Origin: Eledone cirrhosa
Lineage: Eukaryota
Assembly: GCA_964016885.1 (NCBI GenBank)
Contig: OZ024740.1
Span: forward strand, 194,680,001-194,744,000
Length of the DNA: 64,000 nucleotides
Direction of reading: 5' to 3'
Shown here: positions 1 to 64,000 of the stretch, in pieces
Layout: every line of letters begins with the position of its first letter
Position numbering within the stretch: position 1 is the first letter of the stretch
Notes under the pieces: generated by a model
Told to the model about the DNA's origin: nothing
The model's database searches: none
Seen by the model: the letters and a program-made list of their open reading frames with translations, nothing else
Position numbers and translations under genes: made by a program

Positions 1-360
1 TATATAAATATACATAAACATATATTTATGCATGCGTATGCACAAACTGTTTGCAACGTTATGTGCAAATTTTCACACCTACCTAAAAATATAAGATGCC
101 AAGAAATATTGCCAAACTATCAAAATGTAGAGACTTTATACAAACTCTATATCATATACATTATATTATTTTATGTGTATTTGTAAATGTTTCTTCTCCG
201 CCCTCTTTGCTTCTCTCTCTCTCTCTCCCTTTCTCTCTCTCTCTATTCCTATATACGTATATGAATTTTCACTCACACACACACAATCCCCCCCCCACTC
301 GCATGCACACAGACAATATATATATGGTTAGATATATATATATACATACATAGTTATATT

Positions 361-435
<75 letters not shown>

Positions 436-454
436 ACATATGTATGTATATAAT

Positions 455-521
<67 letters not shown>

Positions 522-758
522 CGTGCTGGTGTGTAGATGTGATTGTATTTATATGTATGTATATATGTATGTATACATACGTATGTGCTTGTATTAATGT
601 ATGAATGTATGTAAGTATATAAATAATTTAGTATACATGAGACATTGCTTCAAAGAAAATCCTCAGCACATATTTAACTTTTATATCTAATAACCGATCT
701 AGATACACATGAAAAGTATATCAACATATATATTTTTCTATGCTTATATATAGACTCC

Positions 759-839
759 TACATACATACATACATACATACATACATACATACATACATA
801 CATACATACATACATACATACATACATACATACATACAT
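759..839. repeat. (TACA)n microsatellite; further arrays at 1821-1880, 2664-2752, 4206-4224, 44009-44083
   Basis: Direct reading of tandem TACA; these arrays flank the RLE LINE fragments and the structured non-coding element. Confidence 0.97.
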
Positions 840-1820
840 GAAAAAATATCATTAGAATAGCCACTGATCTGGAGGAGAGATATGGAATAAAGCCTGATAT
901 AAATCTCTCACCCAGAGAAATCGGAAGATCCTATTCAATGTTAAAACAAGGTGAAAAAATTGACCAATTTACAGAAAAAGTTTTGCATGGATACTTGAGA
1001 CGTAAAACACAGACCATAGAGGGGATAAACCACTCAAAAAGCCTGGCATGGAGTTCCGACAAGTTTATGACATCACACCTGGAGGGATATCTCTATGCAA
1101 TACAGGAACAAGAACTCCCTACCAAATATCTGCTGCATAAAAGGGGAGAGCCATCAGCTGACAATAAATGTAGGCTATGTAAAACAAAGATCGAGGATGT
1201 AAGCCACATTGTTGCCAGCTGCGAAAGAATGTCATCTCGCTACTACCTCCCCATGAGACTCAATGGAATAGCTAGAACCATCTGGAACGCACTTCGGAAA
1301 ACAAAATTAACAACAAACGAGGAAGAATATATTGAGACAGATGGCACTAAGGAATACTGGTGAAACCTGAAAATAAAAACTGCCACCAAATTAAAGCACA
1401 ACCGGCCTGATATTGTTGTTTGGGACCGCACATTGAAAACGTGTTCTGTTGTGGAGATCAGCTGCCCACTTGTGGTAAACGTTGTCAGAAAAATACAGGA
1501 GAAGGAGGACTTCTACGGACCATTGATGAGGGGTTTACAAATCCAGTATCGAAGATACACCTTTAGCTTCATACCCATCATTATTGGAGCTACGGGTTAT
1601 ATACCAACCTGCTTGGACCAAAGTATGACTGAACTTGGATTTGCGGACAAAGAGCGGAGCTCCCTAATTCATAGTCTACAAATGGCTGCGATAACTGGCA
1701 CCTTCAAAATTTGCAAAACATTCTTGCGATTCAAGGGATGACAATTTCTTTTCTTTTACAACCTTGCCACCAGGAAGGTGGCCGGTCAAAAAAATATACT
1801 CGAAATTAAGAGAAAGAAAA
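840..1820 (+). mobile_element. 5'-truncated RLE-type non-LTR retrotransposon (R4/Dong-like), 3' end
   Basis: ORFs 938-1363 and 1433-1741 are one frame broken by a TGA at 1361-1363. Motifs: AIQEQ, CCHC knuckle CRLC..EDVSHIVASC, restriction-like endonuclease HNRPDIVVWD..VEISCP. Bounded by (TACA)n on both sides. Confidence 0.88.
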
Positions 1821-1885
1821 CATACATACATACATACATACATACATACATACATACATACATACATACATACATACATAACATA

Positions 1886-2203
1886 TATATCGGAGTTATC
1901 CCAGTTTCCTGAGATGCCTTCTCCTAGAATGCCCTGACAAAGGCTAGGGGTCCTTCACTCCCAGTGGTTTAACCGTGCGGTACATGTGTACATACATATA
2001 TTTGCACACTTTGGGATGGTCGTTGACTCTTATGAGTTCTTCCGTCCTTTGTCAGGTTTTGTTTTTTTGTCCAGCAGGATGTCCAAAATCATCCTCCTCA
2101 CCAAGTAAACTTGGCGGGGTTGCCGGTTTAATCGCCGACAATCCGATCATGCGACAGGTTGTACTGGGTTACATGTTACCAGTAGCAGTCAAGAGTGACC
2201 CGA
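1886..2203 (+). mobile_element. 3' half of structured non-coding repeat ('ACAT element'), copy 1
   Basis: Near-identical to 29425-29678 and homologous to 44645-44838. Ends in GAGTGACCCGA followed by a degenerate (ACAT)n. Confidence 0.75.
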
Positions 2204-2226
2204 GATATACATACAAACATACATAC

Positions 2227-2664
2227 ATCATGGCTGCAACTCGAATTTCGAGTGATGCTATCGCTTGATACTTAAGCATGAGCATTACGGGCGTGGCTTC
2301 CTAGTCGTGCTAGGGGCTTGCCTATGGCTAGAAATGTTATGCATAGCAGAAGATATCACATATCAAGCAATTCCTATGATTGAAGCTTATATTAAGCGAG
2401 GAAAAGCTTTGTATGGGGCCAATCCCACACTCTGAATATCGAATGCATGTACCCAACAAGTAGAACTTCTCTACATCATTGGATGCAAACGAAGTCGCAG
2501 GTTGTATATCAGATTGACATTCTCCTAAAGAGATGTCTTAATGATAACTTGCAGTCTCTCGCCCCACAAAAAAAAAATTATTGGATGCCCGATGACTCTC
2601 CTGAGTTCCTCCGCGCTTTGTTTTTCATTCCTCAGTGTCCAAAACCGCCCTCCTCACCAAGCAA
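2227..2664 (+). mobile_element. Diverged structured non-coding repeat ('ACAT element'), copy 2, 3'-truncated
   Basis: Shares ATGGCTGC-ACTCG..CGAGT, GCCAATCCCAC, CATCAT..GCAGG and GTCCAAAA..CCCTCCTCACCAAG blocks with the copies at 29207 and 44306. Flanked by ACAT repeats. Confidence 0.7.
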
Positions 2665-2724
2665 TACATACATACATACATACATACATACATACATACA
2701 TACATACATACATACATACATACA

Positions 2725-2754
<30 letters not shown>

Positions 2755-2755
<1 letters not shown>

Positions 2756-4206
2756 CACAATGTGTTTGCTGTGCCTGTCCTAACACCAACGTTTCGAATA
2801 CTCAATTGGACGATAGACGAAATCCGAGCAGTTGATGTTGGAACTCGAAAAATACTGAACAACACCGGAAACTTCCACATCAACAGTGACATAGACCGCC
2901 TTTACTTGAAATGTAAGCAGGGAGGCAGAGGCCTAACATCAGTCCAGACAACATTTGAATGTCGCATCATATCTCTCCGACAACATCTACGAACCTCGAA
3001 GCGTAGGAGCCCGTTTCTCGAGCAAGTCTATCTGGATGAAACAGATAAGATCGTGAGAGTTGGGAAGGAACTCCTTGAGAGATATTCCCTATGTGATAAT
3101 CAAAAACTCACACCCAGGGATGTCGCTCAGCGGTATCGCAGTGAATCCATGGATGAAAAACTGCATGCTTATTAGCAAAAAATCATGCATGGATATGTTG
3201 CCAGGGAGCTCCAGAGTGAGAGTAATATAGATAAGGAAAGCAGTCTATCTTGGACCAACAACAGCTATATTGGCTCCCACTTTGAAGGATACGCTTTTGC
3301 AATCCAGGAACAGGAGATTAGCACGAAATACCTGATTCACAAAAGAGATAGGGATGCAGGCAAAACACCTAGATGTGATAACAAGTGCAGACTCTGCAGA
3401 ACTAACATCGAGGATATCACCCATGTCATCAGCAGCTGTCCAAAGATGTCATCGCAGTACTATCTACCTATGAGGCATGATGTAGTGGCCAAAACACTAT
3501 ACAATGCAGTTCGTAAAAAAGATAGCCCCGATAATAAGCACATTAAAAGCTACAACAATGTGGAAGATATCCATGTACATAATATGAAAGAGTACTGGTG
3601 GAATGTTCCAATAAAAAACCCAATAAAATGCAGGCATAAAAGACCGGATATTATGATATGGGACAGGGAGAAGAAAATATGCACAGTAGTGGAAATTAGC
3701 TGCCCAGCAGATGCCAATATAATATCAAAGATTAGTGAAAAGGAGAATATTTATGCAGAACTGATGAGAAATCTGCAGATACTCCACCCTGATTACACCT
3801 TCAGATTTATGCCTTTGATTATTGGGGCACTGGGATATGTTAGTAACTGCCTCAATACAAATCTTGAGAAGCTAGGCTTCACAGGAACAGAAAGAACACA
3901 ACTAGTTAGGAAATTACAAGTACAATCCATTAATGGAACAGTAAAAATATGTAAAACATTCCAAAGATGTTGCATCTAATAACTGCATATACACATGTAC
4001 AGATACAAAGCATATACACATGCACACATACAACTCAAAACATCCACATCCACACATACAATAACATCCATATCTACACATGCATGCATACATACATGTC
4101 TACCTAGTTGATGTTGTGTAAATTCCAATGAGAGAGTCTTGTGTCTATGTTAGAAACCTACTCTCTCTATTGGTAAAACTTTGTGAAATTATAAAACCAG
4201 AAGAAC
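2755..4206 (+). mobile_element. 5'-truncated RLE-type non-LTR retrotransposon (R4/Dong-like), second family
   Basis: In-frame ORFs 2447-3175 (real coding from ~2755) and 3185-3979. Post-RT motif DRLYL..QGGRGL, AIQEQ, CRLC..EDITHVISSC, HKRPDIMIWD..VEISCP. About 225-nt 3' UTR, then (CATA)n. Confidence 0.9.
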
Positions 4207-4292
4207 ATACATACATACATACATAAATTGATATAGATACAACAAAGCTGTAGTTTGTACTCTTTCATAACGCAGCATCAGGACGTAATTAA

Positions 4293-4340
4293 GCAGTTGC
4301 TGATGAACTGTAATCACAATGAAATGTATGCATCCACTGC
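4293..4340 (+). ncRNA. Type I hammerhead ribozyme motif
   Basis: gcagttg-CTGATGA-actgt(aatc)acaat-GAAA-tg(tatg)c-ATC-cactgc; stems I-III pair, with one bulge and one mismatch. Confidence 0.65.
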
Positions 4341-4528
4341 TCTTACACACCAATAATCACAGCTTAATATCCTCACAGCATGAAATGTTTGCTATACGTA
4401 AACATATTGTGTATTGGTTATATATATATGGCTTTATAACAGAAAGAACCAAAGTAAGAAAGAAAGAAAGAAAGAAAGGAAAGAAAGAAAAAAAAAGAAA
4501 GGCAGATAAACAGATAGATAGATAGATA

Positions 4529-7500
4529 AATTTCTTTATTAGCCACAAGGGCACAAAAGAAGGGGACAAATGCAAATGGGGAGTTTACATACAGGTATAT
4601 GAAATTAAAACTATTAATAAAATAACAAATAACAATTGAAATCCCCAATAAGGGGGAGGCGTTACACAGGGGTTGTACAACCCTCATCTCCAGGAACACC
4701 AAGAGTGAGTACTTCCCTCCTCTCTTCCTCTTTTTCCTCAACCTACAGGCTTATATAGAGAGAAGGCCCAACCACTCGAGCCATCTTTGCCACATTCACC
4801 CTCCTTTTATAAAACTTGCTGGGGTACAGCACCTCTCTCTCGATCCTGATTCTTCTTCCAAAATGATATTTGAAAAAACGAATCAGTTGTACGCCAGAGA
4901 GAAAGTTGTCCGACCTCAGCCCTTTTAACCTCGTCCACCATATAACCTCTTTCACCATAGCCATAACACATAGGAAAACTGCCTCTCCTTCGTTTTTGAA
5001 GGAGGGTGGCGGTTTGATCATGACAATGGACTCGGTGGTCGTTATACATAGCCCCACAGGTGGGTAACGCCCAGGCAGTGTACAAATGCGTGCGCGACAG
5101 TTTCCTCGTCGCGCACGCATCTCGGACATATCTTCTTCGAAGGGTCCCTGCCCGGGCGCCCGTGTCTGTAGAGCTTGTCTCGAACTGGTAGAGCTCCTCA
5201 GTAGCACTGCCAGGCCAAGGACTTTTGAAAGTTGTCCATCGGTCCCGGGCGGAAGGTCCTACCGAACAGACTGGCCAGTTCGTCCTCCTCTATGCCTAGA
5301 ATTTCTCCGAGCGCGTCGTCGCACTTCTGCGGACCAACCCTCTATAGAATGACGAAGTGGAGTCTCCACTGATCGCCGGGTTCGTTTGAAAGAGGACTGT
5401 GAGCGCCTGAGGACATTCGATGTGCCAGTCGCCCATTTTCCTCGGTCTTTGCTTGACCCAGGACTGCAGCTCGGTCAGCGAGCCGAGCCGTGGGAAGGCT
5501 CGCCTCACGAACGGGGCCCACACCGGTTGTCCGGTGAGGAATATGTGGAGGTGCTGCAGCCTGAGCGCGTGTTTGCGCATCGTCAGCTACGGCATCCCCA
5601 GCCCTCCGTTTGAAGGGTGTTGGCAGTAGATGGATCTTCTCATTAAAGGAGCCTGTTTCTTCCAAAGGAATTGAAAGAGCGCGCGCTCCATTTTGGTGAA
5701 CGTTTTGGCTGGACAAGGCACGACGGTCAAGCGGTAGTAGATGACGGCCGCTATAAAAGTGTTCGCCACCTCCGCTCGGCCTTTCAAGGATGGTTTGCAC
5801 TCGGTCCACTTCTGGGTGAGCGCAAACACCTTGGCCGTCACCTCCATCCAGTTCTTCTCCACCTGGAGGTCCGGACCAAACCAGACCCCGAGCAGCTTTA
5901 CCGGTCCTTCCGTCCAGCGTCCGACGACGCCATCGGAAAGCATCGGTTTGCCTCTCCACGTTCCGAGTTGCAAACCGACGGATTTGTCCCGGTTCAGCCT
6001 CGCTCCTGTGAACCTTTCGTATTCCTTCAGTAAGGTGCCGACCTCTCCGATATGCGAGGTGCTCAACACTATTACTGTGACGTGGTCGGCGTAGGCCGGC
6101 GCCGCTTTTCGAAGTCCCCGTTCCAAAGGGATGCCCTGCAATAGCTCCAACTTCCGCAGTAGTGGCTCGAGAGTCAGTACGTACAGAAGGGAGGAGAGAG
6201 GGCATCCCTGTCGAATGGATCGCGTGATATGGAACGGCTACGAGAGGTAGCCGTTCACCTTGACCCTTGAGCAGATGTTGCTGCTGTACATTGCAGCAAT
6301 CCAGCTCCTGAATACGGGTCCGAAGCCTGCCGCCTCGAGCACCGCATCCAAGTAACGATGGTCAACACTATCGAAAGCCTTAGACTGATCCAAGTTGATC
6401 AGGGCCCCACCGAAGCCGATTTACACCCTACCCTCTCTATGATGTATCGCATGAGGTGGACGTTGTCGTGTATGGACCTGGTCGGGTTGCGCATGTCTGC
6501 ACTTCTCCCACCAGGTTTTCGACGACAAGCGCCAGCCTCTTTGCCAACACCTTGGCCAAAATCTGTAACTCTGTGTTTAGCAGAGTTATGGACCTATGAT
6601 ATCCCCCTTACTCTCGTCCTTCCTGACTAACGTGACTACGCCCTTGGTTACAGAACTGGGAATTCTCCCGTTCTGCTGCCAGTTGCAGTAGACCGCTTCC
6701 AGGAGACCGGAGAACAAGTCCGGCATTTCTACGTAAAATTCGTAGGGTAGACCGTCGAGACCTGGAGATTTGCGTTTGTCGCATTGGCTCAGATCGTCTC
6801 CTATCTCAGCGGCCGAAATCGGCCTTTCGCAGAACTTTGCCTCGCTGACCGAGAGTCGCGGCAGGCCGTCGATGTATGGACCGAAATCCATAGCCCCCTC
6901 CCGGCGCACCGCCCTGCCCGAACAGTTGAGCAAAGTGCCGCTGAAAGGCCGCGCACATCTGCTTCGGCTCACGTATCACGCGTCCGTCTTGGTCCTTCAA
7001 TGACCGAATCGTGGACTTGTTGCCACTTTTCGCCTGTCACTCGGGCCCAGCTAATAGCTTTGGCTCCTTCGTTTCCCAGAGCACGTATTTTGCTCCTGAC
7101 AACGCAGCCTTCATGTTCTGCGTCGAAGAACTGGTCCAAGGCCGTTCTCGTTGTTAGCACGCTGGCTACGTTGTCACTCCTAAGTGCCTCTTCTACTTTA
7201 TCTACAAGTTCCTTTTCGGTCTTATTTCTATCTAACACTAATTATTTACTAAAACCTATCGAGTCTAATCTAACTGCCCTCTTGAGAGAGTACCACCATC
7301 TGTTGTTGACAATGGCCCCGTCAAGTGCTGCTTAACTAAAGTTCTAATCTGTCTAGTGTAGGCTTTGCATATCGGTAAAGACAAGTTCAGCTTCCAGTAG
7401 CCGGGTCCCTGTCTAGGAGTTCTATTAAGGTTGACTAAGCAGGTCACTAGTTTGTGATCTGAATAGGCAACCATGAACATTTGTGAACAGCTTAACATGT

Positions 7501-7997
7501 CCCTATCGCTAACTCTAACTAGAAACATATCTAAGTACGATCTAGATGTTCCGCTATGGTTGGTCCACGTCCACAGTGGGACAGTTGGAAAATCTAGTCG
7601 ATATCTATCGGCCAGTTGAAATCGGCCGATTACTGTTTGAGGCTGTTACACCCCCTCTATCGGGACATGCTCCCACATAGTCCCAACGTGCATCTAGGAT
7701 TCCATTCCAGTCCCCCACTAACAGCAGGGAGCGGGACGTTCCTAGAAAAGTCTCTAGACGTTTGAAGAAGTCTAAGCGGCCACCAGCCTTCACTACCGTC
7801 AACGTCTAGGACCACCAGTCGACCCTCCGGGTCCAGAAGTTACCGTCTGTGTTACGAGGTCCAGGTGTTTCCGCAGCAAAACGGCAACCCCACCCCCATT
7901 TCCCGGCTGACAGAGAGATGCGTAGATCTCAAAGTCGTCGAAGATGGGGGCCAGTTGTCGCTCGCTGTGGATCCTGGACTCGCAAATGGCTACTACA
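4529..7997 (-). mobile_element. L1/Tx1-clade LINE, 5'-truncated, degenerate ORF2 (APE + RT + C-terminal zinc finger)
   Basis: Frameshifted minus-strand fragments: GDWN, SDHK, GPGYWKLN (APE); KSPGLDGLPYEFY, AYADHVT (RT); GGLGMP. 3' end AATAAAGAAATT runs into (ATCT)n; (GATA)n on both sides. Confidence 0.92.
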
Positions 7998-8002
7998 GAT
8001 AC

Positions 8003-8055
<53 letters not shown>

Positions 8056-8066
8056 TATAGATAGAT
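7998..8066. repeat. (GATA)n microsatellite separating two tandem L1/Tx1 copies
   Basis: Direct reading; similar arrays at 4513-4528 and 13984-14183 (degenerate). Confidence 0.95.
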
Positions 8067-11000
8067 AATTTCTATTTACTTGCCACAAGGGCACAATAGA
8101 AGGGGACAAATACAAGGGGTCGGGGTTACATAAAGCAACGAGTAAAAAACAAATAACAAATATAAAATTAACAATGCAGTCCTCAATAGTGAGGAGGCGT
8201 TTTGGTGGTTACACACACCCCTGAAAAAGTGTGCAACCCTTTTCCTTAGGAGCACAGAGAGGGGGTGCTCCTTTGAACTTCCACCTTTCCACCTACAGGA
8301 TGATAAAGAGAGAAGGCCCATTCACACGGACCATTCTCGCTACTTTCACCCACCTTTCATAACACTTGCTGGGGTAGAGCACCTCTCTCTCCATTCTGAT
8401 CCTTCTCTTAAAATGGTATTTAAAGAAAAGGACCAGTTGTTGGCCGGAGAGGAAGGTGTCCGATCTCAGCCCTTTCAAACGTGTCCACCATACCACCTCT
8501 TTCACCATGGCTATTACACAGAGGAAGACCGCCTCTCCTTCATTTTTTAAGAGGGGAGGCGGCTTGATCGTTACAATGGACTCGGCGGTCAACCGGATTG
8601 GTCCCACCCGTGACAGCAGTCGTTCGACATAGCCCCACAGATCGGCAACGCCCGAGCAGTGTACCAATGCGTGCGCAACGGTTTCCTCGTCGCGCATGCA
8701 TCTGGGACAGCTCTTTTTCGAGGGGTCCCTACTCAGGCGCCCGTGTCTGTAGAGCTTTTCTCGAACGGGCAGCGCCCCTCGGTAGCACTGCCAGGCCAGG
8801 GACCTCTGGAAGTTGTCCATAGGTCCCGGGCCAAATGTCCTCCCGAATAGGCTGGCCAGTTCGTCTTCTTCCATGCCTAGGGCTTGTCCGAGGGCGTCGT
8901 CGCACCTACTAACCACCAGCCCTCTATAGAATGACGAGGTGGAGTCTCCACCGATAGCCGGGTCCGCCTGCCAGAGAGCCGTGAGCTCCTGGGCACACTC
9001 GGTGTGCCAGGCGCCCAGTTTTCTCGGTCTTTGCTTGACCCAGGACTGCAGCTCGGTGAGCGCGACGAGTCTCGGAAAAGCTCGCCTCACAAACGGGGCC
9101 CACACCCGTTGACCGGTGATGAATACCTGGAGGTGCCGTAGCCTAAATGCGTGTTTACGCATCAGCAGCCACGGCATCCCCAGCCCTCCTTTCGAAGGGT
9201 GTTGACAGCAGATGGATCTCCTCACCAAAGGAGCCCGCTTCTTCCAAAGTAATTGGAATAGTGCGCGCTCCATTTTGGTGAGCGTTTCCCTTGGGCAAGG
9301 CACGACGGTCAGGCGGTAATAGATGACGGACGCTATATAAGCGTTCGCCACCTCCGCCCGACCTTTCAGGGATAGTTTGCACTCAGCCCACTTCTGCGTC
9401 AGCGCAAACACCCTGTTCGATACCTCACCCAGTTCTTCTCCACTTGGAGGTCAGGCCCGAACCCGACCCCGAGCAACTTCACCGGGCTCACCGTCCAACG
9501 TCCGACGACGCCGTTGGAGGCCATCGGTTTGCCCCTCCACTTGCCGAGTTGAAAAACCGACTGACTTGTCCCGGTTCAGCTTAGCCCCTGTAAACATTTC
9601 GTATTCCTCCAGTAAGGTGCCGATCACCCCGATTTTCGAGGCGGTTGACACCATTACTGTCACGTCATCGGCGTAGGCCGACACCGCTTTCCGCAATCCC
9701 GGTTCCAAAGGGATGCCCTGTAACAACTCCAACTTCCGCAGCAGTGGCTCTAGGGCCAATACATACAGAAGGGAGGAGAGAGGGCATCCCTGTCGGATGT
9801 GATTTCGAACGGCTCCGAGAGGTAGCCGTTCACCTTGACGCTAGAGCAGATGTGGCTGCTGTGCATGGCGTGATCCCTAAAAACGGGTCCGAAACCTGCC
9901 GCCACTAGCACCGCATCCAGGTAACGATGGTCGACCCTATCGAAGGCCTTAGATTGAACCAAAGCCGGGTTCGTTCCCCACCCTCTCTATGATGTATCGC
10001 ATGAGATGGAGGTTGTCGTGAATAGACCTGGAAGGGATGGCGCATGTCTGCGCATTTCCCACCAGGTTGCCCACGACAAGCGCCAACCTCTTTGCTAACA
10101 CCTTGGCCAAAATCTTTAACCCTGAATTTAGCAGAGTTATGGGCCTAAAATTACTTATTTCATCCTCCTTGTTCTCGTCCTTCCTCACTAGCGAGACTGC
10201 GCCCTTGGTCACAGAACAGGGAATTCTCCCGTTCTGTTGCCAGTTGCAGTAGACCGCCTCGAGGAGATCGAAGAACAAGTCCGGCATACTTAAATACATT
10301 TCGTATGGAAGACCATCGAGGCCCGGAGATTTGCGTCTGCCGCATTGGCTCAGCAGGTCCCCTATTTCAGCAGCTGAGATCCGCCTCTCGCAGGACTTCG
10401 CCTCCTCGTCTGAAAGACGCGGCAGACCGTCGAGGTATGGACCGAGGTCCACATCCCCATCCGGACCCTCGCCCCTTCCGAACAATCGGGCAAAGTGCCT
10501 TTGAAAGGCCTCGCATATCTGCTTAGGTTCAAGGATCACCCGTCCATCCTGGTCTCGCAAAGACCGGATAGTGGATCTAATCCCAGTTTTGGATTCTGTC
10601 ACGCGGGCCCAACTAACAGCTTTGGTCCCCTCATTTCCCAGAGCACGTATTTTGCTTCGGACAACGCAGCCTTCGTGTTTCGCGTCGAAGAACTGGCCCA
10701 ATGCCGTTCTCAACGCTAGCACTCTGGCTACGTCGCCGCTTCTAATTGCCTCTTCTACACTATCTACCAACTCTCTTTCCTTCCTATTTTTATCTGAGGC
10801 TAACTCCTTACTAACTCCTATTGAAGCTACTCTAATCTCTCTTTTGAGAGAGCCCACCACCTGCTGTTGACGATGGCGCCCGTCAACCGCTTCTTAACTA
10901 AAGTACTAATCCGGTCCCTGTAAACTTTACTTGCCGGTAAGGCTTCCAGTAACCGGGTCCCTGTTTATGCGTTCTATCATGGTTGACCATGCAGGTAACT

Positions 11001-13983
11001 AACTTGTGGTCTGAATAGCCAACCTTGAGCATTTCTGGACAAATTAAAAAGTCCCTATCCTTATTTCTGACTAAGAACCTATCTAGGTACGATCTAGATT
11101 GACCGCTATGGTTTGTCCAAGTCCAGGTTGGCACAGTCGGAAAATCTAGTCGATATCTATCGGCCAGGTCGAATCGGCCGATTAACATCTTGAGGTTGTT
11201 ACAACCCCCTCTATTGGGACATACCCCTACATAGTCCCAACGTGCATCTAGGATACCATTCCAGTCCCCCACTAAAAGCAAGGAGCGGGACGTCCCTAGA
11301 AAAGTCTCCAGACGATGGAAGAAGTCCGCCCGCGTTGACCCAAAAGGGCCGTAGATGGCGACCAGCCTAGACGCTCCACCTTCACCACTTCCAAGATCCA
11401 GAACCACTAGTCGACCCTCCGAGTCCAAGTGTACCGTCTGTGTAGCGAGACCCAGATGTTTTTTCAGCAGAATGACAACGTCACCCCCACCTCCGGGCTG
11501 ACAGAGAGATGCGTGCATCTCAAAGTCATCAAAGGTGGGGGCTGGCTGTCGCATGTTGCTGATCCGGACCTTGCAAATAACCATCACATTTATACATCGT
11601 GACCTGAGGTCATTTAGAATCATTGCTTGCTTCCAAGGTGAGCCCAAGCCACGCGCATTTAGACAACCTACTCTCAACACAGCCATGTTGGTGGTAAAGA
11701 GAAAAGGCACTTACCTCTCTCTGTCCCGGGGACCGGGCCGCACAATTTCCATGGGGATGAGGGGTGGGTTGTTGGGTGTGGTGGTCGTTTGTGGAAGTGT
11801 AGGGGAATCAGTGTGTGGTGGGGTTGGGGTGTTTGGAGTTGTGTGGGTGTCTGGGGGGAATTTATTAGGAGGACACGGTTAATGGGTCTGACGCAGGGGG
11901 GCCCACGTTCTCTTTAAAAGTGTCTGTTAACGTTTTGTAAGTGTCCATTGGGGCTTTTATCATTTTTAGATGGGGAAGCCCCGTTGCTTGTGCGAAATTC
12001 GAACCTTTGGTTTTTATTAAGTTGCTGTTATAAATAACTGTTTCTACTTTAGGCACAAGGCCAGCAAATACCCAGTGCATTACTGGTACTTTATTTTATC
12101 GACACCGTAAGGATGAAAGGCAAAGTCAACCTCGGCGGGATTTGAACTCTGATCGTAAAGGGACGTAACTATGCTGGAAAGCACGGTGTCTGACCCTCTA
12201 CCGATACTGCCAATCCACCGCCCTTGTTATAAATAACGTTTAACAGTTTTTTTGTTTATTGTGTTTATGTAAGTGTATGCATATTTTTCTTTTTATGTGA
12301 TCTTTTTTGTTTGCTGTTGTTGTGTGTTTTTTTGTGTTGATGTCTGAGTTATGCATTGGGGAGGCGTTGTTTGTATTTGTGTTCCTGTGGTGTGTTTTCT
12401 TTTTTTTCTCTTAACTTTATGAAAGTGTCCGACACCCACCCCCCTCGTCTGACGACGAAAGGGGGTCGTCTTCCGTATTCGAGGGGAGGGGTACATTTTC
12501 GGCTCGTGTTTGTGGTGTGGGTGTTATTGTATTTGTTTTCTGTGGGGGGTGGGGGGATTGTTTTCAGTTGTGTTTTAACTTGTGGTGTTAGTTGTTTTTG
12601 TGGTGGTGGAGGTTGTGTTGGTAGTGTTGTAGTTGTTGGTGTGGGCAAAATCGGTGTTTTTTTGTTTGCTTGGGAACAGGCAGCCCTCAGGTGACCTCTG
12701 CCACCATAGAGGTAACAAGCGGGTCGTCTACCCTCCACTGTGATGTGTAAGTAGGAAAGCCCATCCAGCAATATGCGGTCGGGGATCCTAGCAATTCGTT
12801 CTGGCTGCATTTGCACCAGAACTTGCAGGCTAGTTCCACCGAACACGTTGCTGGAAGACTAACCTACCGAAATTACTGCATCCTCTTTCAAGTCGAAGAG
12901 GCCACACAGTACCGCCCAGAAATCAATATCTGGATCGATACTGTGTATGGTCAATCTTTGCGTTCTTCTTCCCAAATAAGTGGGGAAGAAGGTCAATAAG
13001 GGGGACACAATTGGGGTCAGGGAATGTTTCTCGGCCGTCAATTAATTTCATTCGGATGGATAGACTACCGTAGAGTCTATCCTTCCGAATGAATACAATG
13101 TTTTTCAGATGATCTTTTAAAGCCAGTTCAATCTCTGTCTGTGTGAGTTTTACTGGCTTACGGGTTTTGTTGGATAGTGTCCTATAAATAATAGTTTTTA
13201 AGCTATTTTCCATTTTTAGCTCTGGGGAGAATTTAAAGAAAATAGACCATTCTCCTCCAAAGTTATATACTTCCGTGAATTTTCCATTTGCCGGGCCATG
13301 TTCGAAATGTCAATTGGTTCATACACAATGTTTTTTGGGTAGTTTGAGCGAACGTTATTTTGTTCGCCCCCTCTTTGTTTACATTTGTCGAAATGTGGTT
13401 GTTTTCTTGTTTTTTGTTGTTACAATTTCCATTTTTTGTTGTGTTTGTTATTTATGTTGGTGTATGCGTTCACATTTTTTTCTCCCTTGGGGTTAGACTC
13501 CATTTTTTTCAAAATGTTCACATATTTTCAGTATCCGAGAGACTTGTAGTCACAGCTACTACTCCTCTTTCACCTTTGGTGGTGGGCGTGGCACTGTGAA
13601 AATTCGAAACGGCATCCATTAATGTTGGCAATTTCTCCGAGTCAATTTTTTTCACATTTTTTTTATTAGGGTTAGGCTCCATTTTTTCAATGTTTCTAAT
13701 AATGATTATTCTTTCAGTAGGGAGGCTTGTTGCCTCGGCTACCCGCTCTCCTTCAGTTTGTTTAGTGGGCGTGTCATCGTTACCTGTGGTAATGGCTTCC
13801 ATTAGCACTAGCATAGAGACAATCACAAGATTTTGAGGATGAAAAATGTAACCCTAATGTCCGAAGACCCAAGCAAGGGGTTAATTAACACAATAACGCA
13901 AGAATACAGACAAACACTTACTGTTAACACGTAATATATCCAATAATCGAGGAGCCGATGTGAAGAACTTCTATACCATCCGG
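8067..13983 (-). mobile_element. Apparently full-length (~5.9 kb) L1/Tx1-clade LINE with ORF1 and ORF2, frameshifted
   Basis: ORF2 pieces: 10898-11710 (APE: CLNARGL, GDWN, SYLDRF, SDHK), 9949-10860 (SPGLDG, FRPITLLN), KAFDRVDH, AYADDVT, 8293-9411 (CPRC..ETVAHALVHC). ORF1 pieces 12349-13826 with knuckle CYLYGGRGHLRAAC. (GATA)n at both ends. Confidence 0.92.
12039..12224 (-). mobile_element. tRNA-derived SINE inserted in the LINE
   Basis: B-box-like GAGTTCAAATCC and core GCCGAGGTTGACTTTGCCTTTCATCC; 13-bp TSD tgttataaataac at 12026-12038 and 12225-12237. Confidence 0.92.
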
Positions 13984-15599
13984 AGATAGATAGATAGATA
14001 GATAGATATGTAAGTTGGTAGGAAGGTAGGTAGTTAGATTGATAGGTAAGTAGGAAAGTAGGAAGGTAGATAGTTTGGTCGGTCTGTCGGTAGGTAGATA
14101 GATATGTAAGTTGGTATGTAGGTAGGTAAATAAGAAGGTAGGTAGGTCTGTTGGTAGGTAGATAGATAGATAGAAAGATAGATTGGAATTGCTCAGTCAT
14201 AAAACTTAGAAGACCATTATTCAATTTTATAGCCAGGAGACCAATATTAGATTGCCTTGTTGTAATTGACTTTATATAGGATATTCAAATAAGCAAGAAC
14301 AACAAAAACAGTTCCAAAAGACAAAAATAAAAATAAAAGTCTTCCTAGTGGATATCTGTCGTTTATGGTATTTGAAAAATCTAAATGCAGAAAAAATGTT
14401 AAGCAATATTCTAGACTGTAGGTCCTTAAATCAAAATCCTTAATAAGAATCAAGTGTTAGTTGTTAATTTACAGAATATTACAATGAACTGTTTCAAATG
14501 TATAGATAACAGAAAAGAACTAAATACTACCTTTAAACGGAAAAATGAATACTGGAGTATTTTGAGCAGATAAACGCTATCCGACATTTCAAGATTTTCA
14601 AATAAACATAAATCTGAGTTAATATACTGTGCTATTATTCTCCAAAGAGTCTTTGTACTGTATTTTAGTAGCATTCTAAACAGATAAAATGCTCATAAGT
14701 ATTCGCTAAAATCCCAAAATGAGTTATGTGGCGATATCTTCAAACTCATAAATAAAAATACCTTTTTCAAATCAAATTAAATTCAGACTAAGTTTCTCTA
14801 CGAATTATAAATGCTATCTATAGAATAGAACGTTATAGAATGGAACCTAAACTGAAACGATATATGAAGAAAGAATGGCGATTGGGGGAAAGTGTCTACT
14901 CAATAAAAGATGAAAATAATACAACGCGACCAACTCTCCAGCAATAAATATGACCTTCAATATATAATCTATCGCATCATCTATCAAATACTAATGTTTT
15001 AAAAAGCACAATATAATCTATAATATAACTAGTAAATGAAGACAGGAGAACCAAAAAGCAACGTTGGTACAAAAATACATATATTTTCTCTGTGCTACTA
15101 TGAAGTATAATACTAACAGAGTCCGCTTTAGCAATATTTTTCGCATGTACTCATATTTATTAGTCTCAATAGAATACTCCTTTATATAGGTCGATATGTA
15201 AGTTCTAATGATATCTATATCTAGTTTTCTATAGATACCTTTGTCTTCGTAAAGTTGAGAATTTTATTTCAACTACTTGTTACGAGATTGATGTTGTATA
15301 ACGTAGAATGCTGGTCCCAGCAAATCGATATATAAACAGTTGAAATATGGAGATCTATAGTAATCTTATATTGAGTCTCTACCGGAGTATTTATATTAGA
15401 GTGTCTATAGTAAGTATATCCCTACACTGCACTGCTTACGAGTAAAGGTTAAGTTTACGTTACCACCGTTCTTCCGCATACACATTTACATTAAAGTGTT
15501 AATATGTATTAAGGGTAGATAGGCAGGTTAATGATGAAAATATTTTTTTTAGATAAAGCAGGTAAAACATTAATACTCCTCCTTTCGAGGGAGGCAAAT

Positions 15600-15960
15600 C
15601 CCTAATTTGGGACGCCACATGTAGTAACTCATTCTCCGGCTGTAACCTTGTCGCATCAGTCACAAACCCAGCTTCCACTGCCCGCAATGTGGAGAGGAGT
15701 ATAGTTAAATACTGGGGCCTGAACGCCAGCTTCCTCTTTGCATTGGTCGCTGTCGAGAACTCTTGCGTTCCTGGTCCCCGTACTGTTGATTTCCTCCGTA
15801 AAATCGGAATGACGGCGGCCCACTTGAGGAGGAATCCCTGTAAGGTTGGGTAGCTGTTGCAGCGGTAATATCTTTCCCATTTTATTTGCGGGGCGTAGCC
15901 GAGGCACCGCTCAGACAGAGGTACAGTGCCTGTTCCAACCTTTATACTTTTCTTCTGTTG
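15600..15960 (+). mobile_element. Degenerate 3' end of a CRE-like RLE non-LTR retrotransposon
   Basis: Manual translation ..KY..FLFALVAVENS..PGPRTVDFLRKIG..LLQR..RG resembles a CRE-clade endonuclease C-terminus; followed by a T-rich tail. Confidence 0.5.
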
Positions 15961-16559
15961 CTTCATTCTTTGGTTTTATTTTTCTTCTTTTCATTTCCCA
16001 TTTTCTTCCCTTTAATAGTGTGTTTTATTTTTATTTGATACTGCTCAATTATTTGTATGTAATTATATCCTAATTACAAACTGTATGGATATGACAAAAA
16101 TATTGAAATATTAATAACCTGTACTTTAGCCATGTGTATAGGTTATATATAGGGAAAAAGAAAGATTAACAACGTTTAATTATTAGCTGTGGTTTTATTG
16201 ATTAAGAACATTAAATAAATCAAATGTACATAGGAGTTCAATGGTTCCGACAATACATGAATTAGATATGTAGAAATAAGAATCTAATTTGATATATCAG
16301 GAGAAGAATACTAGAATAAGATCTTATGGATTAATTCTTGGAATGTACCAAAATTTTAACCAACGTAGAGAATACAATATAGATTGGTTATTTGACATTT
16401 CAGAGGGACGCTAAATTATATTGCACATCAATCATAAATCTTTATGACGAAAAAATTATTCTAGAGAATGATAATTTTCCACGGTTGTTCTGTAAAAATA
16501 TTTCTCGATGAAATTCGTGGCATCTTACAATCAAACAAAAGGTCACACAGCTTGCACTG

Positions 16560-16830
16560 ATTCACCTAACTCTCTGTTGCTATCCAATTTTATTGTTCAT
16601 CGTATTCGGCAGGGCACAAGGATTGCAATTTATGTCGTAACAAATCAGCTTGATACAGGTCTTGGCTTGTAGTCCCCTGATAGCTCTTCCTTGTGTAGGC
16701 TCCCACAAAAGACCTTCACTAGCAATTTTGTCTTTAGCTCTCCAGCAATGACCTGTAAATCTGACTCTACGCTCTTCGATGATGTCAGATCCTGGACGAA
16801 GGTTCCCATATAGTCGCTGTACGAGTACAG
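16560..16830 (-). mobile_element. RTE-clade LINE 3' fragment
   Basis: RRVRFTGHCWRA..LLWEPTQGR..RG motif of the RTE C-terminus (ORF 16580-16870). Confidence 0.75.
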
Positions 16831-16976
16831 TATTCTGCTGTCTCTTTCTTACATTCTCTGTCTTCTTCATTAGGAAGATCGGATGTGTTCAAATCTGGAG
16901 AAGAATGGTGTCAGCTCAATGTCACAACGATTCTGCTACGACTACTCCATCAGATATTAAGGGCCCATGGATAAAT

Positions 16977-17043
<67 letters not shown>

Positions 17044-17050
<7 letters not shown>

Positions 17051-20000
17051 ATGCTTTGGGAGGGTCATGTTGCCAATAAGAAACACACGCACCACATACT
17101 TTCATTCCAATTTATTATAAATTAAATTTATAAATTTAAGAATTTATAAATTTCCGGTTGGTTGGTTGGTTCCACAACCGGGCGGTTGTTCATATATTGT
17201 CAAAGTTCTTTCTTTCGTCACACATTCGGTGACCTCTTCAGTGACTGGGGATTCTTTTCTTTGTTTTTGTGCCTCTCCTTTGTTCTGTCCTACGCCATCT
17301 TGTTTTTGTGTGTGTTGTGTGCTTAGTTTACGCATGTGTTACATCCGGGTTCCTGTGTGTGTTTATATTTGTTTATGTATTTGTTTATTTATATGTTACT
17401 GGTTGGTTGTTTGTTCTATGTGTGTGTGTGTTTTCATTTTGACCTTAATTGTAAGTTGTGATGTTAAATATTCCATTCCTGTTTTCTATTTAATGTTGGT
17501 TGGAGGTCATTTATGTTTATTGCCTCTGTGATTTGTCTAAACATTGCGTCTTTTCTGTGTGTAGATTCTATTTTTATTTCTATGTTCTCTAATTTACCCT
17601 TATGTTCGATTTTAGCATGTTGGTGGAGTACAGATGATTCTTTTCTATCTTGAAGCTCTCGCCAGTGTTCATTTATCCGTTCTCCTATACTACGAGCTGT
17701 CTCACCTATGTACACTATATTTTTATCTCTACATTGTCCTTCAGTACATCTTATGCTATATACTACATTTCTAGTTTTACAGTTAATATGGGGGCTTAGT
17801 TTACAGATTATACATTACTTGTCTATACAGGGCGGTCTTTGAAAAGGGTATGTATTGCTAATAAGTGTTTTTATGGAGGTACCTGGTCTTTCTACTATCT
17901 TAATATTGAGTTTATGTTTATCTAGGGCCCTTAGTTTATTCTATTAACCTTATACCTAGTTCTTTATTATTCTATAATTATATAGTTTATTCTATAACTA
18001 TTCCTAGTTCTTTATTATTCTATTAACCTTATTCCAAGTTCTTTCTATTCTATTCCAAAATTTGCTCCTATACAAGGGGCACCTCCCATTTGTATCATTA
18101 TTTACCATTTTTTCCCATTTGGTTCTGGCTCCTCTATATACTCTGATTTTATCTCTCTGATTGTAACCAGAGAACTGCATACGGTGGATGAAGTGTTGTA
18201 TGTGTCTCTCTAGTTCTTTGGGGTTGCACATGCGGAACACGTTTCTCATCACCCGTACCAAATCCGCAATCAGTATGTTGATTTTGGTGTGGTCCGAAAC
18301 GGCTGAGTTTCGGTGGATCAGATATTTGGAAGTCATGGGTTTGGCATAATGGGAATGGAGGATTTGATTTTTGTTATTAATGGTTTCGAACCAGAGCTCT
18401 GTGTCTAGTACAGGTAATCGTTGGTTGGGGTGTTTGCTTGGGTAGTTTATAGTAACTCTAATACTCTGGTGGATGGAGTTAGCTATTTGCTGGATGCTTT
18501 CCATGGTGTTTTTCTTTAATTCCTGACTGTTCTCTAGTAGGGGTATTTTTACTACGATGTTTATATCATCAACGTAGCGGGAGTACATTATCAGGGTTAA
18601 GAGGTTGCTGTCTTCTAATTGTTCTTTAAGTTTAAGTTTAAGTCAATTGTCCCACCATACCATGAATAGGTTAGCTATGTCACCTGCAATGCTAACACCA
18701 ATGGCTGCTCCCTCCTCTTGGGCATATGTTTTTCCATTAAATTTGAACATATGTTCCTTAAGGGTTAATTTTATACTGGCCCCCACCGCATGTGAAATCA
18801 TTTTCTTTAGTTCATTGTGGTTTTCGGGAGCTCGTATGGCTCTAGTCCACCCGTTTCACCTATCTGTGTGGGTTTTCTTGGCCATTGAGGTAATGGTAGG
18901 TGTTCTGCCTCTTGCTGGTCTTGTAGGGCACAGGTTGCTATGTTCATATGTATCTAGATAATCATTACTATAGGTAAGTTTAAGTAGGAGTCCCAGCTCA
19001 CTGGTATCAATCCCACGGAATTCAACATTGCTCTCACTGATCATTTCTACGCATTTCTCCACAGCAAAATCCACGTCAATGGATGTATATAGGGACACAA
19101 CATCCCTACTACCTATTATACAGTTTGTTAGGTCCCTAGATCGGTTACTTTCGTGATTCTGCTGAGGGGTCCTCCGTGCTGTCACATATATCTGGGGACA
19201 TTTCAGTGATGAGGCGTATGATCAGGGAGAGGAAGTAGGACAGTCTGTAGTTACTAGCAATGTTAGCTCCACAGACTGGTCGTGTTGGTGGTCCTGTGAC
19301 AGGGTCACTTCTCGTTTTATCGTCTTTTCGAAGCCCATACAACGCTGGCACGTCATTGTTCCAGGCCTGGAAGTTGTTGGCAGTCCTTTTATTGGGCTGC
19401 ATTATGTTTGTCCACATCATCATATGGACATTGAGGGTTTTCTCCCTATCCTCATGCTCTTGTGGTGTTACTTCTCTTCTGTTAGTGATGTGGGGTTGCA
19501 TTGCCTGGATGTAGTTTGACATACTGTCAACCGACATTCTGCCAGACTTGTCTGTTGGAAAGCATGCTATCTCTCCATTACGCGAGCGCTGCATGAGCTT
19601 ACGCAAGCCATTTGCAGATTTTTCTCCCAGTTGCTGGGCCTCCATTCTATTTTGCTTCTTGCTATACTGTTCTATAATATTTCTAAGTTTAGATCTAGCT
19701 ATACTAAATTGTGCTTCTGTTTGTTCATCGACCTGCGACGGCAATTGCGTGCGTTTGTTAAATGGTAGAGTCGTGGCGTAGACTCGTCGTAGGTCGAAGG
19801 ACATATCGGAAGGATTATAAAAAGTAGAGTTCCAGGCTGCTGCTTTATGTGTACTATTGCTATTGCTATTGTTAGTTGTGTTGTTTCTATTTCTATTTCC
19901 ACCAACAGCCTCGTAGTTGTTTCTATGTCTCTCATTATTACTCCTGTCTCTTTCCTCTGGCTCATTGTTATTATCTACTCTATTTTGTGTGTCTGTGTGT

Positions 20001-21140
20001 TCGTCCCGGTTATTTTCTCTGTCAGTATCGATAGTCTCCCTACTCCTTTCAATCCCATTACCTTCCTTTACTTCTGTGTTACTGTCATTACCTGTTTTCT
20101 GTGTCTGTGTGTTTGTTAAGATTGTGGTGGTGGTGAGAGGCATAGAATGTGTGTGTATGTGTGTTGTTTTTGTTGATGTGTGCTGTTGTTGATGTGTGTT
20201 GTTGTTGTTGTCTCCGTGTATGCTATTATGGTTGTGTGTGTTGTTATTGTTGTTTCTGGGTATGTTATTATTGTTGATGTGTGTGTTGTTGTTATCGTTG
20301 TTTGTGTCTGTGTGTCTGATGTTATTGGGATGTGTGTTGTATGTGTGTGTGTGTGCGTATGTTGTTACTTTTGTTTTTGTTTTTGAGGCTCCAACGTAAT
20401 TTTGTAAATGAGTTTTCTATTTCTGACAAGCATTTTATCATATTTACCTTATTATATGTGGCATATTTAGGTGGTAGCTGTAATATCGATAATTCCTCAG
20501 AGTCGACTGTAGTGTTGCCGTATATATTTGTATTGTTGTTGTTGAATTCATCTGTTAATGAGATGTCGGCCATGTTTATACCGTCAATCTTGTCAGGATA
20601 TCTATCGCTATTCTCTAAAGTTTCTTGGTCTAGTTTCATCTGTTTGAGCCACCTTAATTTCTTGATAAAGTGCTTATCACATTCTTGAACAATGTACTTT
20701 TCTTCAAGACATATAAGGTTTATAAATATAAAATTTTCTCTTGGTGTGGTGATCATAGTTATTTCTTGTATTAGGTTACGCTTATGTTTTTCTTGATGAC
20801 TTAATTCTCTGTAAATCTTCTTTTTTATGTTTAGAATTAGCGTTCGTTTTAGCCTATCTGCTTGCTTTTTGGTAAGTTGTAATCTTCTTACATCGGTGTT
20901 GATGGTATTGGTGTAAGCTCGGGACGAGGCACATTCTTTTATGAAGTGTAGTTGTCGAGACAACAGAACATGGTGGTTTTCAGTATCTTGTTAGCCTGGC
21001 TAAGGCTTACGATATTTCGTTTCTGAATTTGTTTAGCAAGATTCTTTATCTGAAAACGTGTGTTGAAACCGATATTGTTATGCTTTGGGGGGGGGGGGTC
21101 ATGTTGCCAATAAGAAACACACACACCAGTTGCTTTCACT
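17044..21140 (-). mobile_element. Full-unit (~4.0 kb) Penelope-like element, degenerate, with terminal redundancy (pseudo-LTR)
   Basis: N-terminal domain (20322-20963, LQLPPKYA..KLRW), low-complexity linker, RT (GPPTRPVCGA, DVVSLY, SRYVDD), GIY-YIG (YIGETARS..ITEAINI). 17044-17105 is repeated at ~21073-21140. Confidence 0.92.
17199..17245 (-). ncRNA. Minimal type I hammerhead in Penelope pLTR
   Basis: Minus strand gtca-CTGAAGA-g-gtcac(cgaatgt)gtgac-GAAA-g(aaagaa)CTT-tgac. Confidence 0.7.
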
Positions 21141-22820
21141 CATAATCCTTCCGATATGTCCTTCGACCTACGACGAGTCCACGCCACGACTTAAGCTTTT
21201 AACAAACGCACGCAATTGCCGTCGCAGGTCGATGAACAAACAGAAGCACAATTTAGTATAGCTAGATCTAAACTTAGAAATATTATAGAACAGTATAGCA
21301 AGAAGCAAAATAGAATGGAGGCCCAGCAACTGGGAGAAAAATCTGCAAATGGCTTGCGTAAGCTCATGCAGCGCTCGCGTAATGGAGAGATAGCATGCTT
21401 TCCAACAGACAAGTCTGGCAGAATGTCGGTTGACAGTATGTCAAACTACATCCAGGCAATGCAACCCCACATCACTAACACAAGAGAAGTAACACCACAA
21501 GAGCATGAGGATAGGGAAAAAGCCCTCAATGTCCATATGATGATGTGGACAAACATAATGCAGCCCAATAAAAGGACTGCCAACAACTTCCAGGCCTGGA
21601 ACAATGACGTGCCAGCGTTGTATGTGCTTCGAAAAGACCATAAAACGAGCAGTGACACTGTCACAGGACCACCGACACGACCAGTCTGTGGAGCTAACAT
21701 TGCTAGTAACTACAGACTGTCCTGCTTCCTCTCCCTGATCATACGCCCCATCATTGAAATGTCCTCAGATATATGTGACAGCACTGAGGACGTCCTCAGT
21801 AGAATCAGCGAAAGTAACCGATCTAGGGACCTAACAAACTGTATAATAGGTAGTATGGATGATGTATCGCTATATACATCCATTGACGTGGATTTTGCTA
21901 TGGAGAAAAGCGTAGGAATGATCAGTGAGAGCAATGTTGTATTCCGTGGGATTGATACCAGTGAGCTGGGACTCCTACTTAAACTTACCTATAGTAATGA
22001 TTATCTAGATACATATGACCTTAGCAACCTGTGCCCTACAAGACCAGCCAGAGGCAGAACACCTACCATTACCTCAATGGCCAAGAAAACCCACAGAGAT
22101 AGATGGAACGGGTGAACCAGAGCCATACGGACCCCCGAAAACCATGATGAACTAAAGAAAATGATTGCACATGCGGTGGGGGCCAGTATAAAATTAACCC
22201 TTAAGGAACATATATTCAAATTTAATAGGAAAAACATATGCCTAAGAGGAGAGAGCAGCCATTGGTGTTAGCATTGCAGGTGACATAGCTAACCTATTCA
22301 TGATATGGTGAGACAATAGACATAAACTTAAACTTAAAGAACAATTAGTACAATTAGTACAATGTAGTATATAGCATAAGATGTACTGAAGGACAATGTA
22401 GAGATAAAAATATAGTGTACATAGGTGAGACAGCTCGTAGTATAGGAGAACGGATAAATGAACACTGGCGAGAGCTTCAAGATAGAAAAGAATCATCTGT
22501 CCTCCACCAACATGCTAAAATAGAACATAAGGGTAAATTAGAGAACATAGAAATAAAAATAGAATCTACACACAGAAAAGACGCAATGTTTAGACAAATC
22601 ACAGAGACAATAAACATAAATGAACTCCAACCAAAATTAAATAGAAAACATGAATGTAATAGCAACATCACAACTTACAATTAAGGACAAAATGAAAACA
22701 CACACACACATAGAACGAACAACCGACCAGTAACATGTAAATAAACAAATAAATAAACAAATATAAACACACACAGACACCCGGATGTAACACATGCGCA
22801 AACTAAGCACACAACACAAA
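21141..22820 (+). mobile_element. Penelope-like element, inverted partner of 17044-21140, 5'-truncated with internal deletion
   Basis: ORF 21216-22115 is near-identical to the minus-strand copy. At ~22350 the sequence jumps from RT to GIY-YIG (22415-22684). The 3' UTR stops at ~22820. Confidence 0.9.
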
Positions 22821-23090
22821 CACCACCTTCAAAAATGCCGCAACCGAGACCTTAATTTCACCATAGAAGCGTCGGAAAGGAATGTTGGGAACCTATAGAC
22901 TAAAGAAGCGTTAATTGTTAGCACAAAGAAGCTACAAATAAACAATAGTACGGAGCTACATGGAACATGCGCAATCCACACTCTTAGAAGTTAAAGAAGA
23001 ACGAATTGTCTTCGATTTGATTTGAAAAGAAGGCTCAAATCTTGAAATATCATGATGAAATATACTGGGTAAAAAGGATTTCTTTTGTTT
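22821..23090 (+). mobile_element. GIY-YIG C-terminal fragment of a different Penelope-like family
   Basis: Manual translation LNFTIEASERN..TKEALIVSTKKLQINN fits the EAxxI..PxIN end of PLE endonucleases. Confidence 0.45.
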
Positions 23091-23246
23091 TATTTGTCAT
23101 CCTTTATCCCAACATGACGTTTATATATATATATTTCTTCCGCATTCCGAAGTTCTCATCAATTTTTTCATATATATATATATATATTTATATAGATACA
23201 CACATACATGAGTATACATACGATCATATATATTGTGCATGAGTGA

Positions 23247-23308
<62 letters not shown>

Positions 23309-23426
23309 TCACTCATGCACAATATATATGATCGTGTGTATACTCATGTATGTGTGTATCTATATAAATATATATATACACTCACTCATGTATATATATA
23401 TATTATATGTGTGTGTATATATACTC

Positions 23427-23512
<86 letters not shown>

Positions 23513-25553
23513 AAGATAGGTGCAATTATATTATATGTACAAAATTGATTTATTCAGTCTGATAACAACACAATTCCAAGACAAATTACTCCAGCTTGAG
23601 CAACTAAACTATATAGTATTTCGTATATGATTACTTGGCAAATAAACATCGTGTGCAATGAATAAATATTAGTCATTTGAATAAGAAATATAAGATTCTT
23701 AACTGAAAATGTCTCAAACTAATATTTATCAAAAATAATCACAATACCGTCAAAATCAATAAACCCGTGCCAACAATGTCATTTTAAGATTAATTTAAGC
23801 TTGACAAATCCACAGGAAAATATTTCCAACTATTTAACCTGTGAGTTTATACTCACTGTTAAAATAGTTTGCTAAATAATATTGAGTATTGTTATTCTGT
23901 TCAGAAAGTCAAAACGTTGAATGACTTAGTAAGATCTGTATCTGCCATTTAAAATACCCAATTATGCAAGTTTAAAAGGTTGCCAAATTGCGAGATAACG
24001 TCGGGTGGAGGGCATTTTATATCCTGTTAATAACGCCATGATGTATCAATGGCTTCGATGATTCGAATCTCCCATAGCTCAGTTCACTTAGTTGGCTCTA
24101 TTTATCACAATGTAATGCAACTTTCTGTCATACGTGAAGGGATAAATGTTATAGTGGCTAGAGTTACTGTTGTTGTTGCAGCTTAACCCTAGATCAGCCA
24201 TGATAGAGTTGACGTATGATCACAATATTTCAACCATTGCCATTCCGCTTTATTTTCAGATATAATGCATATGAAACTAGATCTAGTGTGTACTTCATTT
24301 TTAAGACGGCAATGAGATTTGAAGCGGATAATTCCGCTACTATTTTTAGTATGTTAAGTGACTAGTAGCGGCTCTCATATTGGCTTGTGGAATCGCCGGA
24401 AAATTGATGTTTTATTTGCTCACAAACGCAGAGTTAAAATTCTCTTGAAAATATAGCTTAGGGAAGAATTGATTCTGCTTGGTTTCCTTGCCCAACAAAC
24501 AGCACATCATAATTCAACTTAACTACTAATATATTAGTTTATATTGATTAAACTCATCGAAGCTCGAGTGCCACAGAGCTCCGAGCAAGCCAAATATGTG
24601 ACAGAAATTCAGTTTCCCATTAATCTGATTCTCTTCTCTTAATTTCATATATCTGCAGTTTTTAACCATCGTTAATTAACCTTTGTTTAACCTCAAGTGA
24701 GTCCATCCAAGCAGGCCTATGATCAAAGACATTCCAGTCATATGTATCATAATATATCAAAGGCTACTGTGTATGCTTCTCTTGTTAAGTTGATATGGTA
24801 TATGAGAAAAATGTAGCTGTTGTTTTTAGTATGTCGAACGGCGGCTCATAGAAGCTTCCTCGTTGATTAGTCGTTCATAAGACGGTTAGCTGACAAATAT
24901 CCTTGGTCGGTTTTCTTGATTTACATATTTCACTTGCATTTAAAACAATAACCATATAATATATATTTTAAACTACAGTACCAAGTATTTATACGATGTG
25001 GAACATAACATTACCAATAATAATCATATTGCTATCCATGATAAAGAACATGCAAAAAAAAAAGATAAAAACCATACCAGAGCACACAACTCTACACACA
25101 ATCGAAACCTAGCTCTGATAGGTACAGGCCATATTCTAGGCAGAACAATTTCAATTCAATAGCAGAGAATGACAGTCAAATATCTGCACAACATGCACAA
25201 TGCATGTACTACATTATCAACACCCAATAAAATGAAATTCACACAACACATGAAACACAATCATCATCCAACAAATTAACACAACTCACATGGAATATAT
25301 CCAATACAACAAATAGATGACATACTTAAATAACTCTAGAAACAAGAAAACAACCCTCATAATAAAATCTCCGAACACATTGATGTTTCTTTAGTAAAAT
25401 CGAAAATAGGAACGAAACAGATTACCTTGTATAACATACGTACATTTCAAAGAGTATCACCTACACCTATGTGAAACTAAATCTACCACATACTATACTA
25501 TTAATTTAGAAGCTAGATACTAACCTAAACATATTAATTAAAATAAAATCTTT

Positions 25554-25663
25554 GATTTCAAATCCCGCCGAGGTTGACTTTGCCTTTCATCCTTACGGGG
25601 TCGATAAAATAAAGTACCAGTAATGCACTGGTAATTGCTGGCCTTGTGCCTAAAGTAGAAACA
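25554..25663 (+). mobile_element. 5'-truncated tRNA-derived SINE
   Basis: Same core as the 12039 copy; 21-bp TSD attaattaaaataaaatcttt at 25533-25553 and 25664-25684. Confidence 0.92.
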
Positions 25664-27092
25664 ATTAATTAAAATAAAATCTTTAGTGTTACGGGAAACA
25701 TTTAGAAATCATTAAAATAAATTCCCTAAATCTGGTCAAAAGTGAAATAAGTATACATAATTTTAGATTCTATATATTTTAAACATTAAATGGAATAATA
25801 TTGTACATTTCATCAAGCGGTTTGATTATACAAATAATATCTTTTGTAAATGTATGTAGCGCACAGAGTTGTATCTGTTTATAAATAAATCATTTTTCTT
25901 TAAATTTTAAAATTTGTTTCAATTAATGATTTCGCCATGAATATCATTATTATCCACCCTAGAAAATATGTATTCCCTTATAATAGAATTCGGGGCGATA
26001 AATGTAGAGATCAGATATCATTTGATGTAGCTATGATGTCATACAGTGTGGTTTGGATTTGATGTTACTATGGTGATGCTCTAAGTATATTGTGAAGTAT
26101 TCATACAGTGGGTGCTCTTTGAAATGAGTTAATCAATATATTCTAAGAGTTAGGATTAAAGATTACAGTTAATATAAATCGAAATATTGTCAATGTATTG
26201 GTTATAACTATATATTAATTATTCTTAAGTAATGCTGTTATGTAGTCCCTAACGAAAAAGTGCATTAAATGAATATGAATTTCAGTTATCCACTAAATAA
26301 TCTTTAAAGCCTTAATTACATCATTACACTCGTATACAATTAATTGGTGCGGCTCAAAATTACAATGAAGCATTACAAACAGTATTTTTGAAGACGCAAT
26401 ACATTACGAATATTCATAAACACAAAAATAAGAAACGAAATATTACGTGGTACAGTTCTCCATATAGTTGAAACGTTTGTTCTAATATTGTCAAGGTTTT
26501 GCTAAAACTTATAAATAACATTTACCTATAGGCTATAGATATCTTAAGAGATAAGTCTGCAACATAAGCTTCTTTGTTTCCAATACTAGTATACACAGAA
26601 CCAATAAATCATGGGAAGTTCTTTATACAATTGCAACAAGCCTAATAATTGTCCTCATAACAGCCTGTGTTCTTCTAAAGCATTAGTTTATTGATCAAAG
26701 GTTTCTATTGCAAACAACAGCTAAACAAAAAGCTATATATAATTTACTGAAAAACTTTTTTAAAAGATTTCCACGCAAACATCCTGGCACATAGAACTAT
26801 ACCACACTACTTTGTTATCCAAACAAATCTGGAATCGAGAGTACAATAATATCAATAATTATACGATCACCTCGTCTATTTTAGAATATGCGTCTTCCTA
26901 CATCATTTGTTCCATGTATCGTTTGGAGAAGTATAACAATAATACAGCTTTTTGCAATTCTGGAGAAGAATCTGAACTGTTGAACTTTGCAGTCACGCCA
27001 TTACAATTTAACGAAAACTTATTAACTACTAGCTAACTGAGAAATGGTGTTAATTTAATATATTTTGAAACAGTCCCGTATTTCAGAACGTT

Positions 27093-28320
27093 TCATTCAG
27101 GCTAAAAAAGTTCATAAGCTGACTATGAAATAGTGATGCCAGAACTGTGAAATCTTGCATGCATTAATATCAACTGCTCTTGTTAATAACTGCATTGTTT
27201 CCTCCCAGGTAAACGACATCTGACTGTTCAAAAAAGACTTCAAATGTAACTAATAACGACTTCTCTTGAAAATGGACAAGATTTGGCATCGTGGTGTTAT
27301 CAAGTACATGCAGAAAAATGGTTTTAGACCCCAAGGACATTCATGCTGAAAGGATTGCTACATTAGGGGATGAAACTCCAGCTTTATTAACAGTGTAAAG
27401 ATGGGCAGCTGAATTTAGGAGGAAAAAGGAAAGTCTTGAAGATCACCCAATATCAGGATGTCCTACAACTGCCACTACCGGAGAAAACATTGATCGTGTT
27501 CACCACATGGTGTTGGATGATAGACGATTGACTATACATTAAATAGCCAATGCTATTAGCACACTCCATGTGAGAGTCGAGAATATTCTGCACAATTATG
27601 ATCAGTGGGAGCCATGTCTTCTGACGCCTGATCAAAAGCGAATCAGGTTGATCACACCACAGGAAAATCTAACATTTTTTAGGCAGATCCAGCTGGTTTT
27701 CTTGAACGTTTCCTGAATCAGGATGAGTATTAGTTTCATTACTTTGACCCAGAGACAGAGACATTCCATGCAGTGGAAACACCCCTTCTCACCTGCTCCA
27801 ACGAAAGCCGAGGTCGTTTCCTCTGCAGGGAAGGTGGTAGGCGTCAGTTTTTTGGGGGATGCAAAAGGCATTGTATTTATTGACTATCTTCAAAAGGGCC
27901 AACCACCAATGCGAACTTACGAAAGGCTAACAAAACCAAACGCCCAGGAAAACTGACGAAAGGGATCATGTTTCATCAGGGCGATGCTCCAGCACCCAGG
28001 TCCTTGGTTTCAATGGCTTTGAACTGGTTGACCACCCTCCCTATTCTCTTGATTTGGCCTCATCTGACTATCATCTGGCCCCCAACATGAAAAAAAAACA
28101 CTTAGCTGGGAAGCAGTATCCCAGTGATGATGACGTTATATCTGCTGTCAATGACTTTGACTAACAGGATAAAAGCTTCTTCACCAAACAGATCCAAGCA
28201 CTGCAACGCCAATGGAAGAAATGTGTGGACCACAAGAAGGATTATGTTTTAAAATAAGCCTAATTTCGTCACATTTCATGAGAGTGTCTTGGGCAGCCTA
28301 TGAACTGTTCAGCTAATGTA
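27093..28320 (+). mobile_element. Mariner DNA transposon with pseudogenised transposase
   Basis: Imperfect TIRs gctaaaaaagttcataagctg / cagcctatgaactgttcagc. ATG at ~27272. Degenerate motifs QDE, SMQWKH, KGIVFIDYL, FHQGDAP, HPPYSLDLASSDY; ~1.23 kb. Confidence 0.9.
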
Positions 28321-29079
28321 ATCTGTATTAAGACTTGATCAACAAAAGCTGCCTCCTCTACTCAGGAAGTTGTGTGCACATAGAATTAAAGAAATACAAC
28401 TATAACGGCTTTGTGCTCCTCTGTGTGTCTATTTCTCTTTCTATCTGTTTACTAATCTATCTTTTCAACTCTCTAATTTTTCGATAATCAAATTGTACTG
28501 TTAACCGATGTATCTCGGTGTATTTTCGAATATCCTTGATTATATATTGTCACCTTTATACTCTTCAACTATTTATTTATTTATTTGTATCTATTGGTTT
28601 AAACTGGGTAATTGCTGGCCTTGTGCCAAAAGTAGAAACAATAATTACTCTTTTCCTTCCTCCTTTCTCCTTCTTGCTTTCTTTCTCTCCCTCTCCCACT
28701 CATGCATTCTCTCTCTCTCTCTCGCTCTCTCTCTCCCACTCATTTATCCTCTTTCTCTCTGCTCACTTGCTACTTCCGTACTCTGTCGTCTCTCCCTATT
28801 TACGCCTGTTCTCGCCAAGATCAGGTGTGTTTCTCTTCGTTCTCCCTATCTTGCTATTAATAAGGTCCCAGGGCTTACCCCCGGCCGCCAGTTTAACTTC
28901 TTCCCTTCTCTCCCTTTGGTTACTGCTACATACATGTGCCACTCCTCGTGTTTCCCCCTTTCTATCGGTATGTTTTCTGGGGGGGGGGGGGGGGTTCTTC
29001 TGTTTATTTTCATTTTTCTTTCTCTTCGCCATCGTAACCGCAGTAAGGTACTCAATACATAGTAGAGTATAAATTTTAA

Positions 29080-29199
29080 ATATAGAAATGGCTTTTACAG
29101 GAGTAGAACTGTTTCATTCGAAGGAAATCATCAGGAAAGCTTTCCTGATGATTTCTTTCGAATGAAACAGTTCTAGTCCTGTAGAAGCCATTTCTATAT
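29080..29199. repeat. 120-bp spacerless palindrome carrying a hammerhead motif on each strand
   Basis: Centre GGAAAG|CTTTCC, 3 mismatches. Plus strand CTGATGA 29145-29151, GAAA 29164-29167, cag..ctg, GTA 29181-29183. Confidence 0.9.
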
Positions 29200-29206
29200 A
29201 TTATAT

Positions 29207-29678
29207 ATGATGGCTGCCCCCTCGTTATCGAGTATGGCCATTGCACGATATACCATTATTAATAATTATTAATTAATTCTATCGTGCAATGCCTGTGCGT
29301 GAAGATATTTTTTTAAGTGAGGAAAGACTGTACACTGAGCCAATCCCACTCTCTGAGCGACAGTAGCTATAACCCGAAAAGAATAAAAGATCAACATCAT
29401 CGGTAACCACTGAGCCGCAGGTTTTATATCGGAGTTATCCCAGTTTCCTGAGTTGCCTTCTCATAGAAGAATGCCCTGACAAAGGCTAAAGGTCCTTCAC
29501 TCCCAGTGGTTTAACCGCATGGTACATGTGTATATACATATTTACACAATTTCGGATGGCCGTTGACTCTTATGAGTTCTTCGCACTTTGTCAGGTTTTG
29601 TTTTTTGTCCTGCAGGGTGTCCAAAATCACCCTCCTCACCAAGTAAACTTGGTGGGGTTGCCGGTTTAGTTGCCGAGA
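29207..29678 (+). mobile_element. Structured non-coding repeat ('ACAT element'), copy 3, 3'-truncated
   Basis: Begins ATGATGGCTGC; hairpins ctcg/cgag and cattgcacgata/tatcgtgcaatg; 3' half matches 1886-2135. Confidence 0.75.
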
Positions 29679-30254
29679 TAGTACACAAGAGAAGTATGAG
29701 ATATACAGGTGGGTCTGTATACGGAAAATATGTGTTACAAAATGGAATACGTGGAGAGTATGTACTCTCTATTGAAAAGATACACATGCATGGGGTGCTT
29801 GGACCGGCCATACTGGAGTATGTCACTGTGATAGAGGTATATTGTCTTATAGGTGTAAGGGCATTTGACTGAAAGTCAATGGAATCCGGGTCAACCTTTT
29901 CCGGCTCAGGCGATGTTCTTGCCTAGGGTGACGTGCAGAGTCGGGTATGCATCCTGGGTTATTTCGGTTTACCCCACGGGGCATATATAGTCATCAGGGT
30001 ATGGTGTCTGATCCCTTGAACCCGTTTCGCCCCTCTGGTCGGCGTGTGCTGCGCCGCATGCCTTTAGCCTAGGCTTTCCGGTGGATTCCAAGCGGAGAGT
30101 GTGCACCTTCTCTGGTGTCTGCACGTCATCATTATTTCCGATTTCAGGTTGACCGCGTCATCCTTCAGTCTGACTATCTCCATGGCCTCGTATACGCATA
30201 CACGTTCCTTTTTCCTTTTTATATATCTCTATGTGACGTTATATGTATATTTTT

Positions 30255-30447
30255 AGGGCGGTGGATTGGCAGTATAGGGAGAGGGTCGGACGCCATGCTT
30301 TGACGCATAGAGTTACGGCCCTTGCCATTCTGAGTTCAAATCCCGCCGAGGTTAACTTTGCCTTTCATCCTTACGGGGTCGATAAAATAAAGTACCAGTA
30401 ATACACTGGGTAATTTCTGGCCTTGTGCCAAACGTAGAAACAGTTAG
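30255..30447 (+). mobile_element. Full-length tRNA-derived SINE
   Basis: AGGGCGGTGGATTGGCAG head, GAGTTCAAATCC box, family core; TSD atgtatattttt. Confidence 0.9.
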
Positions 30448-30829
30448 ATGTATATTTTTAATATATTGTATATTTCTTTTATATATGTGTATATATGTAT
30501 GTGTATGTATGTGTATGTATATATGTATATATATATATATATATGTGTGTGTATGTGTATATATGTATGTATATGGTTATATTGTTTATATATGTGCATG
30601 TTTATAACAAGATGCATCCTTTCATGTATGACCCATTGTATGACCCACTGTGTATCTTTATATGACTTTGTGTGTATATCCTATTTGTGTATATATATAT
30701 ATATATATATATGTATCTTTGTGGGCCTGTATGTGAATATGCGCATATTTGTAAGAGTGTATATGAGCCAGTGTGTGTTTGTGTGTGTGTATACAAGCAC
30801 CCACTGTAGGGAAAGGGCTTGTTTGTGTG

Positions 30830-30878
<49 letters not shown>

Positions 30879-32339
30879 GATCGATGCTGTATCTGTGCCT
30901 GTATATATGGACACGTGTGTGTATGTGCGTGTGCATGGGGGAAAAGGAAAAAAAGGGGAGGGGGTCTATGTATATGTCTGTACGTGTTTGTGTATACGGA
31001 TATATATGCGCGTATGCATGTGTGTGCGCCTGTGTGTGTGTGTGTGTTTATGTATATGGGCATGTAGGCAGGCGTCTGTGTATGCGTATAGTTATAGGTT
31101 ATAGGTTATATGTTCTCCTTAAGTGTATGCGTGTAGCGGAAGTCTATGCGTACGGATGTTGTTATCTATGTGATTGTGGGGGGGGGGTGCGCGTGTGGAC
31201 GTGTGAACTACCAAACCCAGCAGTATTTCATCGAAGTGTGGCAGAAACGGGACAGCTGATGGTCAGCCGAATCATACTTGTTGGTCAGAATTATGATGAC
31301 TTAGAAAAACAACAACCAATAACAGGACGCACGAAGAGGATGTTTTTGACACTAACACCCCAGCGAAAGAATTTGCTCCGAAATTATTAGACGTGTCCGT
31401 CAAACCTGCGGATCCAGAATCAATGTAGCGAAGTATTGCGAAAATATATTTTTAAAAACTATTCACGGGAACATCGAAAAAAGACTGCAGAATATGCATA
31501 ACAACTCGAATATCCAAACACACAAAATTGGAAATGAGGTTTTATGTTGGTATATTACTCTCCATAGTTCCAGTGTTGCCATTAGTTTCCAAAATCTTAT
31601 ATAAACATTTTTCCGTGGATGAATAGATATCATAAGGTATTTGATTAAAATAACAGTAAGATGAGCTGCAGCTGCACCAAAACCTTCAGTTTCCAGTAGC
31701 CAGTTTAATTAAAAAGAAACTTAGCAGTACAAACACACAAAACCCTCCTTCTCTGGGTAATTGCTACAACACTATAGTATTTTTCCACTTAACGGTATGT
31801 CTTTCTTCTAAAGCCTTAGTTTATTGAACTCATGTCAGTCTTGAAAATATGTGAAACAAAACGTTATATTGAATTTACTGAAAACCCCTTTAAGACGTCT
31901 CACCACCTCACTTCTAAATATAACTGGATTTATATAACCAATTATAAAATAGGTCCATGACAGAACATGCAACTCCCTACATTAAATTTCCAGCTGTGAC
32001 TTTTATCTCTCAGGCAAGTCAAACGTTCTATTACAGCCTTTTGCAATGTTTTATAAACGTCTGCAATTGGTGAAGTTTTGCAGTCACTTTCTTTGATATT
32101 TATCGAGAAATTTTCACCTACTAACTGACTAAAATAGTTTATTCCCCATGTAATTGATTTTCTATCCTCTGAAAAATAGCCTTATAATGAAGATAAAACC
32201 TTTAGTTATTCATCAACACATCATTAACAATAGCTTTCATCCTGGCATTGCTGAGTTCTCCCCATATGATACTGAAGACAATAATACGCGCTTTTGCCTG
32301 TGAATAGATAATAATCTCGGCGGGGCGGTTCTGCGGACG

Positions 32340-34070
32340 AATAAGCAACCAACAGCGGTAAGTAGCCAGGGGTTGCGGAGCACTTAGTGACATTGTTATC
32401 TCTTAAGAAAACCCTCACAACACAATGATGTAGCTACGACGAGTAAAGGTCGCTTCTAAAGCGGCCTATTCTTCGTGGGTCTGAGAAAAGTACCAAATTG
32501 GTGACTGGTGCAAATGAGACCACCAAAACACACTGCAATATGGTCGGAAACAGAAAAGGCATCCATACCGCATCGTCCTTCGCATGAGTTAACAAGGGAT
32601 GCGTTCAGGCCTTAGATAGAAGAGCCTGTTCTAAAAAATATACTGAGATCTCCATCGCACGTTGCAAGAACTGAAGATTGCCCTATGACCTGTCCTGGGA
32701 GGCGTGGGATGAAAACACAACTTTACGTATCCTAAGACCCCATGAATGGTCTAGAAAGGTGCAAACCTTGAAAATTGGTAACTAGAACGTTACAACTCTA
32801 ACAGGCAAGGAGCAGGATCTGGTGGAAAAGGCCAGCTGCTACTGGCTAGATATAGTCGGGTTTTCCTCAACAAAGTTCCGTGGCTATGGTAGTGTAGATT
32901 TGGATGGAAGATGGAAACTCCACTATTCAGGTGTGGCGTCAGAAGAGACTGCACAAGTAGGAGTGGAGATACTCACAAGTTCCCAGCCGTTAGAATTTAT
33001 TATATACAGGATACCATTAGGAGGGAGAATTTAACTCTTGAAGCATGGGTTGAAAGGTAGGTCTCTGTGGATGGTGTACGCTTATGTGCCAAACAGAGAG
33101 TCCGAATACAGTTCCTTCCTTGACGATGTTACTGCAGAGTTAGTTGTAATTATGGCCGAGTCATATATCCTAATGGAAGACATCAATGCATATGTTGACA
33201 CTAACTACCTAACATGGAACAGAGAGATTGGAAGGAACGGAGAGATTGGAAGGAACGGAGAGATTGGAAGGAACGGCGATCTTAATCTAAATATGAATGG
33301 AGAGGCATTGGCAGTATCGGTAGAGGGTCGGATGCCATGCTTTGAAGCATAGAGTTACCTCCCTGTATGATCTGAGTTCAAATCCCGCCGAGGTTAACTT
33401 TGCCTTTCATCCTTCCGGGGCGATAAAATAAAGTACCAGTAATGCACTGGGTAATTGCTGGCCTTGTGCCAAAAATAGAAACAATTATTACATTTTTTTA
33501 TAGTAATGGGTTCTCTGTTATGAATACCTAGCACAAAGACATGAATACACAAGGTATAAGTGTAATGGTGTTAACATGGGGGGAGGGGATGAGCTGTCAA
33601 GTGATCACCAACTAATTATCTGCAACCTGAAACTACCGAAAGACAAGAAAGCCCACAAAACTTGCAGGTCTAGCTCAACGTATTGAATAAGGTGGGAAGT
33701 GCTGGCACATAAGAAAGTCAGGAACAAGTTTGTGGATACGATTGCATCCAAATTCAGAGGCAAACTGAGGATGTTGAAACTGTTTAGCTTGACAGTTTCT
33801 GATTCAGCTGTTAAATACTGCGGGCGAATGTGGCTAGGTGTGGCGCCGGATGGCTGGGGGAACCCCCTTGGTTCAATAAAGTGCTCAAAGATGCCATCCG
33901 AGTAAAGAAGTAGGTTTGTAAAGATTGGCTTCAAAATAAGTCATCTTTTTTGCATATGCAGTACAAACAGGTGCGAAAAGTTGCGACAGAGAATGTAAAT
34001 GTGTCCAAGGTTAAGACATGGGAAGACTGTGGGGTTAAGCAGAAATCCAACTTCACATCTGCAAACTCCT
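32340..34070 (+). mobile_element. Degenerate RTE-clade LINE 5' part (5' UTR + AP endonuclease), interrupted by a SINE
   Basis: KIGN*NVTTLTGKEQDLVE, LDIVGFSSTK, WKLHYSGV, VYAYVPN, EDINAYV, LNMNG motifs. Confidence 0.75.
33307..33487 (+). mobile_element. tRNA-derived SINE
   Basis: Same family as the 12039 and 30255 copies. Confidence 0.9.
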
Positions 34071-34519
34071 TAGAAAATCAGAGTTTAGATTCAAGAAATT
34101 TTAAATTTTTAGAATATATGATTACTCTTTGATATACGTATATCGACTATTTTTTTCATTTATAAATACAGCGTGGGGATATAAAACCCTAGAGAGGGGG
34201 TGGAAATGTACAGTATCACCTGTTGGACTCGAACTCATACCTGACATGTGTTGGACAGTTACGCTACCATTACAACAAAGTGAGGCTGAACAGTTGTCGG
34301 TAATTTTTAAGCGTTACTGTCGGCCAGTGGATGTAAGTAATCAACCGTATTTACGAAGCTTTAAGCAAATTGTGAATGTTTAGTGTATACAGCTTTTTGT
34401 TTTACTATGAAAATTAGTTGAACAAATTGTGTATATAAGCTTCTAGAAACGAAAGAAACGTGAAGAACATTGCCTGTTGGACTCGACCTCAAACCTACTG
34501 TATACACATGGAAAGCTTC

Positions 34520-35520
34520 AACAATAAAAAAAACTAAAAGAATTCCAGGAAAGATGACATAACAACAAAACTTTTAGAAAATGATAAAGGAGCTTCGGTG
34601 AAATGGTTACACTGTGCACAAAAACATGGAACTGAAATTTACGGCCAAATGGTTGAACTAAATCATTTTCATCCTATTGCCAAAAAAAGGAGACATCATG
34701 CAATATAAAAATAACAGAACAATTGCACTGATAAATCATGCTGGTAAGACCGTACTTAAGAAAATGGAAAAAGTAGAGGAACAAATTGGTTTTAAAACTG
34801 GAAAAGGAACGAGGGATGCTATTCATAGCTCAAAGATGGTTATTCAGAAAGCTAGAGAGCATGAAGAAGAATTATTTATTGCTTCTATTGACCATCAAAA
34901 ATCTTTCGACAAAGGTATTCATGACAAATTATGGTCAGTGAAGCCAGAAATATGATTTCCTCAATATTTTATAGAATTATTAAAATAATTTTATTTTCAG
35001 CACACTGCAACTGTCAAAACAAATGTTGGTTTCACTGGGTGATTGAGATTGAGTGGTGGTATTGTAAGGATATATTCTTTTCCTCTGATTAACGGATAGA
35101 AAGTATAATGGTAGACGCTCTAGAGTGTTTCCAAGGAGCAGTTAAAATCTATGGCAGAATGGTTACCATTCTGAGACCTTCCAATGATATTGTTCTTATT
35201 GTTGGTAGCTTAGAACAATTGAGAATTTTGATTTAAAATGTTTTAAAAAGTAGACACTATGGTCCATTCATTAACTTTGATAATTACTGATTATTTCAGG
35301 AACGTGATCAAGACAATCCTATAATAATTGATAATAAAATTGTCAATGTGATATAGTGTATGTGTATTCTCTCTTAGCAATATTATTTCTAATCAATGTG
35401 ATAAAAGCAAAGATATAAAATGAATTGCAATAACAAAATCTACTGCTATCTTTTTAAACCACATTTTGAAAAATCCATCAATAAATAAACGAAAGGTGAA
35501 ATATGTAAACTTTGATATTT
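34520..35520 (+). mobile_element. Old RTE-type RT fragment
   Basis: PKKGD..NNRTIAL..EEQIGFKTGKGTRDAI..IDHQKSFD (ORF 34677-34955). Confidence 0.75.
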
Positions 35521-36020
35521 CCAATAGCAATCTATGTAGGATGGAGTCTGAAAAAGCTAGTGGAAAACAATAGAGTTTAACTAACATCAGACCTATCAAC
35601 TCTCCCCGTCTGACGGGGACATCTCTCACCCACTGTGGGTGACAGATGTCTTCTCTTGTAAAAATGGCTATAGCTTATCTTCTGTAAAATCTTCCCATTT
35701 TGCCTCATTTCTCTCCGTTTTGGAGCATTTTCTTTTTCATGGTATTCCTCGTTTGAGTTTTTAGAGGTTGGCAGGATTATAACATGCTTCAACTCTTGAG
35801 AAGTTTAAAATCAGTTGGCTACGACCCCCTATCATGCTCATTCCCTTTCTATTACCATTCTCATTCTCAAGGTGGAGCCGTGAATACTGCGACTCGTTGA
35901 TACACATATGGAGTTAAGAAAGCTACTATTCCAAGTTAAGCATGAAGTAATAATAAAGCAATAATATAGTCCCTAAATAAAAAGGCAAACATACATACAC
36001 ATACACACACATACGCACAC

Positions 36021-36080
<60 letters not shown>

Positions 36081-36329
36081 GCGCACAACACAAAGGCAAC
36101 GAAAAAACGTATAGTCCCTTCTCTTCGGTCAACTTCAAGAAATCTTTATAATTCTGTGCATTAAGGTTGCGACTATTAATTCAAGTGCACATGCGATGGT
36201 AACAGAACAAAAGAGGGAATCATAGCATAAATTGGGCCTTTCAGCGAACTACACAAAATGTTATAAGACGAGGGGAATTGAGAGTGGGAGAGATAAAAAA
36301 CAGAGGTGGAGGAAAGGAATCAAAAAAAG

Positions 36330-37550
36330 GAAGATAGATAGCAAGCGATGTAATGCCAATTTTTTGATGTGTTAAAAGACCCGCATATCTAAGATCTAAT
36401 AGCCCAAAGTCCAAATTCTCTCAGGAATGCCGGAACGTGAATAAAGACAAGCAGAATTCTTGCTTAACTTGTGCAACACGATGTTCATGGAATAAATAGT
36501 ACTCAATCCACTGTATGGTAATAATATTCTAGAGATTTGCTTCACAAATAAGATGGAGCTCATCCACAATGCGAAAATAACACCAAAAATATTCTTGGAC
36601 TATATCATAGAAAAGCTAACAATGAGGGAAACAGTAAGCAAGCACCTTCAAGGAAGCACTCGGACTCTCTCCAACAGGAACTTTCACAAAGTAAACTGGA
36701 AAATGCTTCAGAAAAAGATTTTTGCACAAAGCTGGCCTGAAAATCTCTCCATACAATACATCAACGTAAAATTTCGACAATTTATGTTAATTGTGCAAGC
36801 TATATGCAGAAATGTGTTCCAGTAAAACACCAACAGACACAAAAAAATCCCCAGTGATAGAAAATTATATAAACCGAACCATAAAGATTTCTTTAAATTT
36901 GCAAAAGAAAATGCATCCGTACACCCAAGGAGAGAGCTACTGTTCGAAGATGAGACACTGGCGACAGGCCCCCAACTGGTATATGAAATACTAAGTAATA
37001 ACAAGTGTTCCACACTCCCGATAAGACACATGCAAATAAATAATAGTTTTTTACTTTTGGCACAAGGCCAGCAATTACACCAATGCATTATTGGTGCATT
37101 AGTTTATCAACCCCGTAAGAGTGAAAGGCAAAGTTAACCTCGCGGGATTTGAACTCAGAACGTAAAGAGCCATACTTCTATGCTGCAAAGCGAGTTATTT
37201 GACATCACAACCTTACACACAAAAATGGCAACCGACATCTGATATTACATCTATAGGATGATGTAATATCAGACTTAGATAATACGAACACAAATTCAAC
37301 TCTTTGTTCTGATGGGCAATCCTTTTAAATCAATGTAACGAAAGCAAAGATATAAAAAGAGGCGTAGCAACATCACTACAAGTCCTCATCCAAATAGTTC
37401 TTGCGAAGATGACGCTAAAAATTACAAACAGATCTGTCAGGCTTGACATAGCAAAGTCATAGAACGAATTATCAAAAGGAAATGGATCACATTCCTGGGA
37501 GAAAATGAACTGCTAACAGTCAGCATGAATTTCTCCAGGAAAGATTTCGT
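36330..37550 (+). mobile_element. Highly degraded CR1/L2-like LINE fragments
   Basis: NFHKVNW post-endonuclease motif; degenerate YRxVxLT and QHxF RT-proximal motifs near 37420-37545. Confidence 0.4.
37045..37200 (-). mobile_element. tRNA-derived SINE, diverged
   Basis: Reverse complement of the family core (gaaaggcaaagttaacctcgcgggatttgaactc). Confidence 0.85.
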
Positions 37551-37696
37551 CAAAAGCTATTTAGCTTAAAGGTTAAAGCGTCTAGACGGTATCTAGAAGA
37601 TATGGGATTCAATTCCTCATACCAGTCTATGGCAACATTTTTAAGGCTGTTCACCCTATTTTATAAGCAAACTTTATAGCATTTCTGCGCTTCAGC

Positions 37697-37756
<60 letters not shown>

Positions 37757-37760
<4 letters not shown>

Positions 37761-38173
37761 AAAAGCCGACCTTACCCAATTACGCCTCTCAAAGGCGATG
37801 ACACACGACCGTGACCTCTGGCGTCACGCAGTAATACAGAGTACCCGACCTCCCATGGGTACAAGCTGAAGCATATAGACAATATGCTCCACACCCTCCC
37901 ACCGCAAGGTGGTCGTGGAGGTGCCACGGCAAAAAAGCACCCAGCCCACACTGTAAAGTGGACGTGTAGTCGCCACAAAAAAAAGCACCCAGCACTCACT
38001 GTAAATGAGGTTGGTGTTAGGAAGGGCATCCAGCTGTAGAAATCAAGCCAAAATCAGTTCCTGTGTGAGCAAGGCATGGTCAGCCGACCAGACACTGCCC
38101 ACAACAGGACAACCCGTCTAACCCATGCTAGCATTGAAGAACGGACGTAAAACGGTGATGATGATGATGATGA

Positions 38174-38176
<3 letters not shown>
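37757..38176 (+). mobile_element. SINE-like / non-autonomous RTE-related element with (GAT)n tail
   Basis: aggaagggcatccagctgtagaa block and aacccatgctagcat..ggacgtaaaac end followed by (gat)n; lies between (TA)n tracts. Confidence 0.65.
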
Positions 38177-38263
<87 letters not shown>

Positions 38264-38308
38264 CACAGAAAAAAAGAGAATCAGTGTTGCGACGAATGTA
38301 ATTTATGG

Positions 38309-38404
38309 GACATGTTACAATCGTTTCTCTGGCGACCAGTTCGAGGCACGGTCGATGTGATGATCGAAACTGACTCTGAAAATTGCAAGGTCCTCAGATA
38401 CGTC
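38309..38404 (-). ncRNA. Type I hammerhead motif with extended stem II
   Basis: Minus strand gacgtat-CTGAGGA-[63 nt incl. cagtttcga/tcgaactg]-GAAA-cgatt-GTA-acatgtc, inside a ~230-bp island between (TA)n tracts. Confidence 0.6.
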
Positions 38405-38491
38405 TTGATTCTACGAACCAGATCCTGGTCCATGAGAGCATCGAGTGCTGAAACGGCCTACCGCATACGGACGTTTTAAGCATCCAACACC

Positions 38492-38555
<64 letters not shown>

Positions 38556-38557
<2 letters not shown>

Positions 38558-39116
38558 CTAGGGCAGGTAAAATTCCCGAGATCCATGGACGAGTTCTCTC
38601 CAGCGCCCTCTGTCCCTCATTATCGATTCCATGTCCTGCGTCTCCAACAGACCAGTGTCTGTCCTTAGGGCATCCACATACGTTAACCTTGGTCTTCCTC
38701 TTCCAGTGTGTCCATGTAAGGGCTCCCACAGGAGCACTGAGTGAAATGTCAACTCTGGATATCGGTGAGCATGTCCAGCTAACCTCAGTCTCCTCTGTGT
38801 CACTTTTGAGCAGACTTTTGGGAAGCTCCCATACAGCTCTGAGTTTTTCAGCCTCAGTGTATACTGATTAATGTTCAGAGCCATCCTCAGCATTCTCGTG
38901 TAGCACCCATCCACCATCTGAGTGAGTTTCTTGGTTAGTGTCCAAGTTTCAGACCCGTACTGCAGCACAGATTCCACTACAGAAATGAAGAGGCGGATTT
39001 TCAGGTCTTTACGAAGGTCCGACTTCCACACCGATCTCAAGCTGTGGCACGCCGCCCAGGCTTTGCTCTTCCTCTCAACCACATCATCTTCCGTATTCCC
39101 AATCTTTGCTCCCAAA
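38556..39116 (-). mobile_element. RTE-clade LINE 3' fragment
   Basis: ESVLQYGSETWTL..DGCYTRMLR..RRLRLAGH..GRGRPRLTY (ORF 38558-39220); ends in (TA)n. Confidence 0.9.
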
Positions 39117-39138
39117 TATATATATATCTTTGGGAGAA

Positions 39139-39179
<41 letters not shown>

Positions 39180-39350
39180 TTAGTACATCTACCAACATAT
39201 GTGTACAGATGTACACTCATGCTAGCAAATATATAAGTTATGTCTTAGTACCTATGTGGTTCTATGCAGGTGAATGCAGAACAATTATATGAAAGACGTA
39301 AAATAAGAAAATTTTAAAAATTAAAAATCAACTTACTTACTAAAATTTTC

Positions 39351-39436
39351 ACTCCAACTAATTAGTTTCTGTAATGGGATAAATATAGTTACATAATATA
39401 TATAACTATAGAGAATTCATTACGTCATCAGGGAGT
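39351..39436 (-). ncRNA. Type I hammerhead ribozyme (inverted copy)
   Basis: Reverse complement of 39867-39952. Confidence 0.85.
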
Positions 39437-39866
39437 CTATTCTCAGCTAAGTTCCCAGGCAATGCGCGGACACTAGGAACCCATATAAAAATAATAATTC
39501 AGTAGATGGAATGAAGCTAGCGAGGATTAGATTCCGGAGCACTGAAAAAATGTCACTGCCTCTGGTCAGTGGCAGATTCTAAAGAATCAATCACGTGACA
39601 CCGAGGTTAATCAGTTAGGAGCGGGGTGGTATTATGACAAGAGCCTACTACTACCATGAAACAGCAGTAAATTTTGGCCAGTTTTGCTCAACAAATAATT
39701 TGGAGATAAATATAGAGAATTAGTACATCTACCAACATATGTGTACAGATGTACACTCATGCTAGCAAATATATAAGTTATGTCTTAGTACCTATGTGGT
39801 TCTATGCAGGTGAATGCAGAACAATTATATGAAAGACGTAAAATAAGAAAATTTAGCTGAGAATAG

Positions 39867-39952
39867 ACTCCCTGATGACGTAATGAATTCTCTATAGTTA
39901 TATATATTATGTAACTATATTTATCCCATTACAGAAACTAATTAGTTGGAGT
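39867..39952 (+). ncRNA. Type I hammerhead ribozyme
   Basis: actcc-CTGATGA-c-gtaatg..cattac-a-GAAA-ctaatta-GTT-ggagt; stem III region aactaattagtt is palindromic. Confidence 0.85.
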
Positions 39953-41286
39953 GAAAATTTTAGTAAGTAAGTTGATTTTTAATTTTTAAAATTTTCTTAT
40001 TTTACGACTTTCATATATATATATATATAGGAGTAGACTTAGAAACTACACCCAACTAACTAAAAGCTGGCAATATAAGCACTCAGCAGAGCCATGTGGA
40101 GGGAAGGAATGGTGGACCCGGTACCCACCCTGGGAACCCAAACAGACCCATCAACGAGCTTCAAATACAGATGGTATAACCATCGCCATTCCTTTAATAG
40201 GGGGGGGGGAAAGTACGGCTCTTTCTGAACTGATCTGGAAGCTCAAGCTGGACAGGACCCCGCACTCTCTGGTCGGGTCCAAAATCAGAAAAGTGCCACC
40301 TGATAGAGGGGTCTCTAGCATCTGCAACCTATGTCTGAGCGAGCCTCTCGAGATACTCAGTGGTGGGAGCAGCCTAATCAACCTCAGGACCGACTTCTTT
40401 GGTACATGTAGACACCTCAGGGCCGGAACCTTCCTCAAGCTATATGGATAATAACAACACATTGGGATGGGAACTTCTCTCATGCTATAGGGACAGCAGC
40501 CCCGTCGCAACGAGCCCAAGGTAAACCACCCCCTACACACCCCACCTCTACTCCCTCCTCAATCGACTCCTATAGTAACACACCTACCTAGCAGCTAAAA
40601 CCATGGCTCACACCCTGTGGTCAACCCCTCTCTCACTTCCTTAACCAGAACTCAAGCTAGCTGACACTAGATGATATAAATAGATGAAGTACGTCGGTGG
40701 AGTCCTATCCTCTGTGCAAACATGCACCCCAAGTTTCCGACCAGCGGGCCCCAACACCCAACCCCGGCGTGTGACCCGAATACTCGGAGGATATCTTGCC
40801 TCGAACCCGACCCCCTTCGCACGCATGAGTCAGGGATAAATACCACAAGTAAATATGTATTTTAAATAAATATGTATGCAAATATGTATTTGAATTTCGT
40901 ATTTCTAAAGAAATACGGTATGTTTATAAACAAACATTGAGAAAGCCATAGCTATGAACAACACACTGGCAGCTAACGCCACCAGACGGTGCCCGACAGA
41001 AGCTAGTGGGTACAATTGTCTATGCATTTAGAACTCAACTGGTTATCGTCAAGACGATCTCTCCCGCTCTTGCAACTGCCGGACTTTGAAAACAGGCGAA
41101 AATATATAGTTTTTTCATCTGTGTAAATAATGTGATTAATCTCATTTGCATATGAAGCTGTATAAGTTGGCTCAACTTGCAGTAAAATAGAGTTAGAATT
41201 TAGCTTCGAACATAGCTGTATACAAATATGTATTTGAATTTCGTATATTCTCAGCGCTTCAAAAAGCCGAAAATTTGACTTCGTAC

Positions 41287-41353
<67 letters not shown>

Positions 41354-42291
41354 TGTGGCAATGTAGTAATATATAGTAAAAGCTCATCCTCTTTCTAAAC
41401 ACCTTTGATGTTGACATCTTACATATGCACAAAACTCCAAATTTGACGGAGGGTTATAGCTGTTAAAATCGACATCAATATTTGACAGGTACATTACAAA
41501 GATTAATTACAAAGCGTACCAGGCATTCTAACGATTCTGGTGGGGTGGGGAATAATCATGATGATGTTCCTGGATTTGGGGATTATGATGATGATAATGA
41601 TGATTCCGCCGGTATTATTGTTCAGTCTTACATTGGTTTTGGTTCACAAATCTCTGATCTAATTTATTTTTCCAGAGTTAGCGTAACCTTGATTATATTA
41701 TTCAATGTGTCCTTTTTAAAATAGTAGGATTTAGGTTGAGAAAGATTTAGGCTGTTATTTCTAACTGTTATAAGGACTACATAGACGCACTTTTAATTGA
41801 AAATGATAAAAAAGATTATTAGTACTAGAAGTAGTAGTAGCTGCAACAACTGCAATAAATTATAGCCTTTATGTCATGTCATCCTATGGTCATGCCAGGT
41901 TTATGATGGTGTCATTGTCTAGAATAATATTTGGCTTTTTTGTTGATTTTCTTTTAAATCTAGTAGAATTCATACAGTATCGGACATGAGTTCAAATCTT
42001 GCCGACGTTAACTTTGCCTTTTCTCATTCCAGAGGCTGTAAAATAAAATATCAGTGTGTGTGGAGCGAGGTGTACACACAAACAGACTATTATATGTATA
42101 ACTAAATGCATCAGGGTGGGCAAACTTTCTCATTACGAACTAGAGAACAGGCGGAAGAGAACTGTATGAATGAGGTTATATGTGGCTGAAACTATAGGGC
42201 TTGGTGTTGATGGTAGTGGTGGTGTGGAAGTGATGATAAGGAAAAGGGAGTGGGGGAAGAGAGATATCCTAGTGGTGTCGGTACTGATGAA

Positions 42292-42367
42292 AGAAGAAGA
42301 AGAAGAAGAAGAAGAAGAAGAAGAAGAAGAAGAAGAAGAAGAAGAAGAAGAAGAAGAAGAAGAAGAA
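42292..42367. repeat. (GAA)n microsatellite
   Basis: Direct reading, about 25 units. Confidence 0.97.
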
Positions 42368-43085
42368 ATGATGATAATGATGATGGTATGAGTGTTTAGT
42401 GAGCAGTCCCTTCCAGTTAATGAAGGTCGATGGAAGAATGTGATGTGATAAGATTTCAACTTATATCAGACGCCGCTGTGGGAATTATAAAAGTCAAAAG
42501 AATAATGGAATAAAAATGATGAACACATTAATGAGAACCAGTATTGCAAATGTGTGTGTGTGAGAGAGGGGGGAGTGAGACACAGATAGAAAGGGGAGTG
42601 AAAGGGCCTCCTATTATATCTTTAGGCGGAAAAGATTATTTTGAAATGTTAACAGTTTAGAATGAAGATTGAGAATAAAGAAATATATTTACTTGAAGAA
42701 TAAATTTCATGCATCAACAGAACAAATAAATGTTTTTAAATGCAGAAAAAAAGATACAGGGATAAACAAGGACAAGCACAGAATTTTAAACAATGACACA
42801 TAAATAAAAGATGTGTAAAATAATGAATAAATGTAGAAGAATAAAAATACAAACAATATTATTAAAAAGTTATAGAAAATAAGAAAAAAGACTGTCAGGT
42901 TTAATAAAAGACGCAATAGTAAGGAAATACATAATACATTGTAACAGATCAAAAGAGAAGATACGTCTAAAGGGCAAATGGAGTAAATTTATTGGAAAAA
43001 CATCTACTGAACTCAATACAAAGACAGTTGAAGTCATTGATATGTGTATATACACACGTACACACATACACATACATGTACATAT

Positions 43086-43118
<33 letters not shown>

Positions 43119-43121
43119 ATG

Positions 43122-43354
<233 letters not shown>

Positions 43355-43461
43355 CCACTCTACTACCCTAAGTATTGAGTACTTTGGTGCGTTATGGTCC
43401 ACCTGGTTCCTTAACACATTTCCTTCGTTATATATGTATGTATATATATATATATTTATAT

Positions 43462-43589
<128 letters not shown>

Positions 43590-43604
43590 ATATATATATA
43601 TATA

Positions 43605-44008
43605 ATGGAAGAGTACGGCAAAAATAGAGAGACGGCTGAACGCTTTCCACCAGCGATCCTTCGTGTGTCCTGGCGCGACCGAGTGCGAAACGAGGAGATC
43701 CTGCGGAGAGCCGAATCGTGGACGCTACAGAGAGTGGTCGCGGAGTGTCGGTGCCGTCTGGCTGGCCATGTTCTGCGTCTGCCAAATGAACGGCATTCGA
43801 AAACAGCGATGGACTGGACTCCGCCTGGCGGTAAACGGAGGCGGTGTTGCCCAAGTATCTCCTGGCGACGAAAGTTCCGGAAGGACCTGATGGCAGTCAA
43901 CATCACCTGGCACGGTCTCGAAAAAGTTGCCGTTGATCGTGACCGTTGGCGAGTACTTACTGCTCGATGCGCCGAACGGCGCGGAAGAATCTAAGACTAA
44001 GACTAAGA
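43605..44008 (+). mobile_element. RTE-clade LINE 3' fragment with (CTAAGA)3 tail
   Basis: [39 protein letters not shown]; tail followed by (CATA)n. Confidence 0.88.
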
Positions 44009-44081
44009 CATACATACATACATACATACATACATACATACATACATACATACATACATACATACATACATACATACATAC

Positions 44082-44232
44082 ATGGTGGCTGCCAACTCGT
44101 TTTCGAGTACGGCCACTACTTTATATCCATGTAGGAGAACCCCTACCGATGCGCTGAACGAGTGTGACTTTTTAGTCCAGCCATCAACTTGAAAACTCTG
44201 GTACAAACACTACACTTGTGACAATTATTGAC
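44082..44232 (+). mobile_element. Short variant of the 'ACAT element' 5' module, copy 4
   Basis: ATGGTGGCTGCCAACTCGTTTTCGAGTACGGCCAC between (ACAT)n arrays. Confidence 0.55.
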
Positions 44233-44305
44233 ACATACATACATACATACATACAGACAGACAGACAGACAGACAGACAGACGACAGACAGACAGACAGA
44301 TAGAC

Positions 44306-44838
44306 ATGATGGCTGCAAACTCTGCTAAGAGTATTGCAATCGCTTGTCAGATTATAGAGTTTGGTGCAATTTTAGGTTACGGCCGGTCACACAAACATGT
44401 AACATATCCTGAACAAGCAATGCCTGTGCTTTGAAGGTTTTTTTAAGGCCTTGCACTCGAACAATCGCACTCTCTGAGCTTCGAAAACACTAACCGAAAA
44501 GGAGAACTGGTCAACATCATCGGATGCTTCCGAAGCCGCAGGGTTTTTTTTTTCACGGCTTCTCTCTCCTAGAAAGGTGTATTGAAAACAACTGGGGAGG
44601 GCGGGGGGCTTTCAATCCAAGGTGAAATTTTAAAAAGAGTACTATTTGGATGGCCGTTGACTCTGTTGAGTGTCCTCCGCCCTTTGCTGGGTCTTGTATT
44701 TCATACCGCAGGGAGTCCAAATATCACCCTCCTTACCAAGCAAGCTTGGTGGCGTTGCCGATTTAATCGCTGACGACCCGACCATGAGACAGGTTGTACT
44801 GGGTTACATGTTACCAGTAGCACTTGAGAGCAACCTGA
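44306..44838 (+). mobile_element. Complete structured non-coding repeat ('ACAT element'), copy 5
   Basis: acat|GATGGCTGC ... GCAACCTG|acatacatacataca; all blocks shared with copies 1-3. Confidence 0.75.
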
Positions 44839-45016
44839 CATACATACATACAATTTTTCTCCTATGACCCTATTTAACTATAAACAAAATATGTTCTACC
44901 AACAGACCAACATGTAGATTGTGAGTAAATATATTTTCATAATTCAATTACCTCTGTATTTCCTTGCAATTGTTTTATATTTTTATAATTGGTCGAGATC
45001 TAACAAGTAACAAATC

Positions 45017-45056
<40 letters not shown>

Positions 45057-45258
45057 CATTTCTGAATTTGTTTAGCAACATTCTTTATCTGAAATCGTGT
45101 GTTGAAACCGATATTGTTATACTTTGGGAGGGTCATGTTGCCAATAAGAAACACACGCACCAGTTGCTTTCACTTCAATTTATTATAATAAATTTATAAT
45201 AAATTTATAAATTTCTGGTTGGTTGGTTGGTTCCACAACCAGATAGTTGTTTATATAT

Positions 45259-45303
45259 AGTCATAGTTCTTTCCTCACACACTCTGTGACCTCTTCAGTG
45301 ACT
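45259..45303 (-). ncRNA. Minimal type I hammerhead in pLTR
   Basis: Reverse complement of 51324-51368. Confidence 0.7.
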
Positions 45304-45492
45304 GGGGATTCCTTTCTTTGTTTCTGTGCCTCTCCTTTGTTCTGTCCTACGCCATTTTGTTTCTGCGTGTGTGTTGTGTGCTCAGTCTGCGCATGCGACA
45401 CATCCGGGTGTCTGTGTGTGTTTATGTTCATTTATTTATTTGTTTATTTACATGTTACTGGTTGGTTGTTTGTTCTATGTGTGTGTGTGTTT

Positions 45493-47784
45493 TCATTTTG
45501 TCCTTAATTGTAAGTTCCACTCATATTTTCTATTTAATTTTGGTTGTAATTCTTTTATGTTTATTGCCTCTGTAATTTGTCTAAACATTGCGTCTTTTCT
45601 GTGTGTAGATTCTATTTTTATTTCTATGTTCTCTAATTTACCCTTGTGTTCTATTTTAGCATGTTGGTAGAGTACAGATGATTCTTTACTATCTTGAAGG
45701 TCTCGCCAGTATTCATTTATCCGTTCCCCTACACTACGAGCTGTCTCACCTATGTACACTATATTTTTGTCTCTACATTGTCCTTCAGTACATCTTATGC
45801 TATACACTACATTTCTAGTTTTAACGTTAATATGGGGGCTTATTTTACAGGTTATACATTTCTTATCTATACATGAGGGTCTTTGAAAAGGGTATGTCTT
45901 GCTAATAAGTGTTTTTACGGAGGTACCTGGTCTTTCTACTATCTTAATATTGAGTTTATGTTTATTTAGGGCCCTTCTAAATTTGTAAGCTAATTCACCG
46001 CTAGGGGTTGTATCGATGAACATTACACTCTGGTATTTATTGCTATCATACCATGAGTTTATTCTATTAGCCTTGTTCCTAGTTCTTTCTATTCTATTCC
46101 AAAATTTGCTCCAATACAAGGGGCAGGTCCCATTTATGTCATTATTTACCATTTTTTCCCATTTAGTTCTGGCTCCTCTATACACTCTGATTTTATCTCT
46201 CTGATTGTAGCCAGAGAACTGCATACGGTGGATGAAGTGTTGTATGTGTCTCTCTAGTTCTTCGGGGTTGCACATGCGGGACACGTTTCTCATCACCCGT
46301 ACCAAATCCGCAATCAGTATGTTGATTTTGGTATGGTCCGAGACGGCCGAGTTTCGGTGGATCAGATGTTTGGAAGTCATGGGTTTGGCATAATGGGAAT
46401 GCAGGATTTGTTTTTTGTTATTAATGGTATCTAACCAGAGCTCTGTGTCTAGTACAGGTAATCGATGGTTGGGGTGTTTACGTGGGTAGTCTATAGTAAC
46501 TCTAATGCATTGGTGGATGGAGTTAGCTATTTGCTGGATGCTTTCCATTGTGTTCTTCTCTAGTTCCTGACTGTTCTCTAGTGGGGGTGTCTTAACTACG
46601 AAGTTTATATCATCAACGTAGCGGGAGTACATTATCAGGGTTAAGGGGTCTTCTAATTGTTCTTTAAGTTTAAGTTTAAGTCTACTGTCCCACCATACCA
46701 TGAATAAGTTAGCTATGTCGCCTGCAATGCTAACACCAATGGCTGCTCCTTCCTCTTGGGCATATGTTTTTCCATTAAATTTGAACATATGTTCCTTAAG
46801 GGTTAGTTTTATGCTGGCCCCTACCGCATGTGCAATCATTTTCTTCAGTTCATCGTGGTTTTCGGGTGTCCGTATGGCTCTGGTCCACCCGTTCCATCTA
46901 TCTGTGTCGGTTTTCTTGGCCATTGAGGTAATGGTAGGTGGTCTGCCTCTTGCTGGTCTTGTAGGGCACAGGTTGCTAAGGTCATATGTGTCTAGGTAAT
47001 TATTACTATATTTAAGTTTAAGCAGGAGTCCCAGCTCACTGGTATCAATCCCACGGAACTCAACATTGCTCTCACTGATCATTTCTACGCATTTCTCCAC
47101 AGCAAAATCCACGTCAATAGATGGGTACAGGGACACAACATCCATACTACCTATTATGCAGTTTGTTAGGTTCCTAGATCGGTTACTCACGCCGATTCTG
47201 CTGAGGAGGTCCTCCGTGCTGTCACATACATCTGGGGACATTTCAATGATGGAGCGTATGATCAGGGAGAGGAAGTAGGACAGTCTGTAGTTACTAGCAA
47301 TGTTAGCTCCACAGACTGGCCGTGTTGGTGGTCCCGCGACAGGGTCACTGCCCGTTTTATGGTCTTTTCGAAGCCCATACAACGCCGGCACGTCATTGTT
47401 CCAGGCCTGGAAGTTGTTGGCAGTCCTTTTGTTGAGCTGCATTATATTCTTCCACATCACCATATGGGCATTGAGGGCTTTTTCTCTATCCTCATGCTCC
47501 TGTGGTGTTACTTCTCTTGTGTTAGTGATGTGGGGTTGCATTGCCTGGATGTAGTTTGGCAGGCTGTCAACCGACATTCTGTTAGACTTGTCTGTTGGAA
47601 AGCATGCTATCTCTCCATTACGCGAGCGCTGCATGAGCTTACGCAAGCCATTTGCAGATTTTTCTCCCAGTTGCTGGGCCTCCATTCTATTATGCTTCTT
47701 GCTATACTGTTCTATAATATTTCTAAGTTCGGATCTAGCTATACTAAATTGTGCTTCTGTTTGTTCATCGACCTGCGACGGCAA
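45493..47784 (-). CDS. Penelope-like reverse transcriptase + GIY-YIG endonuclease (partial, uninterrupted 763 aa; possibly Naiad-type)
   Basis: LYGLRKDHK, RPVCGA, GSMDVVSLYPSID, GAAIGVSIAGDIANLFMVWWD, SRYVDD, CxxxxCxxC linker, VVYSIRC..VYIGETARS, EAINI..PKLN. Clade call is from remembered motifs only. Confidence 0.92.
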   Translation of the reverse strand: MPSQVDEQTEAQFSIARSELRNIIEQYSKKHNRMEAQQLGEKSANGLRKLMQRSRNGEIACFPTDKSNRMSVDSLPNYIQAMQPHITNTREVTPQEHEDREKALNAHMVMWKNIMQLNKRTANNFQAWNNDVPALYGLRKDHKTGSDPVAGPPTRPVCGANIASNYRLSYFLSLIIRSIIEMSPDVCDSTEDLLSRIGVSNRSRNLTNCIIGSMDVVSLYPSIDVDFAVEKCVEMISESNVEFRGIDTSELGLLLKLKYSNNYLDTYDLSNLCPTRPARGRPPTITSMAKKTDTDRWNGWTRAIRTPENHDELKKMIAHAVGASIKLTLKEHMFKFNGKTYAQEEGAAIGVSIAGDIANLFMVWWDSRLKLKLKEQLEDPLTLIMYSRYVDDINFVVKTPPLENSQELEKNTMESIQQIANSIHQCIRVTIDYPRKHPNHRLPVLDTELWLDTINNKKQILHSHYAKPMTSKHLIHRNSAVSDHTKINILIADLVRVMRNVSRMCNPEELERHIQHFIHRMQFSGYNQRDKIRVYRGARTKWEKMVNNDINGTCPLYWSKFWNRIERTRNKANRINSWYDSNKYQSVMFIDTTPSGELAYKFRRALNKHKLNIKIVERPGTSVKTLISKTYPFQRPSCIDKKCITCKISPHINVKTRNVVYSIRCTEGQCRDKNIVYIGETARSVGERINEYWRDLQDSKESSVLYQHAKIEHKGKLENIEIKIESTHRKDAMFRQITEAINIKELQPKLNRKYEWNLQLRTK

Positions 47785-48399
47785 TTGCGTGCGTTTGTTA
47801 AATGGTAGAGTCGTGGCGTGGACTCGTCGCAGGTCGAACGATTTATCGGAGGGATTATAAAACGTAGAGTTCCAGGCTGCTGCTTTATGTGTACTAGTGC
47901 TATTGTTATTGTTAGTTGTGTTGTTTCTATTTCTATTTCCATCAACAGCCTCATGGTTGTTTCAATGTCTCTCATAATTACTCCTGTCTCTTTCCACTGG
48001 CTCATTGTTGTTATCTACCCTATTTTGTGTGTCTGTGTGTTCGCTTGGTTATTTTCTTTGTCCTTAGTCTCCCTTCTCCTTTTAATCCTATTGCTTTCCC
48101 TTATTTCTGTGATTTCTGTGCTACTGTCATTACTTGTTCTCTGTGTCTGTGTGTTTGTTAAGATTGTGGTGGTGGTGGGAGGCATTGAATGTGTGTGTGT
48201 TGTTGTTATTGTTGTTTGTGTCTGTGTGTCTGTTGTTGTTGGGATGTGTGTTGTATATGTGTGTGCGTATATTGTTGCTTTTGTTTTTGTTTTTGTTTTT
48301 GAGGCTCCAGCGTAGTTTTGTAAATGATTTTTCTATTTCTGACAGACAACTAATCATGGGTTTGGCATAATGGGAATGGAGGATTTGTTTTTTGTTATT

Positions 48400-51300
48400 A
48401 ACAACAGCACACATCAACAACAACAACACACACACATTCAATGCCTCCCACCACCACCACAATCTTAACAAACACACAGACACAGAGAACAAGTAATGAC
48501 AGTAGCACAGAAATCACAGAAATAAGGGAAAGCAATAGGATTAAAAGGAGAAGGGAGACTAAGGACAAGGAAAATAACCAAGACGAACACACAGACACAC
48601 AAAATAGGGTAGATAACAACAATGAGCCAGTGGAAAGAGACATGAGTAATTATGAGAGACATTGAAACAACCATGAGGCTGTTGGTGGAAATAGAAATAG
48701 AAACAACACAACTAACAATAACAATAGCACTAGTACACATAAAGCAGCAGCCTGGAACTCTACGTTTTATAATCCCTCCGATAAATCGTTCGACCTGCGA
48801 CGAGTCCACGCCACGACTCTACCATTTAACAAACGCACGCAATTGCCGTCGCAGGTCGATGAACAAACAGAAGCACAATTTAGTATAGCTAGATCCGAAC
48901 TTAGAAATATTATAGAACAGTATAGCAAGAAGCATAATAGAATGGAGGCCCAGCAACTGGGAGAAGAATCTGCAAATGGCTTGCGTAAGCTCATGCAGCG
49001 CTCACGTAATGGAGATATAGCATGCTTTCCAACAGACATGTCTGGCAGAATGTCGGTTGACAGCCTGCCAAACTACATCCAGGCAATGCAACCCCACATC
49101 ACTAACACAAGAGAGGTAACACCACAGGAGCATGAGGATAGAGAAAAAGCCCTCAATGCCCATATGGTGATGTGGACGAATATAATGCAGCCCAACAAAA
49201 GGACTGCCAACAGCTTCCAGGCCTGGAACAATGACGTGCCGGCGTTGTATGGGCTTCGAAAAGACCATAAAACGGGCAGTGACCCTGTCGCGGGACCACC
49301 AACACGGCCAGTCTGTGGAGCTAACATTGCTAGTAACTACAGACTGTCCTACTTCCTCTCCCTGATCATACGCCCCATCATTCAAATGTCCCCAGATGTA
49401 TGTGACAGCACGGAGGACCTCCTCAGCAGAATCGGCGTGAGTAACCGATCTAGGGACCTAACAAACTGCATAATAGGTAGTATGGATGTTGTGTCCCTGT
49501 ACCCATCTATTGACGTGGATTTTGCTGTGGAGAAATGCGTAGAAATGATCAGTGAGAGCAATGTTGAGTTCCGTGGGATTGATACCAGTGAGCTGGGACT
49601 CCTACTTAAACTTACCTATAGTAATAATTACCTAGACACATATGACCTTAGCAACCTGTGCCCTACAAGACCAGCAAGAGGCAGACCACCTACCATTACC
49701 TCAATGGCCAAGAAAACCGACACAGATAGATGGAACGGGTGGACCAGAGCCATACGGACACCCGAAAACCACGATGAACTGAAGAAAATGATTGCACATG
49801 CGGTAGGGGCCAGCATAAAACTAACCCTTAAGGAACATATGTTCAAATTTAATGGAAAAACATATGCCTAAGAGGAAGGAGCAGCCATTGGTGTTAGCAT
49901 TGCAGGCGACATAGCTAACTTATTCATGGTATGGTGGGACAGTAGACTTAAACTTAAACTTAAAGAACAATTAGAAGACCTCTTAACCCTGATAATGTAC
50001 TCCCGCTACGTTGATGATATAAACATCGTAGTTAAGACACCCCCACTAGAGAACAGTCAGGAACTAGAGAAGAACACAATGGAAAGCATCCAGCAAATAG
50101 CTAACTCCATCCACCAATGCATTAGAGTTACTATAGACTACCCAAGTAAACACCCCAACCATCGATTACCTGTACTAGACACAGAGCTCTGGTTAGATAC
50201 CATTAATAACAAAAAACAAATCCTGCATTCCCATTATGCCAAACCCATGACTTCCAAACATCTGATCCACCGAAACTCGGCCGTCTCGGACCATACCAAA
50301 ATCAACATACTGATTGCGGATTTGGTACGGGTGATGAGAAACGTGTCTCGCATGTGCAACCCCAAAGAACTAGAGAGACACATACAACACTTCATCCACC
50401 GTATGCAGTTCTCTGGCTACAATCAGAGAGATAAAATCAGAGTGTATAGAGGAGCCAGAACTAAATGGGAAAAAATGGTAAATAATGACATAAATGGGAC
50501 CTGCCCCTTGTATAGGAGCAAATTTTGGAATAGAATAGAAAGAACTAGGAACAAGGCTAATAGAATAAACTCATGGTATGATAGCAATAAATACCAGAGT
50601 GTAATGTTCATCGATACAACCCCTAGCGGTGAATTAGCTTACAAATTTAGAAGGGCCCTAAATAAACATAAACTCAATATTAAGATAGTAGAAAGACCAG
50701 GTACCTCCGTAAAAACACTTATTAGCAAGACATACCCTTTTCAAAGACCCTCGTGTATAGATAAGAAATGTATAACCTGTAAAATAAGCCCCCATATTAA
50801 CGTTAAAACTAGAAATGTAGTGTATAGCATAAGATGTACTGAAGGACAATGTAGAGACAAAAATATAGTGTACATAGGTGAGACAGCTCGTAGTGTAGGG
50901 GAACGGATAAATGAATACTGGCGAGACCTTCAAGATAGTAAAGAATCATCTGTACTCTACCAACATGCTAAAATAGAACACAAGGGTAAATTAGAGAACA
51001 TAGAAATAAAAATAGAATCTACACACAGAAAAGACGCAATGTTTAGACAAATTACAGAGGCAATAAACATAAAAGAATTACAACCAAAATTAAATAGAAA
51101 ATATGAGTGGAACTTACAATTAAGGACAAAATGAAAACACACACACACATAGAACAAACAACCAACCAGTAACATGTAAATAAACAAATAAATAAATGAA
51201 CATAAACACACACAGACACCCGGATGTGTCGCATGCGCAGACTGAGCACACAACACACACGCAGAAACAAAATGGCGTAGGACAGAACAAAGGAGAGGCA

Positions 51301-51515
51301 CAGAAACAAAGAAAGGAATCCCCAGTCACTGAAGAGGTCACAGAGTGTGTGAGGAAAGAACTATGACTATATATAAACAACTATCTGGTTGTGGAACCAA
51401 CCAACCAACCAGAAATTTATAAATTTATTATAAATTTATTATAATAAATTGAAGTGAAAGCAACTGGTGCGTGTGTTTCTTATTGGCAACATCACCCTCC
51501 CAAAGTATAACAATA
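48400..51515 (+). mobile_element. Young Penelope-like element, right arm of the palindrome
   Basis: ORFs 48843-49871 and 49926-51134 are the same frame split by TAA at 49869-49871; near-identical to the left arm; ends AACAATA into (TA)n. Confidence 0.95.
51324..51368 (+). ncRNA. Minimal type I hammerhead in pLTR
   Basis: agtca-CTGAAGA-gg-tcac(agagtgt)gtga-g-GAAA-g(aa)CTA-tgact. Confidence 0.7.
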
Positions 51516-51959
51516 TATATATATATATATATTAATTAACCACTTAACTACAATCCCGCACGGAATATGGTATTCTATAGTCGTGCGTCATCATGTCTAG
51601 TGGCTTGATCTGTTTGCTAGAATATAGCAGTCGTTGTCCGTGACAATAAGTAGCCATTTGGCTTCTTTGGCCCTCCGCTACTACGTCGAGAGCCACCGTT
51701 GATAAAGCGATATAATTAAGGGTCTGCACATTTTGCACTGTGCAGTCACGGAAAAAGGCAAGTCACAAATGCACTTATTTGATCAGTCGATATCGAAACT
51801 ACGGGAAAACGTGCAATTACCCTCATTGCAAATAACATTTCGTAAGCAATCTGTATACATATTTACGAGTGTAATACATTTAAATCTTATCTTATTGAGT
51901 GAATAATGAGACTAACGGGGTGATAGTGAATATTTTCCCTATGATCCTGTTTAACTATA

Positions 51960-52081
<122 letters not shown>

Positions 52082-52163
52082 TACACAACACAACAAGGCA
52101 AGATATATCAATGCATACTCACACACAGAAACGACAAGATCTGAGCCGTTGGACCCTGAATCA

Positions 52164-52199
<36 letters not shown>

Positions 52200-52242
52200 A
52201 AAGAAATCAAAGAACGCCTACATGCTCATACAATTTTTATTT

Positions 52243-52287
52243 GCTGACAATGTTTCATCCATACCATGGGGCAGGAATCATCAGAGC
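52243..52287 (-). ncRNA. Type I hammerhead motif
   Basis: Minus strand gct-CTGATGA-ttcctgcc(ccat)ggtatggat-GAAA-catt-GTC-agc, in an island between (TA)n tracts. Confidence 0.72.
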
Positions 52288-52469
52288 TTTTTAAACAAAA
52301 ATACGGAAATTGAAAGGATGGAGAGTATGCGTAATGGGGTTGTTATTCAACATTATAACTACATATGAGGATATAGGCAGATTTTCTCACAAGAGACGAA
52401 GGCACGTGAGGCCACACAGAAACAAATAAAGCATTTAACGATAGTTAAAAATGACCCTGTTTAACTATA

Positions 52470-52506
<37 letters not shown>

Positions 52507-53590
52507 TGATTCAGGGCCCAAGGCTGAGAACTTGTTGTTTCCGCGTGTGAGTATGCATTGATATATCTTGCCTTTTCATAAACTGGTAACATGATATAGT
52601 TAGGACACTGTTATTAGGAAACTACTTAGGGAAATATAAATTCATAAGAGACCAACGTGCCAGCTTTAATAATATCAGGTAGGGGGAGACATGGCCAGAA
52701 GGGAACCGAATACAGCAGAATGAACTCTACCTAAACGCCCTAGGCTAACTCCTATTTTATCACATTGTTCATCACATTTCCTCATATATAATTCCTTGTC
52801 TTTTTTCTGCATTAAGATTTATGCCCCATGCAATTGTGTTTTCCCAAAATTCGCTAATGGAAGTTGTTTTCAAATATTTACTCTCTGTTGACATGTAACA
52901 ATCATGTTGAATGTACAGGTTAATGTTGATGGATGTCTCATTAACTACTAATTAAGAGATAAAGATAAACCTCAGAGTGAATAATGTATGATTAATAGAT
53001 TGCATTGCCTTATATAAGTACGTACATATGTAAGCATATATATGTATATAAGTACGTACATATGTATGCATATATATATATATACAGGTTGTCCCCCAAA
53101 AATGTATACACATTTTGATTATTTGCTGTTGAAGTACATGTTTTCAGACTACCTATATATATATATATATATATGCGCGTGTGTGTGGGTTGTATGTATG
53201 CATATGCGTGTGTGTTTACATACATATAAATGCACGCAATATCTAGTTTTTATGTCGGAAAACATTTTAACTTCCCGTGTCTTTTTGACATTCAGTTATA
53301 AAACCTAATAATAGACAAAACAATAACAACCACCAACAACAAAAAACACCAACTACTACTACTACTAATAATAATAATGACGATACAACTATTACTACTA
53401 TTGCTAATGTTCCTTTATAACTTTACAATAATTTCATATTTATATATCTTTTCCCACAATATAAAGACATTCAGACTATTTTTTCGTTAGATACCTTGAG
53501 GCCTTCAGTAAACACAATCAAGCCAAATTTAACTTTAACAATATACTTTCCGTTGTTATCTCTTCCCATACAAACACACACACACACACG

Positions 53591-53628
<38 letters not shown>

Positions 53629-53743
53629 TCTGCTGTTGTTAGCAGCTTTTAAACCGTAAGCATTACCATGCACATGGTTGCATAACCACACATGTGCTAC
53701 CACGTTATCATACGCAGACGCAAACAAATGTACAAACACACAT

Positions 53744-53792
<49 letters not shown>

Positions 53793-54065
53793 TGTGTGTG
53801 TGTGTGTGTGTGTTTGTGCACACGTACTAACACACATACGCGCACGCTCACACACAGACATTACGATTATATATATATATTTATATATATATAAATCTGA
53901 GCTTTTCGAATATTGATAATAATATTCGATTCGTTTGCAATTATGCAAACCGCCCCTTTAAGCTATGGTAAGTAAGTAGAATGACCCCATCATTCTTGCT
54001 CTTGTGTTGCTCTGATCGGCTTGATTCGAATATATATATACATACATACATATATATATATATAT

Positions 54066-54560
54066 ACTGGCAGAGGTACCCGGCGTTGCTCGGGTATTAA
54101 ATAGCAGTTGTGTATACCATTTATGCCAATACTTCTGTGCTACTTCGAAAACTATACTTTTACAAAATCATCGGCTTTTTCCAAAAGAAGGTTCCTGCCC
54201 ACAGGGGTCCCCTACTCAATATGTGCCAATTCTGAGAGTTCACATTTATCTGTAGGATAAACGTAGCCCATGTGTCAAGTTTTGTGAAAATCGGTTGCGA
54301 ACTCCAGAAGTTATGACGTTTTGTTGCATTGCACTGCAGTTCTTCAGTCGACTCCAAGGAAGTGGTTAAAGGAGGTTATCTGCCGGGAAGCCCTATAATC
54401 AATATCTGGAAAAATGAAAGTGCCCATGACCATCCGGAGTACATAAGTAACCTATGTCTTAAGTTTGGTGAAAATACTGTAGAAATGCATAAGGTTTATA
54501 CATGTTTGTGTGGGGGGGGGGGTATGTATTTGAGTGTGTGTATGTATGTGTATGTCCGTC
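54066..54560 (+). mobile_element. Probable Helitron/Helentron-type non-autonomous element
   Basis: Terminal hairpin tacccggcgttgctcgggta after (TA)n and repeated tgtcaagttttgtgaaaatcgg / aagtttggtgaaaat blocks. Confidence 0.5.
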
Positions 54561-55122
54561 GGGCATACGTATGTACTGGCCTAAATCTTCACTATTTACT
54601 TTTACTATTTTAATAACCTCTGTCATTTTCGTTTTAAATTTTATTTACATCAGTCTTAAACTCCGGGACTGGAAATCATTCTGTTATGTTACATAGAATA
54701 TTAGTCTAACGACTCCATTTATACCATAAACTTGGTCTTGTCTTTGCATGAAATTGTTCTTCCCGCTCCACATAACGACGTATTATCCTCGCATTTTTTC
54801 CGTTCATTGCCAGGAAACGTTTTCACGAACCAAAATATCGTCTTCCTATTTTCGTTCGGCTGGAATGTTTCTCGAAATATTTACTTCTGCGTTCCCAGAT
54901 TACTCTCAGTTCAATTTGAATGGGAAATTCCTGTTTCATCGATTTTCTCCGTAACCATGGAAGCTTGTACCCTAAATGTCGACCCAACGCCTCCTCGGGC
55001 CATTCTGCATAACTGTGTAAATTTTCGCTGCATTCCACCAAGCCGTTTCGACGTTTATCCGACTACACTTACTTAAATATACAACGTCCGACCACTTCCA
55101 ATTTATATAGTGCATATATATG

Positions 55123-55292
<170 letters not shown>

Positions 55293-55614
55293 TTCATATC
55301 AAAAACCTAGCAAAACAAATATATATATATATATATTGCCAATATATATAATATGGATAGTTTTTGCTTATTCATATCTTAAAGTAAACGACGGACTATC
55401 AGAGGAATTCTAAGCAGAGAGTTTGATAAATCCTTTTTTTAAATAATTGAATAAATGAATATATATTTTTTTCTTTCCCAATGGGAGGTCATCAAATTTA
55501 TAATTGTAAACTGAGAAAAAGGAAAGTAACACCCCTATTAACTTTTTCTCTACCCACACTAAGTCTTATTCTTATTCTTCAGTTACTTTTGTTTTGTATG
55601 GATTATTGGCCGAC

Positions 55615-55948
55615 GGTGAAGGCGCATGGCTTAGTGGTTAGAGCGTCGAGCTTACAATTGTGAGGTTGTGGGTTCGATTCTCGGACCGGGCATGACACTT
55701 TATTTCACGTTGCTCCAGTATATTCAGCTGTAGAAACTAGTTGTAACATCACTGGTGCCAAGCTGTACTGGCCATTGTCTTTCCCTTGGAGACGTGAGAC
55801 TGGTATGTATAGGCAGTTGCCTGGACTTGTACCACGGAGGAGAATTTTCTGGGTGCAAATACCCTTGCCCGGACTTGTACCTCTCCTCTAAGGAGAACTT
55901 GTTAGGTGCAAATCCCATGGTTATTTGTGATCGAAGGGGGGTCTTGCC
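55615..55948 (+). mobile_element. tRNA-derived SINE, second family
   Basis: A box TGGCTTAGTGG, B box GGTTCGATTC, followed by a non-tRNA body. Confidence 0.8.
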
Positions 55949-55974
55949 ATTGGCCGTAGAGAGATTTCTATTCT

Positions 55975-56252
55975 TATGGTTACAATCTTTACCGCGAGCC
56001 TGCTCTCAAGTCAGGCCCATGCCTGTCAGGTTTTTCTCGAGAGACCTCAACCAGGTTTTGGCGTGTTTGCGTTGTTTTCCACGCCCTCCTTCAGTCATAC
56101 ATTCGTCGAAAACCCAGTCTGATTTCTCCGTGAACATGCGTAACACATGCCGAAGCACCTTCCACCGCCGTACGGTGATGTTCCTCCCCAGATTACTCAG
56201 CTGGACCTGTTTTAGGACCTCGTTTGTTATATGGTCATACGAAGCTTTGTCT
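55975..56252 (-). mobile_element. RTE-like LINE 3' fragment
   Basis: Minus strand degenerate DHITNEVL..RRWKVLRHV motif. Confidence 0.5.
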
Positions 56253-56747
56253 TAAGGTAATATATAAATATATTAACATGTGTCTCTGTCACCGTTTTTC
56301 TTTCACACTCTCTGTTTCTTTCTCTTTCTCTCTCTCTCTCAGAAACACACCTAACCTCTTATTCTGTCACTATTCACACAATACTGGTACAAACTATTCA
56401 CATATACACAAAGATGTATGTAGACGGGAAGAGATAGAAAGAAAAAAAACCTAGGGAGATTGGGCTTCGTGTATTTCAGAAATGCACAAACCCATTTCTT
56501 GTTGGAGAGATGAGAGCGGGAGAGACAGAGACAGTGGGAGTTTGGTTCGTTTGTGTTGTAAAACAAAAAATGTTTAACTGCTGTTGAAATATCCAAAATG
56601 GCTTACAGATTACTGGTCTCTGACTAGCCAAAACAACACACGTGACCCAATTATAAAACAAAACGTCAGTAATTGAATGATTTCGCTGAATATACATGCA
56701 GAGAGAGAAAGGCAAACAAACACACACACATATACATATATATATAT

Positions 56748-56786
<39 letters not shown>

Positions 56787-57012
56787 GAAAGACCAAAGGT
56801 CACTATTGAAAGTCTCTGGATTTCGCAAAAATACATAATACTTTTATTGGATAGGGTAAGATATTTTTCCGCAAAAATTTGATTGCACTGTTTTGTTTCC
56901 ACTTATGTATTTTTTGAAAATGTTATTTGTTCATTATAAAAATTAAATGATCGCATTCTATATGTAGGTGGGCCCCCTTCATCTGGCAACCAATATTTTT
57001 AGACCTAGTCCG

Positions 57013-57073
<61 letters not shown>

Positions 57074-57652
57074 GCCAATCATTGTAAGTTTGAAACTGAC
57101 ATGCAAAAACATACATATCTGAATAAAGTAACCCCAAATCATAGTAGATTCAAATATCACAGAGAGAAAGAGAGAGAGAGATGGGGGAGGAGAAATGAGG
57201 TGCATCATAAATGAAACATGGATTACAGGTTAAAATATAGTCTAAATAGATGTGAAACAAAACGAAGATGTAGTTTATGGAACACCCAAATGATTTAGAA
57301 GTCGACCTTAAATAGGAGCAATAACATTATGAAAGGCATGAGCGACACCACATCATTTTGTTTTGAAAATTTTGAAAGTAGGTTTATAAGTATGAATTTT
57401 CATGAAATTTTCGTAGTTGACTCTGTTGTCTGTCGGTAGGTACTAGAGGCGGTGGTGATCCTGGCCTTGTATTCAATCCTGGTCAAGAGGTAAATGAAAC
57501 CTTTTTTTCAGTTTTTATTTTACAACCAATAGAAAAAAAAACGAAAAGGTTTACCGGGAATCCTACTCCTGACGAGGATCGAACTCGAGACCATTGTCCC
57601 CACCGTCTATTATTCCTCCAAATAGGCCACCGAGAGAGCTACAGAAATATAA

Positions 57653-57845
57653 TTGTTTCTACTTTAAGCACAAGGCCAGCAATTATCCAGTGCATTACTG
57701 GTACTTTATTTTATCGACCCAGTAAGGATGAAAGGCAAAGTCAACCTCGGCGGGATTTGAACTCAGATCATAAAGGGACGTAACTATGCTGGAAAGCATG
57801 GCGTCCGACCCTCTACCGATACTGCCAATCTACCGCCCTACGACA
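57653..57845 (-). mobile_element. Full-length tRNA-derived SINE
   Basis: Family core; TSD agctacagaaatataat on both sides. Confidence 0.92.
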
Positions 57846-58145
57846 GCTACAGAAATATAATGAAAATTGATAATTATAAACCTACTTTCGAAATCAAAGT
57901 TAAAAAGATGGCTTTCCTAGAGCTATTAGTCATATTTAGTGCCGACTTGTCAAACTTCTGGCTCCTTGGTAACAACCCCATTATTCCTATGTGTGATTAA
58001 CTGTTCGATTAATTTAATTTGATTATTTTAACAAACAAATAAGATATATATATATGCAGAAGTTATGTTAAATTTGTTGGGATTCAACAAGCTTAAAAGT
58101 TTTATAACTGATATAAAGCACTCAACAGTGACTGGAGTAAATATT

Positions 58146-58357
58146 CAATATATTAATAAATGGAAACTATATTTATAAAACCATCATTATTTTATTATAT
58201 ATATTTCAAGGGCAACCAAGGCAGTTTTGGTGCGCTTTCATGAAACAAATTTTGTATTTTATCTGATGAAAGCGCATCAAAACTGCCTTGGTTGCCCTTG
58301 AAATATATATAATAAAATAATTATGGTTTTATAAATATAGTTTCCACTTATTAATAT

Positions 58358-58361
<4 letters not shown>
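58146..58361. repeat. Inverted repeat (96-bp arms, 24-bp spacer) carrying a hammerhead
   Basis: Arms 58146-58241 / 58266-58361 with few mismatches. Confidence 0.9.
58255..58319 (+). ncRNA. Minimal type I hammerhead ribozyme
   Basis: tattttat-CTGATGA-aagcgca..tgccctt-GAAA-tatat-ATA-ataaaata; 8-bp stem I, palindromic stem III. Confidence 0.82.
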
Positions 58362-58410
<49 letters not shown>

Positions 58411-58581
58411 GCGGACTGGCCAGGTTGACAGGTTGCCCAAGGGTAAGTGTGCCATAGTGGCCCCCGGTAGCATTGTAGGGTTCTACAGTAGCATTGCAGG
58501 GCCCACTGTACTATTTTAGGGGCTAATGCTTGATTGTGTCTACATTTGTATGTTTTCATGCATGAATGAATGCACTAACCT

Positions 58582-58740
<159 letters not shown>

Positions 58741-58750
58741 CTGTGTGTAT

Positions 58751-59289
58751 GTATGTAAAAGGTAAACAGAAATAACAACACAATCGGTAGAGTATATGGA
58801 AGGGATATATTAGGTTAACGCTTGATATAGCATGAAGTGGGCCTTAACGTTTCGGACGCTAGTCCTTCATCAGAAGAAAGAATGAGAAATAAGATAGATT
58901 GAGGGGACGGGCGGACACACACACACAAACACATGCTTACGCACGTTCACAAGTATAGCTCTTTTTACAAAACGGCTTTTTTCCATTTCAGGTAGACGCG
59001 CTCCATCATCTACTTTTCTTAAAAAATAAATCATACACAACACGCCAGCACCAATAGTTTTGCAAGAGATGTCAACATGAATGGACCTGTTATTTTTATC
59101 TCAAGACATTTTTTCCAATTCCAACCCGCCCATCCCCTCAATCTATCTTATTTCTCATTATTTCTTCGGATGAAGGACTAGCGTCCGAAACGTTAAGACC
59201 ATCTTCCTGCTATATCAAGCGTTAACCTAATATATCCCTTCCATATACTGTACCCATTGTGTTGTTATTTCTGTTTACCGTTTACATAC
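58751..59289. repeat. Inverted repeat (~163-bp arms, ~213-bp spacer) with a hammerhead in each arm
   Basis: Arms ~58751-58913 / 59126-59289, diverged by roughly 10%; microsatellites on both sides. Confidence 0.9.
58842..58877 (-). ncRNA. Minimal type I hammerhead ribozyme
   Basis: Minus strand tctt-CTGATGA-a-ggac(tagc)gtcc-GAAAC-GTT-aagg. The plus-strand copy at 59163-59198 has a mutated core (CGGATGA). Confidence 0.82.
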
Positions 59290-59458
59290 TTATACATTGT
59301 ATATATATATACACACACACACATATACATATATATATATATATATACAATGTCAATTAGATCCCTAAGGATTTGTGTACAAGTTGAAAACATCTTTTAT
59401 TCCTAATTAAACCATTTTTCAACTGTGAACAATTTGTCACCATTTTCTATTCCGTTTA

Positions 59459-59573
<115 letters not shown>

Positions 59574-59737
59574 GAGGAGGTTATAGTTCACTATATATAT
59601 ATATCAACCCTTACGTGGACCTCTCAAAATTCGTTGGATTTTCTAATTGGATTTTCACCCCGAAACTGGATACCAATCCTGAGTACACTTGAACTTCCAC
59701 CAGGAAATCTTTCGTATCATTGAAATTTTCTTTGCTT

Positions 59738-59802
<65 letters not shown>

Positions 59803-60086
59803 TCGAAGAAATTGAAGAAAGATAATTTATAAGGAGGTCTTACACGTTACTCACAAGTTGGGCTCCTCAGAGGCTTAGGGGAAAGTAAAGGATTTAATTA
59901 GGAACCCTGCATGGGTACGAATACGTCTCCTCCTATAACGTTTCTTCTCTTCTTCTCTCAATATTCGCTCTCACGATACTATAACATTTTATTATATATA
60001 CATATATATATACACACATATATATATCCCTTCCATATACTGTACCCATTGTGTTGTTATTTCTGTTTACCTTTTACATACATATC

Positions 60087-60345
60087 TCTAAGGCGGGTAA
60101 AATTCCCGAGATCCATGGACGAGTTCTCTCCAGCGGTCTCTGTCCCTCATTATCGCTGCCATGTCCTGCGTCTCCAACAGACCAGTGTCTGTCCTTAGGG
60201 CATCAACATACGTTAACCTTGGTCTTCCTCTTGTAGTGTGTCCATGTAGGGTCTCCCAAAGGAGCACTGAGTGCAATGTCAACTCTGGATGTCGGTGAGC
60301 ACTTTTGAGCTGATTTTTGGGTGCTCCCATACAGCTCTGAGTTTT
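60087..60345 (-). mobile_element. RTE 3' fragment, same family as 38556-39116
   Basis: HPELTLHSVLLWETLHGH..GRPRLTYVDAL; high nucleotide identity to the 38.6-kb copy. Confidence 0.9.
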
Positions 60346-60380
60346 ACCTACATATACATCGTATATATACACACACACAC

Positions 60381-60453
<73 letters not shown>

Positions 60454-61102
60454 ACAATGTCAATTAGATTCCTAGGGATTTTTGTACAAGTTGAAAACAT
60501 CTTATGTATACATATATATAAATCTATATATACACATGTACAAGCACACATATATACGCACTCCCATATAAATATATATATATATATATATATTGAGTGA
60601 GTGTGAAAGGTCATTATCGAAAGTCTCTGTATTTCGCAAAATACATAATATTTATTGGAGAAGGTAAGATATTTTTATATATCTAGGTGGGCCCCCTTCA
60701 TCTCCTGGCAACCAATATTTTTAGACCCTGACCGCCACTCTATATATATATATATATAAGAAAGTAAGGTGTTTTTAATGTTCCACACGGGTAAAAATGT
60801 AAGGAAAAGAAACTGAAAATGCATCCGGTGTCTTTAAGAAAATATTTTTACTTTACCGGTTTCACAGTTCTTATGATTTTCAAAAGTAAAATTGAAATGG
60901 AGGGTTTGTGTTTCTGTTTTGGTGTGTATCATATATATATATATATATATATTAAAATAACAGATTAAAGTTTAAGCAAAGAATCGCTGCTTTCACCCTC
61001 AACGGGATCTTCTGAAACTAAAAAAATCAATCTGTGAACGCAGAAGTAAATATTTCAAAAAACGTATATAAAAATGTATATAATTATATATATATATATA
61101 TA

Positions 61103-63752
61103 TATTGTTATACTTGGGGAGGGTCATATTTGCGTAATATTGCCAGAATTAATAACAGAACACACTCACTGTTTGGTTGGTTTTCGCTTCTCGCTGTCTT
61201 TTATATATATATATCTGCGATCTAACTTACTCGGTCCTCAATGTTGCCATTGACTGACCGGCGGTCAAAAATAATACAGATACAATATAGACACAAACAC
61301 ATATATATATATATAGTTTACATAATTTACATAAATCTTTCGTTGCACATCTGCAACATCGTCAGTGGTGTTATATTCATTGTTCCTCCTGTTGTGTTGT
61401 ATGTCTACGCCATTTTTTATTCAGTCTGTCTATATATTTATTTATTTATTTGCTTGTTTGTTTATCTTATTTTATTTTGTCTTCTTTGCGCATGCGTTTG
61501 TGTGTGTGTATAGTGTTATGTGTGATGTGTGACTAGTGTGTATAGTGTTGTGTCTGCTGGGTGACTAGTGTGTGTTTATGTGCTTGTTGTTATTGTGCTT
61601 GTGTATGTATTTATTTATCTTATTTTATTTTATTTTATTTACTTATTTATACTTCTCTTAGGTCAGTGTTGTTTGTTTGGGTGTTGTTGTTGTTCCACTC
61701 ATTCTTTCTGTTTAGCTTTGGTCTTCTAATTTCTATTTCACTGGCCTCTCTGATTTGCCTATCTGCTGGGTCATTCCTATGTTTAGATATTATTCTAATT
61801 TCTATGTTGTCTATGTTACCGTCATGTTGTTGTCTAGCATATTCGTATAGTACTGACCCGTTTTTTCGTCCTTTTAGTTCCCCCCAGTATTGGTCTATCT
61901 TTCACCTATGCTACGAGCTGTCTCACCTATGTATGTTGTTGTCATGTTTCTGCAAGTACCCTCTGTACATCTTATGCTATAGACTACGTTTCTAGTTTTA
62001 CAGTTTATCCGGGGGTTCACCTTACATATGATACACTTCCTATTGGTACAGTGGGTTTTCTTAAAAGGGTAGGTTTTGCTGATCAGGGATTTTATGGTGG
62101 TTCCTGGCTTTTCTACCACCTTTATTTTTAAGTGGGTCTTTCTCAAGGCCTTTCTACACTGGTTAGCTAATTTCCCTCCAGGGGTGGCGTCCACAAACAT
62201 GACACTCTGATATCTCTGGTTGTCGTACCATGATGTGGCCTTCCCTATCTTATGTCTAGCCCTATCTAAGCTATTCCATGATTTGCTCCTGTATAGTGGG
62301 CAAATTCCTTTCATGTCCAGTTCTATGAGGGTCTTATACTTTTCCATGGCTCCTTCGTATACTCTGACTCTGTCTCTTTGGTTGTAGCCAGAGAACTGCA
62401 TGCGGTTGATGAAGGGTTGGATGTGTCCTTCCATTTCTGTTGGGTCGCACATGCTGGACACATTCTTCATCACTCGTACCAAATCTGCGATCAGAATATT
62501 AAACTTAGCACTACTGGACATTGCTGAGTTTTTGAGTATCAGGTATTTGGAGGCCATGGGTTTAGCATAGTGTGAGTGGAGAATTTGGGCTCTCTCGTCT
62601 ATAGTGTTAATCTAGAGTTCTGTGTCTAATACAGGTAGTCTATTGTTAGGGTGTTTGGAAGGGAAGTCTATAGTTACAGTTATACTCTGGTGTATGGAAT
62701 TAGCTATCTCCTGGATGCTTTCCATCGTGCTACGTTCTAAATCAAACTTGTTAGTGCTCTCTAGTGGGGGTGTTCTTATAACTATATTGATATCGTCTAC
62801 ATAACGAGAGTACATGATGAGGTCTATGGAGCTTTCATTAAGGAGATCTTTAAGTCTCCTTTCCCACCATACCATGAAAAGGTTGGCAACATCACCAGCT
62901 ATGCTGACGCCGATGGCTGCTCCCTCATTTTGGGTGTAGATTTTCTCATTGAACTTAAATATGTGGCCCTTTAGGGTAGTTTTGATACTAGCCCCTATTG
63001 CATGTGCGACCATTTTTCTTACCTGATCAGTGTTTTGGGGGGTCCGTATGGCTTTGGTCCACCCAATCCCCCTTCCTATGGGAGTCTTTTTAGCCATTGA
63101 GGTTATGGTGGGGGGTCTACCTCTTATAGGTCTACTAGGGCAGAAACATCTAAGGTCATGGCTGTCTAGGTAGTCAGTGTCGTAGGTAAGTCTAAGTAGG
63201 AGGCCCAGTTCGTCTGTGTCGACGTCGCAGAACTCCACCTCACTCTCAATGATCATCTCCACACATCTTTTCACAGCAAAATCAATGTTAATGGATGGGT
63301 ACAGTGACACCACATCCATGCTGCCTATTATGCAGTTGGATAGGCTCCTGTTTTTGTTGCACTCACTGATTCTGCTGAGGAGGTCCTCTGTACTTTCACA
63401 TACATCTGGGGACATCTTGATTATGGGGCGTATAACCATTGAGAGGAAGTAGGAGATCCTGTAGTTGCTAGCTATATTAGCTCCGCATACGGGTCTTGTT
63501 GGTGGTCCTGTTGTCGGGTCGTCGACTGTCTTGTGGTCTTTGCGGAGCCCATACAAGGGTGGTATGCCATTGTTAGACGCCTGGAAGTTGTTGGCAGTGC
63601 GTCTGCTTGGCTTTAGGATGTCAGTCCACATCATCATGTGAGCGTTGAGGATTTTTTCTCTCCCATCGTGTGTTAGTTGTGCAACTTCGCTCGTGTTGGT
63701 GATGTGGGGTTGCATTGCCTCGATGTAGTTCGGCATGCTATCTATTGACATC
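61103..63752 (-). mobile_element. Penelope-like element, related but distinct family, 5'-truncated
   Basis: ORFs 62612-63778 (RT: GSMDVVSLYPS, SRYVDD) and 61895-62557 (NVVYSIRC..YIGETARS) with premature stops; 3' end into (TA)n. Confidence 0.93.
61329..61369 (-). ncRNA. Minimal type I hammerhead in pLTR
   Basis: Minus strand ca-CTGACGA-t-gttgca(gatg)tgcaac-GAAA-gat-TTA-tg; stem I is weak. Confidence 0.68.
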
Positions 63753-64000
63753 CAAGCTGAAAGGTTACTGAAAGACACTGTTTTCTGTTATATAAAAACT
63801 ACAATAACAACAGAACAAATCCGCTTCTTAAAACACTGTGTTTCCTCCAAAACATACACAACAAACATATCAAAACAAGTAAATAATTTATTATTGAACA
63901 AAACACAAGCCGAACGGCTAAAACACACAATAACAGTTAATATGAAAAGAACAACATACACAAAAGTCAACGCACTCTACAGACAAAAACGCATCAACGG

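Follow-up and report, generated by a model that had tools for sequence, protein, structure and literature searches.

By comparison with its genomic relatives, the element at positions 44306-44838 of the analysed Eledone cirrhosa DNA (a stretch of 64,000 nucleotides, here called the window) is a full-length bipartite, that is internally deleted, non-autonomous RTE LINE on the minus strand, which we assign to a family termed A. We identify it as such because both of its ends match one autonomous LINE, the ORF is gone and the 5'UTR motifs are RTE-like. Taken together, it is very likely that the element consists of the 5'UTR and the last 48 bases of an RTE LINE, that it is probably copied in trans by the RTE protein and that this protein probably recognises an RNA fold, which pairing of the 5'UTR with the 3'UTR is predicted to close. 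The class was already described, and this element is an addition to it. As such it is ordinary but abundant (about 1% of the sampled bases), and the testable new point is the helix. A first-pass annotation made from the letters alone had proposed a non-coding mobile element whose RNA fold is kept by selection, and our analysis supports this. The covariation signal noticed there, though strand and partner LINE were misread, leads to a candidate RNA feature that can be tested across the RTE clade. The parts of the element and its relatives in the window are given in Table 1.

Table 1. Coordinates of the family A element, its predicted parts and the related copies in the window (a dot marks an unassigned strand).
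Feature	Positions	Strand	Remarks
Bipartite non-autonomous RTE element, family A	44306..44838	-	matches to RTE-A LINE ends
5' head module, ~190 nt, several hairpins	44648..44838	-	true 5' end of RTE-A
Conserved RTE 5'UTR domain	44423..44605	-	left boundary exact, right boundary approximate
Predicted long-range helix, 5'UTR strand	44409..44422	-	
Remaining 5'UTR up to LINE start codon	44351..44408	-	deletion junction at 44351-44353
Predicted long-range helix, 3'UTR strand	44338..44350	-	
3'-terminal stem-loop of RTE tail	44315..44337	-	helices 13-14 of covariation set
Fixed RNA 3' terminus, then (GTAT)/(GTCT) repeats	44306..44314	-	
ACAT/ACAG microsatellite at 3' junction, tail and target	44233..44305	.	
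5'-truncated family D copy	44082..44232	-	holds 3' tail and RTE C2H2-finger remnant
(ACAT)19 microsatellite at 3' junction of family D copy	44008..44083	.	
5'-truncated family B copy	29207..29678	-	head, RTE-B 5'UTR (89-90%) and RTE-B 3' 42 nt (90-100%)
5'-truncated family C copy	2227..2664	-	
Family B copy with head, without RNA 3' part	1886..2203	-	rarer truncation kind

Copies were found in which the fixed end of the element adjoins a LINE ORF with C2H2 fingers, read in reverse complement. Against the RTE-A LINEs (L270, L271, L272, L295), the window copy matches the 5' end at 82-85% over 490 nt and, with its 3' 48 nt, the 3' end at 94-98%; the family A consensus matches L270 at 95%. Positions 1-487 of family A correspond to the LINE 5' end directly before the ORF (89-95%) in 9 of the 39 extended loci, where the match starts within the first 7 bases and stops at 482-487 (others gave partial matches), and positions 485-532 correspond to the 3' end of the same LINEs. 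Compared with RTE-A, the deletion in family A removes the ORF almost exactly from start codon to stop codon, and the junction joins both codon regions. The RTE-A ORFs (frames of L272) comprise endonuclease (Exo_endo_phos), reverse transcriptase (RVT_1) and C2H2 domains. For RTE-B, 3 of the 20 extended loci were full-length. One copy (L225:538-4122, minus strand) has an uninterrupted frame of 1195 codons from stop to stop, which matches Exo_endo_phos and RVT_1 and weakly C2H2, and a microsatellite-filled 3'UTR. Family B shares with RTE-B the 5'UTR (91-93% over ~267 nt) and the last 42 nt (90-100%). The partner LINEs have a single ORF with APE endonuclease and reverse transcriptase, a short 3'UTR, a microsatellite tail and the RTE 5'UTR domain; their RTE membership was assigned from domains and UTR motifs rather than from a reverse transcriptase tree. 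By eye, motifs of the 5'UTR domain match the alignments of Sepioth-SINE1/AviRTE and RTE-1_MD in the supplement of PMC5786205. Autonomous partners of families C, D and E were not found among the extended LINE loci. The absence of any ORF noted in the first pass does not extend to families C and D, the consensus sequences of which carry C-terminal C2H2-finger codons of the RTE ORF on the minus strand (by eye).

Three LINE families with divergent ORFs, F (L310, L314) and G (L328, L330, L341) among them, begin with the ~190-nt head, which occurs in the short families B, C and D as well, while RTE-B and family E have a different 5' end of ~45 nt instead. Since the head tops several LINE families and family B is a composite that joins it to the UTRs of another LINE, 5' modules appear to have been swapped between RTE lineages. 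Two loci (L086 and L003) look like intermediates, as they combine the head, a microsatellite and the complete 5' end of RTE-B. We also observed headless bipartite RTE-B derivatives of ~360 nt (L063:1125-1480, L071:660-1010, L088, L109) and, in L335, a tandem array of the element with three core domains (oriented positions 1268, 1745, 2219) at ~475-nt spacing. In three sequencing runs, possibly of RNA, from two other organisms, contigs cover nothing but the head region (44640-44850), which suggests a greater age and a wider spread for the head than for the body of family A; they are uninformative on strand or expression.

All five copies listed in the first pass are present, AT(G)RTGGCTGC is the common end of four of them, and the conserved short linkers and microsatellite flanks exist as described. 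They are, however, not five diverged copies of one element: they fall into four families, each with many near-identical copies in the genome (A, 532 nt; B, 539; C, 547; D, 612 and the youngest). A fifth family, E, was met in the flanks of other copies. Genome searches with four window copies were scored for the best 40 of 3839, 2899, 3897 and 141 candidates, respectively. In a sample of 80 evenly spaced 10-kb stretches (799,800 bases), which favours large chromosomes, 22 matches covered 0.96% of the bases. Scaled to the 3.0-Gb genome, this corresponds to roughly 80,000 matches, about a third of them full-length, with fragments and bare LINE tails counted in.

The first-pass annotation had read the RNA on the plus strand. 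We place it on the minus strand with a fixed 3' end because of a bias in end retention and of inversions at truncation points, and the match to RTE LINEs has the same orientation. Among the 22 sampled matches, 11 kept the RNA 3' end only, 2 the 5' end only, 7 both and 2 neither. That is, the 3' end was retained in 18 copies and the opposite end in 9, and the ‘fixed ends’ initially described in the plural reduce to one. The 69 incidental matches were distributed in the same order as 43, 3, 14 and 9. Two family D copies carry inversions, with 272-612 followed by inverted 210-267 in L119 and 143-612 by inverted 1-67 in L072; an inversion at the truncation point is the twin-priming pattern known from L1. 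A fixed 3' end, 5' truncation and inversions are signs of target-primed reverse transcription. By flank, 91 junctions comprised 55 ACAT, 22 AT and 14 others, and the genome is rich in AT and ACAT microsatellites. Such microsatellites mask target-site duplications, and a search in 35 full-length short copies returned a single non-simple repeat, which was microsatellite-like. The one clear case is a direct repeat of ~27 nt that flanks the LINE L272 (by eye).

These results bear on the origin first suggested for the element, namely a plus-strand structured RNA that is either a stand-alone parasite or the detached 5' module of ACAT-flanked, ACAT-targeting RLE LINEs. The element does sit in the same microsatellites as RLE LINEs, and two of the listed stems have G.U pairs on the plus strand. 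Yet no similarity to RLE, Tx1-like or Penelope-like neighbours was found. An RLE (R4/Dong-type) module was rejected on finding only chance matches to the two 5'-truncated RLE copies in the window, and the L049 stretch, an RLE 5'UTR, was not matched by the family profiles. What refutes an origin from RLE LINEs is that the element matches an RTE LINE at both ends, on the other strand. Polarity and inversions indicate a minus-strand template, and we give an RLE origin next to no credence. The related statement that no 3' tail is shared holds for the neighbouring LINEs (best E 0.065), but elsewhere the tail is common to RTE LINEs.

Other identities were considered as well. A SINE2 or Ceph-SINE was rejected, as there is no tRNA-derived head with Pol III boxes and the head is the LINE's own 5' end; consistent with the first impression that a tRNA head is missing, ARAGORN found no tRNA gene in the 64-kb window. 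Non-autonomous Helitron-type ends have 5' TC and 3' CTRR and no LINE-derived tail, and a Helitron was rejected because the ends are LINE UTRs and twin-priming inversions occur. Scanned against Rfam at E up to 10, the window stretch and L008 gave only microsatellite-driven (miRNA) or sub-threshold matches. Group I and group II introns, RNase P and known IRES were rejected since no Rfam covariance model matched; by-eye comparison with the known structures led us to drop group I/II introns, RNase P, H/ACA, the SRP Alu domain, twister-sister and pistol.

The covarying stems reported in the first pass are real, as judged from our alignments, and lie on the minus strand. For 71 named pairs in 14 helices of 13 copies, 93.8% of the cells pair on the RNA strand (33-44% in slid controls), 51 cells show two-sided changes compared with 18.5 in shuffles (none of 500 shuffles reached the observed value) and 15 of the 71 pairs show a two-sided change, figures that are descriptive and not a probability because the structure was drawn from the same families and the 13 rows represent four lineages. 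Among the helices is a 5-bp hairpin in the RTE 5'UTR domain with three two-sided changes (helix 9 of 14). Folding z-scores were modest outside the tail region and separated the strands poorly. Not every stem listed at first holds on the RNA strand: ctcg/cgag and tgcacgata/tatcgtgca do, whereas gtggctg/cggccac has C opposite A there and gives way to a stem changing from GCC/GGC to GCA/UGC, and tcggt/actga is missing from families C, D and E (by eye). The covariation arose as autonomous RTE lineages diverged, in their UTRs.

A ribozyme was among the roles first suggested for the fold, and an undescribed self-cleaving ribozyme in the ~190-nt head might set the sharp 5' end, as HDV-like or twister ribozymes do in other RTE-type elements. 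Full-length copies do begin at one position, the head contains covarying hairpins and a three-way junction, and ribozymes of RTEs have been reported (PMC5786205; PMC8501958 for Perere-3). But no Rfam ribozyme was matched at E up to 10, the sequences searched contained no hammerhead core, and an HDV descriptor applied to 9 + 6 sequences found none on the sense strand. That descriptor gave one chance-like match on the antisense strand of L271, was positive in 1 of 40 shuffles and was also blank on an RLE 5' region tried as positive control. A ribozyme in the head is improbable; we leave it at that level because the descriptor lacked a positive control.

The variable loop of 30-100 nt that the first-pass annotation placed within a stem is the site of the ORF deletion, and the stem closing it (7-14 bp) pairs the last part of the 5'UTR with bases that precede the 3' hairpin. 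In undeleted LINEs the two strands lie 3.2-3.9 kb apart; in two internally deleted copies the distance is 2.8 kb. When the 5' and 3' segments of seven lineages were matched in all 5040 ways, the cognate assignment came out best, and on the ORF-sense strand the 70 positions held 8 G.U versus 2 A.C. We took 24 LINE copies, 22 of which could be scored (2 had no anchor). In 16 of these, the cognate site ranked within the top 1% of ~4000 windows; the other 6 (4 of 5 G, 1 F, 1 A), mostly old G copies, had a weak cognate duplex. The expected 5' segments of three LINE families (F, G, H) were stated before their 5' ends were seen. For F (9 bp, of which 3 are G.U) and G (up to 10 bp, in the copy that pairs best) the position was as predicted, with the segments at the homologous place but not with exactly the predicted letters; for H, the conserved 5'UTR domain was not recovered in 3 loci. 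One of two full-length minimum-energy folds, that of L271 (4005 nt), contains the helix, whereas in the fold of L225 the 5' segment pairs elsewhere.

Could the complementarity of the ends be a neutral by-product, for example of inverted copying at insertion, such that the RNA does not form the helix? Twin-priming inversions do occur in these elements and old copies often pair weakly. However, the register is fixed in seven lineages, the ORFs of which are only about 30-60% identical to RTE-B, two-sided changes occur at several positions, G.U outnumbers A.C by 8:2, and the helix takes the same position in vertebrate RTEs. We therefore regard a neutral origin as very improbable, although not quite as remote as an RLE origin.

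The comparison with RTEs of other animals comes from the supplement of PMC5786205. All six published autonomous RTEs of which both ends are displayed in the portion covered (RTE-4_PPo, RTE-1_PSi, RTE-3_AMi, RTE-11_AMi, BovB and RTE1_LA) have complementary segments of 6-12 bases at the junction, as judged by eye, with compensatory changes between close relatives. Examples are ACCCCATGAA/TTCATGGGGT in BovB, CATGACATC/GATGTCATG in RTE-3_AMi and CTTGACATC/GATGTCAAG in RTE-1_PSi. The main text of PMC5786205, as far as it was accessible, contains no mention of pairing terms, and no account of RTE 5'-3' UTR pairing was found in the literature searched, the coverage of which has gaps, so that an earlier note of the helix, or an entry of the families in a repeat library, may exist. 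We tentatively raise the possibility, which we would not yet call probable, that RNAs of RTE-clade LINEs close into a loop by a conserved, covarying helix that spans the ORF and links the 5'UTR end with the stretch preceding the 3' stem-loop, and that this helix builds an undescribed two-part loading site for the reverse transcriptase, from this genome to BovB and to crocodilian, turtle and elephant RTEs. If true, the loop would act as a full-length check on the template and would explain why RTE, almost alone among LINE clades, yields bipartite derivatives and SINEs with bipartite tails. In the same supplement, the platypus SINEs MonoRep87A/B, whose 3' part is annotated as unknown, end in (CAT)n and have a long hairpin that immediately follows the RTE 5'UTR domain; they are likely bipartite RTE derivatives, too.

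For the element in the window, we propose transcription from its 5' head, for which Pol II is the probable polymerase because there is no tRNA-like head. As the covariation suggests, the short element and the full LINE alike would then pair the end of the 5'UTR with the stretch preceding the 3' stem-loop, a helix that would place the conserved 5'UTR domain beside the 3' hairpin. Judging from the junctions and established LINE biology, the endonuclease would nick AT/ACAT microsatellites and the (GUAU)n tail would anneal. Aided by this tail, target-primed reverse transcription would start at the fixed 3' end, in line with the model in PMC6007223, and give rise to 5'-truncated and twin-primed copies. 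Loading of reverse transcriptase, one of the functions first suggested for the fold, is our leading proposal for a part of it: we lean towards a composite structure that loads the enzyme, such that good templates need both UTRs. On this proposal, families A-E kept both ends because only RNAs with both UTRs were good templates. Both ends are not a universal need, since plant Au-like and TS SINEs share only the 3' part with RTE (PMC6007223, PMC3747384).

The same element could also use its helix differently. As a closed loop, the RNA might serve translation, stability or a switch from translation to copying, and the derivatives would have kept the 5'UTR for its promoter. In families A and B, 10-60 nt separate the helix from the start codon downstream, and pairing of RNA ends regulates translation in RNA viruses, a precedent in favour of such a role. 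It would also accommodate those RTE-mobilised plant SINEs that lack the 5' part (PMC6007223). On the other hand, the non-coding families A-E all retain the helix, and published tRNA-headed SINEs with their own promoter (WALLSI2, SINE2_Gav, CoeSINE4) keep just the paired part of the 5'UTR. We consider a purely regulatory helix rather unlikely, and prefer the loading of reverse transcriptase.

The closest known systems are the bipartite RTE LINEs RTESINE1/2, MAR4_MD/WALLSI3, RTE-N1/N2_Lch, RTE1-N1_LA and Bov-A (PMC5786205, PMC3747384). They too combine the 5' and 3' ends of one RTE LINE with the ORF deleted, likewise without a small-RNA head, with a microsatellite tail and with exchange of parts between families. 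Compared with them, the present element has another host and sequence and is longer (430-612 nt), and some of its families keep C-terminal ORF codons; pairing between the two parts is not described in the accessible portions of the two papers. The conserved RTE 5'UTR domain is shared by Ceph-SINEs (Sepioth-SINE1, SepiaSINE, OegopSINE, IdioSINE2) and by Bov-tA, AfroSINE and ManaSINE (PMC5786205, PMC4844689, each in part), but Ceph-SINEs and bipartite-tail SINEs have tRNA or 5S heads and CORE bodies, whereas this element has the LINE's own 5' end. By description, RTE-B is like the octopus LINE RTE-2_OV (PMC9115989, excerpts), which has a single ORF with endonuclease, reverse transcriptase and C2H2 finger, a long 5'UTR and a microsatellite-filled 3'UTR; its ORF has 1109 amino acids versus 1195 codons in L225, and identity is not claimed. 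In stringent LINEs (L2/UnaL2, plant RTE and the Au-SINE hairpin; PMC6007223), too, a hairpin showing compensatory changes stands at the 3' end, with short repeats behind it. Their structures are local to the 3' end, while here the predicted helix adds the 5'UTR to the 3' hairpin. The helix also offers a means to recognise RTE-derived SINE tails of unknown origin. According to PMC13708176, RTE-1_MD is employed for inserting genes, with a template RNA that carries both UTRs, so that the pairing would bear on template design.

The window contains further mobile sequences. At 8293-11710 (minus strand) lies a LINE with APE, RT and zf-RVT (L1/Tx1-like) that ends near (AGAT)n at 8003-8067. Two 5'-truncated LINEs of different families on the plus strand (840-1820 and 2755-4206) have C-terminal zinc-knuckle and nuclease-like regions, and we take them to be of RLE type. 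They end at (ACAT)n, in the same microsatellites as the RTE elements and in opposite orientation. Frames with Penelope-like RT and GIY-YIG (weak Pfam matches) occur at 45493-47961 (minus), 48666-51134 (plus) and 61895-63787 (minus), the first two back to back. A near-perfect inverted repeat of ~110 nt with a fixed tail, at 43240-43430 and in the flanks of L017, L022 and L315, is placed in AT microsatellites and looks like a small foldback or MITE-like family. Finally, a tRNA-like SINE at 30260-30440 (plus strand), presumably similar to the octopus OK SINE, belongs to a very common family that is also inserted in the AT-rich loop of the family B copies L003, L046 and L135.
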